Positions 1-58,868 of a DNA stretch of 58,868 nt are shown here, piece after piece (the first letter of the stretch is position 1; each line of letters starts with the position of its first letter). The notes beneath the pieces were generated by a model, which saw nothing but the letters and a program-made list of their open reading frames with translations, made no database searches and was not told where the DNA came from. Source of the DNA: a virus (Duplodnaviria; Caudoviricetes); IMG/VR virus record IMGVR_UViG_3300020438_000040, positions 1-58,868 of that record; one strand, 5' to 3'. Both the position numbers and the translations under genes were made by a program.

Positions 1-1
1 C

Positions 2-1573
2 TTAGGTCCGATTAGACCAAGAGCCGTTACAGCTATTCACTCTGCATCTGCCGTCCCAACTAATAGCTGGACAGAAATGATCACTACTGCGGTCTATGCC
101 GGAAGTAGCAATAGAGTTATAAATCACACTGAACCTACACACTTTATTGGGTCTATCACATATCCTCGACTTTCTTTAAGAAAAAACGGATCTGATGGAC
201 TAAATCCAAATCCAGCGTTAGCATACTGGGGTGTTCAACCAACTATTTCATCTGGTTCTACAACCGTTGATTCAGATTTAATTGATTATCTTCGACCAAT
301 CAGTAATGCAGAAAAAGCTTATGATTATTCAAAAACAGCTCTGCTTGGAACTGGAAGTACTGGTGACGATGCAACATACGAATATTCCTTTGATTTCTCA
401 CTGGATAATATTGTACTAACTGGATCTAACGGATGGCATCACAGCGGATCTGAGAGCACTAGGGCCAAAGAAGGATCCAGAGTTATGGGAACGTCTTATT
501 CTGCACAGAATGGACATAAAGCCCTTTTGGACAAAGGAGTTTCAAGATTTTATGCTCCGATGCACGGTGGATTTGACGGACTTGATATCTTAGAACAAGA
601 GCCACTTGGAAATCACAAAATCAGTTCTAGTGATACTGGTGCATCAAATTATGTAGTATACACTCTTCATAAAGCTCTGAACGCAGTCGCTGATGCAGAA
701 GTTGTTCCCGCCAATCTTCTTTTGGCTCCCGGACAACAAAAGCCAGTTATCACAGATCAAATTGTTAGAACTGCTCAAAACCGACAAGATCTTTTAGCTA
801 TTATCGACCTTGAAAACGATTACAGCCCAGCAACTGAAGCAACAGCTTCCAGTGCAGGAGATGTTGCATCTGCTTTGAGTTCTTACAATAACAGAACAAA
901 TATCAATTCAAGTTACGGATGTACTTATTATCCTGCAGTACAAATCGCTGATACAAACAGCGGTCAATACGTGTGGGTTCCATCATCTGTTGCTGGACTT
1001 GGAGCTATGGCTCAATCTCAAAAGGCGTCAGAACTTTGGTTCGCTCCTGCTGGATTTAACCGTGGTGGGCTTGGAGCACTCGGAGGCCCTCGAGGTCCAG
1101 TTGTTATCCAAGCGAGACAAAGACTAGATTCCTCTCAGAGAGATGATCTATATGAAGTTAACATTAACCCAATCGCTTCATTCCCGAACGAAGGTGTTGT
1201 TATCTTTGGACAAAAGACTTTATTCACACCTGCCGGCGGCGGAACATCTGCTCTTGATAGAATTAACGTTCGTCGATTGATGATCTTCCTTAAGAAAGAA
1301 ATTTCTGATATTGCTAAAACTTTCTTGTTCGAGCAAAATAACTCAACTACCAGAGGCCAGTTAAGCTTCCAGATAACAAGTATCTTAAGTAGCGTTGCTT
1401 CAAGGTTTGGTCTTTCAGGGTACAGATGCGTAATTGATGAATCAAACAATACCGCAGATGATATTGATAATAACCGATTGAATGTTTCAATCTTTGTAAA
1501 GCCAACTCGTGCTATCGAATTTATCGCGATCGACTTTATTATTCAACGCTCTGGTGTGGAATTTGCAGAGTAA
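2..1573 (+). CDS. Tail sheath protein (T4 gp18-like), 5'-truncated by the window edge
   Basis: Frame is open from base 2. C-terminal sheath motifs: YYPAVQI, WVPSSVA, WFAPAGFNRG, RDDLYEVNINPIASFP, FGQKTL, ALDRINVRRL, FEQNN, KPTRAIEFIAIDF. Confidence 0.96.
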   Translation, partial: LGPIRPRAVTAIHSASAVPTNSWTEMITTAVYAGSSNRVINHTEPTHFIGSITYPRLSLRKNGSDGLNPNPALAYWGVQPTISSGSTTVDSDLIDYLRPISNAEKAYDYSKTALLGTGSTGDDATYEYSFDFSLDNIVLTGSNGWHHSGSESTRAKEGSRVMGTSYSAQNGHKALLDKGVSRFYAPMHGGFDGLDILEQEPLGNHKISSSDTGASNYVVYTLHKALNAVADAEVVPANLLLAPGQQKPVITDQIVRTAQNRQDLLAIIDLENDYSPATEATASSAGDVASALSSYNNRTNINSSYGCTYYPAVQIADTNSGQYVWVPSSVAGLGAMAQSQKASELWFAPAGFNRGGLGALGGPRGPVVIQARQRLDSSQRDDLYEVNINPIASFPNEGVVIFGQKTLFTPAGGGTSALDRINVRRLMIFLKKEISDIAKTFLFEQNNSTTRGQLSFQITSILSSVASRFGLSGYRCVIDESNNTADDIDNNRLNVSIFVKPTRAIEFIAIDFIIQRSGVEFAE

Positions 1574-1574
1574 A

Positions 1575-1581
1575 CTAATTA
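1575..1581 (+). promoter_or_regulatory. Putative late promoter CTAATTA
   Basis: Recurrent CTA(A/T/G)TTA motif, intergenic, ahead of the tail tube gene. Confidence 0.55.
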
Positions 1582-1604
1582 AATTAAAATAGGAGATATT
1601 TATC

Positions 1605-2177
1605 ATGGCTTTTTGGGCAGCAGCATACAACGGAACAAACGGGAAAGATCCCAAAAGAGGTTTCCGATTTAAAGTGGAAATTGCAGGACTTAACAATAAA
1701 GAAATAGTTTGGTTTGCGAAGAAGGTTGATAAGCCAAACTTTGATATCACTGAATCTAAACACTCGTTCCTAGATAAAGAATACTATTTCCCGGGAAGAG
1801 TTCAATGGCAGACAATTAACTTGACTTTAGTTGATCCTGTTGCGCCAATTGATTGCGTTGAGCAAACCAACAAGATCATTGAAAACTCTGGCTATTCTAT
1901 AGATGAAACTGCTGCTACCCTTTCTTTGAAAACCATGAATAAGCAAAAGGCGACCAAAGCACTTAGTCTCTTTAAAATAACTCAAATTGATGGTGATGGA
2001 AACGATGTTGAAGTTTGGGAACTAAAGAACCCATTTATCAAGAATGTTAAGTACGGTGAATTATCCTATGAAAGTGATGATCTAGTTGAAATTCAATTAG
2101 AAATTAGATACGATTGGGCACAATGTGACGTTAAGACCGCAACAGGTGTTCGATTTGATTCATCTCGCAGTTCTTAG
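1605..2177 (+). CDS. Tail tube protein (gp19-like)
   Basis: Follows the sheath. Motifs DPKRGFRF, KVDKP, YYFPGRVQWQTINLTLVDP, VEVWELKNPFI, YGELSYE, IRYDWA. AGGAG RBS. Confidence 0.9.
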   Translation: MAFWAAAYNGTNGKDPKRGFRFKVEIAGLNNKEIVWFAKKVDKPNFDITESKHSFLDKEYYFPGRVQWQTINLTLVDPVAPIDCVEQTNKIIENSGYSIDETAATLSLKTMNKQKATKALSLFKITQIDGDGNDVEVWELKNPFIKNVKYGELSYESDDLVEIQLEIRYDWAQCDVKTATGVRFDSSRSS

Positions 2178-2189
2178 TAGAGGTTCTAA

Positions 2190-2771
2190 ATGGCTTTTTG
2201 GACCCAATCCTTCGTCAATCCTAAATTAAAAAGCAGGTTCATAGTAGAGATAGGTGACATAAAACTTTTAAATGTTAAAAGTGTTACAAAACCATCTTTT
2301 ACTGTTGAGACAAAAACCTATACTCTTATTAATCATAAGTTTAAGTATCCCGGTTTAGCAAATTGGGAGCCTATAACAATAACATTTGTCGACTCTCATA
2401 TGGGAGGCGTTAATAGTACAGAAAAACTATTAGATCAGATGATTAACGACACGGGATACATGCCCCCAAACCAAAAGAGACACAAATTGGGAGTTGAGCC
2501 CGGGCAATCAACAGTTTCAACTCCAACAAAGGCCAGCAATGCATCCAATACTTTTCATGCTGCATTCACCAATCAGCCCGGAGGATCTTTGGGGGGAACA
2601 ATTAAAATAAAACAATTAAATGCAAACGGAGCTGCTAGAGATACTTGGACACTTCACGGCCCTATACTTAAATCAGTTAAGTTTGGTGACCTATCTTATG
2701 ATAGTGATGACTTAGTAGAATACACTGTTGATATAGAGTATGACTATGCAACTTATACCGGCCCGGGGTAA
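2190..2771 (+). CDS. Second tail tube-like paralog
   Basis: Same MAFW start and same motifs (PK..RF, KP.F, YPG...W, W.L..P, FGDLSYDSDDLVE, YDYA) as 1605..2177. Confidence 0.85.
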   Translation: MAFWTQSFVNPKLKSRFIVEIGDIKLLNVKSVTKPSFTVETKTYTLINHKFKYPGLANWEPITITFVDSHMGGVNSTEKLLDQMINDTGYMPPNQKRHKLGVEPGQSTVSTPTKASNASNTFHAAFTNQPGGSLGGTIKIKQLNANGAARDTWTLHGPILKSVKFGDLSYDSDDLVEYTVDIEYDYATYTGPG

Positions 2772-2809
2772 CTCTTGAGCCGAAAATAAAATAATAACAC
2801 GAGGTAATA

Positions 2810-3670
2810 ATGAGCGTTAGAAATAATCAGGACAGAACAGGTGCTAGGCAATCTGCAGATGCTCCTGCGACAATAGAAGAGGAAGACAAAGCACTTCCAA
2901 ATCCAATGTCTTTTGTAATTCCAACTGAAATGGTTGAATTACCATCAAAGGGACAAGGGTATCCACCCGAACACCCACTATTTAACCAAGAAATGGTTGA
3001 GATTCGTCATATGACGGCAAAAGATGAAGATATCCTTACATCAAGATCGCTTCTTAAAAAAGGCATTGCTCTTGATCGATTGATAGATAATATCTTGGTA
3101 AACAAAAAGGTTAGATCAATGCATCTCCTGTCGGGAGATAGGTCTGCTATTGTTATTGAAGCAAGAAAATATGCTTATGGTAACGAATATAAGACGAAAC
3201 TAACCTGTCCTGCATGCGGAGAGCAGAAGAGATACAAGTACGATCTTAACGACAAAGAGATCCACTACGGTGAAATACCAGAAGATGTTGAGACAAACGA
3301 GAATGGTAATTTTGTAGTCACTCTGCCTGTTAGTAAGTTTAAAATTGAAATTAAACGAATGACTGGGAAAGACGAACAAGATATGATCGTGAACATCAAG
3401 AAGAATTCAAAGGGCAACAACGGTGTTGATACAAACCTGTCCGAACAGTTAAAGGCTATCATGGTATCTGTTAACGGAGACACACGAAGGGCAACCTGCA
3501 ATTACTTTGCAGAGAATATGCTATCATCTGATACAAGAGTTCTTAGAGAAATGTATAGAAAAGTAAACCCAGATGTAAAACTTAATTTTGACTTTGAATG
3601 TCGAGCTTGCGGTCACGAGCAAGTATTGGAGGTTGCGCTTGATGCCGACTTTTTTTGGCCTGACCGATGA
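2810..3670 (+). CDS. Baseplate hub assembly / tail assembly chaperone (T4 gp26-like)
   Basis: VELPSKG, MTAKDEDIL, GDR..I....R..AYG, two CxxC pairs (CPAC, CRAC), C-terminal FFWP. Lies between tube and tape measure. Confidence 0.8.
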   Translation: MSVRNNQDRTGARQSADAPATIEEEDKALPNPMSFVIPTEMVELPSKGQGYPPEHPLFNQEMVEIRHMTAKDEDILTSRSLLKKGIALDRLIDNILVNKKVRSMHLLSGDRSAIVIEARKYAYGNEYKTKLTCPACGEQKRYKYDLNDKEIHYGEIPEDVETNENGNFVVTLPVSKFKIEIKRMTGKDEQDMIVNIKKNSKGNNGVDTNLSEQLKAIMVSVNGDTRRATCNYFAENMLSSDTRVLREMYRKVNPDVKLNFDFECRACGHEQVLEVALDADFFWPDR

Positions 3671-3842
3671 ATACACTGAACAAACATATGAGCAATTCTT
3701 TATTTTAAAACATCATGGTGGCTGGTCATTCTATGAATTGTACAATCTGCCGGTTGGTTTGAGAAATTGGTTCTTTGAGCGAATGCTCGAGGAATTTGAG
3801 AAAGAAAGGAAAGCAGCGGAAAAAGCAAGCAGACGCAGGTGA
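3642..3842 (+). CDS. Small gp51-like baseplate/tail chaperone (possible frameshift extension of the upstream gene)
   Basis: QFFILKHHGGWSFYELYNLPVGLRNWF resembles T4-like gp51. ATG at 3642 has GGAGG 9 nt upstream. Overlaps the upstream ORF across a T7 run. Confidence 0.7.
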   Translation: MPTFFGLTDEYTEQTYEQFFILKHHGGWSFYELYNLPVGLRNWFFERMLEEFEKERKAAEKASRRR

Positions 3843-3861
3843 TACCCTGCGTTTTTGTTTT
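3832..3861 (+). terminator. Rho-independent terminator
   Basis: ACGCAGG-tgatac-CCTGCGT followed by TTTTGTTTT. Confidence 0.7.
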
Positions 3862-3866
3862 CAACA

Positions 3867-3873
3867 CTAATTA
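3867..3873 (+). promoter_or_regulatory. Putative late promoter CTAATTA
   Basis: Same motif, between the terminator and the tape measure RBS. Confidence 0.55.
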
Positions 3874-3895
3874 ATCTTGAAGAGAGGATTTTTGT

Positions 3896-6361
3896 ATGTC
3901 TAATGAAGGTGACGGAACAACAGGTAATGGAACCGTATCAAAGAAAGATACCAAGGCTGCTGTTGGATATAACCTAGCATATCGTGAAAAACTCGAGATG
4001 GAGAAAGAAGCTCTCAATATCGCAATCGAGCGAGCGACTGCTGAGGGAAAGTATGTTGAGGCCTTACAAAAACAGATTGAACTTCAAGGGGTAAAGCGAG
4101 CGCAAATCGGCGAAATGGCTTTGGAAATGAGCAAAATGGCCGATCAGGCAGATAGATTGGCTTTGGCCAATGACCTCGAAGAAGCAGCTAAAGCAGCCGG
4201 TATTGTCGGAGAAGAATTACTTTTCTTAACAACAAACCTCACTTCTGCAGCGATGCGGCTGGGCGACTGGGAAAAAACTTTAGACGATATTTCTGCTTCA
4301 ACTAAAAAAATGAAGTCCTCAACGGATGAAGCCTCGCGTTCCGTTAATAACTTAGAAAACTCAATAGGAGGCCTCGTTGGTGGATTAAACTTAGGTTTGA
4401 CCTCTTCGAATGGATTTGCGTCTAGTATGTTAAGGGTAGGCGCTAACTTAAAGGTTGCTGAAGAAAAAGGAGTTGTTTTTACCAAAGGGATGTTTGCAAT
4501 GGCTATGGCCAAACAAGTCCTGATCGGATTTGCAAACAAACTTGGTAATGAAATAATGTCTCTTGCGGAAAGTTCTTCCAAAGCTGCGGCTGAGATTGCT
4601 AAACTCGGAGGGTCTACCGAAAACACTTTTTATACAGTAACTCAATTAAGTAGAGGGATGTTAGGCTTAGGTGTCTCAATGGAACAGATGGGTAAGATAA
4701 CAGGTACCCTCATGAATGATACCGCAATGCTAGGAGATGAGATTGAGAACTCCGAGATGGGATCAGTAAGACTAGCAGCGAAACTTACAACAGCAGGTGT
4801 GTCCGCCGGTCAACTAACAGACATGATTAACACATTAACTGTTGGGTTTGGTATGGGCTTTGACGAGTCAGTGAAATTTTATGAATCGATTATAGTTGAT
4901 TCAAAGTTGGCTGGGCAAAGTGTAGCAGATTTATCGAAAAACCTTCAACAAGCATCAAACCGTTTGTTGACTAGCGGCACTAGTGCAGCAGAAATGAAAA
5001 GAGAGTTTGAAGGACTTAATATGGTCTCGAGGCAATTAGGTACCGAAATAAGCGACATTCTCAAGTTAACAAATCAGTTTGATAAATTTGCCGATGCAGC
5101 CAAAATCGCCGGACAACTTAATGCACAATACGGTTTACAATTGAGCATGACCAAATTACAAAACATGGAGTCCCAAGAAAGACTGGAGTACTTGAGACAA
5201 TCTTTCCTTGCTCAAGGTATAGAGGTTAGAAATCTTTCTAGAAGCAATAAGTTGTTCCTACAAAATGTTACGGGCATATCAGACATGAACACAATGATGA
5301 AGATGCTGGGTACAACAAGGAACCAAGAGAAAGACTCGGTCGGATCATTAAACGAATTATTAAGCAAACAAATGGATGCATTTACAAAACTAAAGGCTGC
5401 GATGGCTGAAATGGCTTTAGTTCTTGAACCACTGATATGGTTTGTCACTTGGCTCACAGAGGCTTTAGCATGGTTTTTCGGTGGGATTGCAGAGGGCATT
5501 AACAACTTGAGAGCATCTCAAAATACGTTTGCTTGGCTTGCGGGATGGACACTATCCGCTATTGCAATGTTTGGTGCTTTAGCGATTGCTACTGTTGCAT
5601 TGGGCGGCTCACTTTTTACAATGGCGAAAGTTGTCCCCGCAGCCGGAGCAAAGATTGGCGCTGGGATGACTTCTTTTGCAACAGCAGCACAGGGATTTTT
5701 TACTGTGATGAATACGGCTAATATGATAAAACTTGGAGCAATCGTAGCTATTTTCGCGATTGGTTTTGGAATTGCAGCGCTTGGTTTGAGTAAACTTGCC
5801 GAGGCCATGAAAGGAATGTCTGGTGAGGTCGCTACGGCGTTTGTAATATCTATAGGGGTTATGGGCCTTGCAATGATAGGGTTTGCTCTCGCAATGGCGT
5901 ATGCAGCGCCTATATTGGCTACTGCTCTCGTTGGAGTAATGGCTTTTGCTGTTGGGTTTGCTATAGCCGGTGGAGCAATGGCGGTGGTCTTAAACAGCGC
6001 CGCAGGGCTTGCTCAAGAATTAGGTAATATGGCCGAAGGTAGTTTTGGAACTTTGGTAGATGGACTTGTGACCCTCACACAGATGAGAAGTCCATTAGCG
6101 GATTTAAAAGCAGACCTAGAGTCCCTGAACAGTTTAGCAAACAATATTGACGGTATGGTTATTATGCAGTCCACTGGAGAGAGTAGGACTGTTATGATGG
6201 CTTCCGAGAACATCATCAAAGGAAAAACAGAAGGCTCTCTTGACGTTAATGTAAAAATTACAATGGACGACAAGATCAATGTTGCAAATCAAGTAAAAGT
6301 GTACTTGGATAGTAAAGAACTTACAGATGCAGTTGTTCGAAATATAGACGAGGGAGCATAA
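3896..6361 (+). CDS. Tape measure protein
   Basis: 821 aa, Ala/Gly/Met/Leu-rich and helical, with hydrophobic segments in the C-terminal third. Canonical position after the chaperone pair. Confidence 0.85.
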   Translation: MSNEGDGTTGNGTVSKKDTKAAVGYNLAYREKLEMEKEALNIAIERATAEGKYVEALQKQIELQGVKRAQIGEMALEMSKMADQADRLALANDLEEAAKAAGIVGEELLFLTTNLTSAAMRLGDWEKTLDDISASTKKMKSSTDEASRSVNNLENSIGGLVGGLNLGLTSSNGFASSMLRVGANLKVAEEKGVVFTKGMFAMAMAKQVLIGFANKLGNEIMSLAESSSKAAAEIAKLGGSTENTFYTVTQLSRGMLGLGVSMEQMGKITGTLMNDTAMLGDEIENSEMGSVRLAAKLTTAGVSAGQLTDMINTLTVGFGMGFDESVKFYESIIVDSKLAGQSVADLSKNLQQASNRLLTSGTSAAEMKREFEGLNMVSRQLGTEISDILKLTNQFDKFADAAKIAGQLNAQYGLQLSMTKLQNMESQERLEYLRQSFLAQGIEVRNLSRSNKLFLQNVTGISDMNTMMKMLGTTRNQEKDSVGSLNELLSKQMDAFTKLKAAMAEMALVLEPLIWFVTWLTEALAWFFGGIAEGINNLRASQNTFAWLAGWTLSAIAMFGALAIATVALGGSLFTMAKVVPAAGAKIGAGMTSFATAAQGFFTVMNTANMIKLGAIVAIFAIGFGIAALGLSKLAEAMKGMSGEVATAFVISIGVMGLAMIGFALAMAYAAPILATALVGVMAFAVGFAIAGGAMAVVLNSAAGLAQELGNMAEGSFGTLVDGLVTLTQMRSPLADLKADLESLNSLANNIDGMVIMQSTGESRTVMMASENIIKGKTEGSLDVNVKITMDDKINVANQVKVYLDSKELTDAVVRNIDEGA

Positions 6362-6364
6362 TAA

Positions 6365-7096
6365 GTGACTCTTTATAATAGAAAAAAGACCGGACGAGTA
6401 GGCGGTACAGCAAGTTATGACGATAATGAAAGAAAAGGAGTACAAAGGATTGATCTAGGTAACCCTGTTGAGACAAACTATGCTACCGAGACCAACAGTA
6501 TAATTTACATAATGGACAGTCAGACTTATAACTTTGTTGCATTCAAGACCTTCTTAAAATCTTTTAAATTAAATATAAAGCCGACAGTTGACTTAGACCA
6601 ATCATTATATATTCTGGATCCTTATGTTAGCCGAGGGCAATCGACATTTACTTATTCTATATCCTTGGATGTTCCTGCTAGTAGCCCCAAAGAAGCAGAA
6701 TCAAATTTAGCAAAGATGCAAGATTTATTTAGATTTGTTGGGACAGTAGGTAACCGAACTTTACCACAAAGTGGTTTAGGAACAAAAGGGTTTGATAGGG
6801 TAGAGAACTTCACAGTGTACTTTGCAAACTTGATTAATCAAGGAACTTCTCGCTCCGCAGTTGATTTTCCCTTTGGATCAACAGCGCCTCACAAAGAAAT
6901 AGAGGATAACGGAATCAACTGTATAATAAAGAAAGTGGAATACAATCCCAGCATTGATACTGGGTTTTTTGAGTCCGGAGACCCAACTAACACCAAATAT
7001 CTTCCAAAACACTATACTTTGGACTTGGATCTGCTTATGCTCGACTCTCATGATAAACTTGGCCCATATTGGCCTTTCTCAGTGGGGATTAGATAA
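6365..7096 (+). CDS. Baseplate/tube-initiator-like structural protein
   Basis: Follows the tape measure. Shares pattern (FK.F...F, ..VP......A..N..K...L.RF, .F.N.I, GFFE, .PK...L.L) with the next ORF. Confidence 0.55.
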   Translation: MTLYNRKKTGRVGGTASYDDNERKGVQRIDLGNPVETNYATETNSIIYIMDSQTYNFVAFKTFLKSFKLNIKPTVDLDQSLYILDPYVSRGQSTFTYSISLDVPASSPKEAESNLAKMQDLFRFVGTVGNRTLPQSGLGTKGFDRVENFTVYFANLINQGTSRSAVDFPFGSTAPHKEIEDNGINCIIKKVEYNPSIDTGFFESGDPTNTKYLPKHYTLDLDLLMLDSHDKLGPYWPFSVGIR

Positions 7097-7896
7097 TGAG
7101 TAAATTCCCAGCAACAGGAAAATTCGCAGCCGATGGACAGATAGATTTAGGTTTCAACGGAACAACTTTTCTAGCGAAAAATAAAAATGCATACATTTCT
7201 ATCGCTATGCCAAGATTAACCGGAGATTGGATATCCAAAGGGTTCTTAAGGTTCAAGGCTTTTGTTACAAACTTCTCTAGATCGTCTGAGACAGAATACA
7301 CTGAAGATACTTTTGCTGTCGCTCAGTCTCCTCGAGCAATTAAGGGCCCAATAACAAACCAAATCAATTTACAGTTTGAGGTTCCGTCACAAACATACAA
7401 TGAAGCAAGAGTTAACTTTACAAAGATTAATTCCTTGTGTAGATTTTTCTTGAACAGTCGGAAGAAATACAATACAACCGACAAGAAATGGGAGGACACG
7501 CACGATATGAAAAAGTTCACTCATAACCCTGATTATTTTACAACTTATATATTGTTTTCCAATTTTATACATAACATTGAATATGGAATCGCTGAAGATT
7601 TTAATGCTGAAACATACGATGAGGTTGTGGAGCGTGGACAAAAATCGATAATAACTGATTTTTCATTTGAATTTGATGTTGAGGGCGGCTTCTTTGAAGG
7701 AGACTCACAGGTCTCTTCTCTTGATGAAGGCAAGTTGTTCCCAAAAAATCTAAAAGTAAGTTTATCAATAACCCCAATAGTAGAGCAATTATATGTCGGG
7801 ACTAACAAAATAACCCCTTTTTCAGGCTATAACGTCGGAGATGCGCCTGTAAGTTATCCATTTGGAATTGATTACAGAAAGAGGAAATTAAGATGA
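7096..7896 (+). CDS. Baseplate/tube-initiator-like structural protein, paralog of 6365..7096
   Basis: FKAFVTNF, FEVPSQTYNEARVNFTKINSLCRF, LFSNFI, GFFEG, FPKNLKVSL. Confidence 0.55.
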   Translation: MSKFPATGKFAADGQIDLGFNGTTFLAKNKNAYISIAMPRLTGDWISKGFLRFKAFVTNFSRSSETEYTEDTFAVAQSPRAIKGPITNQINLQFEVPSQTYNEARVNFTKINSLCRFFLNSRKKYNTTDKKWEDTHDMKKFTHNPDYFTTYILFSNFIHNIEYGIAEDFNAETYDEVVERGQKSIITDFSFEFDVEGGFFEGDSQVSSLDEGKLFPKNLKVSLSITPIVEQLYVGTNKITPFSGYNVGDAPVSYPFGIDYRKRKLR

Positions 7897-8240
7897 GCAG
7901 AAACAAGAACAGAAAAACTAAGTCAATAAGTAAATCTCAATATTCTGAGTTGCTTAAAAGCAGAGGTTTGACGTCTGCTGAGATACTTACGGATCCCTTT
8001 ATTGGCTATCCCCCACAAGATGAAAGAAGGAAGATGACCTACGAAGAGCATTACTGGTCTACTGGAGACAATTACTTTAAATTGGCTACCAAATATTATG
8101 GTGATCGCAAAGATTGGTGGGTAATTGCTCGGTTTAATGGAAAGCCTACCGACGCAGATGTTGCGATTGGTGATCGTCTAGTTATACCTTTTCCTTTAGA
8201 TATTGCTAAGGATTACATGGGGTACTTCAATGACTACTAA
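7893..8240 (+). CDS. LysM-like baseplate wedge protein (gp53/tail X-like)
   Basis: HYWSTGDNYFKLATKYYGDRKDWWVIARFN...IGDRLVIP is a LysM-type pattern typical of contractile tails. Confidence 0.8.
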   Translation: MSRNKNRKTKSISKSQYSELLKSRGLTSAEILTDPFIGYPPQDERRKMTYEEHYWSTGDNYFKLATKYYGDRKDWWVIARFNGKPTDADVAIGDRLVIPFPLDIAKDYMGYFNDY

Positions 8241-10767
8241 AATAAAGTGGAGCAAGGCTGTTGAGTTTAGTCGGGATTGTATATCTGGATTGCCTTGCCC
8301 AGACCTTGCGGAGGATCAATTCAAAGAAATAATTGAAAAAAACCAAAAGGGTGTTGATGAAGGGCAATTGAAGCAAGCTTTCTTTTTTAGAAGAATGGAT
8401 ATATTTACGGACCTGAATACATTGGTAGGTTCTGAGTCCTTGATGCCTAATACATCTTATGGAAACCACCAAATGGTTCAAACTGGAGACCTCAGTAATG
8501 ATGGTGAGGCCTTTCAAAATGCAGATGTTATAGATTTTTTTAATTATAGAAAAAATGAGAATCTAGGTCACCTGTCGGTATTTGAACACATATCTAATCC
8601 TGATCCAACTCGAGTGATTGGTCGAAAGAGGTTTTACTCACGGAGCGGTTGGCCAACGTCTTCGAAAGACTCTTGGAAACTTATGAGTAATAATTTTAGA
8701 ATATCCAAGGTAATAAAAAAAGAAGAATTTGATAATACCACCTCGGTGGGAAAAAAGTTTACATCCAAAAAATCAAGTATTGCTTTTCCCAAAAGCGTTA
8801 GTGAGTTCGGAATGGGCACTATAATATCCTTCACGGGAATAGACATTTCTTTTGAAGGAACGTATCAGGAGACAGCAAGAAGTGATGTACAAGTTAAAAT
8901 CAGAGCAACACTGAATAATTTTGATTTGTTGGAAAACTATTATGATTCCGACGGAGAATATATAGACTCTACCAGTGTTGATTTAGATAAGCACCTGAGG
9001 TTTTTAGATTTGTTTACACCGGCTGAATTGGATGAAGATAACCAAGGGATAATGCTGGAAGTATACACAACACATGCAAACGAAAACGGTGATGACCTAG
9101 AGACCCATAGAAAACCGCAGACAGATGCTAAATATTTATCATATCACAATTATTTAAAACTTGATCTTTATATTGTTGACCATACTTTAAGTTTCGATGA
9201 AGTAAACAATAAGGTAAATATAGAGATAGAGTACAGGGCTGGAGCAGATATGGGTGTCGTGAATAATCGCGTTGGTCCTAAGAACATATTATATGGGGAT
9301 GTTGAGCGAGAGAAGTTTCGCAAGATATTGATAAACTCACAATTCCTACTAGAGAAGAGATGCACTGAAAAATCTTCTGAGGAAATAGATAAAATAGCAG
9401 ACTTACGAAAAAAAGAATTTAAAGAACATATCGATTTGCGGATCCCTATGGTGAATCTTAACTTTGAAGACCCACTGAAGCCATATATAAAAAATTATAA
9501 TTTATCAGTAGGTGGGGCATCTGGTATATCCAAACTTGATTATAACTCATTTGCATACACAACCGGTTTTGATGATGATGTTATTTTTATGGGATTACAT
9601 GAGGCAAATGTATCAAGCGAGATGAAAACTTACCACTTTGTTACTCTTAGGAATTTGTTGGCTGATCTTATTCCCCAAGACCTACTTGATCACTACAAAG
9701 TTATGTTACCATTTGTTCCGATGAAAGTAAGGGGTTTCGGAGTTGATTCTTTTGGGTTCTATCTAGGGGATTTACCCATAGCAGTTGAGCTATTTGAGGA
9801 TTGGTTTAATAAAAAATATATTATTGAAAATGTATCTTACTTAGATGTTAAAACACTTGTTAAAGACATTATAATGAATTATGTTAACCCTTGCTTAAGA
9901 TTAAGTTCTTGGGATAATAACCAAAAAGTAGAACTTGCCACTTCCTCTTTTAATATGTTTGGAGAGTTTACTTATGATAATTCAACCGCAGACCCGCCGA
10001 CAATGAACAGCCCAAGAGTGAACGAAAAACTGTGGGGTAATGCTTCAGAAAGGGGTGCTGTAAAATTTGTACCAAAGATTCCAACCAATGATGCAGCAAA
10101 AGTTGTATCACAAGGAGACTTTGAAGACAAACATGGAAAAGACTATGTATTTATCAATGTCTATGTTGTTGAATCAGAAGACTTTTTAGCTGGTAAACTT
10201 CAGGGCGCAAATAGTATTAAAGATAAATTAGATATAATTTCTAATTATCGCACAGTTATTGAAGCAAAATCTCCTTATGGGCCATTCAAGTCACTAAAAC
10301 TATCAGCAAACAACACAGATTACCTTCGTGAGGTGAGACTAGAACAACAAGGCAAAACAGACATATCACAGTTAGGGAACGTTTATGATGCAACAGTAAC
10401 GACTTACCCGAACTGTCCAGATTTTAGATTCTTTCCCGGTGACTATGTGTATCTTTACGTACCAGATCTTGGCTTTGCTTCAGATACAGACAATCTAGCG
10501 TACAAACTAGGAATCGGTGGTCACCAAATAATAACTAATGTTGTCCATAAAATAGAATTAGAAGGTAGTGCAAAGATGTCTACCGAAGTCACTATGAGAT
10601 ATTGGAACAGTGGGGTCAAGAATCAGCACCAAAACAACCCATCGGCCTCTGGTTGTGTTGTTCGGTCATCTCCGGGTGATCCCGGGTACAGCCCTGTCTC
10701 AATTGAGCGCGACACTAGCGATGAATATGTAGACCCAAATGATAGCGGGTGGGGAGAACCTAAATAA
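8230..10767 (+). CDS. Large baseplate hub-like structural protein
   Basis: Position in the baseplate cluster. C-terminal YDATVT...FFPGDYVY....LGIGGHQIITNVVHKI resembles hub (gp27/gpD-like) C-termini. ATG at 8230 preferred. Confidence 0.55.
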   Translation: MTTKIKWSKAVEFSRDCISGLPCPDLAEDQFKEIIEKNQKGVDEGQLKQAFFFRRMDIFTDLNTLVGSESLMPNTSYGNHQMVQTGDLSNDGEAFQNADVIDFFNYRKNENLGHLSVFEHISNPDPTRVIGRKRFYSRSGWPTSSKDSWKLMSNNFRISKVIKKEEFDNTTSVGKKFTSKKSSIAFPKSVSEFGMGTIISFTGIDISFEGTYQETARSDVQVKIRATLNNFDLLENYYDSDGEYIDSTSVDLDKHLRFLDLFTPAELDEDNQGIMLEVYTTHANENGDDLETHRKPQTDAKYLSYHNYLKLDLYIVDHTLSFDEVNNKVNIEIEYRAGADMGVVNNRVGPKNILYGDVEREKFRKILINSQFLLEKRCTEKSSEEIDKIADLRKKEFKEHIDLRIPMVNLNFEDPLKPYIKNYNLSVGGASGISKLDYNSFAYTTGFDDDVIFMGLHEANVSSEMKTYHFVTLRNLLADLIPQDLLDHYKVMLPFVPMKVRGFGVDSFGFYLGDLPIAVELFEDWFNKKYIIENVSYLDVKTLVKDIIMNYVNPCLRLSSWDNNQKVELATSSFNMFGEFTYDNSTADPPTMNSPRVNEKLWGNASERGAVKFVPKIPTNDAAKVVSQGDFEDKHGKDYVFINVYVVESEDFLAGKLQGANSIKDKLDIISNYRTVIEAKSPYGPFKSLKLSANNTDYLREVRLEQQGKTDISQLGNVYDATVTTYPNCPDFRFFPGDYVYLYVPDLGFASDTDNLAYKLGIGGHQIITNVVHKIELEGSAKMSTEVTMRYWNSGVKNQHQNNPSASGCVVRSSPGDPGYSPVSIERDTSDEYVDPNDSGWGEPK

Positions 10768-12074
10768 TGAGTACATTTGGAGCAAACAATAATAGTTCTG
10801 CAAGAACAGCATTCGAACAAAAGGTTAAGTTTAACACCGAAGCATATGCTGATGTTGATAACCAAAAAGGTATTGTTGAATTTAATTTCTTTGAGAAGAT
10901 CAGATATGGACACGTTAACACAAAAGGAGTCCCTATCATACCTCGAGAAGAACATATGCAGCCAATCATATACTCTAGTCAGTTTGCAGGAATTATCCTT
11001 GATTGTTGTGTTTATGGTGTTGAACAAATCTTAAAACATTTCCTCGATTGTATGCGGTTCGGCATAATCGAAGAGGATCAAATTACAGAGATAGCACCTA
11101 TTCAAGCATATACGCCCCCCATTCTTGAATATAGAAACGGTATCGTATCAAACTTAGATGCCTTTAACAAGCATATAGTTGATATGAACCTCTTAACAAA
11201 TATAAGCGATTTTGATCAATATGTCAAGAAGTTTCTTGATTATTTTAAAATAAATTATAAACAAATGAGACCCATGACTCTAGCAAAGCACTGCCTATCG
11301 AGGTTTGCGTCTCCTCTCGAAACTGGTTTAGCTGTAAAGTTTTTCCCAACAGTCTTTGATGTTGATCAAATTAAATATGATACTCTGATATCAAGTCCCA
11401 ACTTTCAAAAGTATGTTGATGCTTGTAGGAACTTTGGATTTTCTGTTGTTAAGCATACTCCGAACATGGTTATATTTGATATCAATTCTGCTGCAAATAT
11501 AATCCCTCTTCAGGAGAACAATATTACATCAATAGAGAACCTGTTCGAGACTAGGTATACTAACTCTATGGATTCTTCTATCTCCACCCTCAAGGCCCAA
11601 ATGATTAAAGGATATAATCGACTTGTCGACATAAAACAAGTTACTTTGGTACCAAAACACTGTCGAGAGGGATTAGTATATAGAAAGCATGTATTACCAA
11701 AGTTTGATATTAATAATATAAATAATAATAATTATATAAATAATAATATTAATAATATATATATAACCTTTAGATATTATGAAGAACAGGAAAGAATGTC
11801 TATTGGTAAATTCAATCAGATTAAGAATAATGTAAAATTCTTTCAAAAAAGATTTGACAACGATTCAGTTCTAGGTTATATTAATGATGAGTTCCAAAAT
11901 CTTTATAAAGATGAAGAAAACAGTTACAATGATTTCATTCGAAGAGAAAGACAAAAAGAAATTCAAAAACTCGAAGATGAAACTCAAGCACAACTTACAG
12001 CCACAACGGTAGAGATTGAAGAACCAACAATACAAACCTCTCAGCCACAAGCAACTGATAGGGGAACATACTAG
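10767..12074 (+). CDS. Hypothetical protein (last gene of the tail module)
   Basis: 435 aa ORF coupled to the upstream stop. Contains an Asn/Ile low-complexity patch. Confidence 0.6.
   Translation: MSTFGANNNSSARTAFEQKVKFNTEAYADVDNQKGIVEFNFFEKIRYGHVNTKGVPIIPREEHMQPIIYSSQFAGIILDCCVYGVEQILKHFLDCMRFGIIEEDQITEIAPIQAYTPPILEYRNGIVSNLDAFNKHIVDMNLLTNISDFDQYVKKFLDYFKINYKQMRPMTLAKHCLSRFASPLETGLAVKFFPTVFDVDQIKYDTLISSPNFQKYVDACRNFGFSVVKHTPNMVIFDINSAANIIPLQENNITSIENLFETRYTNSMDSSISTLKAQMIKGYNRLVDIKQVTLVPKHCREGLVYRKHVLPKFDINNINNNNYINNNINNIYITFRYYEEQERMSIGKFNQIKNNVKFFQKRFDNDSVLGYINDEFQNLYKDEENSYNDFIRRERQKEIQKLEDETQAQLTATTVEIEEPTIQTSQPQATDRGTY
11707..11766. repeat. 60-nt A/T-only low-complexity tract (TAA/ATA repeats)
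   Basis: No G or C from 11707 to 11766. Confidence 0.9.
11854..11882 (+). promoter_or_regulatory. Sigma70-type early promoter (intragenic)
   Basis: TTGACA-N17-TATATT. Would drive the replication module. Confidence 0.75.
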
Positions 12075-12082
12075 GAGGACAT

Positions 12083-13285
12083 ATGACATTCCAAATTATG
12101 GATGATAAAAAAGATTGCGCAGGAGTTTACGTTGATGGAAAATTTATTTACGACAGAATACCCGACAATATTGATGGTACTTGGGGCTATTCTGATCACC
12201 TTCGAGACCGGCACATTCAATATGCTTACTTATGGACATTGGGATCTAGGATATCCGATATTTGCCCAGAACATCTTAAAGCCAGATGGGAATCCAGAGA
12301 AAAGAAAATAAGATCTCACTTCAAGTCGTTACAAACAGTCAAAATAAACTTCGACGATGTGTGCTTTTTTGATTTAATCCCAGACAAGCAATTAGAGCAT
12401 TATTTCCAGACTAAGAACGAAATATGCGATTGGGTTTTTGCTAACGTTGACAAGCCAACACACTACGGCCTACTGCATGACGGTTATATAACAATACAAA
12501 ATCTTCAAAAACGTGCCCTACATATCAATAAACACAAATTATTTCGATATTCCCAAAAGGATATGAAAGCAAGGAGTTTATGGAACTGGATAAAGGGTCG
12601 ACAAGAAGTATACGTTAAATACAACCTCTTTGGTAGCGTTACAGGACGCTTAACAACGACGGAGGGGTCATTCCCCATAATGAATCTTAAAACGGAATTA
12701 AAGGACATTGTCGAGCCCAAATGGGACTGTTTTTTGGAACTTGATTTTAATGCCGCCGAGATAAGAACAATGATTTCCCTAATGGGACAAAAACAACCAC
12801 AGGAGGATATTCATGAGTGGAACATCAAAAATATATTCAAACAAGACATCACAAGAGCAGAGGCAAAACAAAAGTTTTTTGCTTGGCTCTATAACTCGGA
12901 AAACAAAACTATCGATTCTGAATTCTATAGCAAAAGCGATCTCGTCGAAAAGTTTTATTGCGAAGAACAAAAAGAAATACGAACCCCTTTTGGTAGAAGG
13001 ACAGCTTGTGATAGATTTCACGCGCTCAACTACTTGTTGCAATCTGCTTCCTCCGATAACTGTCTTGACCGCGTCAACAAAATTGAAAAATTCTTAACAG
13101 GGAGAAAAAGTTATGTCGCCTTTACTATACACGATTGTGTTATTATCGACCTTCATGGGGACGATAGGGATCTCATTCCACATATCAGACAAATTTTCGA
13201 AGATACTAAACTTGGGCAGTTCAAATCGTCATGTCATATCGGAAAAAACTTCGGAGACATGCGAGAATTCAAGTGGAAAAATTAA
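12083..13285 (+). CDS. Minimal family A DNA polymerase-like protein (polymerase domain only)
   Basis: GSVTGRL, motif A LELDFNAAEIR, motif B RAEAKQKFFAWLY, NYLLQSASSD, motif C FTIHDCVI. No recognisable exonuclease domain. AGGAGGAC RBS. Confidence 0.8.
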   Translation: MTFQIMDDKKDCAGVYVDGKFIYDRIPDNIDGTWGYSDHLRDRHIQYAYLWTLGSRISDICPEHLKARWESREKKIRSHFKSLQTVKINFDDVCFFDLIPDKQLEHYFQTKNEICDWVFANVDKPTHYGLLHDGYITIQNLQKRALHINKHKLFRYSQKDMKARSLWNWIKGRQEVYVKYNLFGSVTGRLTTTEGSFPIMNLKTELKDIVEPKWDCFLELDFNAAEIRTMISLMGQKQPQEDIHEWNIKNIFKQDITRAEAKQKFFAWLYNSENKTIDSEFYSKSDLVEKFYCEEQKEIRTPFGRRTACDRFHALNYLLQSASSDNCLDRVNKIEKFLTGRKSYVAFTIHDCVIIDLHGDDRDLIPHIRQIFEDTKLGQFKSSCHIGKNFGDMREFKWKN

Positions 13286-13485
13286 GTAATGGCGATCTTG
13301 TTGTTACTTTACCTAAGGTCGAAGGTATCAAGGCCGTTGCGAGACATCTTCGACGAGGTATGATAGGGCTCATTGTTGATCATAGTGCTAGATTCAATGA
13401 TGTTGTCGTATACGGAGTAACGATCGATGGAAACACTTATTGGCTATTTGAAGATGAAATAAAACCACTGGAGAAAAAATGTTAA
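13231..13485 (+). CDS. Small hypothetical protein (GDLV/KOW-SH3-like family)
   Basis: NGDLVV...GMIGLIV...YGVTI..TYWLFEDEI. Start uncertain (GTG 13273 possible). Confidence 0.5.
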   Translation: MSYRKKLRRHARIQVEKLSNGDLVVTLPKVEGIKAVARHLRRGMIGLIVDHSARFNDVVVYGVTIDGNTYWLFEDEIKPLEKKC

Positions 13486-14291
13486 TTATAGGACTCGGAC
13501 AAGCAGGTTGCAATATAGCAGAACTGTTCAAGCAACATAAACAATACGAAGTTGTTCTTCTTGATGAAGGAAAAGGAATCAAGAAAAACGATTCAGTTGA
13601 AGGATATGACTCAATAGATTATAAACCTCGACGTAAGGCTATCAAATCGGCCACTGAGGGCGTTCTTTTTGTTTGTGGTAGTGGTAAGATAGCGGGAGCC
13701 TCTCTGCGCGTTCTAGAGGCTCTGAAGCACGCTAAAATGACTGTTGTATATATCTATCCTGACCTTGAGTTTGCATCCGACATTGAGCGGAGAAGAAATA
13801 AGGTTCACTTCAATGTACTACAGGAATTTACTCGCTCTGGATTGATACACGAAATGCTTTTATTGGACAACAAAACGATGGCTGATTTAACACCAGCAGG
13901 AACAGTGTACGATTTCTATAAAAATATCAATTATCTTGTGTATTCAACAATTCATACCTTAAATTATTGTGCGAACGTGAAGCCTGAATTCACATCAACG
14001 CATACACCAAAGGAAATCAGTCGTATATCGACGATTGGATATGCAAAATTTGAAGAAGATGAAGAAAAGCTGTACTTTCCACTTGACAACATCACGGAGA
14101 CGTGTTATATTATTAACATAAATGAAGAAGAACTCGCTAATGATGTTTCAATTATGCCTAATGTAAAAGGAATGGTTCGAGACAATAAGAAATTAGAAAG
14201 AGATACTTCATTTTCAATTTGGTCCACAACTGAGGGCACAAACTATTATTATGCGAGGCATTACACGCATTTTGTTCAAGAAAAAACTTGA
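13479..14291 (+). CDS. Tubulin/FtsZ-family (PhuZ/TubZ-like) protein, divergent
   Basis: N-terminal IIGLGQAGCNIAE, degenerate T4 loop CGSGKIAGAS, YIYPD, LLDN, IN. Confidence 0.75.
   Translation: MLIIGLGQAGCNIAELFKQHKQYEVVLLDEGKGIKKNDSVEGYDSIDYKPRRKAIKSATEGVLFVCGSGKIAGASLRVLEALKHAKMTVVYIYPDLEFASDIERRRNKVHFNVLQEFTRSGLIHEMLLLDNKTMADLTPAGTVYDFYKNINYLVYSTIHTLNYCANVKPEFTSTHTPKEISRISTIGYAKFEEDEEKLYFPLDNITETCYIININEEELANDVSIMPNVKGMVRDNKKLERDTSFSIWSTTEGTNYYYARHYTHFVQEKT
14083..14111 (+). promoter_or_regulatory. Sigma70-type early promoter (inside the tubulin gene)
   Basis: TTGACA-N17-TATATT with extended -10 TG. Confidence 0.7.
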
Positions 14292-14316
14292 CAAGTTAAC
14301 CACAACACGTTATATT
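14288..14316 (+). promoter_or_regulatory. Sigma70-type early promoter
   Basis: TTGACA-N17-TATATT. Confidence 0.85.
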
Positions 14317-14345
14317 ATAAGTATAATACAAAACAAGGAGATAAA

Positions 14346-14423
14346 ATGGGATTAATATTCGCAACAGTAATATTCATTTTTGCATTCACTTGGTTCTGGA
14401 TGTGGGTTCACGAAAAATTTTAA
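14346..14423 (+). CDS. 25-aa single-pass membrane peptide (MGLIFATVIFIFAFTWFWMWVHEKF)
   Basis: Own promoter and AAGGAG RBS. Not in the ORF track. Confidence 0.7.
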   Translation: MGLIFATVIFIFAFTWFWMWVHEKF

Positions 14424-14431
14424 ATAAATAC

Positions 14432-14460
14432 TTGACAACCTGATTATAGAAGGTTATATT
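14432..14460 (+). promoter_or_regulatory. Sigma70-type early promoter
   Basis: TTGACA-N17-TATATT. Confidence 0.85.
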
Positions 14461-14490
14461 ATATAAACAATAGAGAAGCAAGGAGATGAA

Positions 14491-14589
14491 ATGCTTAGTT
14501 TAATGTTATTCACACTTATTGGGTGTGGCGAAAAAGAAGAAGAATCAAGCGACACAGCATCCGCTGTCGAAGCTTCTGAAGAAAGTTAA
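14491..14589 (+). CDS. 32-aa putative lipoprotein (MLSLMLFTLIGCGEKEEESSDTASAVEASEES)
   Basis: Own promoter, AAGGAG RBS, lipobox LIGC, acidic tail. Not in the ORF track. Confidence 0.7.
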   Translation: MLSLMLFTLIGCGEKEEESSDTASAVEASEES

Positions 14590-14598
14590 GATAATCAC

Positions 14599-14627
14599 TT
14601 GACAACTTAACCGTAATGGGTTATATT
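14599..14627 (+). promoter_or_regulatory. Sigma70-type early promoter
   Basis: TTGACA-N17-TATATT. Confidence 0.85.
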
Positions 14628-14655
14628 ATTATATGTTCAACACAAAGGAGTTAAT

Positions 14656-14910
14656 ATGAGCATCACGCAGCAGTTCACGGTATATACCGGCACATTCGTA
14701 AACCAAACTGGTTTTCAACGACAAATGAGATTCATCAAAGTATCGGATTTCCCTTCATCAGTAACAAGTCGCTTTAAAAGCACTCGTAATCTGCAACAAG
14801 GGTACGAGACAGTATATGATGTAGATCTCGGAAAATATAGGACTTTCAACTATAACACAATGGTTGGTCAGTTGTCCTCAACGACTAGCAATGTAACTAT
14901 TGCAGTCTAA
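14656..14910 (+). CDS. Small SH3/Sm-like beta-barrel protein (DUF2693/WYL_2-like)
   Basis: F...G..R.M.F.....VYDVDLGKYRTFN pattern. AAGGAG RBS. Confidence 0.55.
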   Translation: MSITQQFTVYTGTFVNQTGFQRQMRFIKVSDFPSSVTSRFKSTRNLQQGYETVYDVDLGKYRTFNYNTMVGQLSSTTSNVTIAV

Positions 14911-14963
14911 CCCCCCCTCATAGGTTTTGCTCATTTTTCCTTAAAAAATGTTCACTTTTTTAC

Positions 14964-14992
14964 TTGACAAAGTTTAAAATATATGTTATATT
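14964..14992 (+). promoter_or_regulatory. Sigma70-type early promoter of ssb
   Basis: TTGACA-N17-TATATT with extended -10 TG. Confidence 0.85.
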
Positions 14993-15085
14993 ATAACTGT
15001 AAGTAAATATTCAAACACAAAGACAAATTAACGGTAAGGTTGAAACCCTGCCGTATATAATAGCAACTACAAGGAGAACTTAATC

Positions 15086-15853
15086 ATGGCTATTGATATT
15101 GAAGCGATGCGAGCCAAACTAAATGCATCTAAAACTGGTAGAAAAGGTCAAACTAATAATACGAAATGGAGACCAACTCAAGGAGACCAAACCATTCGTA
15201 TACTTCCTACATCAGACGGTGACCCGTTTAAGGAATTTCACTTTCATTATAATGTAGGCAAAAATCCCGGAATTCTATGTCCTAAGAAAAATCATGGAGA
15301 AGACTGTCCAATCTGTGATTTTGCGTCCAAACTGTGGCGTGAAGGAGTTGAAGGTGACGATAATTCATTAAAGAACGAAGCAAAGAAGCTATTTGTTCGT
15401 AAGCGTTATTATTCTCCGATACTTGTTCGAGGAAATGAATCTGAAGGAGTAAAAGTTTGGTCTTATGGAAAGACTGCGTATGAAACATTGCTGGGTTATG
15501 TCCTCGACCCTGACTATGGTGATATTACAGATGCTGAAACTGGAACTGATATTGTATTAAATTATGATGTTCCCGGCACACCCGGTTCTTTCCCTAAGAC
15601 CACCCTAAAACCTCGTCGACGTCCGAGTATATTATGCGATGAGTCTGTCGCTGATTGCGATCAATTGATAGAATCTATTCCTGATATTGGCGGTCTTTTC
15701 GAAAGAAAGACAACAGAAGACATTCAAGCAATACTTGACGATTTCTTGTCTACCGACACGTCCTCCGAAAGTAGATCGACTGAAACAACCAAGTATTCGA
15801 AAAATAACTCGAATGTTGACGAGGAATTTAAAAAATTCATGAACGACGGTTAA
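15086..15853 (+). CDS. Single-stranded DNA-binding protein (T4 gp32-like)
   Basis: WRPTQG..IRILP, HYN..CP....DCPIC zinc motif, RYYSPILVRG, GVKVWSYGK, YGDITD...GTD, acidic C-terminus. Confidence 0.9.
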   Translation: MAIDIEAMRAKLNASKTGRKGQTNNTKWRPTQGDQTIRILPTSDGDPFKEFHFHYNVGKNPGILCPKKNHGEDCPICDFASKLWREGVEGDDNSLKNEAKKLFVRKRYYSPILVRGNESEGVKVWSYGKTAYETLLGYVLDPDYGDITDAETGTDIVLNYDVPGTPGSFPKTTLKPRRRPSILCDESVADCDQLIESIPDIGGLFERKTTEDIQAILDDFLSTDTSSESRSTETTKYSKNNSNVDEEFKKFMNDG

Positions 15854-15917
15854 GTCGTAGTCCTCCTGTGTTGAAAGGGTCGCCGTCCACCCTAGAAAGA
15901 AAGGGCGGCATTTTTTT
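15854..15917 (+). ncRNA. Candidate 3'-UTR regulatory RNA: anti-RBS segment, H-type pseudoknot, U-tract
   Basis: GTCCTCCTGTGTTG (15860-73). Stem 1 AGGGT/ACCCT, stem 2 GCCGTCC/GGGCGGC, then A and T7. Confidence 0.5.
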
Positions 15918-16003
15918 AATGATTATGATACTCTATTGATGTTTAGAAAGAGTATTGTAATCCGTCAAACCGAACGAATCGGAAAAAATAGGAAAAAATA
16001 AAA

Positions 16004-17203
16004 ATGATATTTTATCATAACATAAGGACCTTCCTTTCACAGGAACGTCAATTAATTAAAGTAGACCGTGCTTTCCAACGAAAAAGTTGCTGGACACTTG
16101 CGCAAAAAAGGAGATATATTATTTCCTTCTTAAAAAATAGGACTCCTTACCCAGTTGTCCTTGCGGACATTAGAACAGGTCTTATGCGCTCCAAAGACAT
16201 TCAAAGTTCCGAAGATATCAGAAAGTACGAAGAACTTACTAATGAGGGTAAATCCCGTGTAAGCCTAGACGGGCAGAATCGAATCAAGACTCTTGAAGAA
16301 TTCTACAACAATGCATGGGGAATTACCGGAGATCTTATGGGCGCTGATGGTGTAGTATATCCTGTAAAAGATGTACTATACAAAGATTTACCAACTCGCT
16401 TAAAAGATGCTTTTGATATGCTTCAGGTTAGCGTATATGTTCAGCAGAACTGTTTGTATTCTGAACTACACACTATCTTTGTTGATATTAATGATGGCGA
16501 AGGATTAAATCCTCAAGAAAAGCGTAATGCTATAATGACTTGGTTCTCAGGACACATTAGGAATTTCGCTGAAACACAAAATCATGAAAAGTTGTTATTA
16601 AGAATATCCGGAATGAAAGAGCAGGATATTAAACGATCTACTGATGCCGAGTGGTATACAAAAGCCTATGTATCTTTAGTTCAGCCTGATAAGCATTACT
16701 TAAATAGGTCTGGTCTCGATGCTTTTTACAAACAGGGTGAAGGTCGCCAACAAGCAAGCATTTCAGACTATAGTCGAGACAAGGTTGATCGCTTTGAGAA
16801 AGTGGTTGAGATGGTATACCGTGCTGTCTTTTCAAAAACCGTGATTGGTACTCCCATAAGTCAAAAGCTTTTCTGGGCTTTATTGATTGCCTCGGCTGAT
16901 GTATACGATACTGGTCAAAGAATTACAGATTATTCAATCCTTTTTGATGCTGTAAAACAGGCCGACTGTTCGTTATGTATTGATTCTAACGATGATTTTG
17001 TAAAGGATTTTAAAACTTGGCAGGGGTTACCTAATCCGTGCCCAAAACAAGAGCCAAAAAAATCCCAGTACTATTTCCACTGGGCTAGTGACGTAAACAA
17101 GCCTACAGTGCGGCAAAAAAGAAAATCTGAACTCTTGAGAGAACTTAAAAATATGAATCTATATCACGATTCTTTCAAAGTTCAATCCCAAGCAGCAAAA
17201 TAA
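16004..17203 (+). CDS. DUF262 (GmrS/ParB-Srx-like) domain protein
   Basis: FQRKSCW....YIISF, SLDGQNR, IFVDINDGEGLNPQEKRNA. Confidence 0.8.
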   Translation: MIFYHNIRTFLSQERQLIKVDRAFQRKSCWTLAQKRRYIISFLKNRTPYPVVLADIRTGLMRSKDIQSSEDIRKYEELTNEGKSRVSLDGQNRIKTLEEFYNNAWGITGDLMGADGVVYPVKDVLYKDLPTRLKDAFDMLQVSVYVQQNCLYSELHTIFVDINDGEGLNPQEKRNAIMTWFSGHIRNFAETQNHEKLLLRISGMKEQDIKRSTDAEWYTKAYVSLVQPDKHYLNRSGLDAFYKQGEGRQQASISDYSRDKVDRFEKVVEMVYRAVFSKTVIGTPISQKLFWALLIASADVYDTGQRITDYSILFDAVKQADCSLCIDSNDDFVKDFKTWQGLPNPCPKQEPKKSQYYFHWASDVNKPTVRQKRKSELLRELKNMNLYHDSFKVQSQAAK

Positions 17204-17206
17204 TTT

Positions 17207-17241
17207 TAAACCGCAGGGAGGCACGGGTTTACAGGTGCCTC
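17207..17241 (+). promoter_or_regulatory. Predicted H-type pseudoknot upstream of the recA RBS
   Basis: TAAACC(17207-12)/GGTTTA(17226-31) interleaved with GAGGCAC(17218-24)/GTGCCTC(17235-41). Confidence 0.5.
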
Positions 17242-17263
17242 ATACTAATTTTTGGAGGCCTAA

Positions 17264-18382
17264 TTGGGTAAAGTAATAAAAATGACTACAAAACCGGGAA
17301 AAATTGATATATCTGCGATGAAAAAGTTCGTGAATAAAAAAGTCGGACTTGATGTCGCACACGATCTTCGGAAAGATAACCCAACCGAAGTGAAAGAGTG
17401 GATTCCTACGGGATCTAGATGGCTTGACTCTATTACAGTTAGAGGAAAGTATGGCGGTATTCCCGTCGGCAAGATTACTGAAATAGCGGGTTTGAGTTCC
17501 GCTGGTAAATCTTTTATGGCTGTGCAAATAGCCGCTAATGCTCAAAAGATGGGAATGACAGTTGTCTACTTTGACGCTGAAAGCGCCATCGATCCAAAGT
17601 TCCTCACCGATGCTGGTGTGAATGTAGAGGATCTACTCTATGTCCAAGCAGTATCAGTCGAAAAAACATTGGAAACCATTGAAGATCTTATGGGAGAATA
17701 TCCAGAGACTCAATTTCTTTTCATCTGGGATAGCATTGCTGCTACAACATCTGAGAAAGAATTAGAATCGGACTTCAACCCTCAATCGACAATGGCGGTT
17801 AAGCCTCGCATTTTTGCGAAAGCTTTTCCAAAACTCACAATTCCGCTGGCAAATCAACAGTGTACGCTAATCTTGATTAATCAGTTGAAAACCAACATCA
17901 CCAGTAATGTTGCTGAAGCGATGACGACACCGTTTATTGCACCCGGCGGTAAAGCCATTGGGTACTTTTGTTCTATGCGAGTTTGGCTAACAAAACGCAA
18001 GGCCAAAGCAGCATACGTGACTGATGATACGGGATTGAGAGTGGGCTCGGAGGTGAAGGTCAAGATTGAAAAGTCTAGATTCGGCACCGAAGGACGTACC
18101 TGCGGCTTTAAGATACTTTGGGGTAACAAAGTTGGAATACAAGATGAAGAGTCTTGGCTTGAAGCACTCCGCCTGTCTGGATCATCACGGTTTAGGGTAG
18201 GTGGAGGCTGGTACTACCTTACCGACTCCAAGGGTAAGGAGCATAAGTTCCGATCCTCTCAGTGGATTGAGAAACTCGCTGATAAAAAGTTCCGAACATT
18301 AGTGTTCGAGATAATGGACGAAGAGATCATCAAGAAGTTTGATACTGAAGGAAAGAATTTCGCCATTGAAGACGATAAGTAA
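17264..18382 (+). CDS. recA: RecA/UvsX recombinase
   Basis: WIPTGS..LD, GGIPVGKITEIAGLSSAGKS (Walker A), YFDAESAID, FIWDSIAA, INQLK, PGGKA, KIEKSRF. Confidence 0.95.
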   Translation: MGKVIKMTTKPGKIDISAMKKFVNKKVGLDVAHDLRKDNPTEVKEWIPTGSRWLDSITVRGKYGGIPVGKITEIAGLSSAGKSFMAVQIAANAQKMGMTVVYFDAESAIDPKFLTDAGVNVEDLLYVQAVSVEKTLETIEDLMGEYPETQFLFIWDSIAATTSEKELESDFNPQSTMAVKPRIFAKAFPKLTIPLANQQCTLILINQLKTNITSNVAEAMTTPFIAPGGKAIGYFCSMRVWLTKRKAKAAYVTDDTGLRVGSEVKVKIEKSRFGTEGRTCGFKILWGNKVGIQDEESWLEALRLSGSSRFRVGGGWYYLTDSKGKEHKFRSSQWIEKLADKKFRTLVFEIMDEEIIKKFDTEGKNFAIEDDK

Positions 18383-18410
18383 ATATATCTTGTCGTTTGT
18401 TTTCTCCTAT

Positions 18411-18445
18411 AGCCCTTCCTTGTTTTTGCAGGGAAGGGTTTTTTT
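18411..18445 (+). terminator. Rho-independent terminator after recA
   Basis: AGCCCTTCCTTG/CAGGGAAGGGTT stem followed by a T tract. Confidence 0.8.
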
Positions 18446-18456
18446 ATTATAAAAAC

Positions 18457-18485
18457 TTGACAGGAGATACAAGACACGTTATATT
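18457..18485 (+). promoter_or_regulatory. Sigma70-type early promoter
   Basis: TTGACA-N17-TATATT. Confidence 0.85.
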
Positions 18486-18508
18486 ATTAATATAATACAG
18501 AGGACAAT

Positions 18509-18664
18509 ATGAAAAAGATTTTAATTAAACACAATGATGTTCAATTTGTTGGATATCTATTGGAGGACAAACCAACAAAATTTAGAGCAATGAATGAAAG
18601 CAAAAAGGTTGAGTTTCACTATCCAAAAGTTAGTTATTCATACGAGATAATGGGGGACAAATGA
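18509..18664 (+). CDS. 51-aa hypothetical protein (MKKILIKHNDVQFVGYLLED...)
   Basis: GAGGAC RBS right after the promoter; stop overlaps the next ATG (ATGA). Not in the ORF track. Confidence 0.65.
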   Translation: MKKILIKHNDVQFVGYLLEDKPTKFRAMNESKKVEFHYPKVSYSYEIMGDK

Positions 18665-19614
18665 AAAATAAAGTATTATTTATTGATGGATTAAATATGT
18701 TCATCAGAAGCTATATCGTCAACCCAACCCTAAACAGGGACGGTAACCCCATTGGAGGGTGTATAGGGTTCTTAAAATCCCTTCAGAAGGTGTGTAAGAA
18801 ATTTAGACCGGATGAAGTGGTAATAGTGTGGGATGGCCATGAAGGGTCACAACGTAAAAGGGCTTTGAATAAAAACTACAAAGAAGGTCGAGGTCCGATC
18901 AGGTTTAACCGCAGACTAATTGAGTTACCACCAGAAAAACAAACAGAGAACAAAGCCTATCAACTAATCAGGCTTATGGAGTACGTAAATGAATTACCAA
19001 TCATCCAAATCGTTATCGACTTTGTTGAAGCCGATGATGTTATCGCTTATGGAGCACGGCACCCTTTTTACTCAGGGTGGGATAAAGTCATTATTTCTTC
19101 CGATAAAGACTTTTTTCAACTCTGTGACGACTACGTATCTATTTATAGACCCATCCAAGATAAAATTGTTACAAAACAAAGTATTCTTGACGAGTTTAAG
19201 ATACACCCCAATAATTTTGCCCTTGCTCGTGCAATTGCTGGAGACTCAAGTGATAACTTACCGGGAGTGTCTGGTGTTGGGCTTAAGACAATTGCTAAAA
19301 GGTTCCCATTCTTACTTAATGAACAAGAATCTAATTGTCAAGAGGTTGTTACAAACTGTGCAATGCAAGGAAAAAGGCTTAAATTACATGAAAACATTAT
19401 CAAGTCTGCTGACTTAATAAAAAATAATTATAGGATTATGCAGTTGTACAATCCGAACATCAGACCACTAAATCGTGATATCATAGATAACGCGATAATC
19501 AGGTTTGAACCTGAATTCTCAAAGATAAATTTTACGAAAATGTTATTCACAGATGACGTTTCCTATCTGAATTTTGAGGAACTAAATATTATATTGAAGA
19601 AGATAAAAAGATAA
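18661..19614 (+). CDS. 5'-3' exonuclease / flap endonuclease (PolA N-terminal or T4 RNase H-like)
   Basis: LFIDGLN, VWDG, YKEGR, VEADDVIA, SSDKDFFQL, AIAGDSSDNLPGVSGVGLKT. Confidence 0.93.
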   Translation: MKNKVLFIDGLNMFIRSYIVNPTLNRDGNPIGGCIGFLKSLQKVCKKFRPDEVVIVWDGHEGSQRKRALNKNYKEGRGPIRFNRRLIELPPEKQTENKAYQLIRLMEYVNELPIIQIVIDFVEADDVIAYGARHPFYSGWDKVIISSDKDFFQLCDDYVSIYRPIQDKIVTKQSILDEFKIHPNNFALARAIAGDSSDNLPGVSGVGLKTIAKRFPFLLNEQESNCQEVVTNCAMQGKRLKLHENIIKSADLIKNNYRIMQLYNPNIRPLNRDIIDNAIIRFEPEFSKINFTKMLFTDDVSYLNFEELNIILKKIKR

Positions 19615-19633
19615 AAAAATAACAGGAGGACAA

Positions 19634-20992
19634 ATGACTATTAATAACGATCAAGAAACGTTTTCACGTTTTGGAAAAAAATTCCAAGAAAATATGTGCC
19701 AACTCATGCTCGAGGACAGGCCATTCTATGACCAAATTTCAGAAGTATTGGATATTAACTTCTTTGAAAAAAAATATCTGCAAATATTTATAGAAACACT
19801 GATGAAGCATAGGGAAAAATACTCTACTCATCCAAACTTCGAGGTAATGATGACCCTATTGAGGACTGAACTCAATCATCACGATAAAGCAACCGCAAAA
19901 CAAGTAAGGGATTTTTTCGCAAGAATAAAATCATCTGATGGTATAGAGGAAGCTATGTGGATCAAAGACAAAGCTGTTGATTTCTGTCGAAAGCAAGTGC
20001 TTAAGGGCGCTATGATGAAATCAGTTAAACTTCTCAAGTCATCGTCATTTGATGAGATTGAAAAGGTAATCCAAGATGCATTGAAACTAGGAACGGATAA
20101 CAATTTTGGCCATGAGTACCATAAGGATGCTTTGGCTCGTTTTGAAATCATAAATCGTAACCCAGTCTCAACAGGTTGGCCTAGAATGGATGAGATTGTA
20201 AAAGGAGGGCTTGGTAAGAGCGAATTAGGTGTTGTTATAGCTCCAACAGGTGCCGGTAAATCAATGATAATGGTTCACTTGGCCGCAGAGGCCTTAAAGC
20301 AAGGAAAGACTGTCGTATACTATACTTTGGAGCTTAAAGACACCGTTGTCGGAGGTCGATTTGATTCTTGCTTGACTGGTATCCCACTGAATGAAATGAG
20401 AGATCGAAAAGAGGAAATCCTAACTAAGATTGAAGGTGTAGATGGGTCCTTAATTATTAAAGAATACCCAACTAAATCAGCATCAGTCCAGACTATCAAG
20501 AATCATATTGAAAAACTCAAGAAAAGAGGAATAGAGCCAGACATGATACTAGTCGATTATGCAGATTTACTTAGACCAGTCCGCACAACCGGCGAAAAGA
20601 GACATGAACTTGAAGAAACATATGAAAACCTAAGAGCTTTGGCTCAAATTTATGAAATGCCTGTCTGGACAGCATCACAAACTAATCGCGGTGGCCTTAA
20701 TGCCGAAGTGATAACAATGGAGGCCATCTCTGAAGCCTTTAATAAGTGTTTTGTTGCGGATTTTATTTTTTCTCTGTCCAGAACAGTGCAGGACAAGCAG
20801 GCTAATAAAGGTAGGATATTTATTGCAAAAAATAGAAATGGACCTGACGGAATGGTGTTTCAAACATTTGTGGATTGGTCTGATGTAACAATTAAAATAC
20901 TAGACAGGGATGAGAATGTTGATGTAATGCAATCAACAGCAGAAGCACTTACGCTTCTTAAAAAGAAATATCAAGAAATACAAGCAAAATAG
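19634..20992 (+). CDS. Replicative DNA helicase (DnaB/gp41-like)
   Basis: STGW..MD....GGL, APTGAGKS, YYTLEL, IIKEYPT, LVDYADLL, WTASQTNR, AKNRNGPDG. Confidence 0.93.
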   Translation: MTINNDQETFSRFGKKFQENMCQLMLEDRPFYDQISEVLDINFFEKKYLQIFIETLMKHREKYSTHPNFEVMMTLLRTELNHHDKATAKQVRDFFARIKSSDGIEEAMWIKDKAVDFCRKQVLKGAMMKSVKLLKSSSFDEIEKVIQDALKLGTDNNFGHEYHKDALARFEIINRNPVSTGWPRMDEIVKGGLGKSELGVVIAPTGAGKSMIMVHLAAEALKQGKTVVYYTLELKDTVVGGRFDSCLTGIPLNEMRDRKEEILTKIEGVDGSLIIKEYPTKSASVQTIKNHIEKLKKRGIEPDMILVDYADLLRPVRTTGEKRHELEETYENLRALAQIYEMPVWTASQTNRGGLNAEVITMEAISEAFNKCFVADFIFSLSRTVQDKQANKGRIFIAKNRNGPDGMVFQTFVDWSDVTIKILDRDENVDVMQSTAEALTLLKKKYQEIQAK

Positions 20993-21002
20993 GAGAACAG
21001 GA

Positions 21003-22856
21003 ATGGATTTAGAGAAAAAAATATTATCTGATATTACTGTGCATATGAAATATGCGAGGTACCTAGATGATTATAATAGAAGAGAGAATTGGGAAGAGCT
21101 CGTGACTCGGAATATGAAGATGCATATGAAGAAATTCCCAAAATTAAAGAAAGAAATCGTCTCGGCATACAGATATGTTTATGATAAGAAGGTTCTTCCC
21201 TCGATGCGATCCATGCAGTTCGGTGGCAAACCAATCGAGGTGTCTCCTAATCGTATTTTTAATTGCGCTTTTTGCCCAATAGATGATTATCGTGTGTTCG
21301 GCGAGGTCATGTTCCTTCTTCTTGGAGGAACAGGAGTTGGATTTTCTGTTCAAAAGCATCATGTAGAAAAACTCCCAGAGATCAGAAAGCCCTCCTCAAG
21401 GAGTCGTAGGTTTCTTATTGGTGACTCGATTGAAGGATGGTCCGATGCTATTAAGGCGCTTGTTGCTTCTTATTTTAAAGGGACATCTAGGTTACGTTTT
21501 GACTTCTCAGATATCCGTCCGAAAGGAGCAAGACTAGTTACATCAGGTGGAAAGGCCCCCGGCCCACAGCCACTAAAAGAATGTATTGTAAAAGTAGAAG
21601 GAATATTAGATGCGAAAGAAACTGGTGACCAACTTACTCCCATTGAGGTTCATGATATCATCTGTCATATTGCGGACGCAGTTCTGGCTGGAGGCATTAG
21701 GAGGGCTGCTCTCATATCCCTTTTTTCTGCTGATGACGAAGAAATGCTCGCAGCAAAAGCAGGAAGCTGGTGGGAGCTCAACCCCCAACGCGGCAGAGCT
21801 AACAATTCTGTTGTCATTATGCGGCATCGTATTGACCGGAGCACTTTTATGTCTATATGGGATAGAGTACGTGAATCAGGTAGCGGAGAGCCGGGATTCT
21901 ACTTCTCAAATGACAAAGACTGGGGAACCAATCCCTGTTGTGAAATAGGTCTTCGACCAAATCAATTTTGTAATCTTACGGAGGTAAACGTAAGTGATGT
22001 TTATGACCAAACTGAGCTTGAAAATCGTGTTCGTGCTGCTACTTTTATCGGCACACTTCAAGCTGCATATACTGACTTTCATTATCTTCGACCTATTTGG
22101 AAGCGTAATACGGAGAAAGATGCGCTTATAGGAGTATCAATGACCGGTATTGCTAGCGGTAATGTTTTAGAACTAGATATGACGGCAGCATCATTGGTTG
22201 TTAAGAAAGAAAACAGAAGAATCGCAATGCAAGCTGGAATAAAACCTGCAGCTCGGACAACTTGTGTAAAACCAGCAGGAACAACCTCTTTGACTCTAGG
22301 TACCTCAAGCGGGATTCATGCTTGGCACAACGATTATTATATACGTAGAATTCGTGTGGGGAAAAACGAGGCGATATATGATTATTTGGTAAACAATATC
22401 CCAGAGTTAATTGAGGACGACAAATTCCGTCCACATGATACAGCAATAATAAGTATACCCCAGAAGGCACCTAAAGGGGCCATAACACGTCACGAGAGCG
22501 CTTTGGATATGCTTCGAAGGGTAAAGTCCGTTAGCGACACTTGGATCAAAGGAGGGCACACTAAGGGCCAAAACACACACAATGTTTCTGCGACGATAAC
22601 AATAAAACCAAATGAATGGAAATCGGTTGGAGAGTGGATGTGGTTAAATAGAAAGTGCTACAATGGTTTATCAGTTTTACCCTTCTCAGATCACACGTAT
22701 GTCCAAGCTCCATTTGAAGATTGTACTGAGGAAGAATACAATTCTTTGTCTCAATTGATGAAAAGAATAGATTTGGATCTAATTACAGAAGAACAAGATG
22801 AGACAAACTTGTCTGGAGAACTAGCATGTGCCGCTGGATCTTGTGAAATTTTTTAG
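21003..22856 (+). CDS. nrdJ: Class II (adenosylcobalamin-dependent) ribonucleotide reductase
   Basis: VLPSMR, FNCAF, GGTGVGFSV, GGIRRAA, GSGEPG, TNPCCEI, FCNLTE, VKPAGTTS, C-terminal ACAAGSCEI. Confidence 0.93.
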   Translation: MDLEKKILSDITVHMKYARYLDDYNRRENWEELVTRNMKMHMKKFPKLKKEIVSAYRYVYDKKVLPSMRSMQFGGKPIEVSPNRIFNCAFCPIDDYRVFGEVMFLLLGGTGVGFSVQKHHVEKLPEIRKPSSRSRRFLIGDSIEGWSDAIKALVASYFKGTSRLRFDFSDIRPKGARLVTSGGKAPGPQPLKECIVKVEGILDAKETGDQLTPIEVHDIICHIADAVLAGGIRRAALISLFSADDEEMLAAKAGSWWELNPQRGRANNSVVIMRHRIDRSTFMSIWDRVRESGSGEPGFYFSNDKDWGTNPCCEIGLRPNQFCNLTEVNVSDVYDQTELENRVRAATFIGTLQAAYTDFHYLRPIWKRNTEKDALIGVSMTGIASGNVLELDMTAASLVVKKENRRIAMQAGIKPAARTTCVKPAGTTSLTLGTSSGIHAWHNDYYIRRIRVGKNEAIYDYLVNNIPELIEDDKFRPHDTAIISIPQKAPKGAITRHESALDMLRRVKSVSDTWIKGGHTKGQNTHNVSATITIKPNEWKSVGEWMWLNRKCYNGLSVLPFSDHTYVQAPFEDCTEEEYNSLSQLMKRIDLDLITEEQDETNLSGELACAAGSCEIF

Positions 22857-22865
22857 GAGAAACAA

Positions 22866-23054
22866 ATGAGAGAACGACTCGAATTAATCATTGAGGAGCT
22901 TAGAACTGCAATGGCCGATGTTGATAAGGTTGAGGCTGGGACCTATGGATACAAAGCCGCCGCTCCTCGAGCAAGAAAGGCAGCCCTTTCTGCGATCAAG
23001 GAATTGAAGGAACTGAGATCTGAAATTCAAGAAAAGAAAAATTCTCACAATTAA
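22866..23054 (+). CDS. Histone H1-like (Hc1-type) small basic nucleoid protein
   Basis: D..K...G.KAAAPRARKA..... KELKELR matches the bacterial Hc1-like pattern GNKAAG.RARK. Confidence 0.65.
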   Translation: MRERLELIIEELRTAMADVDKVEAGTYGYKAAAPRARKAALSAIKELKELRSEIQEKKNSHN

Positions 23055-23057
23055 TAC

Positions 23058-23086
23058 TTGACAAATACCTTTTAATATGTTATAAT
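23058..23086 (+). promoter_or_regulatory. Sigma70-type promoter (perfect consensus)
   Basis: TTGACA-N17-TATAAT. Confidence 0.85.
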
Positions 23087-23131
23087 ATGTAATATACTAA
23101 AGGGTATTTTTTTATATTAATTATTGGAGGA

Positions 23132-23407
23132 ATGATGTACCTTGAGCCACTTAATAGACACCTTCTCGTGCTCCCAAGCTTCGAGAAACAAGAGGAAACA
23201 AAGATAGTTCTCCCCGAGAGCTACAAGAAACCAGAATCACCATACATTATTTGTGATGTCCTCGGAATATCATCGGATTGTAAGATTGAGGTAGATATAG
23301 GCAACAGAATAGTCGTCGAAAGAAGTATGATACAAGAGTTAAAAGCAGCCGGGGAAACTAATTATCTAGTGTTAGAAAACTATGTGTATGGGAGACTAGA
23401 AAAATGA
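23132..23407 (+). CDS. groES: GroES/Cpn10-like co-chaperonin
   Basis: LEPLNRHLLV, IVLPES..KP, V.IGNRIV, YLVLENYVYG. Confidence 0.75.
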   Translation: MMYLEPLNRHLLVLPSFEKQEETKIVLPESYKKPESPYIICDVLGISSDCKIEVDIGNRIVVERSMIQELKAAGETNYLVLENYVYGRLEK

Positions 23408-24009
23408 AGAAAGAACAATTAAAAGAAATGATCAAGCAGGTCATACTTGAGAACAGGAATAAAACTGTCCTTCTTGAGACACCTACTATAAGTGAGGATA
23501 AGGAGCCCAAATATGACAAACTTATGGGTATCCTACAAGGAGACTCAGATATTAGAACTGTCGGAATCATGTCAGGACAGAACCCCATGGCGACAGCACC
23601 AGATCCGCGACTTAACGTACTACTGGATAGAAAGTTAAAAATAAGACTAAATGAGCTAGGCTTGAAATCAATGGCGATAGGTGGCATATTCAGTGGTCTC
23701 ACAGAGAAATCTAGAGTTATCCTAAATGTATCAGAAGATCAAATGGATCAATTGAATCGTGAATTCAAACAATGGGGTTTTGTGTTCGGTAGAAGAATTG
23801 CAATTAAGGAAGGTGAAAATTTTATGGCCTTCACAATGTATGAGGTCGATTACGATAACGACATGGGATATCGAAAGGATCCGGACTCTAAAGAAACTGG
23901 ATTTGTTATCAAAGACAGGGATCTCAAAGGTGTTGATGATAATGTATCTTATGATCCAACCTCCGGAAAGAAATTCGGCTTAGAACTCTACGAAGAAGGT
24001 GAAGAATGA
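23404..24009 (+). CDS. Hypothetical protein, DUF3293/SAM-lyase-like core with an N-terminal LKEMIKQVILE peptide
   Basis: GIMSGQNP...N......L...L....G.F...EKS......L...F.Q pattern. CTAATTA motif at 23358. Confidence 0.45.
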   Translation: MKKEQLKEMIKQVILENRNKTVLLETPTISEDKEPKYDKLMGILQGDSDIRTVGIMSGQNPMATAPDPRLNVLLDRKLKIRLNELGLKSMAIGGIFSGLTEKSRVILNVSEDQMDQLNREFKQWGFVFGRRIAIKEGENFMAFTMYEVDYDNDMGYRKDPDSKETGFVIKDRDLKGVDDNVSYDPTSGKKFGLELYEEGEE

Positions 24010-24716
24010 AATATGAGAGGACAATCTCTCTCTATTCAGATGATATAGGTAAAGTGCAATATATTGACCACATGGGCTCTGACCTCACAATTGTGAACAG
24101 TGCCCGTGTTTCATTTGGAGTGGAGAAACAAGAATTAGATGCTCGAGATAAAAAATTAGTTAACTATCTTGTTAAACACAAACACACTAGTACTTTTGAG
24201 CATAACGTGGTTACCTTCAAGTTTATTGTCCCTTTATTTGTACGCTCTCAGCACATGAGACACCGTACTTGGAGTTACAATGAGATCTCAAGAAGATACA
24301 CAGACAAAGATTTATCGTTTTACTGTCCAGAAACATTTAGGACACAACATAAATCAAATAGACAATCGTCTAATCATGATGAAATAGATCCGGTTGTAAT
24401 GCCGGACCCAGCATATCCCGGATTTAAGCTATGCGCGTCTAATGCTTTAAAGATCCACCACAATAATTGTTTAAATTTGTTTAATTCTTTGTTAGACCAA
24501 GGAGTGAGCAGAGAACAAGCAAGAATGACTCTACCTCAATCCATGTATACTGAGTATTATGGCACCGTAAATCTCAATAATTTATTGAAATTTATAGGAC
24601 TCAGAACCCACGCAGGCGCACAAAAAGAAATACAGGATGTAGCAAACGCTTGCTTGGATATAACTAAAGATCTCTGGCCGGAGGCTGTTAATGCATTCAT
24701 ATCAGCGCGTATTTAA
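24006..24716 (+). CDS. thyX: Flavin-dependent thymidylate synthase
   Basis: IVNSARVSF, HTSTFEH, RSQHMRHRTWSYNEISRRY, EQARMTLP, AQKEI. Confidence 0.96.
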   Translation: MKYERTISLYSDDIGKVQYIDHMGSDLTIVNSARVSFGVEKQELDARDKKLVNYLVKHKHTSTFEHNVVTFKFIVPLFVRSQHMRHRTWSYNEISRRYTDKDLSFYCPETFRTQHKSNRQSSNHDEIDPVVMPDPAYPGFKLCASNALKIHHNNCLNLFNSLLDQGVSREQARMTLPQSMYTEYYGTVNLNNLLKFIGLRTHAGAQKEIQDVANACLDITKDLWPEAVNAFISARI

Positions 24717-24954
24717 GAGAGGAGACTTAGTTCAGTTTAATCAATTTGGAGAGGACTTGTTCAATTATCTTGGAGCCTCCGTTGGTCTAATATCATCAGA
24801 ACCAACGGTAATTTATGAATATGAGTTTGATGAAAAGATTGAATACATTGTATACGACTTAATAGTTGACGGACAACTATTTAAGCATATACCAGAAGAA
24901 TTTTTAGACAGGATTGCCCGAACCGATGAAGAAATTACTGAAGAATTGGAATAA
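24691..24954 (+). CDS. Small hypothetical protein (GDLV family)
   Basis: FKRGDLVQF...VGLI...YDLIV. Confidence 0.55.
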   Translation: MHSYQRVFKRGDLVQFNQFGEDLFNYLGASVGLISSEPTVIYEYEFDEKIEYIVYDLIVDGQLFKHIPEEFLDRIARTDEEITEELE

Positions 24955-25588
24955 CTTTTTAAAAGAAAACAAAGAAAAAGACACTATACTTGATAAGGTT
25001 CGAGATATATTCTTTGGAGCATACAATACTTGGGATGAAGAGTATAAAATGTTACAAGATGAAGAATTCTTAAGCTTATTTGGCGACTTAAAATCTACTG
25101 CAAAAGAAAAGTTTACAAAACCAGAAAAACTTGATAAAGTAATAGGTGGAGCAGCCATAGGCTTGTCTTTATATTGGTCATCAAACGCCGCACACGGTGC
25201 TGGTAGCGATGAAGCGGTTTCTTTTATTATTAATAGAAAATTTGATATTCTTGAATCTAGACTGTCTAAGTCCGAAAAAGAACAGTTAAAAACAGGATTA
25301 ATGAAATCAGTAATCGACTCTGTATCTAAGGACCGTTCGAACCAGATGTACCCAACTACATTGGCCGTTAGTGTGGGAGTTATAAATGGTGTACAAGTAA
25401 ATGATGCCTACATGACCACGAATGAGGCCATGAGAAAGTTTATAAGACCACTGTTGAAGTCAAAAGGTTACTATGTCGAATCAGACAAGGTACCTGCAGT
25501 GCCTCCAGAGAAAACAAAAAGAAAAGAATATGAACCCGAAATGTCCCTTGCTGATATGAAAGCAATGATGGACAAATTCGGCCGATGA
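24926..25588 (+). CDS. Hypothetical protein with N-terminal MKKLLKNWNNFLKE peptide
   Basis: ATG 24926. CTATTTA motif at 24877. N-terminus similar to 39233..39655. Confidence 0.6.
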   Translation: MKKLLKNWNNFLKENKEKDTILDKVRDIFFGAYNTWDEEYKMLQDEEFLSLFGDLKSTAKEKFTKPEKLDKVIGGAAIGLSLYWSSNAAHGAGSDEAVSFIINRKFDILESRLSKSEKEQLKTGLMKSVIDSVSKDRSNQMYPTTLAVSVGVINGVQVNDAYMTTNEAMRKFIRPLLKSKGYYVESDKVPAVPPEKTKRKEYEPEMSLADMKAMMDKFGR

Positions 25589-25595
25589 GGTATTA

Positions 25596-26393
25596 GTGGA
25601 AGAATTAAATTTATATTATAGTGACTTAAACATTGGAAGGACATTAACTTGCTTACTGCATTCTTTTAAGACTGAGACTCCCTGTATATTAACACAACCA
25701 TCTCCTCCATTTAAGTTTGATGAACACATATCACAATATGATTTCGCTTTCCTAGGTATCGAAGATTCAAACCCCCAACAGGCTTGGGATAGACTGTGTT
25801 TTTTGTTAAGTATGTCCGGACTACTGTTGTTCCCGAATAATGTAACAAACGCTCGTATGAACGATAAAATAGTCGAAGTGGTCACAAACAATAACCAGAA
25901 AATCATTATTGAGTGCGAGAATATTAATGTGTTTGATAACGATGAAACAGGTTGGTATTATGTATATGATTATTTTGATTGGCGGTCTGGTTCTATTCAC
26001 ACCTGTGATCACATCAATGATCACGATGATAATTTTATAAAAAAAATTATTTTTTATTCTTCCGAGCGAGATAGGGTCAACAATAATGTTAAGGATTTGG
26101 TTGGAGTCTCTTACCTAAGGGACGATGAACTTGAAGATCTTGAAGTGTCTCCGGTTTATTCGAGACTAAAAATGCTGCAAATGATTAAAAAAGCTGGTAT
26201 AAAAGGTAGGACGACTGGATATAATTCAAGAGGTATCGCAACTCACACTTCACCCATAATAGAATTTAATAAAAGAATAACCAAACCAGATTTTAAGCCC
26301 ACTATTTCACTGAAAGAAGTTTATGATATGCCTACACAACAAGGATACACATGGAAGTTACTAGAGAAGATAATACAAAGTACTTCCACTTAG
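25596..26393 (+). CDS. Hypothetical protein (possibly a degenerate Rossmann/oxidoreductase fold)
   Basis: 265 aa with GAGG RBS. N-terminal beta-alpha unit lacks an intact GxGxxG. Confidence 0.5.
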   Translation: MEELNLYYSDLNIGRTLTCLLHSFKTETPCILTQPSPPFKFDEHISQYDFAFLGIEDSNPQQAWDRLCFLLSMSGLLLFPNNVTNARMNDKIVEVVTNNNQKIIIECENINVFDNDETGWYYVYDYFDWRSGSIHTCDHINDHDDNFIKKIIFYSSERDRVNNNVKDLVGVSYLRDDELEDLEVSPVYSRLKMLQMIKKAGIKGRTTGYNSRGIATHTSPIIEFNKRITKPDFKPTISLKEVYDMPTQQGYTWKLLEKIIQSTST

Positions 26394-27271
26394 CAGGAAT
26401 AGTTCCGGTAGCGGGACAACCTTTGGATTTTGATCAGATATGGCCGGATTGTTTAACCCCAATCGCTCCTGACTTTAGCTTGGTAGAGGCCGCAGTCGCC
26501 GAGTGTGCTTGGGCTGGCTGTGATACAATCTGGATAATCTGTAATGATGATATAGGGCCTTTGATAAAAAAGAAAATCGGTGACTTTGTCGGTGATCCGG
26601 TGTGGTCTTACCGCAAATTCGATCCTCGACCTAACGATAGTAAACGTCAAATTCCTGTATATTACGTTCCAATACACCCAAAAGATCGAGATAAACGTGA
26701 TTGTCTTGCTTGGAGTGTATTGCACGGTTCATTAACTGCTTTCAAAATATCAGACGAGCTATCAAGGTGGTTGATACCAAATAAATATTACGTTAGCTTC
26801 CCTTATGGTTATTTTCCCGCTTGGCAGCTTCGAGAGCATAGGAAAACAATTTCATCCTCTAAGAACGTGTATCTCACTTCCAACGGGAAGTCAATGAAGG
26901 ATAATCTTTATTCTTCCTTCACGTTTGGAAAAGATGAATTTATAGAGTTTCGTAAAATAATACGTTCTGGGACAGGACGATGGAAGCCGGGAGTTGATTA
27001 TAAAGAATACGAAGCATTGCCCATCGAAGAAAGGTGGTCTGCGAGGTTTTTTGAGCTTGAAAAAGTGTTTGCCCCGTTCAACACAGATGAAGCCCATGAG
27101 ATAAAGGTAGATAATTACTGGAATATCAGCTCTTGGCAAGAATACAAGCTCTTCATGGCCGGTAATATCGACAATAACATAAAAAGACCAACAAAGACAA
27201 TTCTTATAAATCAAAGATACAAACCAATTGCAGAAGCCTATTTAAAGGACGATGAGCAAGAAGAACCTTAG
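26351..27271 (+). CDS. Sugar-nucleotidyltransferase-like (GT-A fold) protein
   Basis: AGIVPVAG, PDCLTPIA...LVEAAV.ECAWAGCDTIWII, YWNISSWQEY resemble NTP-transferase N- and C-terminal motifs. Confidence 0.6.
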   Translation: MEVTREDNTKYFHLAGIVPVAGQPLDFDQIWPDCLTPIAPDFSLVEAAVAECAWAGCDTIWIICNDDIGPLIKKKIGDFVGDPVWSYRKFDPRPNDSKRQIPVYYVPIHPKDRDKRDCLAWSVLHGSLTAFKISDELSRWLIPNKYYVSFPYGYFPAWQLREHRKTISSSKNVYLTSNGKSMKDNLYSSFTFGKDEFIEFRKIIRSGTGRWKPGVDYKEYEALPIEERWSARFFELEKVFAPFNTDEAHEIKVDNYWNISSWQEYKLFMAGNIDNNIKRPTKTILINQRYKPIAEAYLKDDEQEEP

Positions 27272-27860
27272 ATTCAAAAGACTTTTAAGCAAGTACAGAT
27301 CAGTATCTTCAGAGTTACAGTCTACATGCGAGATTGTTGACGAAATGCAAGAGTATTTTACTGAGTGCGTAAATGATTATTGCGATAGAAGCAATATAGA
27401 CCTAGAGGATCTAAAGAAAGATAAGGAAGGAAGAATAGAACAACTGGTCGAGGCATCTAACACCACCGTTAAGGGTGTTGAGGAAAAAATTCAAGAACAG
27501 GAATATGACTCGAAAAGTTTATTCAGACAAATCGCTAAGAAGTTCCACCCAGATGCACTTGATCCCGAAGACCCTGATAAGGATGAAAAAGAAGAGATAT
27601 TTAAAATAGCAATGAGAGCGATAGATGAATGTAATTGGGGTACCCTTTTTGATATAGCTGCAAAACATGATCTAGAATTTAAGGACTATGACTCAATCAT
27701 CTCCTCACTAAAATTAGATATAGAAAGAGAAGAGGCGATCTTGAAAAAGAAGCAAAATACTTGGTCTTGGTTACTATTTAATTGCGAAGACGATCAGGCT
27801 TGCAAAGACCAAACGGTACTTGGTTTTCTTAAACAGGTATATTCTTACGAAAATACTTGA
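27252..27860 (+). CDS. J-domain (DnaJ-like) protein
   Basis: KSLFRQIAKKFHPD...EIFK.A..A within coiled coils. Confidence 0.75.
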   Translation: MSKKNLRFKRLLSKYRSVSSELQSTCEIVDEMQEYFTECVNDYCDRSNIDLEDLKKDKEGRIEQLVEASNTTVKGVEEKIQEQEYDSKSLFRQIAKKFHPDALDPEDPDKDEKEEIFKIAMRAIDECNWGTLFDIAAKHDLEFKDYDSIISSLKLDIEREEAILKKKQNTWSWLLFNCEDDQACKDQTVLGFLKQVYSYENT

Positions 27861-27885
27861 CAAGATATTCTTGATAGGTTATAAT
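27857..27885 (+). promoter_or_regulatory. Sigma70-type promoter (perfect consensus), upstream of a small ORF and tmRNA
   Basis: TTGACA-N17-TATAAT. Confidence 0.85.
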
Positions 27886-27896
27886 ATATAAAAGAG

Positions 27897-28103
27897 GTGA
27901 GTATGTTAGAGAATATTAATTTTATACTTTGGGTTGCTATTGTAATGGGGCTTGTTCTCACTTCATATGCAGCATCCACCAAGCAACTCGTAGAGGATAC
28001 CAAACAGGAGTTCGGGCTATATCCATCGCATCAACTATGGAACGACAAAGAGAGTCAAGAAGATATTAAAAGATATTATGGGATAGATACAGGATTCGAA
28101 TGA
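27897..28103 (+). CDS. Small membrane-anchored hypothetical protein
   Basis: N-terminal hydrophobic helix; GAGG RBS. Confidence 0.6.
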   Translation: MSMLENINFILWVAIVMGLVLTSYAASTKQLVEDTKQEFGLYPSHQLWNDKESQEDIKRYYGIDTGFE

Positions 28104-28155
28104 TCGAGAGCAGGAGTAGACCACAAGGTAGGCGAGAGCCTTAAAATCTTATTAT

Positions 28156-28488
28156 GGGCTCGCAATGGCTTCGACGGGCTAGAATCAAGGGGAGAGTGCA
28201 TGCAGGCGTGAATCAGCCTTAATCGTTCAAATTTTTATAAACGCAAACAATAATTTGTTTTTCGACGAAGTCGCTTTAGCGGCTTAATCGGGTGGTCGCC
28301 CTGAACCATCTATCCAAGACGGGCAAAAACAACAGGATAGTTGCAAAAATCACAACTCTTTCGGCCACGGACTATAGAGTATAACATGCAGTGGATACCT
28401 CGCTAGGAGGGAAATAACTAGACAAGCATGTGAATGACTCAAACTAAGACTAGCGCGGACAGGGGTTCGATTCCCCTCGAGTCCACCA
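28156..28488 (+). ncRNA. ssrA: tmRNA; tag peptide (A)ANNNLFFDEVALAA encoded at 28243..28287
   Basis: Acceptor stem GGGCTCG/CGAGTCC with G3-U wobble and ACCA end. 5' GGCTTCGAC, T-arm AGGGG-TTCGATT-CCCCT, resume context ATAAAC-GCA, tag ending ALAA-TAA. Confidence 0.95.
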
Positions 28489-28510
28489 ATTTAATCAAAA
28501 CAAAGGAAGA

Positions 28511-29059
28511 ATGATGATAAAAAAAATATCAATAGGGCTAGCTGCTCTTGTGTTGTCCAGTATACCAGCCACTGCTGGGCCGTGGCAATCACCAACACAA
28601 ACAAAGCAGTCCTCGAAAGAACCGCCGACACTTGAGTGGAGCCACCGAAAAGGATTGCGCTTTGGATATAGTTATATAAACAAAGGAACAGATAGCGGAA
28701 AACTAAAAAACCCTAGTATGTTCACGATGGGCTTTGAAGCTCAACAGACCATGGAAGGTGGCGATTGGCTTGATCTCCTATTCATCCAGAACATTACCGT
28801 TGGTGGATTGGAGCAAAGTCTTTTAATACCTTCTGTGAATGGGCTGGTAGGATTTGAAATTAACAAAAGACTACAACTTGGTGTTGGAGCCAATGCTACT
28901 TTAGCAGACCCATCTAATCAAGGGAACTATCTTCACTTAGTAACAGCCGCTGGCTGGACACAGCCGGCAGGAGTATTCAGTGTGCCCGTGCATGTGGTTT
29001 TCATACCGGATGTAAACGACTATTGGAGGCTGGCTGCTACCACTGGTATAAATTGGTAG
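28511..29059 (+). CDS. Outer-membrane beta-barrel-like protein with signal peptide
   Basis: Signal peptide ending ATA-G, alternating amphipathic strands, terminal aromatic (RLAATTGINW). Confidence 0.65.
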   Translation: MMIKKISIGLAALVLSSIPATAGPWQSPTQTKQSSKEPPTLEWSHRKGLRFGYSYINKGTDSGKLKNPSMFTMGFEAQQTMEGGDWLDLLFIQNITVGGLEQSLLIPSVNGLVGFEINKRLQLGVGANATLADPSNQGNYLHLVTAAGWTQPAGVFSVPVHVVFIPDVNDYWRLAATTGINW

Positions 29060-29083
29060 AAAATAAAAAACTTTTATAGTTTA

Positions 29084-29115
29084 AACCCGACATATCATTG
29101 TCGGGTTATTTTTTT
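29084..29115 (+). terminator. Rho-independent terminator
   Basis: AACCCGACA-tatcat-TGTCGGGTT followed by ATTTTTTT. Confidence 0.8.
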
Positions 29116-29139
29116 ATATACGTTCGGAATCCACGAGAC

Positions 29140-29146
29140 CTAATTA
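29140..29146 (+). promoter_or_regulatory. Putative late promoter CTAATTA (4 nt before ATG; possibly leaderless)
   Basis: Motif match; no SD between the motif and the ATG. Confidence 0.5.
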
Positions 29147-29150
29147 AAGC

Positions 29151-29576
29151 ATGGCCAACATTTTATTTATTGACGATTCACCTGAGAGATATAACGTAGC
29201 GTTCAGTATATTACAGGCAACACAAGATAACATGAATATCTATTTGTCCTCTAATGTACGAAGTACCATCCGCTTAATGTGTGATGTTGAATTTGATTTG
29301 GTCGTTTTAGATGTATTCATTCCGATTGGCGAAGGAGCAGAGGACACTCTTGGAAATCGAGCGAAGATGTACGAAGGCGAATACCAGCACCTCGGGGGAC
29401 TAGAGTTAATCGATTTCCTTAATAAAATGGAAGATAAACCAAAGGTACTAATGCACACAGCATGTTTTGATTATGACATCATATCAATGTTCTCAGAAGT
29501 AGTGGATGATAGAATCCCAAAACCAGCATCGATCGATGTATTTATAAAAGCCGTTATTGGAGCCTTAAATTTGTAA
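29151..29576 (+). CDS. Stand-alone response regulator receiver (CheY-like)
   Basis: ILFIDD, DLVVLDV (phospho-Asp), GLELI, VLMHTA, IPKP. Confidence 0.88.
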   Translation: MANILFIDDSPERYNVAFSILQATQDNMNIYLSSNVRSTIRLMCDVEFDLVVLDVFIPIGEGAEDTLGNRAKMYEGEYQHLGGLELIDFLNKMEDKPKVLMHTACFDYDIISMFSEVVDDRIPKPASIDVFIKAVIGALNL

Positions 29577-29600
29577 ATAAACTAATTAAAAAATACAAAT

Positions 29601-29676
29601 GGGGGTATAGCTCAGTTGGGAGAGCGTCTGCCTTGCACGCAGAAGGTCGTGAGTTCGATCCTCGCTACCTCCACCA
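29601..29676 (+). tRNA. tRNA-Ala (TGC)
   Basis: 76-nt cloverleaf: acceptor GGGGGTA/TACCTCC with G3-U70, anticodon arm TCTGC-CT-TGC-AC-GCAGA, TTCGATC loop, encoded CCA. CTAATTA at 29582. Confidence 0.97.
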
Positions 29677-29680
29677 TTTC

Positions 29681-29707
29681 AAGACTTCTTTTTAGGGGTC
29701 TTTTTTT
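29681..29707 (+). terminator. Terminator after the tRNA
   Basis: AAGACTTCT/AGGGGTCTT stem followed by a T tract. Confidence 0.65.
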
Positions 29708-29830
29708 GTATAAAAAAACCATAGTTTAATAAACCAGTATATACCTGATATTCCGTTTTGTACCCTGTTTTTCGACACTTTTTATGATTCTAGAATACTA
29801 GTTATTGATAAATTCTTGGAGGAAAACACA

Positions 29831-31378
29831 ATGAGTCTTTTGACTACTAACACAATCGCTTCAGCTAATACGCCAGAAGCATTTGTTGTCGGTGCAACAC
29901 CAACAACGCAAGCAGGGTTCGAAAAACAGCCCGGCCAAACTGGTATATTTGTTTTTGCAAGAGATAGATATAAAATATACTTTAAAAATGCCGCCGGCCA
30001 ATGGGTGCAACATGCTGATATCACACAAGTTCCTGTTGTAAATAAAGGCTTAACTTATCCATGGGGAGATTATACAGCAGTTTGTTTTGCCGCAATTAAT
30101 CCTAAGTTGCAAATACATGTTCATGTAAAAACCAACAACATTTTAGTGGACAATACACCAAATGATCCAAATGATGATGATTTTACTCTGTACAGCCAAT
30201 CTGGTGCGACTTCGTTTCAATCTGATGCATACGATCTCCCTGATGTTGATGGTACTGACGGTCAAATTTTGAAAACTGACGGAGCAGGAAACATTACATG
30301 GGAAGACCATGTTCTTGATGGAGCACCCAATGCAGCAAGGGACGGCTTTATGCGGCTTCTATATTCCACAGGTCAGAATTCACCCAACAAGTGGGTTTGG
30401 TTAAAGCCAAGGGTGGTGCCCACTCTGGGAACAGCAGGCCAAGTTCTCACAGCAGATGGTACCGCAGGTTCTGGAGGTTATTCATGGGAAGATCCCTCGA
30501 CCGACCAATTAATTCCGGAAATAACCAACACAAGTCGTATTCAAGTACTAGCATCTAACGTCCCTCAGACTGGCGAATATGATTGGTATTCAATCGATCC
30601 CGGAGTACCAGCCGGCGGTACTGACGGTCAAATTTTAACAAAAAACGGCGCCAATGACTGGTCATACTCTTGGGAAGATGCGGCCGTTGGTCCTCAAGGC
30701 CCTCAAGGTGCTACCGGTGCTCAAGGTGCTACCGGTGCTCAAGGTGCTACCGGTGCTCAAGGTGCTACCGGTGCTCAAGGTGATGCTGGTGCTACCGGTG
30801 CTCAAGGTGATGCTGGTGCTACCGGTGCTACCGGTGCTCAAGGACCCCAAGGGCCTCAAGGCGCAACTGGTGCTGCAGGCTCCAATGCGGACATAAAAGT
30901 CCTCAAAGCAACGCTGACGGGTGGTGATCTTGCTTTTAACAATAACAATATTTATAACAAACTCCCCTTGTCCACAACTGTGATGAGTAATTTTAACACA
31001 TCACCTTTGGACACAAGTACGCATGAATTCATCACACCAGAAGACGGATATTACGAAATCAGCACTAGTGTAATGGTGAGGGTACAACAACCTTTAGCCG
31101 ACGAAAGGTATGAATTGGTGATTACCTCTGATGTCTCAACACCGGAAACGTCAGACTTGGATGGGATCCATAAACTAGCACAGGGCTATCTTAAAAGTAA
31201 ACAATCCGAGGGTTTCAGTTCAAAGATTTTACAGACTAGTACTATAGCCCATCTCACCGCCGGTGTCAAAGTGGGTGTTTATGTCCTACGCGACGGCCAT
31301 GTCAATCCCCCTATGCATGGTCGGTTGAGGGTTTTAACAAGAAACGCTTCGACCAACTTAATAATTAAAAAACTATAA
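29831..31378 (+). CDS. Fibre/appendage-like virion protein with collagen repeat and C1q-like C-terminal domain
   Basis: N-terminal domain shared with the next two ORFs; repeated [12 protein letters not shown] motifs; (GXY)n tract; C-terminal [11 protein letters not shown] beta-sandwich. CTAGTTA at 29798. Confidence 0.75.
30689..30883 (+). repeat. Collagen-coding tandem repeat (18-nt unit GGTGCTACCGGTGCTCAA and variants)
   Basis: Encodes GPQGPQ(GATGAQ)4[35 protein letters not shown]. Confidence 0.95.
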
Positions 31379-31400
31379 ATCATAAAAAGGAAAAAACAAT

Positions 31401-32549
31401 ATGACTATACTAAACAAAGATGCAATGAAGGTAACTGCCGACCTTACTGACGCATTTGGTGCTTCTGTACCGACAACCGAGGCAGGATTAGAGAAGCAAG
31501 CAAACCAGACTGGTATCTTCATATTCTCAAAAACAAATTATGATCTGTATCTTAAGAACGCCGCAGGTGCTTGGGTCAAATACGGAACCATCTCTGGTGC
31601 TCGTGAAAGCATAACAGTTCCTTGGGGCGAGAACACAGCGGCATTCTTTAAATGCGCAGATGCTACTGCAACAATGCACGTACATAGAAAAACAGGAGCG
31701 ATCCTTTACGACTCAACTCCAGAAAACGATAATGATGATCAAAATGCCCTTCTTGTGGATGCTACCACATTGGCTCAGGCTGCATCAAATTATACCTTCC
31801 CAGCAGCCGACGGAACAGCCGATCAAGTGTTAACAACTGATGGTGCTGGAACTGTTACTTGGGCTGACGGATCTGCCGATTGCGCGGCATCAAGTTTTAC
31901 ATTTGATGGACACATTATCCCCGATACCAATGAAGCCTATGACCTTGGATCTGCTGATAAAAAAGTCCGTCATCTGTTCTTATCAGATAATTCAATCAAA
32001 TTTGAATCCGGTGATCTTGGCGTCGATGGTGGCGATTTGACTTGGAAAGGTGCAGCTCTCGGCGGCGGCGGCGGTTTTGCTGGTATTGAAAACGCATCCA
32101 ACGACATGGTCCTTACAATGGAAGATAACGGGAAAACCATCTTCGTTCCTCCTATCGCTAGTGACACGATGATTTCTTTACCCGCCGCACCTTCCGCAGA
32201 CTACAAAATATCTGTCGTTTGGCTTCGCTACAGCGGATCCCACTACTTTAGTGTTCGAACAGGCCACAAAGATGAAAGAATGTACGGGATCATACAGAGA
32301 CTCCAACGTGGTGATACTGGTTACGCTTCGAATGGTCTTGATATGAGCCCACAGAGTTATGCTGGTGCAGATGGGAATACCTTCCACGGGGCCCCATCGC
32401 AGCATAACAAGAATCGTATTTCGGTTATTCGTGCTGGAATGAGTTCTAAAATGGATCTCTACTGGAATGGAACCTACTGGATTCTTACGGGAATAATGGT
32501 CTCCGGAGCCACCGAAACTCACACGCAATTTCATTATGATAATTTCTAA
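31401..32549 (+). CDS. Fibre-like virion protein, paralog 2
   Basis: N-terminal ~160 aa closely similar to 32724..33695. Contains GHIIPDTNEAYDLGSADKKVRHLFLS fibre motif. Confidence 0.7.
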   Translation: MTILNKDAMKVTADLTDAFGASVPTTEAGLEKQANQTGIFIFSKTNYDLYLKNAAGAWVKYGTISGARESITVPWGENTAAFFKCADATATMHVHRKTGAILYDSTPENDNDDQNALLVDATTLAQAASNYTFPAADGTADQVLTTDGAGTVTWADGSADCAASSFTFDGHIIPDTNEAYDLGSADKKVRHLFLSDNSIKFESGDLGVDGGDLTWKGAALGGGGGFAGIENASNDMVLTMEDNGKTIFVPPIASDTMISLPAAPSADYKISVVWLRYSGSHYFSVRTGHKDERMYGIIQRLQRGDTGYASNGLDMSPQSYAGADGNTFHGAPSQHNKNRISVIRAGMSSKMDLYWNGTYWILTGIMVSGATETHTQFHYDNF

Positions 32550-32599
32550 ATCATTAAATAGCTAAAATATAAAAGCCTCCTTCGGGAGGTTTTTTTATT
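32543..32599 (+). repeat. Direct repeat copy 1 (stop codon, spacer and terminator GCCTCC-TTCG-GGAGGT)
   Basis: TTTCTAAATCATTAAATAGCTAAAATATAAAAGCCTCCTTCGGGAGGTTTTTTTATT, identical to 33689..33745. Confidence 0.92.
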
Positions 32600-32723
32600 A
32601 TAAAAATTTTTTCACTCAATTATTCAGGGTGTACCTGAGTGCGTCTGTATTAGCCATTGAATTGTTGTTCTTTGGAAATTGCTAATACTATTTATGATAC
32701 AATTTCTTGAAGGAAAAAACAAT

Positions 32724-33695
32724 ATGACTATACTAAATAAAGATGCAATGCTGGTTTCTGCCGCCATGACTGACGCATTTGGCGCTGACGCACCATCAAC
32801 TGAGGCAGGACTGGAGAAAGAAGCAGGCCAAACTGGTATCTTCATATTCTCAAAAGCCGATTATGACTTGTATCTTAAGAACGCCGCTGGCGCTTGGGTC
32901 AAATACGGAACCATCTCTGGTGCTCGTGAAACCCTTACGGTTCCTTGGGGTGATAATACCGCAGTATTCTTTAAATGCGCAGATGCTACTGCAACAATGC
33001 ACGTACACAGAAAAGAAGGTAACATCCTTTATGATTCAACTCCAGAGAACGATAGTGATGATCAAAATACCCTTCTTACAAACGCTGGATCTGCTGCTCA
33101 AGCAGCGCAAAACTATACCTTCCCAGCAGCCGACGGAGCAGCCGATCAAGTGTTAACAACTGATGGTTCTGGAACTGTTACTTGGGCTGACGGAGCCACA
33201 GGCGGCGGCGCTGGCGGTTTTGCTGGTATTCTGGATGCAACAGATACTCTACAACTAACTGAGGCTGATAATGGTCGAGTTATTATGGTTCCTCTTCTTA
33301 CAGGTGATATAATGATGAGCTTGCCTCCGGCTCCTTCTTCGCATTTTAAGATATCTCTTGTATGGCTGAAAATCGATGCGGCAAATATTTGCTCGATCAG
33401 AACAGCCGATAAAGATGAGAGATTATTTGGGTTAATACAAAGAATTTCAGTGGGAGGTGGAGCCTCGACTGGGTATGATAATAGTCCTACAAGTTATCTT
33501 GGGGCTGCACCCAATTGCTTTTATGGCGAAAGCGGTCAGGAAAATGCTAATCGTGTTTCCTTCCGACAGGCAGGAATGGGCTCACAGGTAGATCTTTACT
33601 GGAATGGACTCTATTGGTTCACCAAGGGAACAATGTGCTCAAATGAAGGTGAGGGTGCTGAGGCTAAAATACAATTTTATCTTGATGTTTTCTAA
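32724..33695 (+). CDS. Fibre-like virion protein, paralog 3
   Basis: ATG 32724 (MTILNKDAM). CTATTTA at 32688. Lacks the central insert of paralog 2. Confidence 0.7.
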   Translation: MTILNKDAMLVSAAMTDAFGADAPSTEAGLEKEAGQTGIFIFSKADYDLYLKNAAGAWVKYGTISGARETLTVPWGDNTAVFFKCADATATMHVHRKEGNILYDSTPENDSDDQNTLLTNAGSAAQAAQNYTFPAADGAADQVLTTDGSGTVTWADGATGGGAGGFAGILDATDTLQLTEADNGRVIMVPLLTGDIMMSLPPAPSSHFKISLVWLKIDAANICSIRTADKDERLFGLIQRISVGGGASTGYDNSPTSYLGAAPNCFYGESGQENANRVSFRQAGMGSQVDLYWNGLYWFTKGTMCSNEGEGAEAKIQFYLDVF

Positions 33696-33745
33696 ATCAT
33701 TAAATAGCTAAAATATAAAAGCCTCCTTCGGGAGGTTTTTTTATT
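33689..33745 (+). repeat. Direct repeat copy 2 with UUCG-tetraloop terminator
   Basis: Identical to 32543..32599. Confidence 0.92.
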
Positions 33746-33773
33746 TGACAAGCACAGTAAAGCGTGTTATATT
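33745..33773 (+). promoter_or_regulatory. Sigma70-type early promoter
   Basis: TTGACA-N17-TATATT. Confidence 0.85.
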
Positions 33774-33799
33774 ATATAATATCAATCATTGGAGGAAAA

Positions 33800-33964
33800 A
33801 TGAAATATTTAAATAACAAATGGTTTTCGTTCTTTTGTATGTGCGTGAACTTTTACTTTGCAGGTCAAGCATTGATTGCTGCAAGTTGGGGATTGTTTTC
33901 TGTATGTAGTATCTTTACGGTACTGTGTGGATATAACTTCTGGATCCAAACGGGGGAAGAATGA
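33800..33964 (+). CDS. Small two-TM membrane protein
   Basis: GGAGG RBS, ATG 33800, two hydrophobic helices. Confidence 0.65.
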   Translation: MKYLNNKWFSFFCMCVNFYFAGQALIAASWGLFSVCSIFTVLCGYNFWIQTGEE

Positions 33965-34848
33965 GATACTTTTTAATGGGATTTATTCTGAGCTGCACAG
34001 AAGTGTCGATCTCAAAGGTGCCCAGTCCAGTCAACGATACACAAGGTGTTATACCGACAGACACCTCACCTCCCTCTCAGCCGTCCTCAGAGCCCTCTTC
34101 TGAGCCCCCTGAAGGCATCGGAGGGTATATACACTATCACTTGCGACAAGTGGCTTGTTTGGCCTGTATGGGCGAGACAAATGAGATTACGGTTGAATTC
34201 AAAGCAAGGTTTCATGAAAAGATATCTGATACATACACTAGACATGTGCCTCCACAAGGACAATGCGTGCAGAGTATAAATCAGATAGTCCCACAAGTTA
34301 CTTTAATTGATATGGGAGCCCAAATCAAAGCTAGTGCAAACGGATCATTTCTATATGCTAATAAAAATGCCCAAGGAGACTATTATGCATCTTGGTACAC
34401 AGACTCTTTTTATATAAGAGACACTGTCCACTTGTTGTCTCGAGAAGATAATTATGAATTCTCTCAATTTACCTCTTTTCATGGTTTTGATTCCATAGAG
34501 CCATACGAACTGAGGTTTGTTGACCCAGCATATGCTTTCGCAGCGCCGATTTACAGAACTGGTTCAACATTTTGGTGGGCACCGTATGGATCAAACAGTA
34601 CTTTTACTGTGATGTTAGCTATATACACACCAGACGGAGCCTCTCTGCTGGGTTACGTCGCCTGCTCTGGCGGAGACACAGGGATGATGACTATTCCCGG
34701 ACAATACCTAGCTAGTTATCCTTCTTGGGCGCTTGTAGCAGTCCATTTGACTCGACATAAAATAGAAAATGTCTTGTGGGAAGAGCAAAACACCTATATC
34801 GAAACCCACATGGAATGGGAAGTGATCGGAACTGGTCACATAGAATAA
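33961..34848 (+). CDS. Putative lipoprotein
   Basis: Short signal ending ILSC, Pro/Ser linker (PSSEPSSEPPE), beta-rich body. Confidence 0.6.
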   Translation: MRYFLMGFILSCTEVSISKVPSPVNDTQGVIPTDTSPPSQPSSEPSSEPPEGIGGYIHYHLRQVACLACMGETNEITVEFKARFHEKISDTYTRHVPPQGQCVQSINQIVPQVTLIDMGAQIKASANGSFLYANKNAQGDYYASWYTDSFYIRDTVHLLSREDNYEFSQFTSFHGFDSIEPYELRFVDPAYAFAAPIYRTGSTFWWAPYGSNSTFTVMLAIYTPDGASLLGYVACSGGDTGMMTIPGQYLASYPSWALVAVHLTRHKIENVLWEEQNTYIETHMEWEVIGTGHIE

Positions 34849-34861
34849 AATTGGAGAAAAA

Positions 34862-35881
34862 ATGAACAAAAAAATTCTAGAATATGTATGGTTGGATGGC
34901 TACAAAACATCTAATCTTCGAAGTAAAATAAAAGTTATAAATCACAATAGTGGTGATGAATTAACTTTGTCTGATGTCCCTGAGTGGAACTACGACGGCT
35001 CTAGCACAAAACAAGCGCCCGGAAGCAGTTCTGAATGTGTCCTAAGACCAATAAGACTGTACAAAAATGAATCTGATAAAACAAAACATATGGTCTTATG
35101 TGAAGTTTTCAATCCAGACGGCACTCCTCACGAGTCAAACCAAAGAGCCGACCTGAGAGATACTCTCACTAACGGAGCAGATTTAAAATTCTGGTGGGGT
35201 TTCGAGCAGGAGTACTTTATTACAAAAGGCTATAGTCCACTAGGTTTCCCAAACGGTGGGTATCCAAAACCACAGGGTCTATATTATTGCGGCGTTGGAG
35301 GAAATCAAGTAGTAGGTCGAGAAATGGTCAATGATCACATGATCGATTGTTTATGTTATGGAATCGATATTACTGGAACAAACGCAGAAGTTGCCGTGGG
35401 GCAGTGGGAGTATCAATGTTTCAACGAGGACACTCTTAAAGCTTGTGATGACCTGTGGATCAGCAGATACCTTCTATATAAAAAAGCAGAATCCTTCGGT
35501 TGGGATATAGATATAACACCAAAACCAGTTACTGGTGATTGGAATGGCTCCGGCTGCCATACGAACTTTAGTACTGAGGAAATGAGAACCACTGGTGGCT
35601 TTGAGTATATAAAAGAACTGATGTCCAGATTTTTGAAAAACCATGACAGCCATATCAAGGGCTATGGAGAGGACAATGATCGTAGATTAACTGGAGACCA
35701 CGAAACTCAACATATCGGTACTTTCTCTTGGGGCGTTGGAGACAGAGGAGCCTCGATTCGGGTTCCCACAGCAATGGAAGAAAATAATTGGGTTGGTTAT
35801 ATCGAGGACAGAAGACCTGCAAGCAATTGTGATCCTTATAAAGTAGCTAATTTGATCGTAAGCACCACATCCGAGACATAA
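34862..35881 (+). CDS. glnII: Glutamine synthetase type II
   Basis: EYVWLDG, WNYDGSST, GFEQEY, PQGLYYCGVG, NAEVAVGQWEYQ, PKPVTGDWNGSGCHTNFST, RLTGDHET, DRGASIRVP, EDRRPASNCDPY. Confidence 0.95.
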   Translation: MNKKILEYVWLDGYKTSNLRSKIKVINHNSGDELTLSDVPEWNYDGSSTKQAPGSSSECVLRPIRLYKNESDKTKHMVLCEVFNPDGTPHESNQRADLRDTLTNGADLKFWWGFEQEYFITKGYSPLGFPNGGYPKPQGLYYCGVGGNQVVGREMVNDHMIDCLCYGIDITGTNAEVAVGQWEYQCFNEDTLKACDDLWISRYLLYKKAESFGWDIDITPKPVTGDWNGSGCHTNFSTEEMRTTGGFEYIKELMSRFLKNHDSHIKGYGEDNDRRLTGDHETQHIGTFSWGVGDRGASIRVPTAMEENNWVGYIEDRRPASNCDPYKVANLIVSTTSET

Positions 35882-35882
35882 C

Positions 35883-36185
35883 ATGCCTAAAAAACAAAAG
35901 GACATACTTGTAAAAGACAAGCAAAGAATTGGAAGACCAAAAAGATATAAGGTTGTTTTGTATAATGATGATTATACTCCGATGAACTTGGTCACTTCTA
36001 TATTAATGGAAGTATTTAATAAAGGAAACCAAGAAGCGTATTCCATAATGATGAGTGTTCACAAGAGAGGCCGAGGAGTTGCAGGTGTGTATTCAAGGCA
36101 GATTGCAGATACTAAAATATCTGTCGCAAAAAATATCGCTAGAGAAAATGGCTCACCTCTTCACTGTGAAGCAGAACCAGAGTAG
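35883..36185 (+). CDS. clpS: Clp protease adaptor ClpS
   Basis: YKVVLYNDDYTPMNLV, IMMSVHKRGRGVAGVY, PLHCEAEPE. Confidence 0.95.
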   Translation: MPKKQKDILVKDKQRIGRPKRYKVVLYNDDYTPMNLVTSILMEVFNKGNQEAYSIMMSVHKRGRGVAGVYSRQIADTKISVAKNIARENGSPLHCEAEPE

Positions 36186-36200
36186 ACTCGGGGATATCTT

Positions 36201-36440
36201 GTGATGTCCTCAATGTACCCAATCGATTATGAAGTAGGGGATTTAGTTATTGTTCTGCATCAAATCGATTGGGTTGAGTTTACTGTATATTCTGCTGAAC
36301 TCGCCTTTGTTGTTGAGGTATATAGAGACGAGAAGCATTTTATAGATGTATACGACATGAAAATAAGGACTCTCGCTGGCGGTGAGCTTGGTGTTTGGTT
36401 TGCGGAAGTAAGAAAATTGGTGTTTGAAGATTATGAGTAA
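36201..36440 (+). CDS. Small hypothetical protein (GDLV family)
   Basis: YEVGDLVIV...AFVVEV. Confidence 0.55.
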   Translation: MMSSMYPIDYEVGDLVIVLHQIDWVEFTVYSAELAFVVEVYRDEKHFIDVYDMKIRTLAGGELGVWFAEVRKLVFEDYE

Positions 36441-36777
36441 AAAAGATTTTGAACGCCGATTACGCCATATGCCCATGCATGTTAGGGAATTATATAATGA
36501 ATATAAACATATCTTCTCGGAGGACTTGATTTCTCTTTGGTGGTTCCCCGGTTGGACGCACATAGTTGAGAGTTTATTAAGAAAATTAGAGAGAGATGAA
36601 AAGGTAGAAATAGTTAGAATAAAATCTCATTATTCTTACCTTTATATTCATTATTATAGCTCAAATGATAAGTATAAGAGACTACTGCAGTCGGTAAACT
36701 ACTGTTGTTCGATATCCTGTAGGCTTTGCGGTACCCTAATTAAATTAGGTGACCATTATTGTGAACAATGCAGATAA
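36433..36777 (+). CDS. Hypothetical protein with C-terminal Zn-ribbon-like cysteines
   Basis: PGW..IVE.L, CRLCG...CEQC. Confidence 0.55.
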   Translation: MSKKDFERRLRHMPMHVRELYNEYKHIFSEDLISLWWFPGWTHIVESLLRKLERDEKVEIVRIKSHYSYLYIHYYSSNDKYKRLLQSVNYCCSISCRLCGTLIKLGDHYCEQCR

Positions 36778-37006
36778 AAATAGCAAGACATTTGAAGTTG
36801 GGGATTTGGTAGTGTTTAGCGGGGTCTCTCAGAGTTCAATTAGGAACCAAATAGGTATCGTTATTGGTGACTCAGTCTCTGGAGTAACAGACGAGTTCCT
36901 AAGGGAAGACGAATGGTACGTGGTCCAATTCGGTCCCATGAAATTAATAGTTAACGATACCATGATTGAAAAACTAGAAACAACAAATAACAATGCAGGA
37001 GTTTAA
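36749..37006 (+). CDS. Small hypothetical protein (GDLV family)
   Basis: FEVGDLVVF...IGIVI...WYVVQF. Confidence 0.6.
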   Translation: MTIIVNNADKNSKTFEVGDLVVFSGVSQSSIRNQIGIVIGDSVSGVTDEFLREDEWYVVQFGPMKLIVNDTMIEKLETTNNNAGV

Positions 37007-37193
37007 AGTTGGCGATCTTGTAAAGAGTTCTGATAGTTTTGATAAACAACGCCAATTAGGCATGATTGTATCAGTTAATGAGAAAGTCCATTTAAAATCA
37101 ACAGGTACTGCTGCAATAGTAACCGTTTACTGGTTTCAGATTCAAGAGTCCGACTGGGAATATACTTTCTTTCTCGAAAAACTTGACAACTAA
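36993..37193 (+). CDS. Small hypothetical protein (GDLV family)
   Basis: FKVGDLVKS...LGMIV...VTVYW...LEKL. Confidence 0.6.
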   Translation: MQEFKVGDLVKSSDSFDKQRQLGMIVSVNEKVHLKSTGTAAIVTVYWFQIQESDWEYTFFLEKLDN

Positions 37194-37211
37194 TTGTTTT
37201 CGTGTTACATT
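37183..37211 (+). promoter_or_regulatory. Sigma70-type early promoter
   Basis: TTGACA-N17-TACATT. Confidence 0.75.
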
Positions 37212-37232
37212 ATAAGTAACGTTGGAGGACAA

Positions 37233-37937
37233 ATGAATATTTTTAAAAAGACAGACTCACTGTCGTTAATGAAGGAAATAAAAAACAACACTGTGGACTT
37301 GGTATTAACTGACCCGCCTTACATCATAAGCAAACCGTCAGGTTTCAAAAGCGTGGTAACTGGAGAGCAGCGTTTTGCTGTGTCGACGGATCATGGAGAA
37401 TGGGATAAAGAGGAAAATTTTTCTCTGGAAGATTTGCGAGATTCCGTTTTTGAGTATTATCGCGTTCTTAAGAAGCATGGTACAATGATTACCTTTTGTG
37501 ACCTGTGGAAGATTAGTGATATAAAGCGTATAATGGAATTAGCAGGGTTCAAGCAAATTCGATTGATCGAATGGATCAAAACAAACCCTGTCCCTTTAAA
37601 TTCCAGTAGAAACTACCTCAGCAACGCTAGGGAAGTCGCTCTCCTAGGCGTAAAGGTCAGCAAACCCACGTTTCACTCGCAATACGATAATGGTGTATAT
37701 CGTTATCCTATCTGCCACGAAAAAGGGAGATTTCACCCGACACAAAAACCCCTTGCTTTTATGGAAGCATTGATAAAGAAACATAGCAACCCGGGAGACG
37801 TGGTTTTGGACAGCTTCGCCGGCTCAGCAGCAACGCTGCTCGCCGCCAAAAATTTGCACCGTGGGTACATCGGATGCGAGCTAGACGAGGAATTCTTCAA
37901 AAAAGCAGAGATAAGATTAAATAAGGAGTTACAATGA
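37233..37937 (+). CDS. DNA methyltransferase (N6-A/N4-C, beta class), orphan
   Basis: DLVLTDPPY, HPTQKP, VVLDSFAGSAAT, IGCELD. GGAGGAC RBS, ATG 37233. Confidence 0.92.
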   Translation: MNIFKKTDSLSLMKEIKNNTVDLVLTDPPYIISKPSGFKSVVTGEQRFAVSTDHGEWDKEENFSLEDLRDSVFEYYRVLKKHGTMITFCDLWKISDIKRIMELAGFKQIRLIEWIKTNPVPLNSSRNYLSNAREVALLGVKVSKPTFHSQYDNGVYRYPICHEKGRFHPTQKPLAFMEALIKKHSNPGDVVLDSFAGSAATLLAAKNLHRGYIGCELDEEFFKKAEIRLNKELQ

Positions 37938-38239
37938 GTGGTATACAATTTACAGAAGACGAAAAATCCGAAATCAACTTTGGTGGATTTATAGCAGTAT
38001 TGCCCTATCTTTTACTGATCCCCTTCGGTTTGTTGCACGGTATAGTGGAGAATGACCTTGTTTGTGTATTCGGCGGTGAATGGAGGGAGCCATTGCGTGA
38101 TCGAGTTGGTTGGTATTGTGATCCTGTGCCGGAATGGTTCGCCATACCCCTCGCTCTAACATTTGTTGCTTCATGGCTGATTATTTGGCCAATTCACGCA
38201 AAGTATTCCGCAAAATCCTCCGAATTTTGGAAACTATAG
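37934..38239 (+). CDS. Two-TM membrane protein
   Basis: Two hydrophobic segments; AAGGAG RBS. Confidence 0.6.
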   Translation: MSGIQFTEDEKSEINFGGFIAVLPYLLLIPFGLLHGIVENDLVCVFGGEWREPLRDRVGWYCDPVPEWFAIPLALTFVASWLIIWPIHAKYSAKSSEFWKL

Positions 38240-38273
38240 AACTATTTAGTAGTAAATATTGGAGGGGTTATGA

Positions 38274-38549
38274 ATGGAGACTTTAATTGAAGGTTTGGCC
38301 CAATACGGGCCGCTTGGTCTTTGGACTGCATCTTTGCTTTGGATGAATTTTCAACAAAGACAAGAAAATAAAGAAGATGAAGAGAGGGCGGCCAAAACTC
38401 ACCAATATCACCAAGAACAAATCGTGGAAAACCTCCGAGAACAGAAGCATATGTTGGAAAAGGCAATTGAAAAGATCGATGCTGGCTTGACGGCAATGCG
38501 AGAAAAATACGCCGAAGATAGAATTTTAAGGATGAAAAACGACCAATAA
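38274..38549 (+). CDS. Holin-like protein (BhlA/UviB-type)
   Basis: LAQYGPLGLWTASLLW single TM followed by a charged coiled coil. CTATTTA at 38242. Confidence 0.55.
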   Translation: METLIEGLAQYGPLGLWTASLLWMNFQQRQENKEDEERAAKTHQYHQEQIVENLREQKHMLEKAIEKIDAGLTAMREKYAEDRILRMKNDQ

Positions 38550-38579
38550 GCCCCTAATTACTTATAGAGGACCAAGACT

Positions 38580-39188
38580 ATGATTTTATTAGGAGCGCTA
38601 TTGGCCTGTGAGCCAGAAGTTAGAACAGTATACAGAACAACCACTGAGTATGTAACAGAAACTGAGTATGTAACAGAGACAGAAACTATCGTCGAAACGG
38701 AAACGATCACCGAGACAGAAGAAATATGTGGAACCATTGAGGGAAAACAACCTTGTGACTTTATCGTGATTGACCAAGACGGCAACGAAATAAACTTTCA
38801 TAGCCTTATCGGCAAGCCGGTCATTTTGGATCTAAGCACAATGTGGTGCTATCCTTGCAACCAAGCCGCAATCGACGTACAGATCACCCAAGATGCTTAT
38901 CCGGAGATCACTTATCTAACAATCCTTATTGAAAACGATTTGGGCGTTGCTCCCGAATCTACGGACTTAAAAGATTGGACCGTCGAGCACGGCATAACAA
39001 CCGCGCCGGTTTGGGGTGGATCTCGTGATGTGGTAACAAGCGACCCGACGGATAGCGACGAGTTTTATTTGCGAAGTTGGCCAACATTTTATTTTCTTGA
39101 TGAAGAATTGAGGATTGTAGGATATCAGAGGGGACACGATCAGGTAGCCATCGAAAATTGGGCAGAAGATTTGATAAATCAACAATAA
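38580..39188 (+). CDS. Thioredoxin-like (TlpA/redoxin) lipoprotein
   Basis: Lipobox LLAC, Thr/Glu repeat linker, DF...DQDG, GKPVILDLSTMWCYPC, SWPTFYFLD. Confidence 0.85.
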   Translation: MILLGALLACEPEVRTVYRTTTEYVTETEYVTETETIVETETITETEEICGTIEGKQPCDFIVIDQDGNEINFHSLIGKPVILDLSTMWCYPCNQAAIDVQITQDAYPEITYLTILIENDLGVAPESTDLKDWTVEHGITTAPVWGGSRDVVTSDPTDSDEFYLRSWPTFYFLDEELRIVGYQRGHDQVAIENWAEDLINQQ

Positions 39189-39232
39189 AACGCTTTAAGT
39201 GTACTATTTATTGTTGAGGTTATCTCTGAACA

Positions 39233-39655
39233 ATGAAACAACTATTTGAAAACTGGAAAAGATTCTTAAACGAAGTCAAGCATCTTGTATGCCCACCCGC
39301 CACACAAGATCTTGAACTCAATACAAAAAATCGTAATGCCGCCATAAAGGCCGAGCACATCCAATACGGTCCAATGAACCTATCGGACAAACAATATTGG
39401 ATAAAAGCAGCGAAACATTGGAATACAACACCAGATGTCGCTATAAAATCAAAGTGCTCTAATTGCGCTGCGTTCGATGTATCGCCAAGAATGAAAGAGT
39501 GTATGCCCGGATCCATTCAGGAAGACGGACAACTCGGCTATTGTTGGATGCATAAATTCAAATGTCATTCGGCTAGAACCTGTTATACATGGGCTGCCGG
39601 CGGACCTATCTCGAAAGACAACATTTCTGCTGATTGGCAGAAGGAGAAGGAATAG
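39233..39655 (+). CDS. Cys-rich conserved phage protein with N-terminal MKQLFENWKRFLNE peptide
   Basis: CPPATQD, CSNCAAF, GYCWMHKFKCHSARTCYTW. CTATTTA at 39204. Confidence 0.65.
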   Translation: MKQLFENWKRFLNEVKHLVCPPATQDLELNTKNRNAAIKAEHIQYGPMNLSDKQYWIKAAKHWNTTPDVAIKSKCSNCAAFDVSPRMKECMPGSIQEDGQLGYCWMHKFKCHSARTCYTWAAGGPISKDNISADWQKEKE

Positions 39656-40707
39656 TGAGAAAAGAAATATTGCACAAACTTATCAAGGAAGTATATGAAG
39701 AACTAATGCTCGATGAAGAAGGCAAGAAAGACGCTTGCTATCACAAAGTAAAATCGCGCTACAAAGTGTGGCCATCGGCCTATGCTTCTGGTGCTCTTGT
39801 TAAGTGCCGTAAGGTTGGCGCAAAGAACTGGGGCAACTCAAAGAAAGAGGGCTTATATGAAGAAGAATCCGACATAAAACCCGAGAAACTCGAACAAATA
39901 TTGAAAGACGAAGGCGGAGCCTCTGGGCTTGATCCGTTTATGAAAGCATATCCCGATGCTTCCAAGAAGGACGTTGTTAGCGTATTAAATAAGATGCCTA
40001 ACGTCGCTCAACATGAAAATGGCGATTATATTCTTGATGACGACAAAGATGTTGATATTCAAGAAAAAAAACAAGGAAGCAAAGAATCCTCGCTTCGTGA
40101 CTGGTTCGGTCGCAAAGGGGAGAAGGGTTCCAAAGGCGGATGGGTTGATTGCAATGCTCCTGATGGAAAAGGCGGATATAAGCAGTGCGCCCAAGGAGAT
40201 AGAAAAAAATATCCCGCATGCCGCCCAACGGCGTCTGCTTGCAAAGAAAAAGGAAGAGGATCAAGTTGGGGCAAGAAAAGCGCAAAGAAAAACGAAGGTT
40301 TTTTATATGAAGGGGATGATTCGATCCTTGAAGAATTCAAAGGAGCTGCTCTTGAAGAAGGCGACCTTGTGTGTGAAGGTTGTTTATTCGAAATGCTTCA
40401 AGAAGCATCCTGTGGATGCCCAGACTTGGTTGGTGAAGCAGAATACCAAGGAAGAAAAGTAACGCTTAATAAGCCTACTCGAGGTGATGTGAAGAAGTTT
40501 AAGGTCTATGTAAAGGATCCAAAGACCGGAAACATTAAGAAAGTAAACTTCGGCCATGGAGGAACATCAGCTAAATCTAAGGGCGAAAAAACAATGAAGA
40601 TCCGCAAAAATAACCCGAAAGCACGCAAATCATTCCGTGCTCGTCATAACTGTGATAACCCGGGTCCAAAAACCAAGGCACGCTATTGGTCATGCAAAAA
40701 GTGGTAG
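39655..40707 (+). CDS. Multi-module basic/Cys-rich protein (probable internal virion protein)
   Basis: Modules KKDACYHKVKSRY...WGN, LRDWF...WVDC...YPACRP and KVTLNKP...KKVNFG...RKSFRARHNC...ARYWSC, joined by acidic linkers. GTG start 39655. Confidence 0.7.
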   Translation: MRKEILHKLIKEVYEELMLDEEGKKDACYHKVKSRYKVWPSAYASGALVKCRKVGAKNWGNSKKEGLYEEESDIKPEKLEQILKDEGGASGLDPFMKAYPDASKKDVVSVLNKMPNVAQHENGDYILDDDKDVDIQEKKQGSKESSLRDWFGRKGEKGSKGGWVDCNAPDGKGGYKQCAQGDRKKYPACRPTASACKEKGRGSSWGKKSAKKNEGFLYEGDDSILEEFKGAALEEGDLVCEGCLFEMLQEASCGCPDLVGEAEYQGRKVTLNKPTRGDVKKFKVYVKDPKTGNIKKVNFGHGGTSAKSKGEKTMKIRKNNPKARKSFRARHNCDNPGPKTKARYWSCKKW

Positions 40708-40714
40708 ATAAAAC

Positions 40715-40743
40715 TTGACAACTATTCTCTGATCGGTTATATT
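40715..40743 (+). promoter_or_regulatory. Sigma70-type early promoter
   Basis: TTGACA-N17-TATATT. Confidence 0.85.
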
Positions 40744-40764
40744 ATAAATAACATTGGAGGACAA

Positions 40765-41280
40765 ATGAACATATTTGCAATTGAACAAACGCCATCCGGC
40801 GACATCGACTGGGTTAAATCAGCCCAATCACAAGACAATTACCGCGTAGTCAAGATGATACTGGAATCCGTCCAGATGCTATGCACCGCGATCAACGACC
40901 AGCACGGAGAGCAGGTCACACCTTATCGTAATGCTCACCTTAACCACCCATCAACTAAGTGGGTACGTGAGTCATCAGCCAACTTCGAGCGGCTCGTAGA
41001 GCACACGTTAGCAATGCTTGATGAATATACAGAACGCTTCGGCAAGATCCATAAGTGCGCTGGCGTACTAGAGAAGGTCTTGGATCTTTACGACCCCGAT
41101 AGGTTTGGTTGTCATGTCGACACACCCTTGCCGATGTGTATGCCCGATGAATTCAAAGGTGACTCCATCGTTGAGTCATACCGCAAATTCTATGCTAGCA
41201 AGCCTCGTATGCGTTATCCAACAGAGAAGATCCCTGTTTGGTTTAACCAATACCGAGAGTTACCATTTCAAGAAATTTAA
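40765..41280 (+). CDS. Pyrimidine-dimer DNA glycosylase-like (DenV-related) protein
   Basis: MNIF, VVKMILESVQMLCTA, HLNHPSTKWVRES, EYTERFGKIH, CMPDEFK, VESYRKFY. Confidence 0.75.
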   Translation: MNIFAIEQTPSGDIDWVKSAQSQDNYRVVKMILESVQMLCTAINDQHGEQVTPYRNAHLNHPSTKWVRESSANFERLVEHTLAMLDEYTERFGKIHKCAGVLEKVLDLYDPDRFGCHVDTPLPMCMPDEFKGDSIVESYRKFYASKPRMRYPTEKIPVWFNQYRELPFQEI

Positions 41281-41290
41281 TAAAAAAAAC

Positions 41291-41319
41291 TTGACAACTA
41301 AACAATAACACATTATATT
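41291..41319 (+). promoter_or_regulatory. Sigma70-type early promoter
   Basis: TTGACA-N17-TATATT. Confidence 0.85.
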
Positions 41320-41347
41320 ATAAATACAACACAACCATGGAGGACAC

Positions 41348-41989
41348 ATGTTGGAATTACTAAAAAATATTGAAAACACAAAAACAAGCGATCAGTTAAG
41401 AAGTGAAATAAGAGGTTTTATTTCTAATAAAATAGGGCCCTTAACAAAAGAAGAAGAAACCAAACAATGGTTTTTAAGAGAAGAGTCTCTAGAGGTTATT
41501 TATACTATCAAGCCACATCTTCACGGTACAATAACTGAAGATATGGAATCTGGTAATTATATAAAAAATGATCGTTTATTTGAAATATATCTGTCTGATG
41601 TGTGGGAAAAACAACCAGCAGTTGGTAGCCATCCAAAAAAATATAATTTGGTTAACATTTATAATGCTTTAGAGAACGCTGTTTCTACAAACAAAACCAC
41701 AGAAGCAATAAGAGCCTTAAAAGAAAAATATTCCCAACTTAAAGACGAGAAAGATAATAAAATTTACATCGCCACTTTAGATGGATACTCGGGGCAAGTA
41801 ATCGGAACCTATCGTAGCAAGCAAATAGCAGAGGTAGATATAGGTTTTTTACGCGAAGATACAGTACCCTTCACTGAAGAAGAGTTCGAAGGCGTTGGTC
41901 CTGAAAATTTAATCAGTTGCTATTGGTCTGACGATGGACCAATTAGCATATGGGAAGCATCTATTATAGATGAAATAATAATAAGATAA
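41348..41989 (+). CDS. Hypothetical protein
   Basis: Own promoter and GGAGGAC RBS. Confidence 0.65.
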   Translation: MLELLKNIENTKTSDQLRSEIRGFISNKIGPLTKEEETKQWFLREESLEVIYTIKPHLHGTITEDMESGNYIKNDRLFEIYLSDVWEKQPAVGSHPKKYNLVNIYNALENAVSTNKTTEAIRALKEKYSQLKDEKDNKIYIATLDGYSGQVIGTYRSKQIAEVDIGFLREDTVPFTEEEFEGVGPENLISCYWSDDGPISIWEASIIDEIIIR

Positions 41990-42019
41990 TTAAATTATAA
42001 AAAACTTAACATTTCCCCC

Positions 42020-42048
42020 TTGACAAATGTCTTGGGGTGTGTTATATT
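42020..42048 (+). promoter_or_regulatory. Sigma70-type early promoter of dnaE
   Basis: TTGACA-N17-TATATT. Confidence 0.85.
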
Positions 42049-42087
42049 ATAAACATAATAAACAACACATAAGATCATGGAGGACAC

Positions 42088-45000
42088 ATGAACAAAATTG
42101 ACTTTGTTGGGCTGCACGCTCATTCTGGGGTTGGATCCCCTTTCGATGGATTTGGATATCCACAAGACCACATGGACTACGCTTTCGAGAATGGAAGTAG
42201 AGCCCTTGCATTAACAGATCATGGTAACATGAATGGTCTGGCTTACCAAGTACTTCACGCTAAACGCATGAAAAAAGCAGGAAAAGACTTTAAACCCATC
42301 TTTGGGGTTGAAGCATACTTTATCGAGTCTGTCGCTGACTGGAAGATCAAACTCGAAGAACATCGCGCAGACAAAGTTAAGTCTAAAAACATCGACAACG
42401 CTCGCTCCGGAACAACCGTTGAGAACGAAGCAGAGTCTAAGTCTGCCTCTAAATCAGAACTAAATCGCAAGAGGCACATTGTTCTACTTGCTATGAACCA
42501 GACTGGCTTGAACAACATCTTTAAGTTGGTATCGGCTTCTTATCACGGCGACAACTTCTATCGGAAGCCGCGTATTGACTTTGATTTGCTACAGAAGCAT
42601 AATGAGGGTATCATCGCCGCATCCGCATGTCTTGGTGGTATTTATGCCGGTTGTTACTGGGAAAACCGCGAAGAAGGTTCCGAGTCTGTGCTGGAGTGTA
42701 TGAGAGATATGACTCGCAATATGCTGGGCATCTTTGGTGATCGATGGTATGGTGAGTTACAATGGAATGCAATTCCAGAACAACATGAATTAAACAACTA
42801 TGTTATCCAGATGCACAAAGAATTCGGTATCCCTTTGATATCAACTTGTGATTCTCATTACCCAACCCCTGACGCTTGGAATGATAGAGAACTATATAAG
42901 AAAATAGGCTGGCTCGGTAAAGGTAAGCCAGAGTGGATGTCTGATGAACTACCTGATAGTGTTGATGAGATCGGTTACGAATTGTACCCAAAGAACGGCG
43001 AACAAATGTGGGCCGATTATAAAAGGTATTGTGTTGATTTACCTTCCAACATTCAGTATGATGATGATATTGTCCGTCAATCTTTGTTGGAGACGGTCCA
43101 CATTGCTTTTGAAAGGGTTGAGGACTTTCTCCCTGATAACACTGTGCGTTTGCCTGATTTTGTCGTACCTGCTGGCCATCACCCTGCAGAATACTTGGCT
43201 CAATTATCCTTCGAGGGCTTATTTAAAGTTTTGGCATCGAATTCTATCGAACGAGGGTCGACCAATTGGGTGGAATACACGTCACGCCTCAAGCATGAAT
43301 TGGAAGTCATATCAGACCGAGGATTCTCAAAATATTTCTTGACTATGAAGTCAATTGTGGATAAAACAAATGAAGTACAACTCGCCGGACCCGGAAGAGG
43401 ATCAGCAGCAGGCTCGCTGGTCGCTTATGCACTGGGCATTACACAAGTGGATCCTATTAAGTATGGCCTCCTTTTTTCTCGTTTCCTCAGAGCGGACGCC
43501 ACGGATTATCCTGATATTGATTACGATGTGTCTGATCCTATGGTACTCAAAGAAATACTTATTGACGAATGGGGCTCCAATACTGTAGTTCCAATCTCTA
43601 ACTTCAATACATTACAATTGAAGTCTTTGATTAAAGATATCTCAAAGTTCTATGATATCCCATTCACCGAAGTTAACAAGGTTACAAACACTATGCTTAA
43701 GGAAGCAACTCCTCTAGCTAAGAAGAAGCACGGTATTCGTGCTGGTGTTTACGCTCCTACCTTTGAAGAGGTCTGTGAGTTTTCTGAGACTCTACAAAAG
43801 TTCTTTATGCAACACCCAAAAGTGAAGTCTCACGTAGAAGGTCTTATGGGGCAAGTACGCTCTACATCTCGTCATGCCGGCGGTGTGGTAATTGGAGCAG
43901 ATCTAGATAAGTATATGCCTCTTATTGCCTCCAAAGGCGTAAGACAGACTCCTTGGTCTGAAGGACAGAACGTTCGGCAACTCGAGCCAATGGGTTTCAT
44001 TAAGTTCGATATTCTCGGTCTTGCGACTCTTCGTATGATGGAGGAAGCTATCGAGCGAATTCTTCAAAATCATCATGGCGTTGAGAATCCAACGTTTGAA
44101 GATATCAAGAAGTATTATGATGAAAATCTTCATCCGGATGTAATTAATTTGGATGATCAAGAAGTTTATAAGAATATATTCCAATCCGGCAAATGGATGG
44201 GTATCTTCCAATTCACGGAGAAAGGTGCGCAGAATCTTGCAAAGAGGGCGCAACCGAAGTCGATTATTGATATCTCTGCGATTACTTCTATTTATCGTCC
44301 CGGCCCTTTGTCTGCTGGTGTGGACAAATCGTATGTTAAGGCTGTTAGAGACCCTCTGAGTATAAAGTATGAAAACGAAATCGTCGAAGAACTCACAAGA
44401 GAAACAAGAGGATTCCTTATATTTCAAGAGCAGATCGCTCTTCTTGCGAACCGGCTTGGCAAAGGGATTAGCCTTGATGATGCTAATTTATTACGCAAAC
44501 TGTTAACAAAGAAAGGTCTCGATGCTTCAAAGCAAGCAAAGAAAGAAGAGATTATGACCAAGTTTGTCGCTGGTTGTATCGAGAAGAAGATATCTCGAGA
44601 CACAGCAATGGATATGTGGCAGAAGTTTGAATACTTCTCTGGCTATGGTTTTAACAAGTCTCACGCTGTTGCCTACTCAATCATATCTTATCAGACCGCT
44701 TGGTTGGCTACATACTACAATGCTGAATGGGCTTGTGCGTTCTTGGACAAAGAACCGGAGTCTCGTAAAGAAGCAGCAATTAATATCGCTAAGTCTTGGG
44801 GATATAACATCAAGCCCCTAAATATCAACACATCTGGCCGTAAATGGTCTGCTATTGAAGGCAGCACCCTCGTTGCCCCTCTAACAACAATCAAAGGTCT
44901 TGGCGATGCAGCCATTGATGAGATCCTCGAGAAGCGTCCATTTACGTCCGTAGAGCATCTTCTGTTTGACGGTGGGGTGGTAGCAAGGAAACTTAACAAG

Positions 45001-45543
45001 AAGTCCTTAGATGCCCTTTGTAGAGCCTCTGCAATGAATGATTTGATTGATGATAGGTTCTATGGGGACAAACATTTCTGGTCTGCTGTTGTTGTTGATA
45101 AACCAAAGAACAAAAAGAAGCTAAACGAGAATGTTGAGACATACAAGCAAGAAGGTTCTTTCTCTACAGCAGAGAGAATCCAGAACACCCAGACTCTTAC
45201 CGGCATCTATCCGATAAGTATGGTAATTACTGAACGTGCTGAGAAGATCATTGAACAGTGGTGCTTGCCGCCAATATCCGAATATGATGCTGACCTTGGC
45301 GCCTCTTGGTGTATTCCAACCAGAATTACAACTAAAAAATCAAAGAACGGTAAGTGGTTTCACACAATTGATGTAATTGATTCAAACTCTGTATCAACTA
45401 AGATTCGCTGCTGGGGCATCGACCCGGCAAAAGACATTATTTATCTGAACAAGCCTTATGTCTTGAAGCAACCAAAGTACAATGAGACTTGGGGATTCTC
45501 GACATACGGGAGAGTAGACAAAAAGTGGATGTTGATTGCTTGA
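42088..45543 (+). CDS. dnaE: DNA polymerase III alpha subunit (family C)
   Basis: PHP domain (LHAHS, ALTDHG, GVEAY, CDSHY), GPGRGSAAGSLV, PDIDYD, RHAGGVV, KFDILGL, YRPGP, FQEQ, YGFNKSHA, IKGLG. Confidence 0.97.
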   Translation: MNKIDFVGLHAHSGVGSPFDGFGYPQDHMDYAFENGSRALALTDHGNMNGLAYQVLHAKRMKKAGKDFKPIFGVEAYFIESVADWKIKLEEHRADKVKSKNIDNARSGTTVENEAESKSASKSELNRKRHIVLLAMNQTGLNNIFKLVSASYHGDNFYRKPRIDFDLLQKHNEGIIAASACLGGIYAGCYWENREEGSESVLECMRDMTRNMLGIFGDRWYGELQWNAIPEQHELNNYVIQMHKEFGIPLISTCDSHYPTPDAWNDRELYKKIGWLGKGKPEWMSDELPDSVDEIGYELYPKNGEQMWADYKRYCVDLPSNIQYDDDIVRQSLLETVHIAFERVEDFLPDNTVRLPDFVVPAGHHPAEYLAQLSFEGLFKVLASNSIERGSTNWVEYTSRLKHELEVISDRGFSKYFLTMKSIVDKTNEVQLAGPGRGSAAGSLVAYALGITQVDPIKYGLLFSRFLRADATDYPDIDYDVSDPMVLKEILIDEWGSNTVVPISNFNTLQLKSLIKDISKFYDIPFTEVNKVTNTMLKEATPLAKKKHGIRAGVYAPTFEEVCEFSETLQKFFMQHPKVKSHVEGLMGQVRSTSRHAGGVVIGADLDKYMPLIASKGVRQTPWSEGQNVRQLEPMGFIKFDILGLATLRMMEEAIERILQNHHGVENPTFEDIKKYYDENLHPDVINLDDQEVYKNIFQSGKWMGIFQFTEKGAQNLAKRAQPKSIIDISAITSIYRPGPLSAGVDKSYVKAVRDPLSIKYENEIVEELTRETRGFLIFQEQIALLANRLGKGISLDDANLLRKLLTKKGLDASKQAKKEEIMTKFVAGCIEKKISRDTAMDMWQKFEYFSGYGFNKSHAVAYSIISYQTAWLATYYNAEWACAFLDKEPESRKEAAINIAKSWGYNIKPLNINTSGRKWSAIEGSTLVAPLTTIKGLGDAAIDEILEKRPFTSVEHLLFDGGVVARKLNKKSLDALCRASAMNDLIDDRFYGDKHFWSAVVVDKPKNKKKLNENVETYKQEGSFSTAERIQNTQTLTGIYPISMVITERAEKIIEQWCLPPISEYDADLGASWCIPTRITTKKSKNGKWFHTIDVIDSNSVSTKIRCWGIDPAKDIIYLNKPYVLKQPKYNETWGFSTYGRVDKKWMLIA

Positions 45544-45568
45544 CAATCCATCCACAACATGTTATATT
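45540..45568 (+). promoter_or_regulatory. Sigma70-type early promoter
   Basis: TTGACA-N17-TATATT. Confidence 0.85.
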
Positions 45569-45587
45569 ATATAATATTGGAGGACAA

Positions 45588-46583
45588 ATGAACATTATAA
45601 GAACCGGTGACTCGAGAGAGTTACTTAAACAACTTGAATCAAAATCGGTCAATGCTGTATACTTTGACCCACCTTTCAACTCGAATCGTAATTATCGCCT
45701 AACAAGCGATAAGAACAGTTTGGGCTTTGATGATGTGTTCGTCGATGATGATGAATATACATCATTGATCGATCCAATGCTTGAAGAGTGCTCTAGGGTC
45801 CTGACGAAGGACGGGTCACTGTTCTTTCATATCTCGGCAGATCAAATGCTTATACCGCATATGCTTTGCTCGAGACACTTTAAGAACGTACAGCCAATCT
45901 TCTGGCAGCGTTCAAGATCAAAGAACAATACCAAGACTAAATTAGGCGCATGCACTGATATCATCTTCTGGTGTTCAAATGTAAAGAAGCCAAAGTTCAA
46001 TATGGTCTATCAGCCTCTTGACGAGTATTACGCTGAGAATTCATATAAAAATAAAGACTCAAGGGGCAACTATGCCTTTGGACACATCTGCTATACGAAA
46101 ACCCAAGCACCAGACCCAGAGAAGAGGCCCGATAGATATTTCACTCTAACACACGACGGGGTTGATTACAAGCCTCAGTATGGCTGGAGATTGTCTCAGG
46201 AAGCCCTTCACGATCTGATCTCTGATGATCGTATACATTTTCCTTCTAAGGCTGGTGCAAAGCCATATAAGAAGATCTATAAGCACGAATCAAAGGGCAA
46301 ACCGGCTACTGACTACTGGGATGATATCCACTCAATTGCTCAAGGCGGCGAAGAGCGAGTGTATCCAACTCAAAAGCCTGTCGCCTTGCTTAGAAGAATA
46401 ATTGAAATGTCCACCGATGAAGGTGATGTGGTGTTGGATCCTGTAGCAGGATCAGGTACAACAGGCGTGGCTGCTTCACAACTCGGCAGAAATTATATTT
46501 TATTTGATATTTCCGAAGAGGCGGTTGAGGTTTGCAAGAGACGAATAAAAAGTGAAGGAAAAAACTTGACAACCAATCAATAA
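45588..46583 (+). CDS. DNA methyltransferase (N6-A/N4-C, beta class)
   Basis: GDS..LL, YFDPPF, YPTQKP, VVLDPVAGSGTT. ATG 45588 with GGAGGAC RBS. Confidence 0.92.
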   Translation: MNIIRTGDSRELLKQLESKSVNAVYFDPPFNSNRNYRLTSDKNSLGFDDVFVDDDEYTSLIDPMLEECSRVLTKDGSLFFHISADQMLIPHMLCSRHFKNVQPIFWQRSRSKNNTKTKLGACTDIIFWCSNVKKPKFNMVYQPLDEYYAENSYKNKDSRGNYAFGHICYTKTQAPDPEKRPDRYFTLTHDGVDYKPQYGWRLSQEALHDLISDDRIHFPSKAGAKPYKKIYKHESKGKPATDYWDDIHSIAQGGEERVYPTQKPVALLRRIIEMSTDEGDVVLDPVAGSGTTGVAASQLGRNYILFDISEEAVEVCKRRIKSEGKNLTTNQ

Positions 46584-46594
46584 CCAGTTATATT
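46566..46594 (+). promoter_or_regulatory. Sigma70-type early promoter
   Basis: TTGACA-N17-TATATT. Confidence 0.85.
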
Positions 46595-46623
46595 ATATAC
46601 ATAATCAAGTCAAGGAGGACAAC

Positions 46624-47415
46624 ATGGCTTTTAGAACTGACGGATCATCACACGTTGATGGAATAAAGAACGAAAAACAACAAATCAAATACTTGCAAGC
46701 CGGTGCCGCTCACAGTGTAGTGACGGGGCTTTCCGAAAACTTCCAAGTGGTTCCCAAAGGCGGAACACAGTTCAAAGAAGACTTTCAGATAGTGGACGGA
46801 GATACAATAATAAAAGTATCTGCAAAGCGCAAGAAGAAGATGTCGACAGGATCATATGATTACGTCAATTCTTCTTCGGTAATGTCTGAGATAACAAGCC
46901 TAAGCCATGTTTCCTCCTTTGTGAAGGGACTGAAGAAAGCGGCTCAATCGAAGAGCACGACTAGAAGCAAGTTCAATAAAGAAAGTAATCGGGTATTACG
47001 ATCTCTTTCGGCTTCCGATATATCAAACATATTGATAGACCACGTAGCCAAGAAGAGCAAGGGGATTCAAATGATGATAACCGACTCTACGGCTAGCACT
47101 AATTATTGGTATAAGTTTGAAGAGTCCCAGATGTACAAGGACGTTGTGCGACTCCTCGATGACGATTATGAATATAAACCAGAATTGGTATTTGGCCGAG
47201 GAAAGACCTCAGCAAAAATCATATTCAAAAATGAGGATGGAGATAAAATCGACCACAACCTTAGAGTAAGGTTAGTGTTGAACAACGGTGTTGGCGCACT
47301 TCTCGGACTTAGCAAGTCGAACAAGACATCTATGGCCACTATCAAGATCCAGCAAGATCGCTGCGATAAGATGATGGACAGGCTACAAAAGCAAAACATA
47401 GTAACAGTATTTTAG
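46624..47415 (+). CDS. Putative type II restriction endonuclease (PD-(D/E)XK)
   Basis: G..NE, GGTQFKED.....VSAK catalytic-like pattern; directly after an MTase. Confidence 0.6.
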   Translation: MAFRTDGSSHVDGIKNEKQQIKYLQAGAAHSVVTGLSENFQVVPKGGTQFKEDFQIVDGDTIIKVSAKRKKKMSTGSYDYVNSSSVMSEITSLSHVSSFVKGLKKAAQSKSTTRSKFNKESNRVLRSLSASDISNILIDHVAKKSKGIQMMITDSTASTNYWYKFEESQMYKDVVRLLDDDYEYKPELVFGRGKTSAKIIFKNEDGDKIDHNLRVRLVLNNGVGALLGLSKSNKTSMATIKIQQDRCDKMMDRLQKQNIVTVF

Positions 47416-47423
47416 GAGAAAAA

Positions 47424-47555
47424 ATGAATCATTTAACAAATTGCCATGGCGAATGGAATATATTATTCGCATTTGCCTCATCAATGCCCGTTATGGGCTT
47501 ATACATTAGATCAAAATTCGGAGGGTGCAATGAGCAGATTTATCAGGGCGATTGA
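47424..47555 (+). CDS. 43-aa hypothetical protein (MNHLTNCHGEWNILFAFASSMPVMGLYIRSKF...)
   Basis: AGGAG RBS; hydrophobic core. Not in the ORF track. Confidence 0.55.
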   Translation: MNHLTNCHGEWNILFAFASSMPVMGLYIRSKFGGCNEQIYQGD

Positions 47556-47742
47556 GATCGATGGAACGGACATATATTTTAGTCCCAACCAAGTTACACA
47601 TATTTGTCGGTCAACCAATGGAGACGTTATGATCGTATTGTCTTGCGGTAGACATTTGAGGACAAAATTCACCGATTGCTCGCACGCAATCGACTTTATT
47701 CAAAGAGCAGAAACTTATATACACAAGGAGAACAACAGATGA
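47530..47742 (+). CDS. Small hypothetical protein (FlbD-like pattern)
   Basis: GGAGG RBS, ATG 47530; IYFSPNQVTHI.....IVLSCG. Confidence 0.5.
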   Translation: MSRFIRAIEIDGTDIYFSPNQVTHICRSTNGDVMIVLSCGRHLRTKFTDCSHAIDFIQRAETYIHKENNR

Positions 47743-48038
47743 CTAAGTTTGAAGTAATTACTAACGACACGATTGCTATCGTAGAAGAATACGAAGAAGC
47801 GTGTTTTAAAACAAAAGAACAACATATGGCTGATTATATAAAATCCGTGAAAGCACTAGAGGATGCAATGGAGCCATATAAAGAACAAAAACGTGAACTC
47901 AAGGCAGACTATGTCGATGCCGGGTGGTTAACAAAAGAAGATATCTCTCTATCTGTTCGTGCTTATAGGTTACTTAAGAACGAAGTTGATATGGAAGCAC
48001 TACTTGATATTTATGAAAGCTTAAGGAAGGAGAAGTAA
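47739..48038 (+). CDS. Putative dsDNA-binding protein (T4 DsbA/GapR-like coiled coil)
   Basis: YIKSVKALEDAMEPYKEQKRELKADY...DI...VRAYRL. AAGGAG RBS. Confidence 0.45.
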   Translation: MTKFEVITNDTIAIVEEYEEACFKTKEQHMADYIKSVKALEDAMEPYKEQKRELKADYVDAGWLTKEDISLSVRAYRLLKNEVDMEALLDIYESLRKEK

Positions 48039-48253
48039 TGGACTGGATTTCTAAAGGATTAATTGCGGCCTTCTGGCAGGTCTTAGCGTTTTTAGTGCTA
48101 CTAATTTTAGTAGCTGGTGGGCTATGGAGTTGTGCTTATCTTGGAATAAATCCCGGGTATGGTATTTTAGCATTTTATGTTAGCGTTATTTTGTTCGTTA
48201 ACCTGTACCTATCTTGGAGCAAATCCAAAAAGTCAACAACTTCGGAAGAATAA
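48038..48253 (+). CDS. Two-TM membrane protein
   Basis: Two hydrophobic helices; AAGGAG RBS. Confidence 0.6.
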   Translation: MDWISKGLIAAFWQVLAFLVLLILVAGGLWSCAYLGINPGYGILAFYVSVILFVNLYLSWSKSKKSTTSEE

Positions 48254-48513
48254 TGAACAGAGCACAAAGAAGAGCAAAAGCGAAGCAGGAAAAAAAAGGT
48301 AACAAACAATCCAAGACGCTCGAAAATAAAGTTGGTATGTTTGACCTTCTTCCTGATCGCTGCTCCTCTTGCGCCGAACCATACGACAAAAAAAATCGCA
48401 AAATGGTGATGTCTTGGAACGTTGTTGTGAGAGAAAAAGAAAAAATTGTAAGATTATATTGCCCAACGTGTTGGAATACTGCTAAGCAAGTAATTAGTAA
48501 TAACAGGGGTTGA
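48253..48513 (+). CDS. Small Zn-ribbon protein
   Basis: MNRAQRR start; CSSC...YCPTCW. Confidence 0.65.
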   Translation: MNRAQRRAKAKQEKKGNKQSKTLENKVGMFDLLPDRCSSCAEPYDKKNRKMVMSWNVVVREKEKIVRLYCPTCWNTAKQVISNNRG

Positions 48514-48517
48514 TGGT

Positions 48518-48850
48518 ATGCCGAACAAGTACGCAAAGGACACTAAGAAATTTACGTTTTATGCGAAAGACTCTCTACATGCGGAGTTTAAAATAAGAAT
48601 GCAGCACCATAGTATGACCCAATCAGAATTTCTTCGAGCCTGTGTTGAGGCCGCAGTTAATAAAGATCCTATGATGGACCTATTTATACAACACTATAAG
48701 GAAGAAAACAATAAGCAATCAAAAGCACAAAGAAAAAAAATGTCGAAAGAGATGGACAAATCTCAAGATATATTAAATGACTTTGGCCTTGCCGATGGAG
48801 ACATTGATAATATCTTCGATATAATAGCAGAAGAACACCCAGAAATTTAA
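48518..48850 (+). CDS. Ribbon-helix-helix-like DNA-binding protein
   Basis: KKFTFY-(helix)LHAEFKIRM-(helix)TQSEFLRACV. Confidence 0.55.
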   Translation: MPNKYAKDTKKFTFYAKDSLHAEFKIRMQHHSMTQSEFLRACVEAAVNKDPMMDLFIQHYKEENNKQSKAQRKKMSKEMDKSQDILNDFGLADGDIDNIFDIIAEEHPEI

Positions 48851-48919
48851 TATTTTGGGTATTTTTCTGTTTAAACAGTCTATTTAGTTTTGAAATAAAG
48901 TCTTAAGGAGAGAATTACC

Positions 48920-49465
48920 ATGGCTAAAAAATTATTAAGTGAAGCACAAATGCGAAGATTCGCTAAGCTTGCAAACCTTTCACCTATTAGTGAAATGTAC
49001 CACAAGCGTGATGAAGAAGAGGTTAATGAAGAAGTTAGCGAAGAGGTAGTTCAAGAAGAGGCTGAAGTTACTGAAGGCATGCACGAAGATGAAATGGAAA
49101 TGCCTGCTGAAGAACCAGAGATGGAAATGCCTGCTGAAGAACCAGAGATGGAAGAAGCTGGCGAGGAAATGGAGCTTACAGATGAAGAAGCACAAGCAAT
49201 TATTGACCTTGCTGATAAACTTCGTGCTGCAATGTCCCCAGAAGAGCCAGAAATGGAAGCAGAACCAGAAATGGAAGCAGAACCAGAAATGGAAGAGCCA
49301 ATGATGGAAGCCGAAAAAGAAATAGCTGAAGCTCTTAGTGGTATCAAGTACATCCCTGAACAAAAAGATATTGTTGAAGAAGTTGCTCGCCGAGTTGCTA
49401 AGCGTCTTTTGAAAGCAAAGAAAGCGAACGAAGCACTAGCAGAAGCTCTTTCAACAAAAAAATAA
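48920..49465 (+). CDS. Highly acidic repeat protein (probable scaffold/internal head protein)
   Basis: LLSEAQMRRFAKLA N-terminus, EPEME repeats, IVEEVARRV C-terminus. CTATTTA at 48880. Confidence 0.65.
   Translation: MAKKLLSEAQMRRFAKLANLSPISEMYHKRDEEEVNEEVSEEVVQEEAEVTEGMHEDEMEMPAEEPEMEMPAEEPEMEEAGEEMELTDEEAQAIIDLADKLRAAMSPEEPEMEAEPEMEAEPEMEEPMMEAEKEIAEALSGIKYIPEQKDIVEEVARRVAKRLLKAKKANEALAEALSTKK
49090..49310 (+). repeat. Coding tandem repeats (27-nt EMPAEEPEM x2; 18-nt EPEMEA x2-3)
   Basis: GAAATGCCTGCTGAAGAACCAGAGATG twice; GAACCAGAAATGGAAGCA units. Confidence 0.85.
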
Positions 49466-49466
49466 T

Positions 49467-49495
49467 TTGACTAACACAACCCATCGTGTTATATT
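49467..49495 (+). promoter_or_regulatory. Sigma70-type promoter
   Basis: TTGACT-N17-TATATT. Confidence 0.7.
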
Positions 49496-49497
49496 AG

Positions 49498-49525
49498 AAG
49501 GAGAGGTTAACCCTCTCCTTTTTTA
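49498..49525 (+). terminator. Rho-independent terminator
   Basis: AAGGAGAGG-ttaac-CCTCTCCTT followed by TTTT. Confidence 0.7.
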
Positions 49526-49540
49526 TTTATTGGAGGAAAG

Positions 49541-49921
49541 ATGATAGAAAATATAAGTTGGTTTATTATTGGAATGGTCGTGTCTCAACTATTTAAATAT
49601 GTTATGAGTTTAGGTTTGTCCGTCCGCATTTTAAAACAAACACAAAAGAGTTGCGCTGCTCTCTTTGTACTAAGTGAACAAGGCTTGCAACAAGTTTTAG
49701 AACTTAAATATATTGAAATGAAAGAAGCAAAAAAATCTGAACAGAACATAATCGCCCAGAGACACATCGATCAAGTGAATTTGGATAGCATCAAAGGCTC
49801 AATAATGAGAAACTATGTTAGCACATTTCCGCAATCGTATGCTCATATTATGGACTACACCAGCTGGAAAGAACTGGAGAATTTTGTAATTAAAGAAACC
49901 AATAAAGGAGATGCAGAATGA
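49541..49921 (+). CDS. Membrane-anchored hypothetical protein
   Basis: N-terminal hydrophobic helix; GGAGG RBS. Confidence 0.6.
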   Translation: MIENISWFIIGMVVSQLFKYVMSLGLSVRILKQTQKSCAALFVLSEQGLQQVLELKYIEMKEAKKSEQNIIAQRHIDQVNLDSIKGSIMRNYVSTFPQSYAHIMDYTSWKELENFVIKETNKGDAE

Positions 49922-50598
49922 ACAAGATAAGTAAAAAAGACAGAAAGAAAAAATCCACCAAAAAGAAAGAGGAAGAGCAAGAAACATCAGAAGAGGTCTC
50001 ACAAGTAGATCAAGTAGATCCAGTGTCTGCCTTGCTAGATCAGTTGAGCGGTGGCGAGTCCGAACCCAACCCAGAAGCAAGAAGTATAATGTTTGTTGGA
50101 GATGTAACTGAAGAAAGAGCGGCAGATTTAATTTCGGCACTACTTGTATTAGCCCAATCAAAGAAGAAGGGGCAAGAGAGAGCAGACGATATTAAATTAT
50201 ATATTTCAACCTACGGAGGCTCTGCTGATGAAATGCTTGGTATATATGATGCTATGGAATATTGTAAACAATTTTGTGATATCCAAACAATTGGTATTGG
50301 AAAAGTTATGTCTGCTGGGACTCTTATATTAGCGGCAGGCACTGATGGTAAAAGAAAACTTGGGAAACACGCTCGTATCATGATTCATTCCGTCAATGGT
50401 GGTTCTGTTGGAGAGCTCCATAGTCTCGAGAACGAAATGGAACAGATGAAAAACCTACAAGATATGTATATACAATGTTTATCTAATGAAACAAAAATGA
50501 CGAAAAGACAGATTCAAAAACTAATTAATAGAAAGGTAAATGTTTACCTATCAGCAGAAGAGGCAATCGAAAAAGGACTTGCCGACGAGGTATTATAG
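49918..50598 (+). CDS. clpP: ClpP-family protease subunit
   Basis: RSIMFVGDV, IKLYISTYGGS, GKVMSAGT (catalytic Ser), RIMIH (His), YLSAEEAIEKGLADEV. Confidence 0.9.
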   Translation: MNKISKKDRKKKSTKKKEEEQETSEEVSQVDQVDPVSALLDQLSGGESEPNPEARSIMFVGDVTEERAADLISALLVLAQSKKKGQERADDIKLYISTYGGSADEMLGIYDAMEYCKQFCDIQTIGIGKVMSAGTLILAAGTDGKRKLGKHARIMIHSVNGGSVGELHSLENEMEQMKNLQDMYIQCLSNETKMTKRQIQKLINRKVNVYLSAEEAIEKGLADEVL

Positions 50599-51497
50599 TG
50601 AGTATTGATGATAAAATATTCTACAACGAAGGCTCCGCAGCTAAGTTGGGCTGGACACCCGACTGGTTTGGATGTACCAAGCACGGAGAAAAATTAGTGG
50701 CCGCAATCGAGAAATTCCAAAAGGAATGTAAGGTTACCGCAGACGGCCTATGTGGTCCAACAACATATCGCAGGATATACAACGAACGTTTAGCTAACCT
50801 TGACGACTATGCTCCTCGAGGACACAAAAACAACACTGAGTCTTTCATTATATATAATTCAGATTATATCCCTATTGATTGGCCAAAGGTAAAATTGTTC
50901 TTTGAAGGAGACGGACTTCGCTTACGCAAAGGCTTTAAGAAAATGAAGCACAAGCGTGATCCAAAGTTCTTTGTTTGTCATTGGGACGTATGTTTATCTT
51001 CAGAGAGTTGCCACCGTGTGCTCGAGAAGAGAGGGATATCTGTTCACTTCGCCATCGACAATGACGGGACTATCTATCAATTTATGGATATGAACGATGT
51101 TGCTTGGCATGCCGGAGGAAAGACTTGGAATGATCGTTCCGTTGGCGTTGAGATTGCAAATGCATATTATCCAAAGTATCAATCGTGGTATGAGAAGAGG
51201 GACTTCGGTCCTCGACCGATTATCACAGATGCAACGGTTCACGGCAAAACTTTACCACCGCACACAGGCTTCTATCCAGTTCAGATTGAAGCATTAAAAG
51301 CTCTCATGAAAGCCGTTCATAAATGCACGGGGATACCCCTTCAAGCACCTCTAGATCGTTCTGGGGGCACTAACACTAAAGTGAGTAAGAAGTGCGCTGA
51401 GGGACGCTTTGAAGGCTTTATAAGCCATTATCATTTGACCAAGCGGAAGATCGATTGCGCGGGTTTGGATATAAAAAAATTATTAGAGGATTTATAG
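50598..51497 (+). CDS. Endolysin: peptidoglycan-binding domain plus N-acetylmuramoyl-L-alanine amidase
   Basis: AIEKFQ....TADGLCGPTT (PG-binding); FVCHWD, SVHFAIDNDGTIYQ, AWHAG, NDRSVGVEI, SHYH...KIDC. Confidence 0.9.
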   Translation: MSIDDKIFYNEGSAAKLGWTPDWFGCTKHGEKLVAAIEKFQKECKVTADGLCGPTTYRRIYNERLANLDDYAPRGHKNNTESFIIYNSDYIPIDWPKVKLFFEGDGLRLRKGFKKMKHKRDPKFFVCHWDVCLSSESCHRVLEKRGISVHFAIDNDGTIYQFMDMNDVAWHAGGKTWNDRSVGVEIANAYYPKYQSWYEKRDFGPRPIITDATVHGKTLPPHTGFYPVQIEALKALMKAVHKCTGIPLQAPLDRSGGTNTKVSKKCAEGRFEGFISHYHLTKRKIDCAGLDIKKLLEDL

Positions 51498-51498
51498 G

Positions 51499-53010
51499 AT
51501 GAGTAAAGATCTCGATGAGCTAATTAAAAAGATTTTATTAGAGAGAGAGTTTCCCTTTTCACAAGAAGACTTTCAAAACCCAACGTTGTTCAATAAAGTC
51601 GCAACCATAAAAGATCCGCAAGATGAATTTAATGAGAAGGATCTCGACTTTGACGAGGCATCGAGAGGAAAAGCTGCCTTAACTCCTAAAAACATAGACA
51701 TCGTTAAAGCACTAGCATACACTTCTGAATTCCAAGATTCACAAAAGTCTCGAGAATACTTGCAAAAGATAAAAGGCAACTCAACTTCTCCGTTTAAAAA
51801 ATTCATAGACGATCTTATCGATAGACCTACTTTGGCCAATGAGCCAACTGGAAATTTGTTGGACTTTTATGCTGCTGTTGAGACTGACCCTGCTGTTCCT
51901 TCACTGGATGTTCCCCAAAAGGCAACTGAGAGGTCTAAATTTGAAAAAATGAACATAAAGTCCTTATTGCCGGCAGAGACCCTTTCGGTTTTTAATAAAT
52001 TCTTTGAAGGAACCAAGAGTTCCCAAGGGCGCATTGAAAAACTAATTGAGTACTCTGATGCGTTCGAAGGCGCCTATAGCAATGATGCGGCATCAATTAA
52101 ACTGCTACAGGCACAAGACCCATCAGACGTCTTGGCTGCTTCAATGGTCTTAAAATACGCTTCGATGTGTATAAAAGAAATTAATTCTATGGAAGCCGGG
52201 AAATTTTTTGAGACATTTACTGCACTTTTAATGGGAGGTGTCGTCGTAGGATCGGGCGGTGGAGCAGAAGATGTATTGACGGGTGAAAACCTCAATGTCT
52301 ACACGAGTCAAAAACTATACAAGGACTTGACTGGAGTAAGCCAAGCAGAAGGTTCTCGAGATGAAAAAGGATCAGGTATTTATGGAGCTACAGATAAACG
52401 GATTGTGTATTACCTTATAGGTATTAAAAAGGATACTGAAGATGTGGCTACTTCCAAAAATACTGATATAGCTGCCGTGGACATTTATCTGTGCGGAATC
52501 ACAAGAAAAGGGGCTCTTGAGAGCGCTCAGTATTTTCTCCGTAGTACCGAAGGAACGGCTCTAACGAAAATACAAGTTACAAACGAGAAGAACCCAAGAG
52601 TCCTTCTTGGCGAGGCTATAGACAAATATAAAGAAGAGTGTTACTTGGGGAAGTTAGCGATCGCCGCACCAGATAATCCAGAGGCATTTAGATCTGTGGA
52701 TGTTCTCTTGAACGAAGTCTTCAAGAATATAAATTCCACAGCGATAAAAGCATTTAGTCAAGCTACAAAAAACATAAACAAAGTGCAAAACAGCACAACG
52801 AAGTATGCCACCACATCCAAAGGAATAAAGGTTTCAGAACAAATGAAAGAGGCCGGACAAATTATAACAGGGTACCAAGAGCTAAGACAAAACTTAAAAG
52901 ATGTTATTAGCGGCTTTACTTTAGGCTCTGCAAAAGGAACAGCCAAGAGTAAATCTGCAGAGCTTGACTCTCTTATCGAATCAATAATCAATAAAAAGTT
53001 ACTCAAATAA
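51499..53010 (+). CDS. Hypothetical protein with a possible PD-(D/E)XK nuclease-like core and LDELIKKILLE N-terminal peptide
   Basis: AGKFFETFTALLMGG......EDV.......SQKLY. Confidence 0.5.
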   Translation: MSKDLDELIKKILLEREFPFSQEDFQNPTLFNKVATIKDPQDEFNEKDLDFDEASRGKAALTPKNIDIVKALAYTSEFQDSQKSREYLQKIKGNSTSPFKKFIDDLIDRPTLANEPTGNLLDFYAAVETDPAVPSLDVPQKATERSKFEKMNIKSLLPAETLSVFNKFFEGTKSSQGRIEKLIEYSDAFEGAYSNDAASIKLLQAQDPSDVLAASMVLKYASMCIKEINSMEAGKFFETFTALLMGGVVVGSGGGAEDVLTGENLNVYTSQKLYKDLTGVSQAEGSRDEKGSGIYGATDKRIVYYLIGIKKDTEDVATSKNTDIAAVDIYLCGITRKGALESAQYFLRSTEGTALTKIQVTNEKNPRVLLGEAIDKYKEECYLGKLAIAAPDNPEAFRSVDVLLNEVFKNINSTAIKAFSQATKNINKVQNSTTKYATTSKGIKVSEQMKEAGQIITGYQELRQNLKDVISGFTLGSAKGTAKSKSAELDSLIESIINKKLLK

Positions 53011-53011
53011 C

Positions 53012-53040
53012 TTGACAAACCTTTTACAAGAGGTTATATT
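53012..53040 (+). promoter_or_regulatory. Sigma70-type early promoter of groEL
   Basis: TTGACA-N17-TATATT. Confidence 0.85.
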
Positions 53041-53066
53041 ATATATATAAATTCATTGGAGGAATA

Positions 53067-54635
53067 ATGAAGCATTATAATCAAGGGTCTCCCCTCAACC
53101 AAAAGATAATCGAGGGAGTTGATATCCTTGCTGATAATGTCGCAACGACGCTCGGTCCTCGAGGTCGCAATGTGGCGCTGTATCACAAAGAACAGAACGT
53201 GCCTGTGATCACCAAAGATGGTGTTACCGTTGCTAAGTTCATTACGCTGGAAGATCCATTCCAAAATCTTGGAGCACAAGTTATCAAACAAGCTGCTGAG
53301 CAATCTGTTGCTAATGCTGGTGATGGTACAACAACCGCCACGGTATTAGCACGTGCAATACTCAAAGGATCACAACGATACCTTACAGCAGGTGTAAGCC
53401 CTGTAGAATTGAAGAGGGGCATCGACAAAGCAGTGGTTGCTGTTACGGAACGACTTGCTGAAATGTCTCGACCCATTCAAACAGAAGAAGATATACGACA
53501 TATCGCAACGATCTCGGCGAACAATGACTTGGCCATTGGTACGCTCATATCGACAGCCGTTGATAAAGCAGGCAAGGATGGCTCTGTGCTCGTTGAAGAA
53601 GCCCGAAGCCAAACTACATCACTTGATCTCATAGAAGGCTTCAGGTTCGATTCTGGGTACGTTAGTAACACCTTTATCAACAATGAAAGAACAGGAACAG
53701 TTGATTATGACAACCCTCTAGTTCTTGTTACTGATGAAAAGATTGAGCATATCGATCAGGTAATGAAGGTTCTTGAAATTGCAGCAAGAGACAATCGACC
53801 CTTGCTTCTTATTGCTAATGATATTGAAGGCCAAGCTCTTGCTGCTTTGATTGCAAACGCAGTTCGTGGTACAATGAAGGTTTGCGCAGTCAAGGCACCG
53901 AAGTACGGAGAAGAAAGAAGAAATATCATGAAAGATCTTTGTTCCTCTGTTGGTGCTAGGTTCATCACTAGAGAGAATGGCCTTGTCCTTAAAGAAATCA
54001 GTCTTACGGATTTTGGTCAATGCAAGAAAATTAACATCACCAAAGGGTGGACCACAATTGTTGGAGGGCAAGGTAATGGAGAAGAGATTGAAACTAGAAT
54101 CACCGCTATTAAGAACGAGATACAGCAGACTGAAAGTCTTCCAGAGTGTGAGAGATTGCAAGAGCGAATTACCAGACTGGCTTCTGGGGTTGCAGTCATT
54201 AAGGTTGGTGCCGCTACTGAAATCGAAATGATGGAAAAGAAACACCGTATTGATGACGCACTGGAAGCAGTACGCTCAGCCCAAGAAGAAGGTATCATTC
54301 CCGGCGGTGGAATTGCCCTTATAAGAGCTACCAATAATTTGACTATAGAAACAGACAACGATGAACAAGCAATGGGCGCAGCAGTAGTCCTGCAGGCCTG
54401 TGAAGCACCTCTTAGGCAGATGGCTATTAACGCTGGTGAATCACCGGACATTATTGTAACGAATGTTAAGTTGGAGTCCAACGATACTGGGTATGATTTT
54501 TTAAACAGAACCATGGTTAGCACATATGAAAAAGGAATTATTGATCCTTGCAAGGTAACAAAGTGTGCCCTGCAGAATGCTGCGAGTGCAGCAGGGACTT
54601 TATTAACAACATCCCATGCAATTGTTGATTGTTAA
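53067..54635 (+). CDS. groEL: Chaperonin GroEL
   Basis: TTLGPRGRNV, ITKDGVTVAK, AGDGTTTATVLA, EGFRFDSGY, KAPKYG, ERITRL, PGGGIAL, GIIDP. No GGM tail. Confidence 0.97.
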   Translation: MKHYNQGSPLNQKIIEGVDILADNVATTLGPRGRNVALYHKEQNVPVITKDGVTVAKFITLEDPFQNLGAQVIKQAAEQSVANAGDGTTTATVLARAILKGSQRYLTAGVSPVELKRGIDKAVVAVTERLAEMSRPIQTEEDIRHIATISANNDLAIGTLISTAVDKAGKDGSVLVEEARSQTTSLDLIEGFRFDSGYVSNTFINNERTGTVDYDNPLVLVTDEKIEHIDQVMKVLEIAARDNRPLLLIANDIEGQALAALIANAVRGTMKVCAVKAPKYGEERRNIMKDLCSSVGARFITRENGLVLKEISLTDFGQCKKINITKGWTTIVGGQGNGEEIETRITAIKNEIQQTESLPECERLQERITRLASGVAVIKVGAATEIEMMEKKHRIDDALEAVRSAQEEGIIPGGGIALIRATNNLTIETDNDEQAMGAAVVLQACEAPLRQMAINAGESPDIIVTNVKLESNDTGYDFLNRTMVSTYEKGIIDPCKVTKCALQNAASAAGTLLTTSHAIVDC

Positions 54636-54668
54636 TACTATTTAGTAGGTAGTAAGAGGTTATGTAAT

Positions 54669-54929
54669 ATGAGCAACGACGAGATTCAAGATCTTAAGGA
54701 TGCTATTGTGGATCTATCACATCAGATACAACGTATGGCTGACAAGCAAGACGAAATGCTAGATGATGTAAGAAAGATCAAAGAAGCAATATATAATCCA
54801 GATCAGGGTCTCTATGCTCGTGTTCGTGATCTAGAGCAATGGCAAGCCGGTATTTCTAAATTTGTATGGTCATTTGGTCTTGCAATCATCGGGCTGATAA
54901 TTCAAGCCATTTACACAAACATATTTTAA
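54669..54929 (+). CDS. Coiled-coil protein with a C-terminal TM helix (possible lysis accessory)
   Basis: IYNPDQGLYARVRDLEQW followed by a TM helix. CTATTTA at 54638. Confidence 0.6.
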   Translation: MSNDEIQDLKDAIVDLSHQIQRMADKQDEMLDDVRKIKEAIYNPDQGLYARVRDLEQWQAGISKFVWSFGLAIIGLIIQAIYTNIF

Positions 54930-54943
54930 TACTTGGAGGTATT

Positions 54944-55273
54944 ATGAGAGTAAGAATATCATACGGCATGGAGATTGAGGATGTACCCTCGAGAGCCAGC
55001 GAACTTTTATGCGATACCGTAGACAGACTAGAGGAGACATTATCTACTCTTAAAAGGTGTCGTGACGGCGTTGAGGATTGTGATACAGATTTTAAACATA
55101 TCACTAGCTCTTTAGACAGAGCAAGGCAGTCCCTAGGTGGCGTGGACCAATCAATTCAAGATGTAGAGTACATTCTTGAAGGTCTTAATAATTATTATAA
55201 CGGAGAGCAAGAAAATGTACCAGATCGGAGACCTACTATGGATACCAGCAGGAACACTACTGAAGAGACCTAG
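54944..55273 (+). CDS. Hypothetical coiled-coil protein
   Basis: GGAGG RBS, ATG 54944 (MRVRISY). Confidence 0.65.
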   Translation: MRVRISYGMEIEDVPSRASELLCDTVDRLEETLSTLKRCRDGVEDCDTDFKHITSSLDRARQSLGGVDQSIQDVEYILEGLNNYYNGEQENVPDRRPTMDTSRNTTEET

Positions 55274-55445
55274 GGTTCTAGGTCGTGACGACCTGTTTTC
55301 TAACTTCCACCAAACCAAAGAACCAGAAGTTGCCTTGTTTGTAGGCTATGAGTCACATGATTCTTGCAATATTTTGCTTGACGGTAGAAACTGGTCTGTT
55401 GAAACTAGAAGCGTAAAACATAACATTCAGGGGATAACATGTTAA
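55215..55445 (+). CDS. Small hypothetical protein (GDLV family)
   Basis: MYQIGDLLWIPAG; GGAG RBS. Confidence 0.55.
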   Translation: MYQIGDLLWIPAGTLLKRPRVLGRDDLFSNFHQTKEPEVALFVGYESHDSCNILLDGRNWSVETRSVKHNIQGITC

Positions 55446-55708
55446 TCAGTCTCGTTGAAATTTACAAAACAGGTATGAATAGTCAAACAAGAAAGGTTTA
55501 CATCAACCCTCAAAGTATAATATATATCAGAGAGGATGTTCAAAAGACAACACTTGAAGAAGCAAAATTTTTAGGTTTTTCAGAATTTTCTAGATTTAGT
55601 ACAATATTAATAAACGAGGGAGGAAGCAGTAAATCAATAGTTGTTGCACACTCCCCACAAGAAATTCATGAAAAAATTAATTCTTCTAGAACACTGCTCA
55701 AAGGCTAA
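55439..55708 (+). CDS. FlbD/SwrD-like small protein
   Basis: KVYINPQSIIYIRE...STILI....IVVAHSPQEIHEKI. Confidence 0.55.
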   Translation: MLISLVEIYKTGMNSQTRKVYINPQSIIYIREDVQKTTLEEAKFLGFSEFSRFSTILINEGGSSKSIVVAHSPQEIHEKINSSRTLLKG

Positions 55709-55710
55709 CA

Positions 55711-56007
55711 ATGAAATATTTTATTATAATTTGTAAATCAGAATGTTATTACAGTATTATGGCTAAGGCCGAGTTAATTACAGAAGAATTTGATTTTCAA
55801 TACATTTGTATGGATCATTCACCTGAGTTATTAAATTACTTCAAATCTAATTATTCATGGCGGACTGTTCCCATAATATCTCTCAAGGATACTAGTGATC
55901 CTGATTATGAGGAGTTCATAGGAGGATACTCAGATCTTATCAAGTGGCTCGAGCAAGAAGAAAATCAAAGAAAAATTCGACCTGCTGGTGGAGCGTGTAG
56001 AATATGA
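55711..56007 (+). CDS. Glutaredoxin-like protein
   Basis: CYYS, WRTVPII, FIGGYSDL. Confidence 0.8.
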   Translation: MKYFIIICKSECYYSIMAKAELITEEFDFQYICMDHSPELLNYFKSNYSWRTVPIISLKDTSDPDYEEFIGGYSDLIKWLEQEENQRKIRPAGGACRI

Positions 56008-56341
56008 CTTTGAAGTTAGTGTTGAATTCACCAATGGTTCGAATTCTTTTTGGATCCCGACACCAAAAGACGAAATCAGCGACCTAGATTGTTATGGAAT
56101 AATAGATATAGGAGATGACCAGCCTGAATTTGAAAAACTTGTTTCTTTAATTCATGAAATAGGACACGTCTTGTTTCAGGTTAACAATAAACTAACAGAA
56201 GACCGTTGGCATAATTTGTTTGAGGAATCGCTCGCTTGGTACCTAGGGTACGATTATGCCTTAAGAAACGGAGTTGAGATAGAACTGAGCGAATACGCAT
56301 TACGCGTGGAAAAGGCCTTGAAACTATACTCCGGGAGGTAA
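55988..56341 (+). CDS. HEXXH metallopeptidase-like protein
   Basis: SLIHEIGHV...EESLAW. Confidence 0.65.
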   Translation: MERVEYDFEVSVEFTNGSNSFWIPTPKDEISDLDCYGIIDIGDDQPEFEKLVSLIHEIGHVLFQVNNKLTEDRWHNLFEESLAWYLGYDYALRNGVEIELSEYALRVEKALKLYSGR

Positions 56342-56343
56342 AG

Positions 56344-56997
56344 TTGTATAGCACACCATTGAGATCGAGAATAGATAAAAACAGAGTTAGTTACTTACTG
56401 TCTCTTTTGATAAACCCAAGCAAAAAGATTAAATTTGCTTATTGCACAGACTTGATTGTTGAGAATTCCTTATATGATGAGAGGAATGAACATTATTATT
56501 ATGATGATTTGATTCAAGAATTTTGGCTTAACTATAATACGAACAGGAAGCGCCTGTACCATACAGTACTACAGCAACTAAAACTAAACAGAGAGACCAT
56601 TAACAGCGTTAAGCAGGCCTTGTTTGAGTTAATGCCTATGAATCGTTCATCAATAGTGTTTATATCAAATAATCTATCAGCAAACCATTGTCATAACGAT
56701 GAGGTGATGAGTGATCCTAGGGATATTGATAGCATCAGAGACCTATTCATGAAGACAAATAAAGTATCTAACCTTGAGCACATATCAAGCTTTAAACCAT
56801 CAGAAGGTTGTACGGTTTTAGAGTGTACAAAATATAACTCTAATTTACAGCAACTCTATCATTATTTTTCTAAAGTAATAGATGAATGCGAAAGTATATA
56901 TGTGATCACAGATCACTCTGGGTTTATGAGTAGGTTTACAAATCATATTCACATTAATGATGAATACTATTTATGTTACAACAAGGAGACATCATGA
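56344..56997 (+). CDS. Hypothetical protein
   Basis: 217 aa, TTG start with GGGAGG RBS; no intact catalytic motifs seen. Confidence 0.55.
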   Translation: MYSTPLRSRIDKNRVSYLLSLLINPSKKIKFAYCTDLIVENSLYDERNEHYYYDDLIQEFWLNYNTNRKRLYHTVLQQLKLNRETINSVKQALFELMPMNRSSIVFISNNLSANHCHNDEVMSDPRDIDSIRDLFMKTNKVSNLEHISSFKPSEGCTVLECTKYNSNLQQLYHYFSKVIDECESIYVITDHSGFMSRFTNHIHINDEYYLCYNKETS

Positions 56998-57341
56998 AAA
57001 TAGACAAGCCATGGGGCCACGAAATTCGTTGGGCAATAAACGACAAATATTTGGGCAAGATCTTAAGGATTGAGCCGGGACAAAAACTCTCAAGACAATA
57101 TCACGAACAAAAAGATGAAACTATTTATGTTCTTGAAGGGAAACTCGTTCTTGAGCTAGGCTCTGCTGAAACCGAAAAGGATCTTGTTAGGATCATAATG
57201 TCCCCGGGAGCATCTAGAAGGATAACTCCTGGTACTATTCATCGGTTTTGCGCACCCTCCGGGGGATGTACCCTAATAGAGGTCTCAACACCAGAGATAG
57301 ATGATGTGGTAAGATTACACGATGATTACGGGAGAAAGTAA
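56994..57341 (+). CDS. Cupin (mannose-6-phosphate isomerase-like C-terminal domain)
   Basis: KPWGHE, LSRQYHEQKDETIYVLEG, PGTIHRF, IEVSTPEIDDVVRLHDDYGR. Confidence 0.88.
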   Translation: MKIDKPWGHEIRWAINDKYLGKILRIEPGQKLSRQYHEQKDETIYVLEGKLVLELGSAETEKDLVRIIMSPGASRRITPGTIHRFCAPSGGCTLIEVSTPEIDDVVRLHDDYGRK

Positions 57342-57917
57342 ATGTTATTTTTATTATGTATGCTTGGGTTAGCCCAAGAACAAGAGATAGTCCACAAGGA
57401 CATAATGGTAGCGCCACCGACGATAGATGATGAAGCACTAGAGCAATATGTTCCGTACTTGACTAGCGTCATTGTCGCACAATCGAATACCGACTCTCAC
57501 TGGGTTAGAAGAACCAACCACGGTGATACTGTTTCAATTCACGATAAATACACCATCAATCTCGCGAGAGATACCGTCTGTGATTATAATGAGCCACTCA
57601 AGTGTGGTGTTGAAAATATCCACTGGGTTTTAGTAACAGATATATTTACGGCTGAAAATTTTGCTACTATAATAATGAAGATGTATGGTAATGATGGTAG
57701 ACTAATTGCAACCACAACCAAATCTTCTTACTCAGTTGAGAAATGTAGAGACCAAACCACAAAAACCACAATTACCCAGAAGACCCCAAGAGGCCAATCA
57801 CAAACTGAGATAGTCGAGCAGAAGCCAGATAAGTGTGTTTTTTTAAAACCAAAAATCCTTGATAAGGATCTAAAACAGGCGGTCACAATATTGTTTGCTT
57901 CCATAAGACCCCTGTAA
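57342..57917 (+). CDS. Secreted hypothetical protein
   Basis: Short N-terminal signal (MLFLLCMLGLAQE) and paired cysteines. Confidence 0.6.
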   Translation: MLFLLCMLGLAQEQEIVHKDIMVAPPTIDDEALEQYVPYLTSVIVAQSNTDSHWVRRTNHGDTVSIHDKYTINLARDTVCDYNEPLKCGVENIHWVLVTDIFTAENFATIIMKMYGNDGRLIATTTKSSYSVEKCRDQTTKTTITQKTPRGQSQTEIVEQKPDKCVFLKPKILDKDLKQAVTILFASIRPL

Positions 57918-57993
57918 ATTCCGGCACTATAGATGAATTGCTATCCTTTTTGGTTTTGATCTCCCTAGTTACTTATAGAGGGGGGACTCTAAA

Positions 57994-58731
57994 ATGTTCA
58001 GAACATTACTTATATTTTTGGTGGCGTGTATACCACCAGCTAACGCTCATTTGGATTTGAGCAAATTTAAAATACCAAAGGTAAAACAGGAATTCAATGA
58101 CATGTATACCGAGGATATGGATCCCTATGCGCCTCGAGGACTTAAGGTTTCTTATATGTCCTCTGTGGTGATTGGTATATTTGCCGATGGCAGACAGTTA
58201 GGTAGCGGATCGGGCAATTATTTCAAAATGGGAAAGCACAGATTTATTCTAACAGCAGCACACGTTGTTGATCAGTCTGAAGTAGACATAGTCATAATGG
58301 AAAAAGGCGGATACCAAACTCTGGCGGATGTCGTGTATCACAACCCACATACAGATATAGCCGTTCTGGTTGCGCGGGAAAAATTACACTACACAAAAGC
58401 AATACTCTTTCGTCGCGACATAAACAATGAGATGGGAGAAAAAATTTATCACTGCGGCCATCCTGCAAGGGAGGGGTGGCATATATCCGAAGGTATCTTG
58501 ACAGGCGTTAGAAATGATGTCTTAATGGCCAACACGTTCGCTTGGCCGGGCTCATCTGGTTCTGTTGTTTTTGACGAGGGAGGCAGAGTGATTGGAACTG
58601 TTTCGGCTTTAAGAATGGATTCAATCGCCGGTATCTTTCCACAATTCATCGAACACATTGTTTTAGTATCAAATATAAAGATGCTAGATGATTCAACTTT
58701 AAAGGCAGCGTTGGGGAATGCTAGAGACTAG
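57994..58731 (+). CDS. Trypsin-like serine protease (exported)
   Basis: GSGSG, ILTAAHV (His), DIAVL (Asp), PGSSGS (Ser). CTAGTTA at 57965. Confidence 0.9.
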   Translation: MFRTLLIFLVACIPPANAHLDLSKFKIPKVKQEFNDMYTEDMDPYAPRGLKVSYMSSVVIGIFADGRQLGSGSGNYFKMGKHRFILTAAHVVDQSEVDIVIMEKGGYQTLADVVYHNPHTDIAVLVAREKLHYTKAILFRRDINNEMGEKIYHCGHPAREGWHISEGILTGVRNDVLMANTFAWPGSSGSVVFDEGGRVIGTVSALRMDSIAGIFPQFIEHIVLVSNIKMLDDSTLKAALGNARD

Positions 58732-58868
58732 CTATCAGACCTCCAGCCCGTTGCCTCTCGGTACCCTTATAAGGGACGGAGAGCGAATAGGCATGATATA
58801 CAGAGAGATCAAATTAGGAACTTGGACAGACCAACCCCTATTTAATTGGAGAACCAATTATGAAATAT
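58718..58868 (+). CDS. Partial hypothetical ORF running off the window
   Basis: ATG 58718 is open to the end (LGTLIRDGERIGMIY). An alternative ATG at 58860 has a GGAG RBS. Confidence 0.4.
   Translation, partial: MLETSYQTSSPLPLGTLIRDGERIGMIYREIKLGTWTDQPLFNWRTNYEI

Follow-up and report, generated by a model that had tools for sequence, protein, structure and literature searches.

A conserved anti-Shine-Dalgarno motif and a predicted pseudoknot-terminator downstream of ssb in uncultured marine phages

Introduction

In icaR of Staphylococcus aureus and hbs of Bacillus subtilis, the 3' UTR carries an anti-Shine-Dalgarno (anti-SD)-like pyrimidine motif that is complementary to the SD region of the same mRNA. 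The type II 3'-UTR-derived sRNAs of enterobacteria, including CpxQ, SroC and NarS, have their seed past the stop codon and use the terminator of the mRNA. The autoregulation of T4 gp32 is the textbook example of translational control through an RNA pseudoknot. According to passages of a preprint that cites the 5'-3' UTR pairing of icaR and hbs, aSD-like 8-mers located hundreds of nucleotides downstream pair with the RBS in B. subtilis, promoting decay and inhibiting initiation, and aSD-like words in B. subtilis mRNAs are deleterious and depleted (PMC12697547). Excerpts on T4 describe the gene 32 operator as a 5' pseudoknot with an A/U-rich leader, and report that no T4 message is more stable than the gene 32 mRNA, in which an RNase E site lies close to the stop codon (PMC3014915, PMC535899). 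In the T4 genes e, soc, 49 and I-TevI, as given in excerpts of the same literature, an upstream complementary segment hides the SD on read-through transcripts (PMC3014915). A review of T4 calls for further work and reports no trans-acting sRNA characterised in T4.

Here, we describe the ssb locus of a large family of uncultured marine phages, in which the same gene has a different conserved RNA architecture, the predicted pseudoknot being at the same time the terminator. One clade also bears an apparently positively selected anti-SD on the ssb mRNA. Bacterial mRNAs normally show selection against such words, and the conserved anti-SD therefore makes a natural, testable case of regulated long-range RBS occlusion. 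The two-part tail, anti-SD plus knotted terminator, probably helps to shut translation off.

Organization of the ssb Locus

The window is the whole stretch of 58,868 nt that was analysed, a Caudoviricetes record (IMGVR_UViG_3300020438_000040), and all coordinates refer to it. The features are as follows.

14911..14961 (+), weaker analogous module after the 84-aa gene (14656-14910): C-rich CCCCCCCTC, AGG/CCT, A-U stem, T-tract
14964..14992 (+), ssb promoter, TTGACA / 17 nt / TATATT, with an equivalent promoter in the leaders of relatives
15031..15054 (+), hairpin conserved in the ssb 5' UTR, ACGG..AGG / CCT..CCGT, read by eye
15064..15090 (+), ssb translation initiation region (TIR): CAAC, ACA, SD GGAG at 15073-15076, ATG at 15086
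15086..15853 (+), ssb gene, gp32 family, from ORF and Pfam
15854..15859 (+), stop-proximal GTCGTA, able to pair with the start-region ATGGC or the pre-stop ACGAC
15860..15873 (+), anti-SD / anti-TIR single-stranded motif GTCCTCCTGTGTTG, with CTCC invariant and each of 15862-15872 at least 90% conserved over 21 sequences
15876..15880 (+), predicted pseudoknot stem S1, 5' arm AGGGT, partner 15889-15893
15882..15888 (+), predicted pseudoknot stem S2 (terminator stem), 5' arm GCCGTCC
15889..15893 (+), stem S1, 3' arm ACCCT, within the loop of S2
15894..15902 (+), A-rich loop L3 AGAAAGAAA, the A-rich run being kept in 21/21 sequences
15903..15909 (+), stem S2, 3' arm GGGCGGC, with covariation support
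15911..15917 (+), U-tract of the intrinsic terminator
18383..18448 (+), recA/uvsX-like gene, 3' UTR with a plain terminator hairpin (18411-18440) preceded at 3 nt by CTCC

The ssb product belongs to the gp32 family (Pfam PF08804, E 9.1e-18), and the leader sequence of the gene is CAACTACAAGGAGAAC. Among relatives, the outer pairs of the 5'-UTR hairpin are CGG/CCG or GAG/CTC (by eye), and GTCGTA is replaced by GTCATA, ATCGTA or CCATA. The anti-SD motif starts 6 nt past the ssb stop codon (15851-15853) and is followed by structure and a U-tract; the coordinates and motifs of the initial annotation were correct. The region after ssb is variable and has taken insertions; in the window a DUF262/GmrSD-like gene is found there, and the ORF after ssb in another locus (L049) is presumably of the GIY-YIG type, judging from its opening residues.

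The element is present in a single copy in the window record. On the + strand GTCCTCC was seen 2 times against about 1.7 expected from base composition, and CCTCC was counted 22 times in the window against about 28 expected; in the window alone, the motif is no commoner than chance. Such counts are what a functionless anti-SD-like word in a terminator-proximal spacer would give, but this reading is already contradicted by the conservation described below and is hardly credible; it is conservation in relatives, not the window counts, that sets the motif above chance.

Conservation in One Clade of Relatives

The element lies directly after ssb in 22 of 77 related ssb loci, in addition to the window, and conservation downstream of ssb, on which the first reading of this DNA depended, is thus found within a single clade. 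In the SSB tree, the element-bearing loci form this clade (clade A) by 1 change, with support of 90/77 and in 86% of bootstrap trees. Across clade A CCTCCTGTGTT is nearly invariant, while the SSB proteins are 66-87% identical to that of the window. In an alignment of the window and 20 distinct relatives (alignment A1, 21 sequences), CTCC is invariant and TGTGTT nearly so, the distance from the stop codon to CUCC is 1-10 nt in 21/21 sequences, and the adjacent stem varies through compensatory substitutions while the motif stays fixed. A chance word would hardly remain near-invariant at this protein divergence beside a compensating stem.

Two coding explanations were rejected. The initial annotation had stated that no minus-strand start codon follows the motif; a 38-aa ORF (15724-15840) does start there, with its ATG 22 nt past the GGAG of the antisense strand, but no conserved antisense gene is present, since the antisense start spacing and ORF length vary (from none to 94 aa in 20 relatives). 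A coding extension or read-through peptide was rejected by eye, as a 1-nt indel before the motif in some relatives shifts the frame and leaves the nucleotides unchanged.

No DNA similarity to cultured phages was found. The nearest cultured SSB relatives, at 36-40% identity, are those of Microcystis phage Mel-JY01 and Flavobacterium phage immuto, in which recA starts 8 and 2 nt after ssb, respectively, without a 3' UTR element; no cultured model was found for the element. SSB relatives also occur on MAG contigs labelled proteobacterium, Legionellales and Gammaproteobacteria, one of which (L164) carries the same element, and no host is claimed from them because the binning of phage contigs is unreliable.

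The Predicted Pseudoknot-Terminator

The initial annotation had recorded only a stable structure behind the motif. Modelling identifies it as an H-type pseudoknot in which the second stem serves as the intrinsic terminator, with AGGGT/ACCCT interleaved with GCCGTCC/GGGCGGC. The terminator, at the end of the transcription unit, consists of the stem 15882-15888/15903-15909, then A and T7. Its loop is 14 nt long, against about 3-8 nt allowed in a simple scan and 4-6 nt in the other strong terminators of the window, and the consensus terminator scan missed it for this reason.

Stem S2 is 98% paired in the 21 sequences, with compensatory changes in 7/7 pairs, and 0/500 shuffles were as good. Of 70 distinct ssb 3' UTRs, 38 contain an interleaved S1 of the right geometry at shuffle p<=0.10, with 7 expected, and these have 31 different S1 arm sequences. 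Both helices covary in clade E, where 96.4% are paired versus 30-49% when slid, and pairs changed on both sides number 2/5 in S1 and 3/7 in S2. In clade A, S1 is uninformative for covariation because its core GGG/CCC is invariant; MAFFT and CM alignments failed to register its 5' arm, so that S1 there comes solely from a custom script. When the + strand of the window was scanned, only the ssb terminator among 12 terminator-like hairpins had an S1 at shuffle p<=0.05. Most other clades share the interleaved topology, with different sequences, but do not have the anti-SD motif.

Rfam 15 gave no relevant match at E<=10 in 14900-16100 and nothing there at the gathering score, nor did another element downstream in some relatives reach that score. 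A preQ1-like or other riboswitch pseudoknot was rejected for want of an Rfam match. The pseudoknot-terminator, with its support from covariation, may represent a new RNA family.

The single-nucleotide first loop and the 7-bp second stem of the window pseudoknot presumably resemble those of the T2/T4 gene 32 pseudoknot. Like T4 gene 32, the locus combines a gp32-type ssb mRNA with a compact, predicted H-type pseudoknot. Unlike that of T4, this pseudoknot is located 3' of the ssb stop codon, where it also serves as terminator, shows neither sequence similarity nor an Rfam family, and has only putative gp32 binding, while the 5' UTR carries a separate conserved hairpin.

In a further explanation, CUCCUGUGUU and the pseudoknot would be bound by a protein, such as gp32 itself by analogy with T4, a RegA-like repressor or a host factor, or would block 3' exonucleases to stabilise the 3' end, the resemblance to an anti-SD being incidental. 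Protein sites typically show such strict invariance over 11 nt. The pseudoknot is kept by nearly all clades, even where the anti-SD is missing, which gives it a role of its own, and T4 gp32 recognises the pseudoknot of its own mRNA, as described in excerpts on that phage (PMC3014915, PMC535899). However, the T4 operator sits 5' of the TIR and not in the 3' UTR, and CUCC-type motifs also precede plain, non-pseudoknot terminators of other genes, where their reverse complement resembles a whole TIR (GGAG, 5-8 nt, ATG). Because these motifs mirror whole TIRs in front of plain terminators, RNA-RNA pairing is indicated, and recognition by a protein as the sole explanation seems quite improbable.

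Predicted Pairing Within the ssb mRNA

As the best reading, we tentatively propose an icaR-like 5'-3' UTR closure of the ssb mRNA. What the data show is a conserved sequence, covarying stems and a predicted pairing; from these we infer pairing in vivo, action in cis, masking by the ribosome and all the functional consequences given here. The ssb mRNA would end in a 3' module of two parts. The first would be a single-stranded GUCGUA-GUCCUCCUGUGUUG, an anti-TIR stretch starting 1-10 nt from the stop codon and complementary to a ribosome-binding site, and the second an H-type pseudoknot whose second stem and U-tract form the intrinsic terminator, which may define and stabilise the 3' end of the mRNA. 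The anti-SD would most likely pair in cis with the SD and start region of the same ssb mRNA, and this closure would block access of ribosomes to the initiation site and probably target the mRNA for decay. The footprint of a terminating ribosome at the ssb stop takes in the motif, and the anti-SD would therefore remain masked for as long as translation continues; a drop in initiation would then permit closure, sharpening the shut-off of an abundant early protein.

In full-length mRNA ensembles, which leave out pseudoknots, ribosomes and kinetics, 9 of 13 clade-A mRNAs show pairing of the anti-SD with the leader of the same mRNA at P>=0.9; elsewhere in the clade the probability is 0.77-0.95 (L043), 0.6 (L027) or 0 (L041). 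The value for the window itself is only 0.27. Among non-A ssb mRNAs, the probability of pairing between the SD and the 3' UTR is <0.2 in 18/22. Closure of the ssb mRNA, which the initial annotation had kept as an alternative, is therefore the better fit in most relatives. Shuffling of the segment lowers the cis pairing to <=0.22 in 5/8 mRNAs, while the shuffled segments of the other 3/8 (L002, L019 and L047) still pair at 0.5-0.93. The ssb leader of the window was said to pair with bulges, and RNAduplex does join 19/23 nt of the 3' segment to it with a dG of -17.2.

Clade-A seeds reach -15.6 with clade-A ssb leaders versus -13.1 with non-A ssb leaders, but the seed hardly varies, and no covariation of own versus other leaders was found for ssb (diagonal -16.0, off-diagonal -15.6, p=0.14). 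With CUCC kept and the flanks shuffled, 0.3-50% of trials were as good against ssb leaders. Paired with the core seed, the ssb TIR comes close to the average, at -12.6 versus -12.2 over all 246 TIRs, and in the window the own TIR gives -17.2 (23-nt segment) versus -20 to -22 for other TIRs (20-nt segment). Furthermore, C3 of GUCCUCC is conserved yet mismatched to the ssb SD (AGGAGA), and it fits the GGAGGAC of other genes.

As in icaR and hbs, the ssb 3' UTR has an anti-SD-like motif complementary to its own SD, with predicted occlusion of the ribosome site. Here, in contrast, the mRNA is a phage ssb mRNA, the motif lies within the terminating-ribosome footprint of the stop codon and is fused to a predicted pseudoknotted terminator, and the pairing is a prediction in which the ssb UTRs show no compensatory change between them, while recA-like modules do. 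The long-range aSD words of B. subtilis, as passages of the preprint present them, are likewise CCUCC-like and far from the RBS, and their pairing lowers translation and promotes decay; they are depleted (PMC12697547), whereas the phage motif shows positive conservation, implying that its regulatory use is under selection.

Possible Action in trans

The initial annotation had favoured an sRNA acting in trans. In this reading, a stable tail of about 60 nt would be cut from the abundant ssb mRNA and repress GGAGGAC-type sites of phage or host genes, acting as the RNA equivalent of a global repressor of translation. We consider this unlikely, even though several observations suit it. The layout, an invariant single-stranded seed past the stop followed by a structured terminator, is typical of 3'-UTR-derived sRNAs, and similar anti-TIR motifs occur on other early mRNAs. 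GGAGGAC, to which GUCCUCC is perfectly complementary over 7 nt, differs from the SD of ssb itself. GGAGGAC is the SD of the 8 window genes previously named, lying upstream of the starts at 12083, 19634, 37233, 45588, 40765, 41348, 42088 and 46624, and of many genes in clade-A relatives. The reported 10-nt match before the helicase gene (19634), ACAGGAGGAC, was found at 19622-19631, and CAACACA lies upstream of the SDs in the 14656, 41348 and dnaE leaders, at 14638, 41327 and 42063. The best TIR duplexes in the window are formed with other genes (41348, 19634, 42088 and 40765; -19.6 to -20.9). GGAGGAC TIRs number 23/234 in clade-A loci versus 11/370 elsewhere, being three times commoner, and so the covariation of the anti-SD with RBS usage is positive, if weak.

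However, no conserved trans target was found among the genes and relatives compared, the only match being the generic one to GGAGGAC. Close relatives, among them the genome carrying L003, do not have CAACACA in their dnaE leaders, and the contiguous target AACACAGGAG has 1 exact match versus 10 for a reversed control in 810 kb. Mean energies of gene families, at -8 to -14.1, are indistinguishable from the all-TIR mean of -12.2 +/- 3.5, and none of the families is consistently a strong target. Against 65 window TIRs, the 14-mer gives a mean of -11.5 kcal/mol and clearly beats full shuffles (-8.05 +/- 0.81, 0/200 as good); this advantage is trivial, as 13/200 flank shuffles with CCUCC kept were as good, and nearly all of the pairing signal therefore comes from the anti-SD core, the flanks adding little. 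Inspection by eye of the last 100 nt of ssb revealed no internal promoter for an independent sRNA. From two oligo-dT marine RNA runs, the Logan contigs were 151-nt pieces inside the ssb CDS only, at depth 2; they showed no processed RNA and are uninformative on ends, processing and level. The locus shares with CpxQ, SroC and NarS a conserved seed directly after the stop and a terminator in common with the mRNA, but unlike theirs the phage seed is a generic anti-SD rather than gene-specific, and a conserved trans target was not found.

Read-Through Transcripts

On read-through transcripts, the anti-SD might instead pair with the SD of the next gene, as an insulator or coupling device, so that the downstream gene would be translated only from its own promoter or while a terminating ribosome masks the anti-SD. 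In 9 of 21 clade-A loci, the U-tract is followed after 15-25 nt by a gene with an AGGAG-type SD (by eye), and read-through folds favour the downstream SD in L005 (0.81), L027 (0.92) and partly L043 (0.36). The variable, insertion-bearing region after ssb would also agree with such a role. Yet in the window and 11 other clade-A loci, no SD-bearing gene follows close behind the terminator and the motif is unchanged; for the next gene of the window (16004), the SD is poor and lies about 90 nt downstream. In the read-through folds of L002, L037 and L045, the predicted partner remains the 5' SD, and the motif is longer and more conserved than variable downstream partners would require. An insulator is, on this evidence, distinctly unlikely for ssb.

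The T4 arrangement itself is met upstream, in several clades, where the module of the 84-aa gene lies just before the ssb promoter, which counts in favour of the read-through reading. As far as excerpts on T4 e, soc, 49 and I-TevI describe their arrangement, this module has the like, whereas the window ssb module has no nearby downstream SD (PMC3014915).

Similar Modules After Neighbouring Early Genes

The 84-aa-gene module of the window directly precedes the ssb promoter, and homologous modules with CCUCC are found in L019, L032, L051 and others. Because similar modules follow the neighbouring 84-aa and recA-like genes, which the initial annotation had missed, CUCC plus terminator is a recurring design. 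It is conceivable, but rather improbable, that the anti-TIR and (pseudoknot) terminator tails of the 84-aa, ssb and recA-like mRNAs, as the most abundant early mRNAs, survive decay, accumulate and jointly act as a global repressor of SD-dependent early translation of the GGAGGAC class in trans, and a gp32-type protein might read the pseudoknot. Such tails would be the RNA counterpart of T4 RegA.

In favour of pairing in cis, the recA-like 3' UTRs match their own TIR better than those of others (n=31, permutation p=0.0086). That of the window ranks 31/31 against its own TIR, and that of L008 contains a 10-nt exact complement of its own TIR.

The ssb Gene and Its 3' Region

The window record (58,868 bp, a fragment with an estimated completeness of 32%) has a G+C content of 39.8%, and its long ORFs all lie on the + strand. 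The ssb gene and its associated signals are as follows:

14964–14992, + strand, ssb promoter, sigma-70-like (TTGACA, 17 nt, TATATT)
15086–15853, + strand, ssb, gp32 family (Pfam PF08804, E 9e-18)
15851–15853, + strand, ssb stop codon, with GTCGTA directly 3' of it
15860–15873, + strand, anti-Shine-Dalgarno (anti-SD) motif GTCCTCCTGTGTTG, followed by AAA and a structured region
15911–15917, + strand, T7 tract 3' of the structured region

Every ribosome-binding-site and leader motif named in the initial annotation lies at its position in the window. Within the window alone, the motif is nothing out of the ordinary. GTCCTCC occurs 2 times vs. ~1.7 expected by composition and CCTCC 22 times vs. 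~28; complements of the 14-mer with up to 3 mismatches number 8 vs. 3.6 ± 1.9 in shuffles, and coding-region sites pair equally well in a sliding RNAduplex scan of the window.

Between ssb and the recA-like gene lies a DUF262/GmrSD_N-like gene (16004–17203; a Pfam match of E 2.7e-6 that falls short of the gathering score), which probably inserted into a variable hotspot; in many relatives, a recA-like or a small lipoprotein-like gene comes after ssb.

Conservation and Origin of the Element

Scanning viral contigs with the window SSB gave 80 loci (48–87% identity), 77 of which reach past the ssb stop, and the element stands directly 3' of ssb in 22 of these 77. With a covariance model built from the 22 carrier loci, the carriers and the window score 55–86 bits and all others at most 29 bits. 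Alignment of 21 distinct sequences revealed an invariant CTCC, and positions 15862–15872 are each at least 90% conserved. Because the carriers form one group (clade A) on the IQ-TREE SSB tree, with 1 change (support 90/77, 86% of bootstrap trees), a single origin of the element is indicated. The SSBs of clade members are 66–87% identical to that of the window, and the element has been retained across that divergence. The observation is real and the element is under selection.

The element is present once in the window record. In the records of five relatives, searched for the motif with a cut-off of 2 mismatches, exact and 1-mismatch matches are all the ssb copies, apart from a single 1-mismatch site in L003, a complete genome whose own ssb variant lies beyond the cut-off. 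The nearest cultured phages examined are without the element. A DNA variant in one metagenome has as its sole change within the element the 1-nt first pseudoknot loop. A bacterial MAG labelled uncultured proteobacterium includes a 3.5-kb contig, probably from a phage and binned with the bacterium, in which the same 3' element follows a clade-A ssb.

A Pseudoknotted Terminator

The terminator stem S2 (15882–15888/15903–15909) stands before the U-tract and has a loop of 14 nt, the first five bases of which (ACCCT, 15889–15893) pair with AGGGT (15876–15880), one base 5' of S2, to form the interleaved stem S1. The structure is an H-type pseudoknot with a first loop of 1 nt and an A-rich third loop of 9 nt. 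S2 pairing reaches 98% in clade A with compensatory changes in 7/7 pairs, which 0/500 shuffles equalled, and the S1 core GGG/CCC is invariant there.

Clades without the anti-SD share the same interleaved geometry with different sequences. When 73 distinct 3' UTRs were examined with our own script, 3 had no stem, and S1 occurred at shuffle p ≤ 0.10 in 38 of the 70 assessed (7 expected), formed by 31 different arm pairs. In clade E, another ssb clade, paired cells reach 96.4% vs. 30–49% for slid partners, with double-sided changes in 2/5 pairs of S1 and 3/7 of S2. Among 12 terminator-like hairpins on the window + strand, only that of ssb has S1 at shuffle p ≤ 0.05; six strong canonical window terminators have loops of 4–6 nt. 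The pseudoknot is older and more widespread than the anti-SD part, and the element is best described as a stretch complementary to the translation initiation region (TIR) fused to a pseudoknotted intrinsic terminator. An Rfam 15 search gave no family for this terminator, and a literature search, which does not prove absence, found no description of a pseudoknot fused to a phage ssb terminator or of a conserved 3'-UTR anti-SD in phage.

Predicted Pairing With the ssb Leader

Summed over the readings considered here, SD pairing is the probable mode of action of the CUCC word. We tentatively rank first the reading that the ssb mRNA closes in cis, which the initial annotation raised as an alternative. 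Of the 23 nt that separate stop and S1 in the window, RNAduplex pairs 19 with the initiation region of ssb itself (-17.2 kcal/mol), in the blocks GUCGU/AUGGC, AGU/ACU, CUCC/GGAG, UGU/ACA and GUUG/CAAC. When full-length mRNAs (910–950 nt, predicted start to U-tract) were folded, 9 of 13 clade-A mRNAs reached an anti-SD-to-leader probability of 0.9 or more; the others are L043 (0.77–0.95), L027 (0.6), the window (0.27) and L041 (0). For the cis model, the window ranks among the weaker cases. The folded non-A ssb mRNAs were the 22 with a recognisable promoter (four more loci had none), and 18 of these stay under an SD-to-3'UTR probability of 0.2.

Shuffling the segment free of CUCC lowers the probability to at most 0.22 in 5/8 mRNAs, and pairing persists at 0.5–0.93 in L002, L019 and L047. 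Clade-A seeds (the anti-SD segments) reach -15.6 with clade-A ssb leaders vs. -13.1 with non-A ssb leaders; their own leaders are not superior to other clade-A leaders (-16.0 vs. -15.6, p = 0.14), and CUCC-preserving shuffles equal the real cis energy in 0.3–50% of trials. The motif begins 1–10 nt past the stop in 21/21 sequences (9 nt in 12/21), within the stretch covered by a terminating ribosome. A 2025 preprint on B. subtilis reports that far-downstream aSD-like 8-mers base-pair with the RBS, inhibiting initiation and promoting decay, and that genes are depleted of such words; it cites icaR and hbs as cases of 5'-3' UTR pairing (PMC12697547).

An improbable reading is that the element insulates or couples genes upon read-through. 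In folds of read-through constructs, the anti-SD is predicted to favour the SD of the downstream gene in L005 and L027, both SDs in L043, and the 5' SD in L002, L037 and L045. A protein or stability role for the element is equally doubtful.

By eye, a hairpin in the ssb 5' UTR (window 15031–15060 and the leaders of L001–L080) is conserved, its sequence differing between clades; in most relatives, not in the window, a CCTTAG-like motif and then an unstructured, A-rich leader follow it. This region is a candidate gp32 operator by analogy with that of T4.

Possible Pairing With Other Ribosome-Binding Sites

Ranked second, and unlikely, is the proposal of the initial annotation that a trans-acting 3'-UTR-derived sRNA occludes the GGAGGAC sites of early genes. 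GUCCUCC is the perfect complement of GGAGGAC, which other genes of the two sub-clades commonly use as their SD; the SD of ssb itself is AGGAGA. GGAGGAC occurs in 23/234 TIRs of clade-A loci vs. 11/370 elsewhere, counts that are not phylogenetically independent. The best window TIR partners of the seed (12813, 41348, 19634, 42088 and 40765) reach -19.6 to -21.4. The real seed outdoes 200/200 full shuffles against window TIRs, but 13/200 flank-only shuffles are as good. CAACACA is present in the window leaders where it had been reported, but the dnaE-leader copy is not conserved in close relatives. The contiguous target word shows no enrichment, and among 246 clade-A TIRs no gene family is a consistently strong target; the ssb TIR is average against the core seed. 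Public RNA runs yielded only short contigs.

The seed forms its strongest predicted duplex (-21.4) with a start within the PolA-like gene, where a conserved ACCACAGGAGGATAT(T/A)CATG begins an out-of-frame ORF of 94 aa (window 12796–13097; L002 920–1210; L010 ~1031 also listed), possibly a nested gene. Two methyltransferase genes and 40765 are each preceded by the same cassette, in which a -10-like box is followed by TTGGAGGACAA and ATGAAYAT (37200–37235, 40735–40767 and 45555–45590).

Similar Tails After Other Early Genes

Similar tails were found after other early genes because weaker covariance-model matches pointed there. The recurring layout is a stop, a CUCC-type word, a G/U-rich stretch and a terminator, and two lie in the window:

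14911–14961, + strand, tail after the 84-aa gene (14656–14910)
18383–18440, + strand, tail after the recA-like gene

The tail survey located 165 terminator-like hairpins 3' of a + strand ORF. Among these, CTCC is found in the 3' UTR of ssb (20/57), recA/uvsX-like (19/38) and "84-aa" (9/15) genes. Taking all hairpins together, 73/401 have CTCC no more than 30 nt upstream, vs. 5% of random 30-mers. The clade that is sister to clade A has a near-identical seed in a module that follows the 84-aa gene and closely precedes the ssb promoter. Read as their reverse complement, many recA-like 3' UTRs resemble a full TIR (GGAG, 5–8 nt, ATG), but the antisense ORFs span only 2–12 aa. These 3' UTRs fit their own TIRs better than those of others (n = 31, p = 0.0086); that of L008 has a 10-nt exact complement to its own TIR, and that of the window ranks last (31/31).

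Tandem CUCC-plus-pseudoknot-terminator modules separate the 84-aa gene from phage tRNA genes (L038 2291–2535; L040; L052; L047 60–290; L041 1870–2062), and one in L047 starts with CACCTCCTT, presumably identical to the typical 3' end of 16S rRNA. A conserved ~60-nt element with CCTCCTCG and flanking complementary arms takes the place of the U-tract just after the ssb terminator (L001 2600–2680; L017 3800–3880; L038, L040, L041, L047 and L052); scans of L001, L017, L038 and L041 gave no Rfam family at gathering score.

Candidate Early-Promoter Region and tmRNA

Five near-identical sigma-70-like promoters (TTGACA, 17 nt, TATATT) lie in window 14083–14992, starting at 14083, 14288, 14432, 14599 and 14964. 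All but the first drive genes, namely the 84-aa gene, ssb and two tiny genes:

14347–14424, 25-aa hydrophobic peptide gene
14491–14589, 32-aa lipoprotein-like gene

From its sequence, the region looks like an early-promoter cassette. Further downstream, the window encodes a phage tmRNA (28156–28488; Rfam RF00023, 91.9 bits), with the tag peptide ANNNLFFDEVALAA* according to ARAGORN, and a tRNA-Ala(TGC) at 29601–29676.
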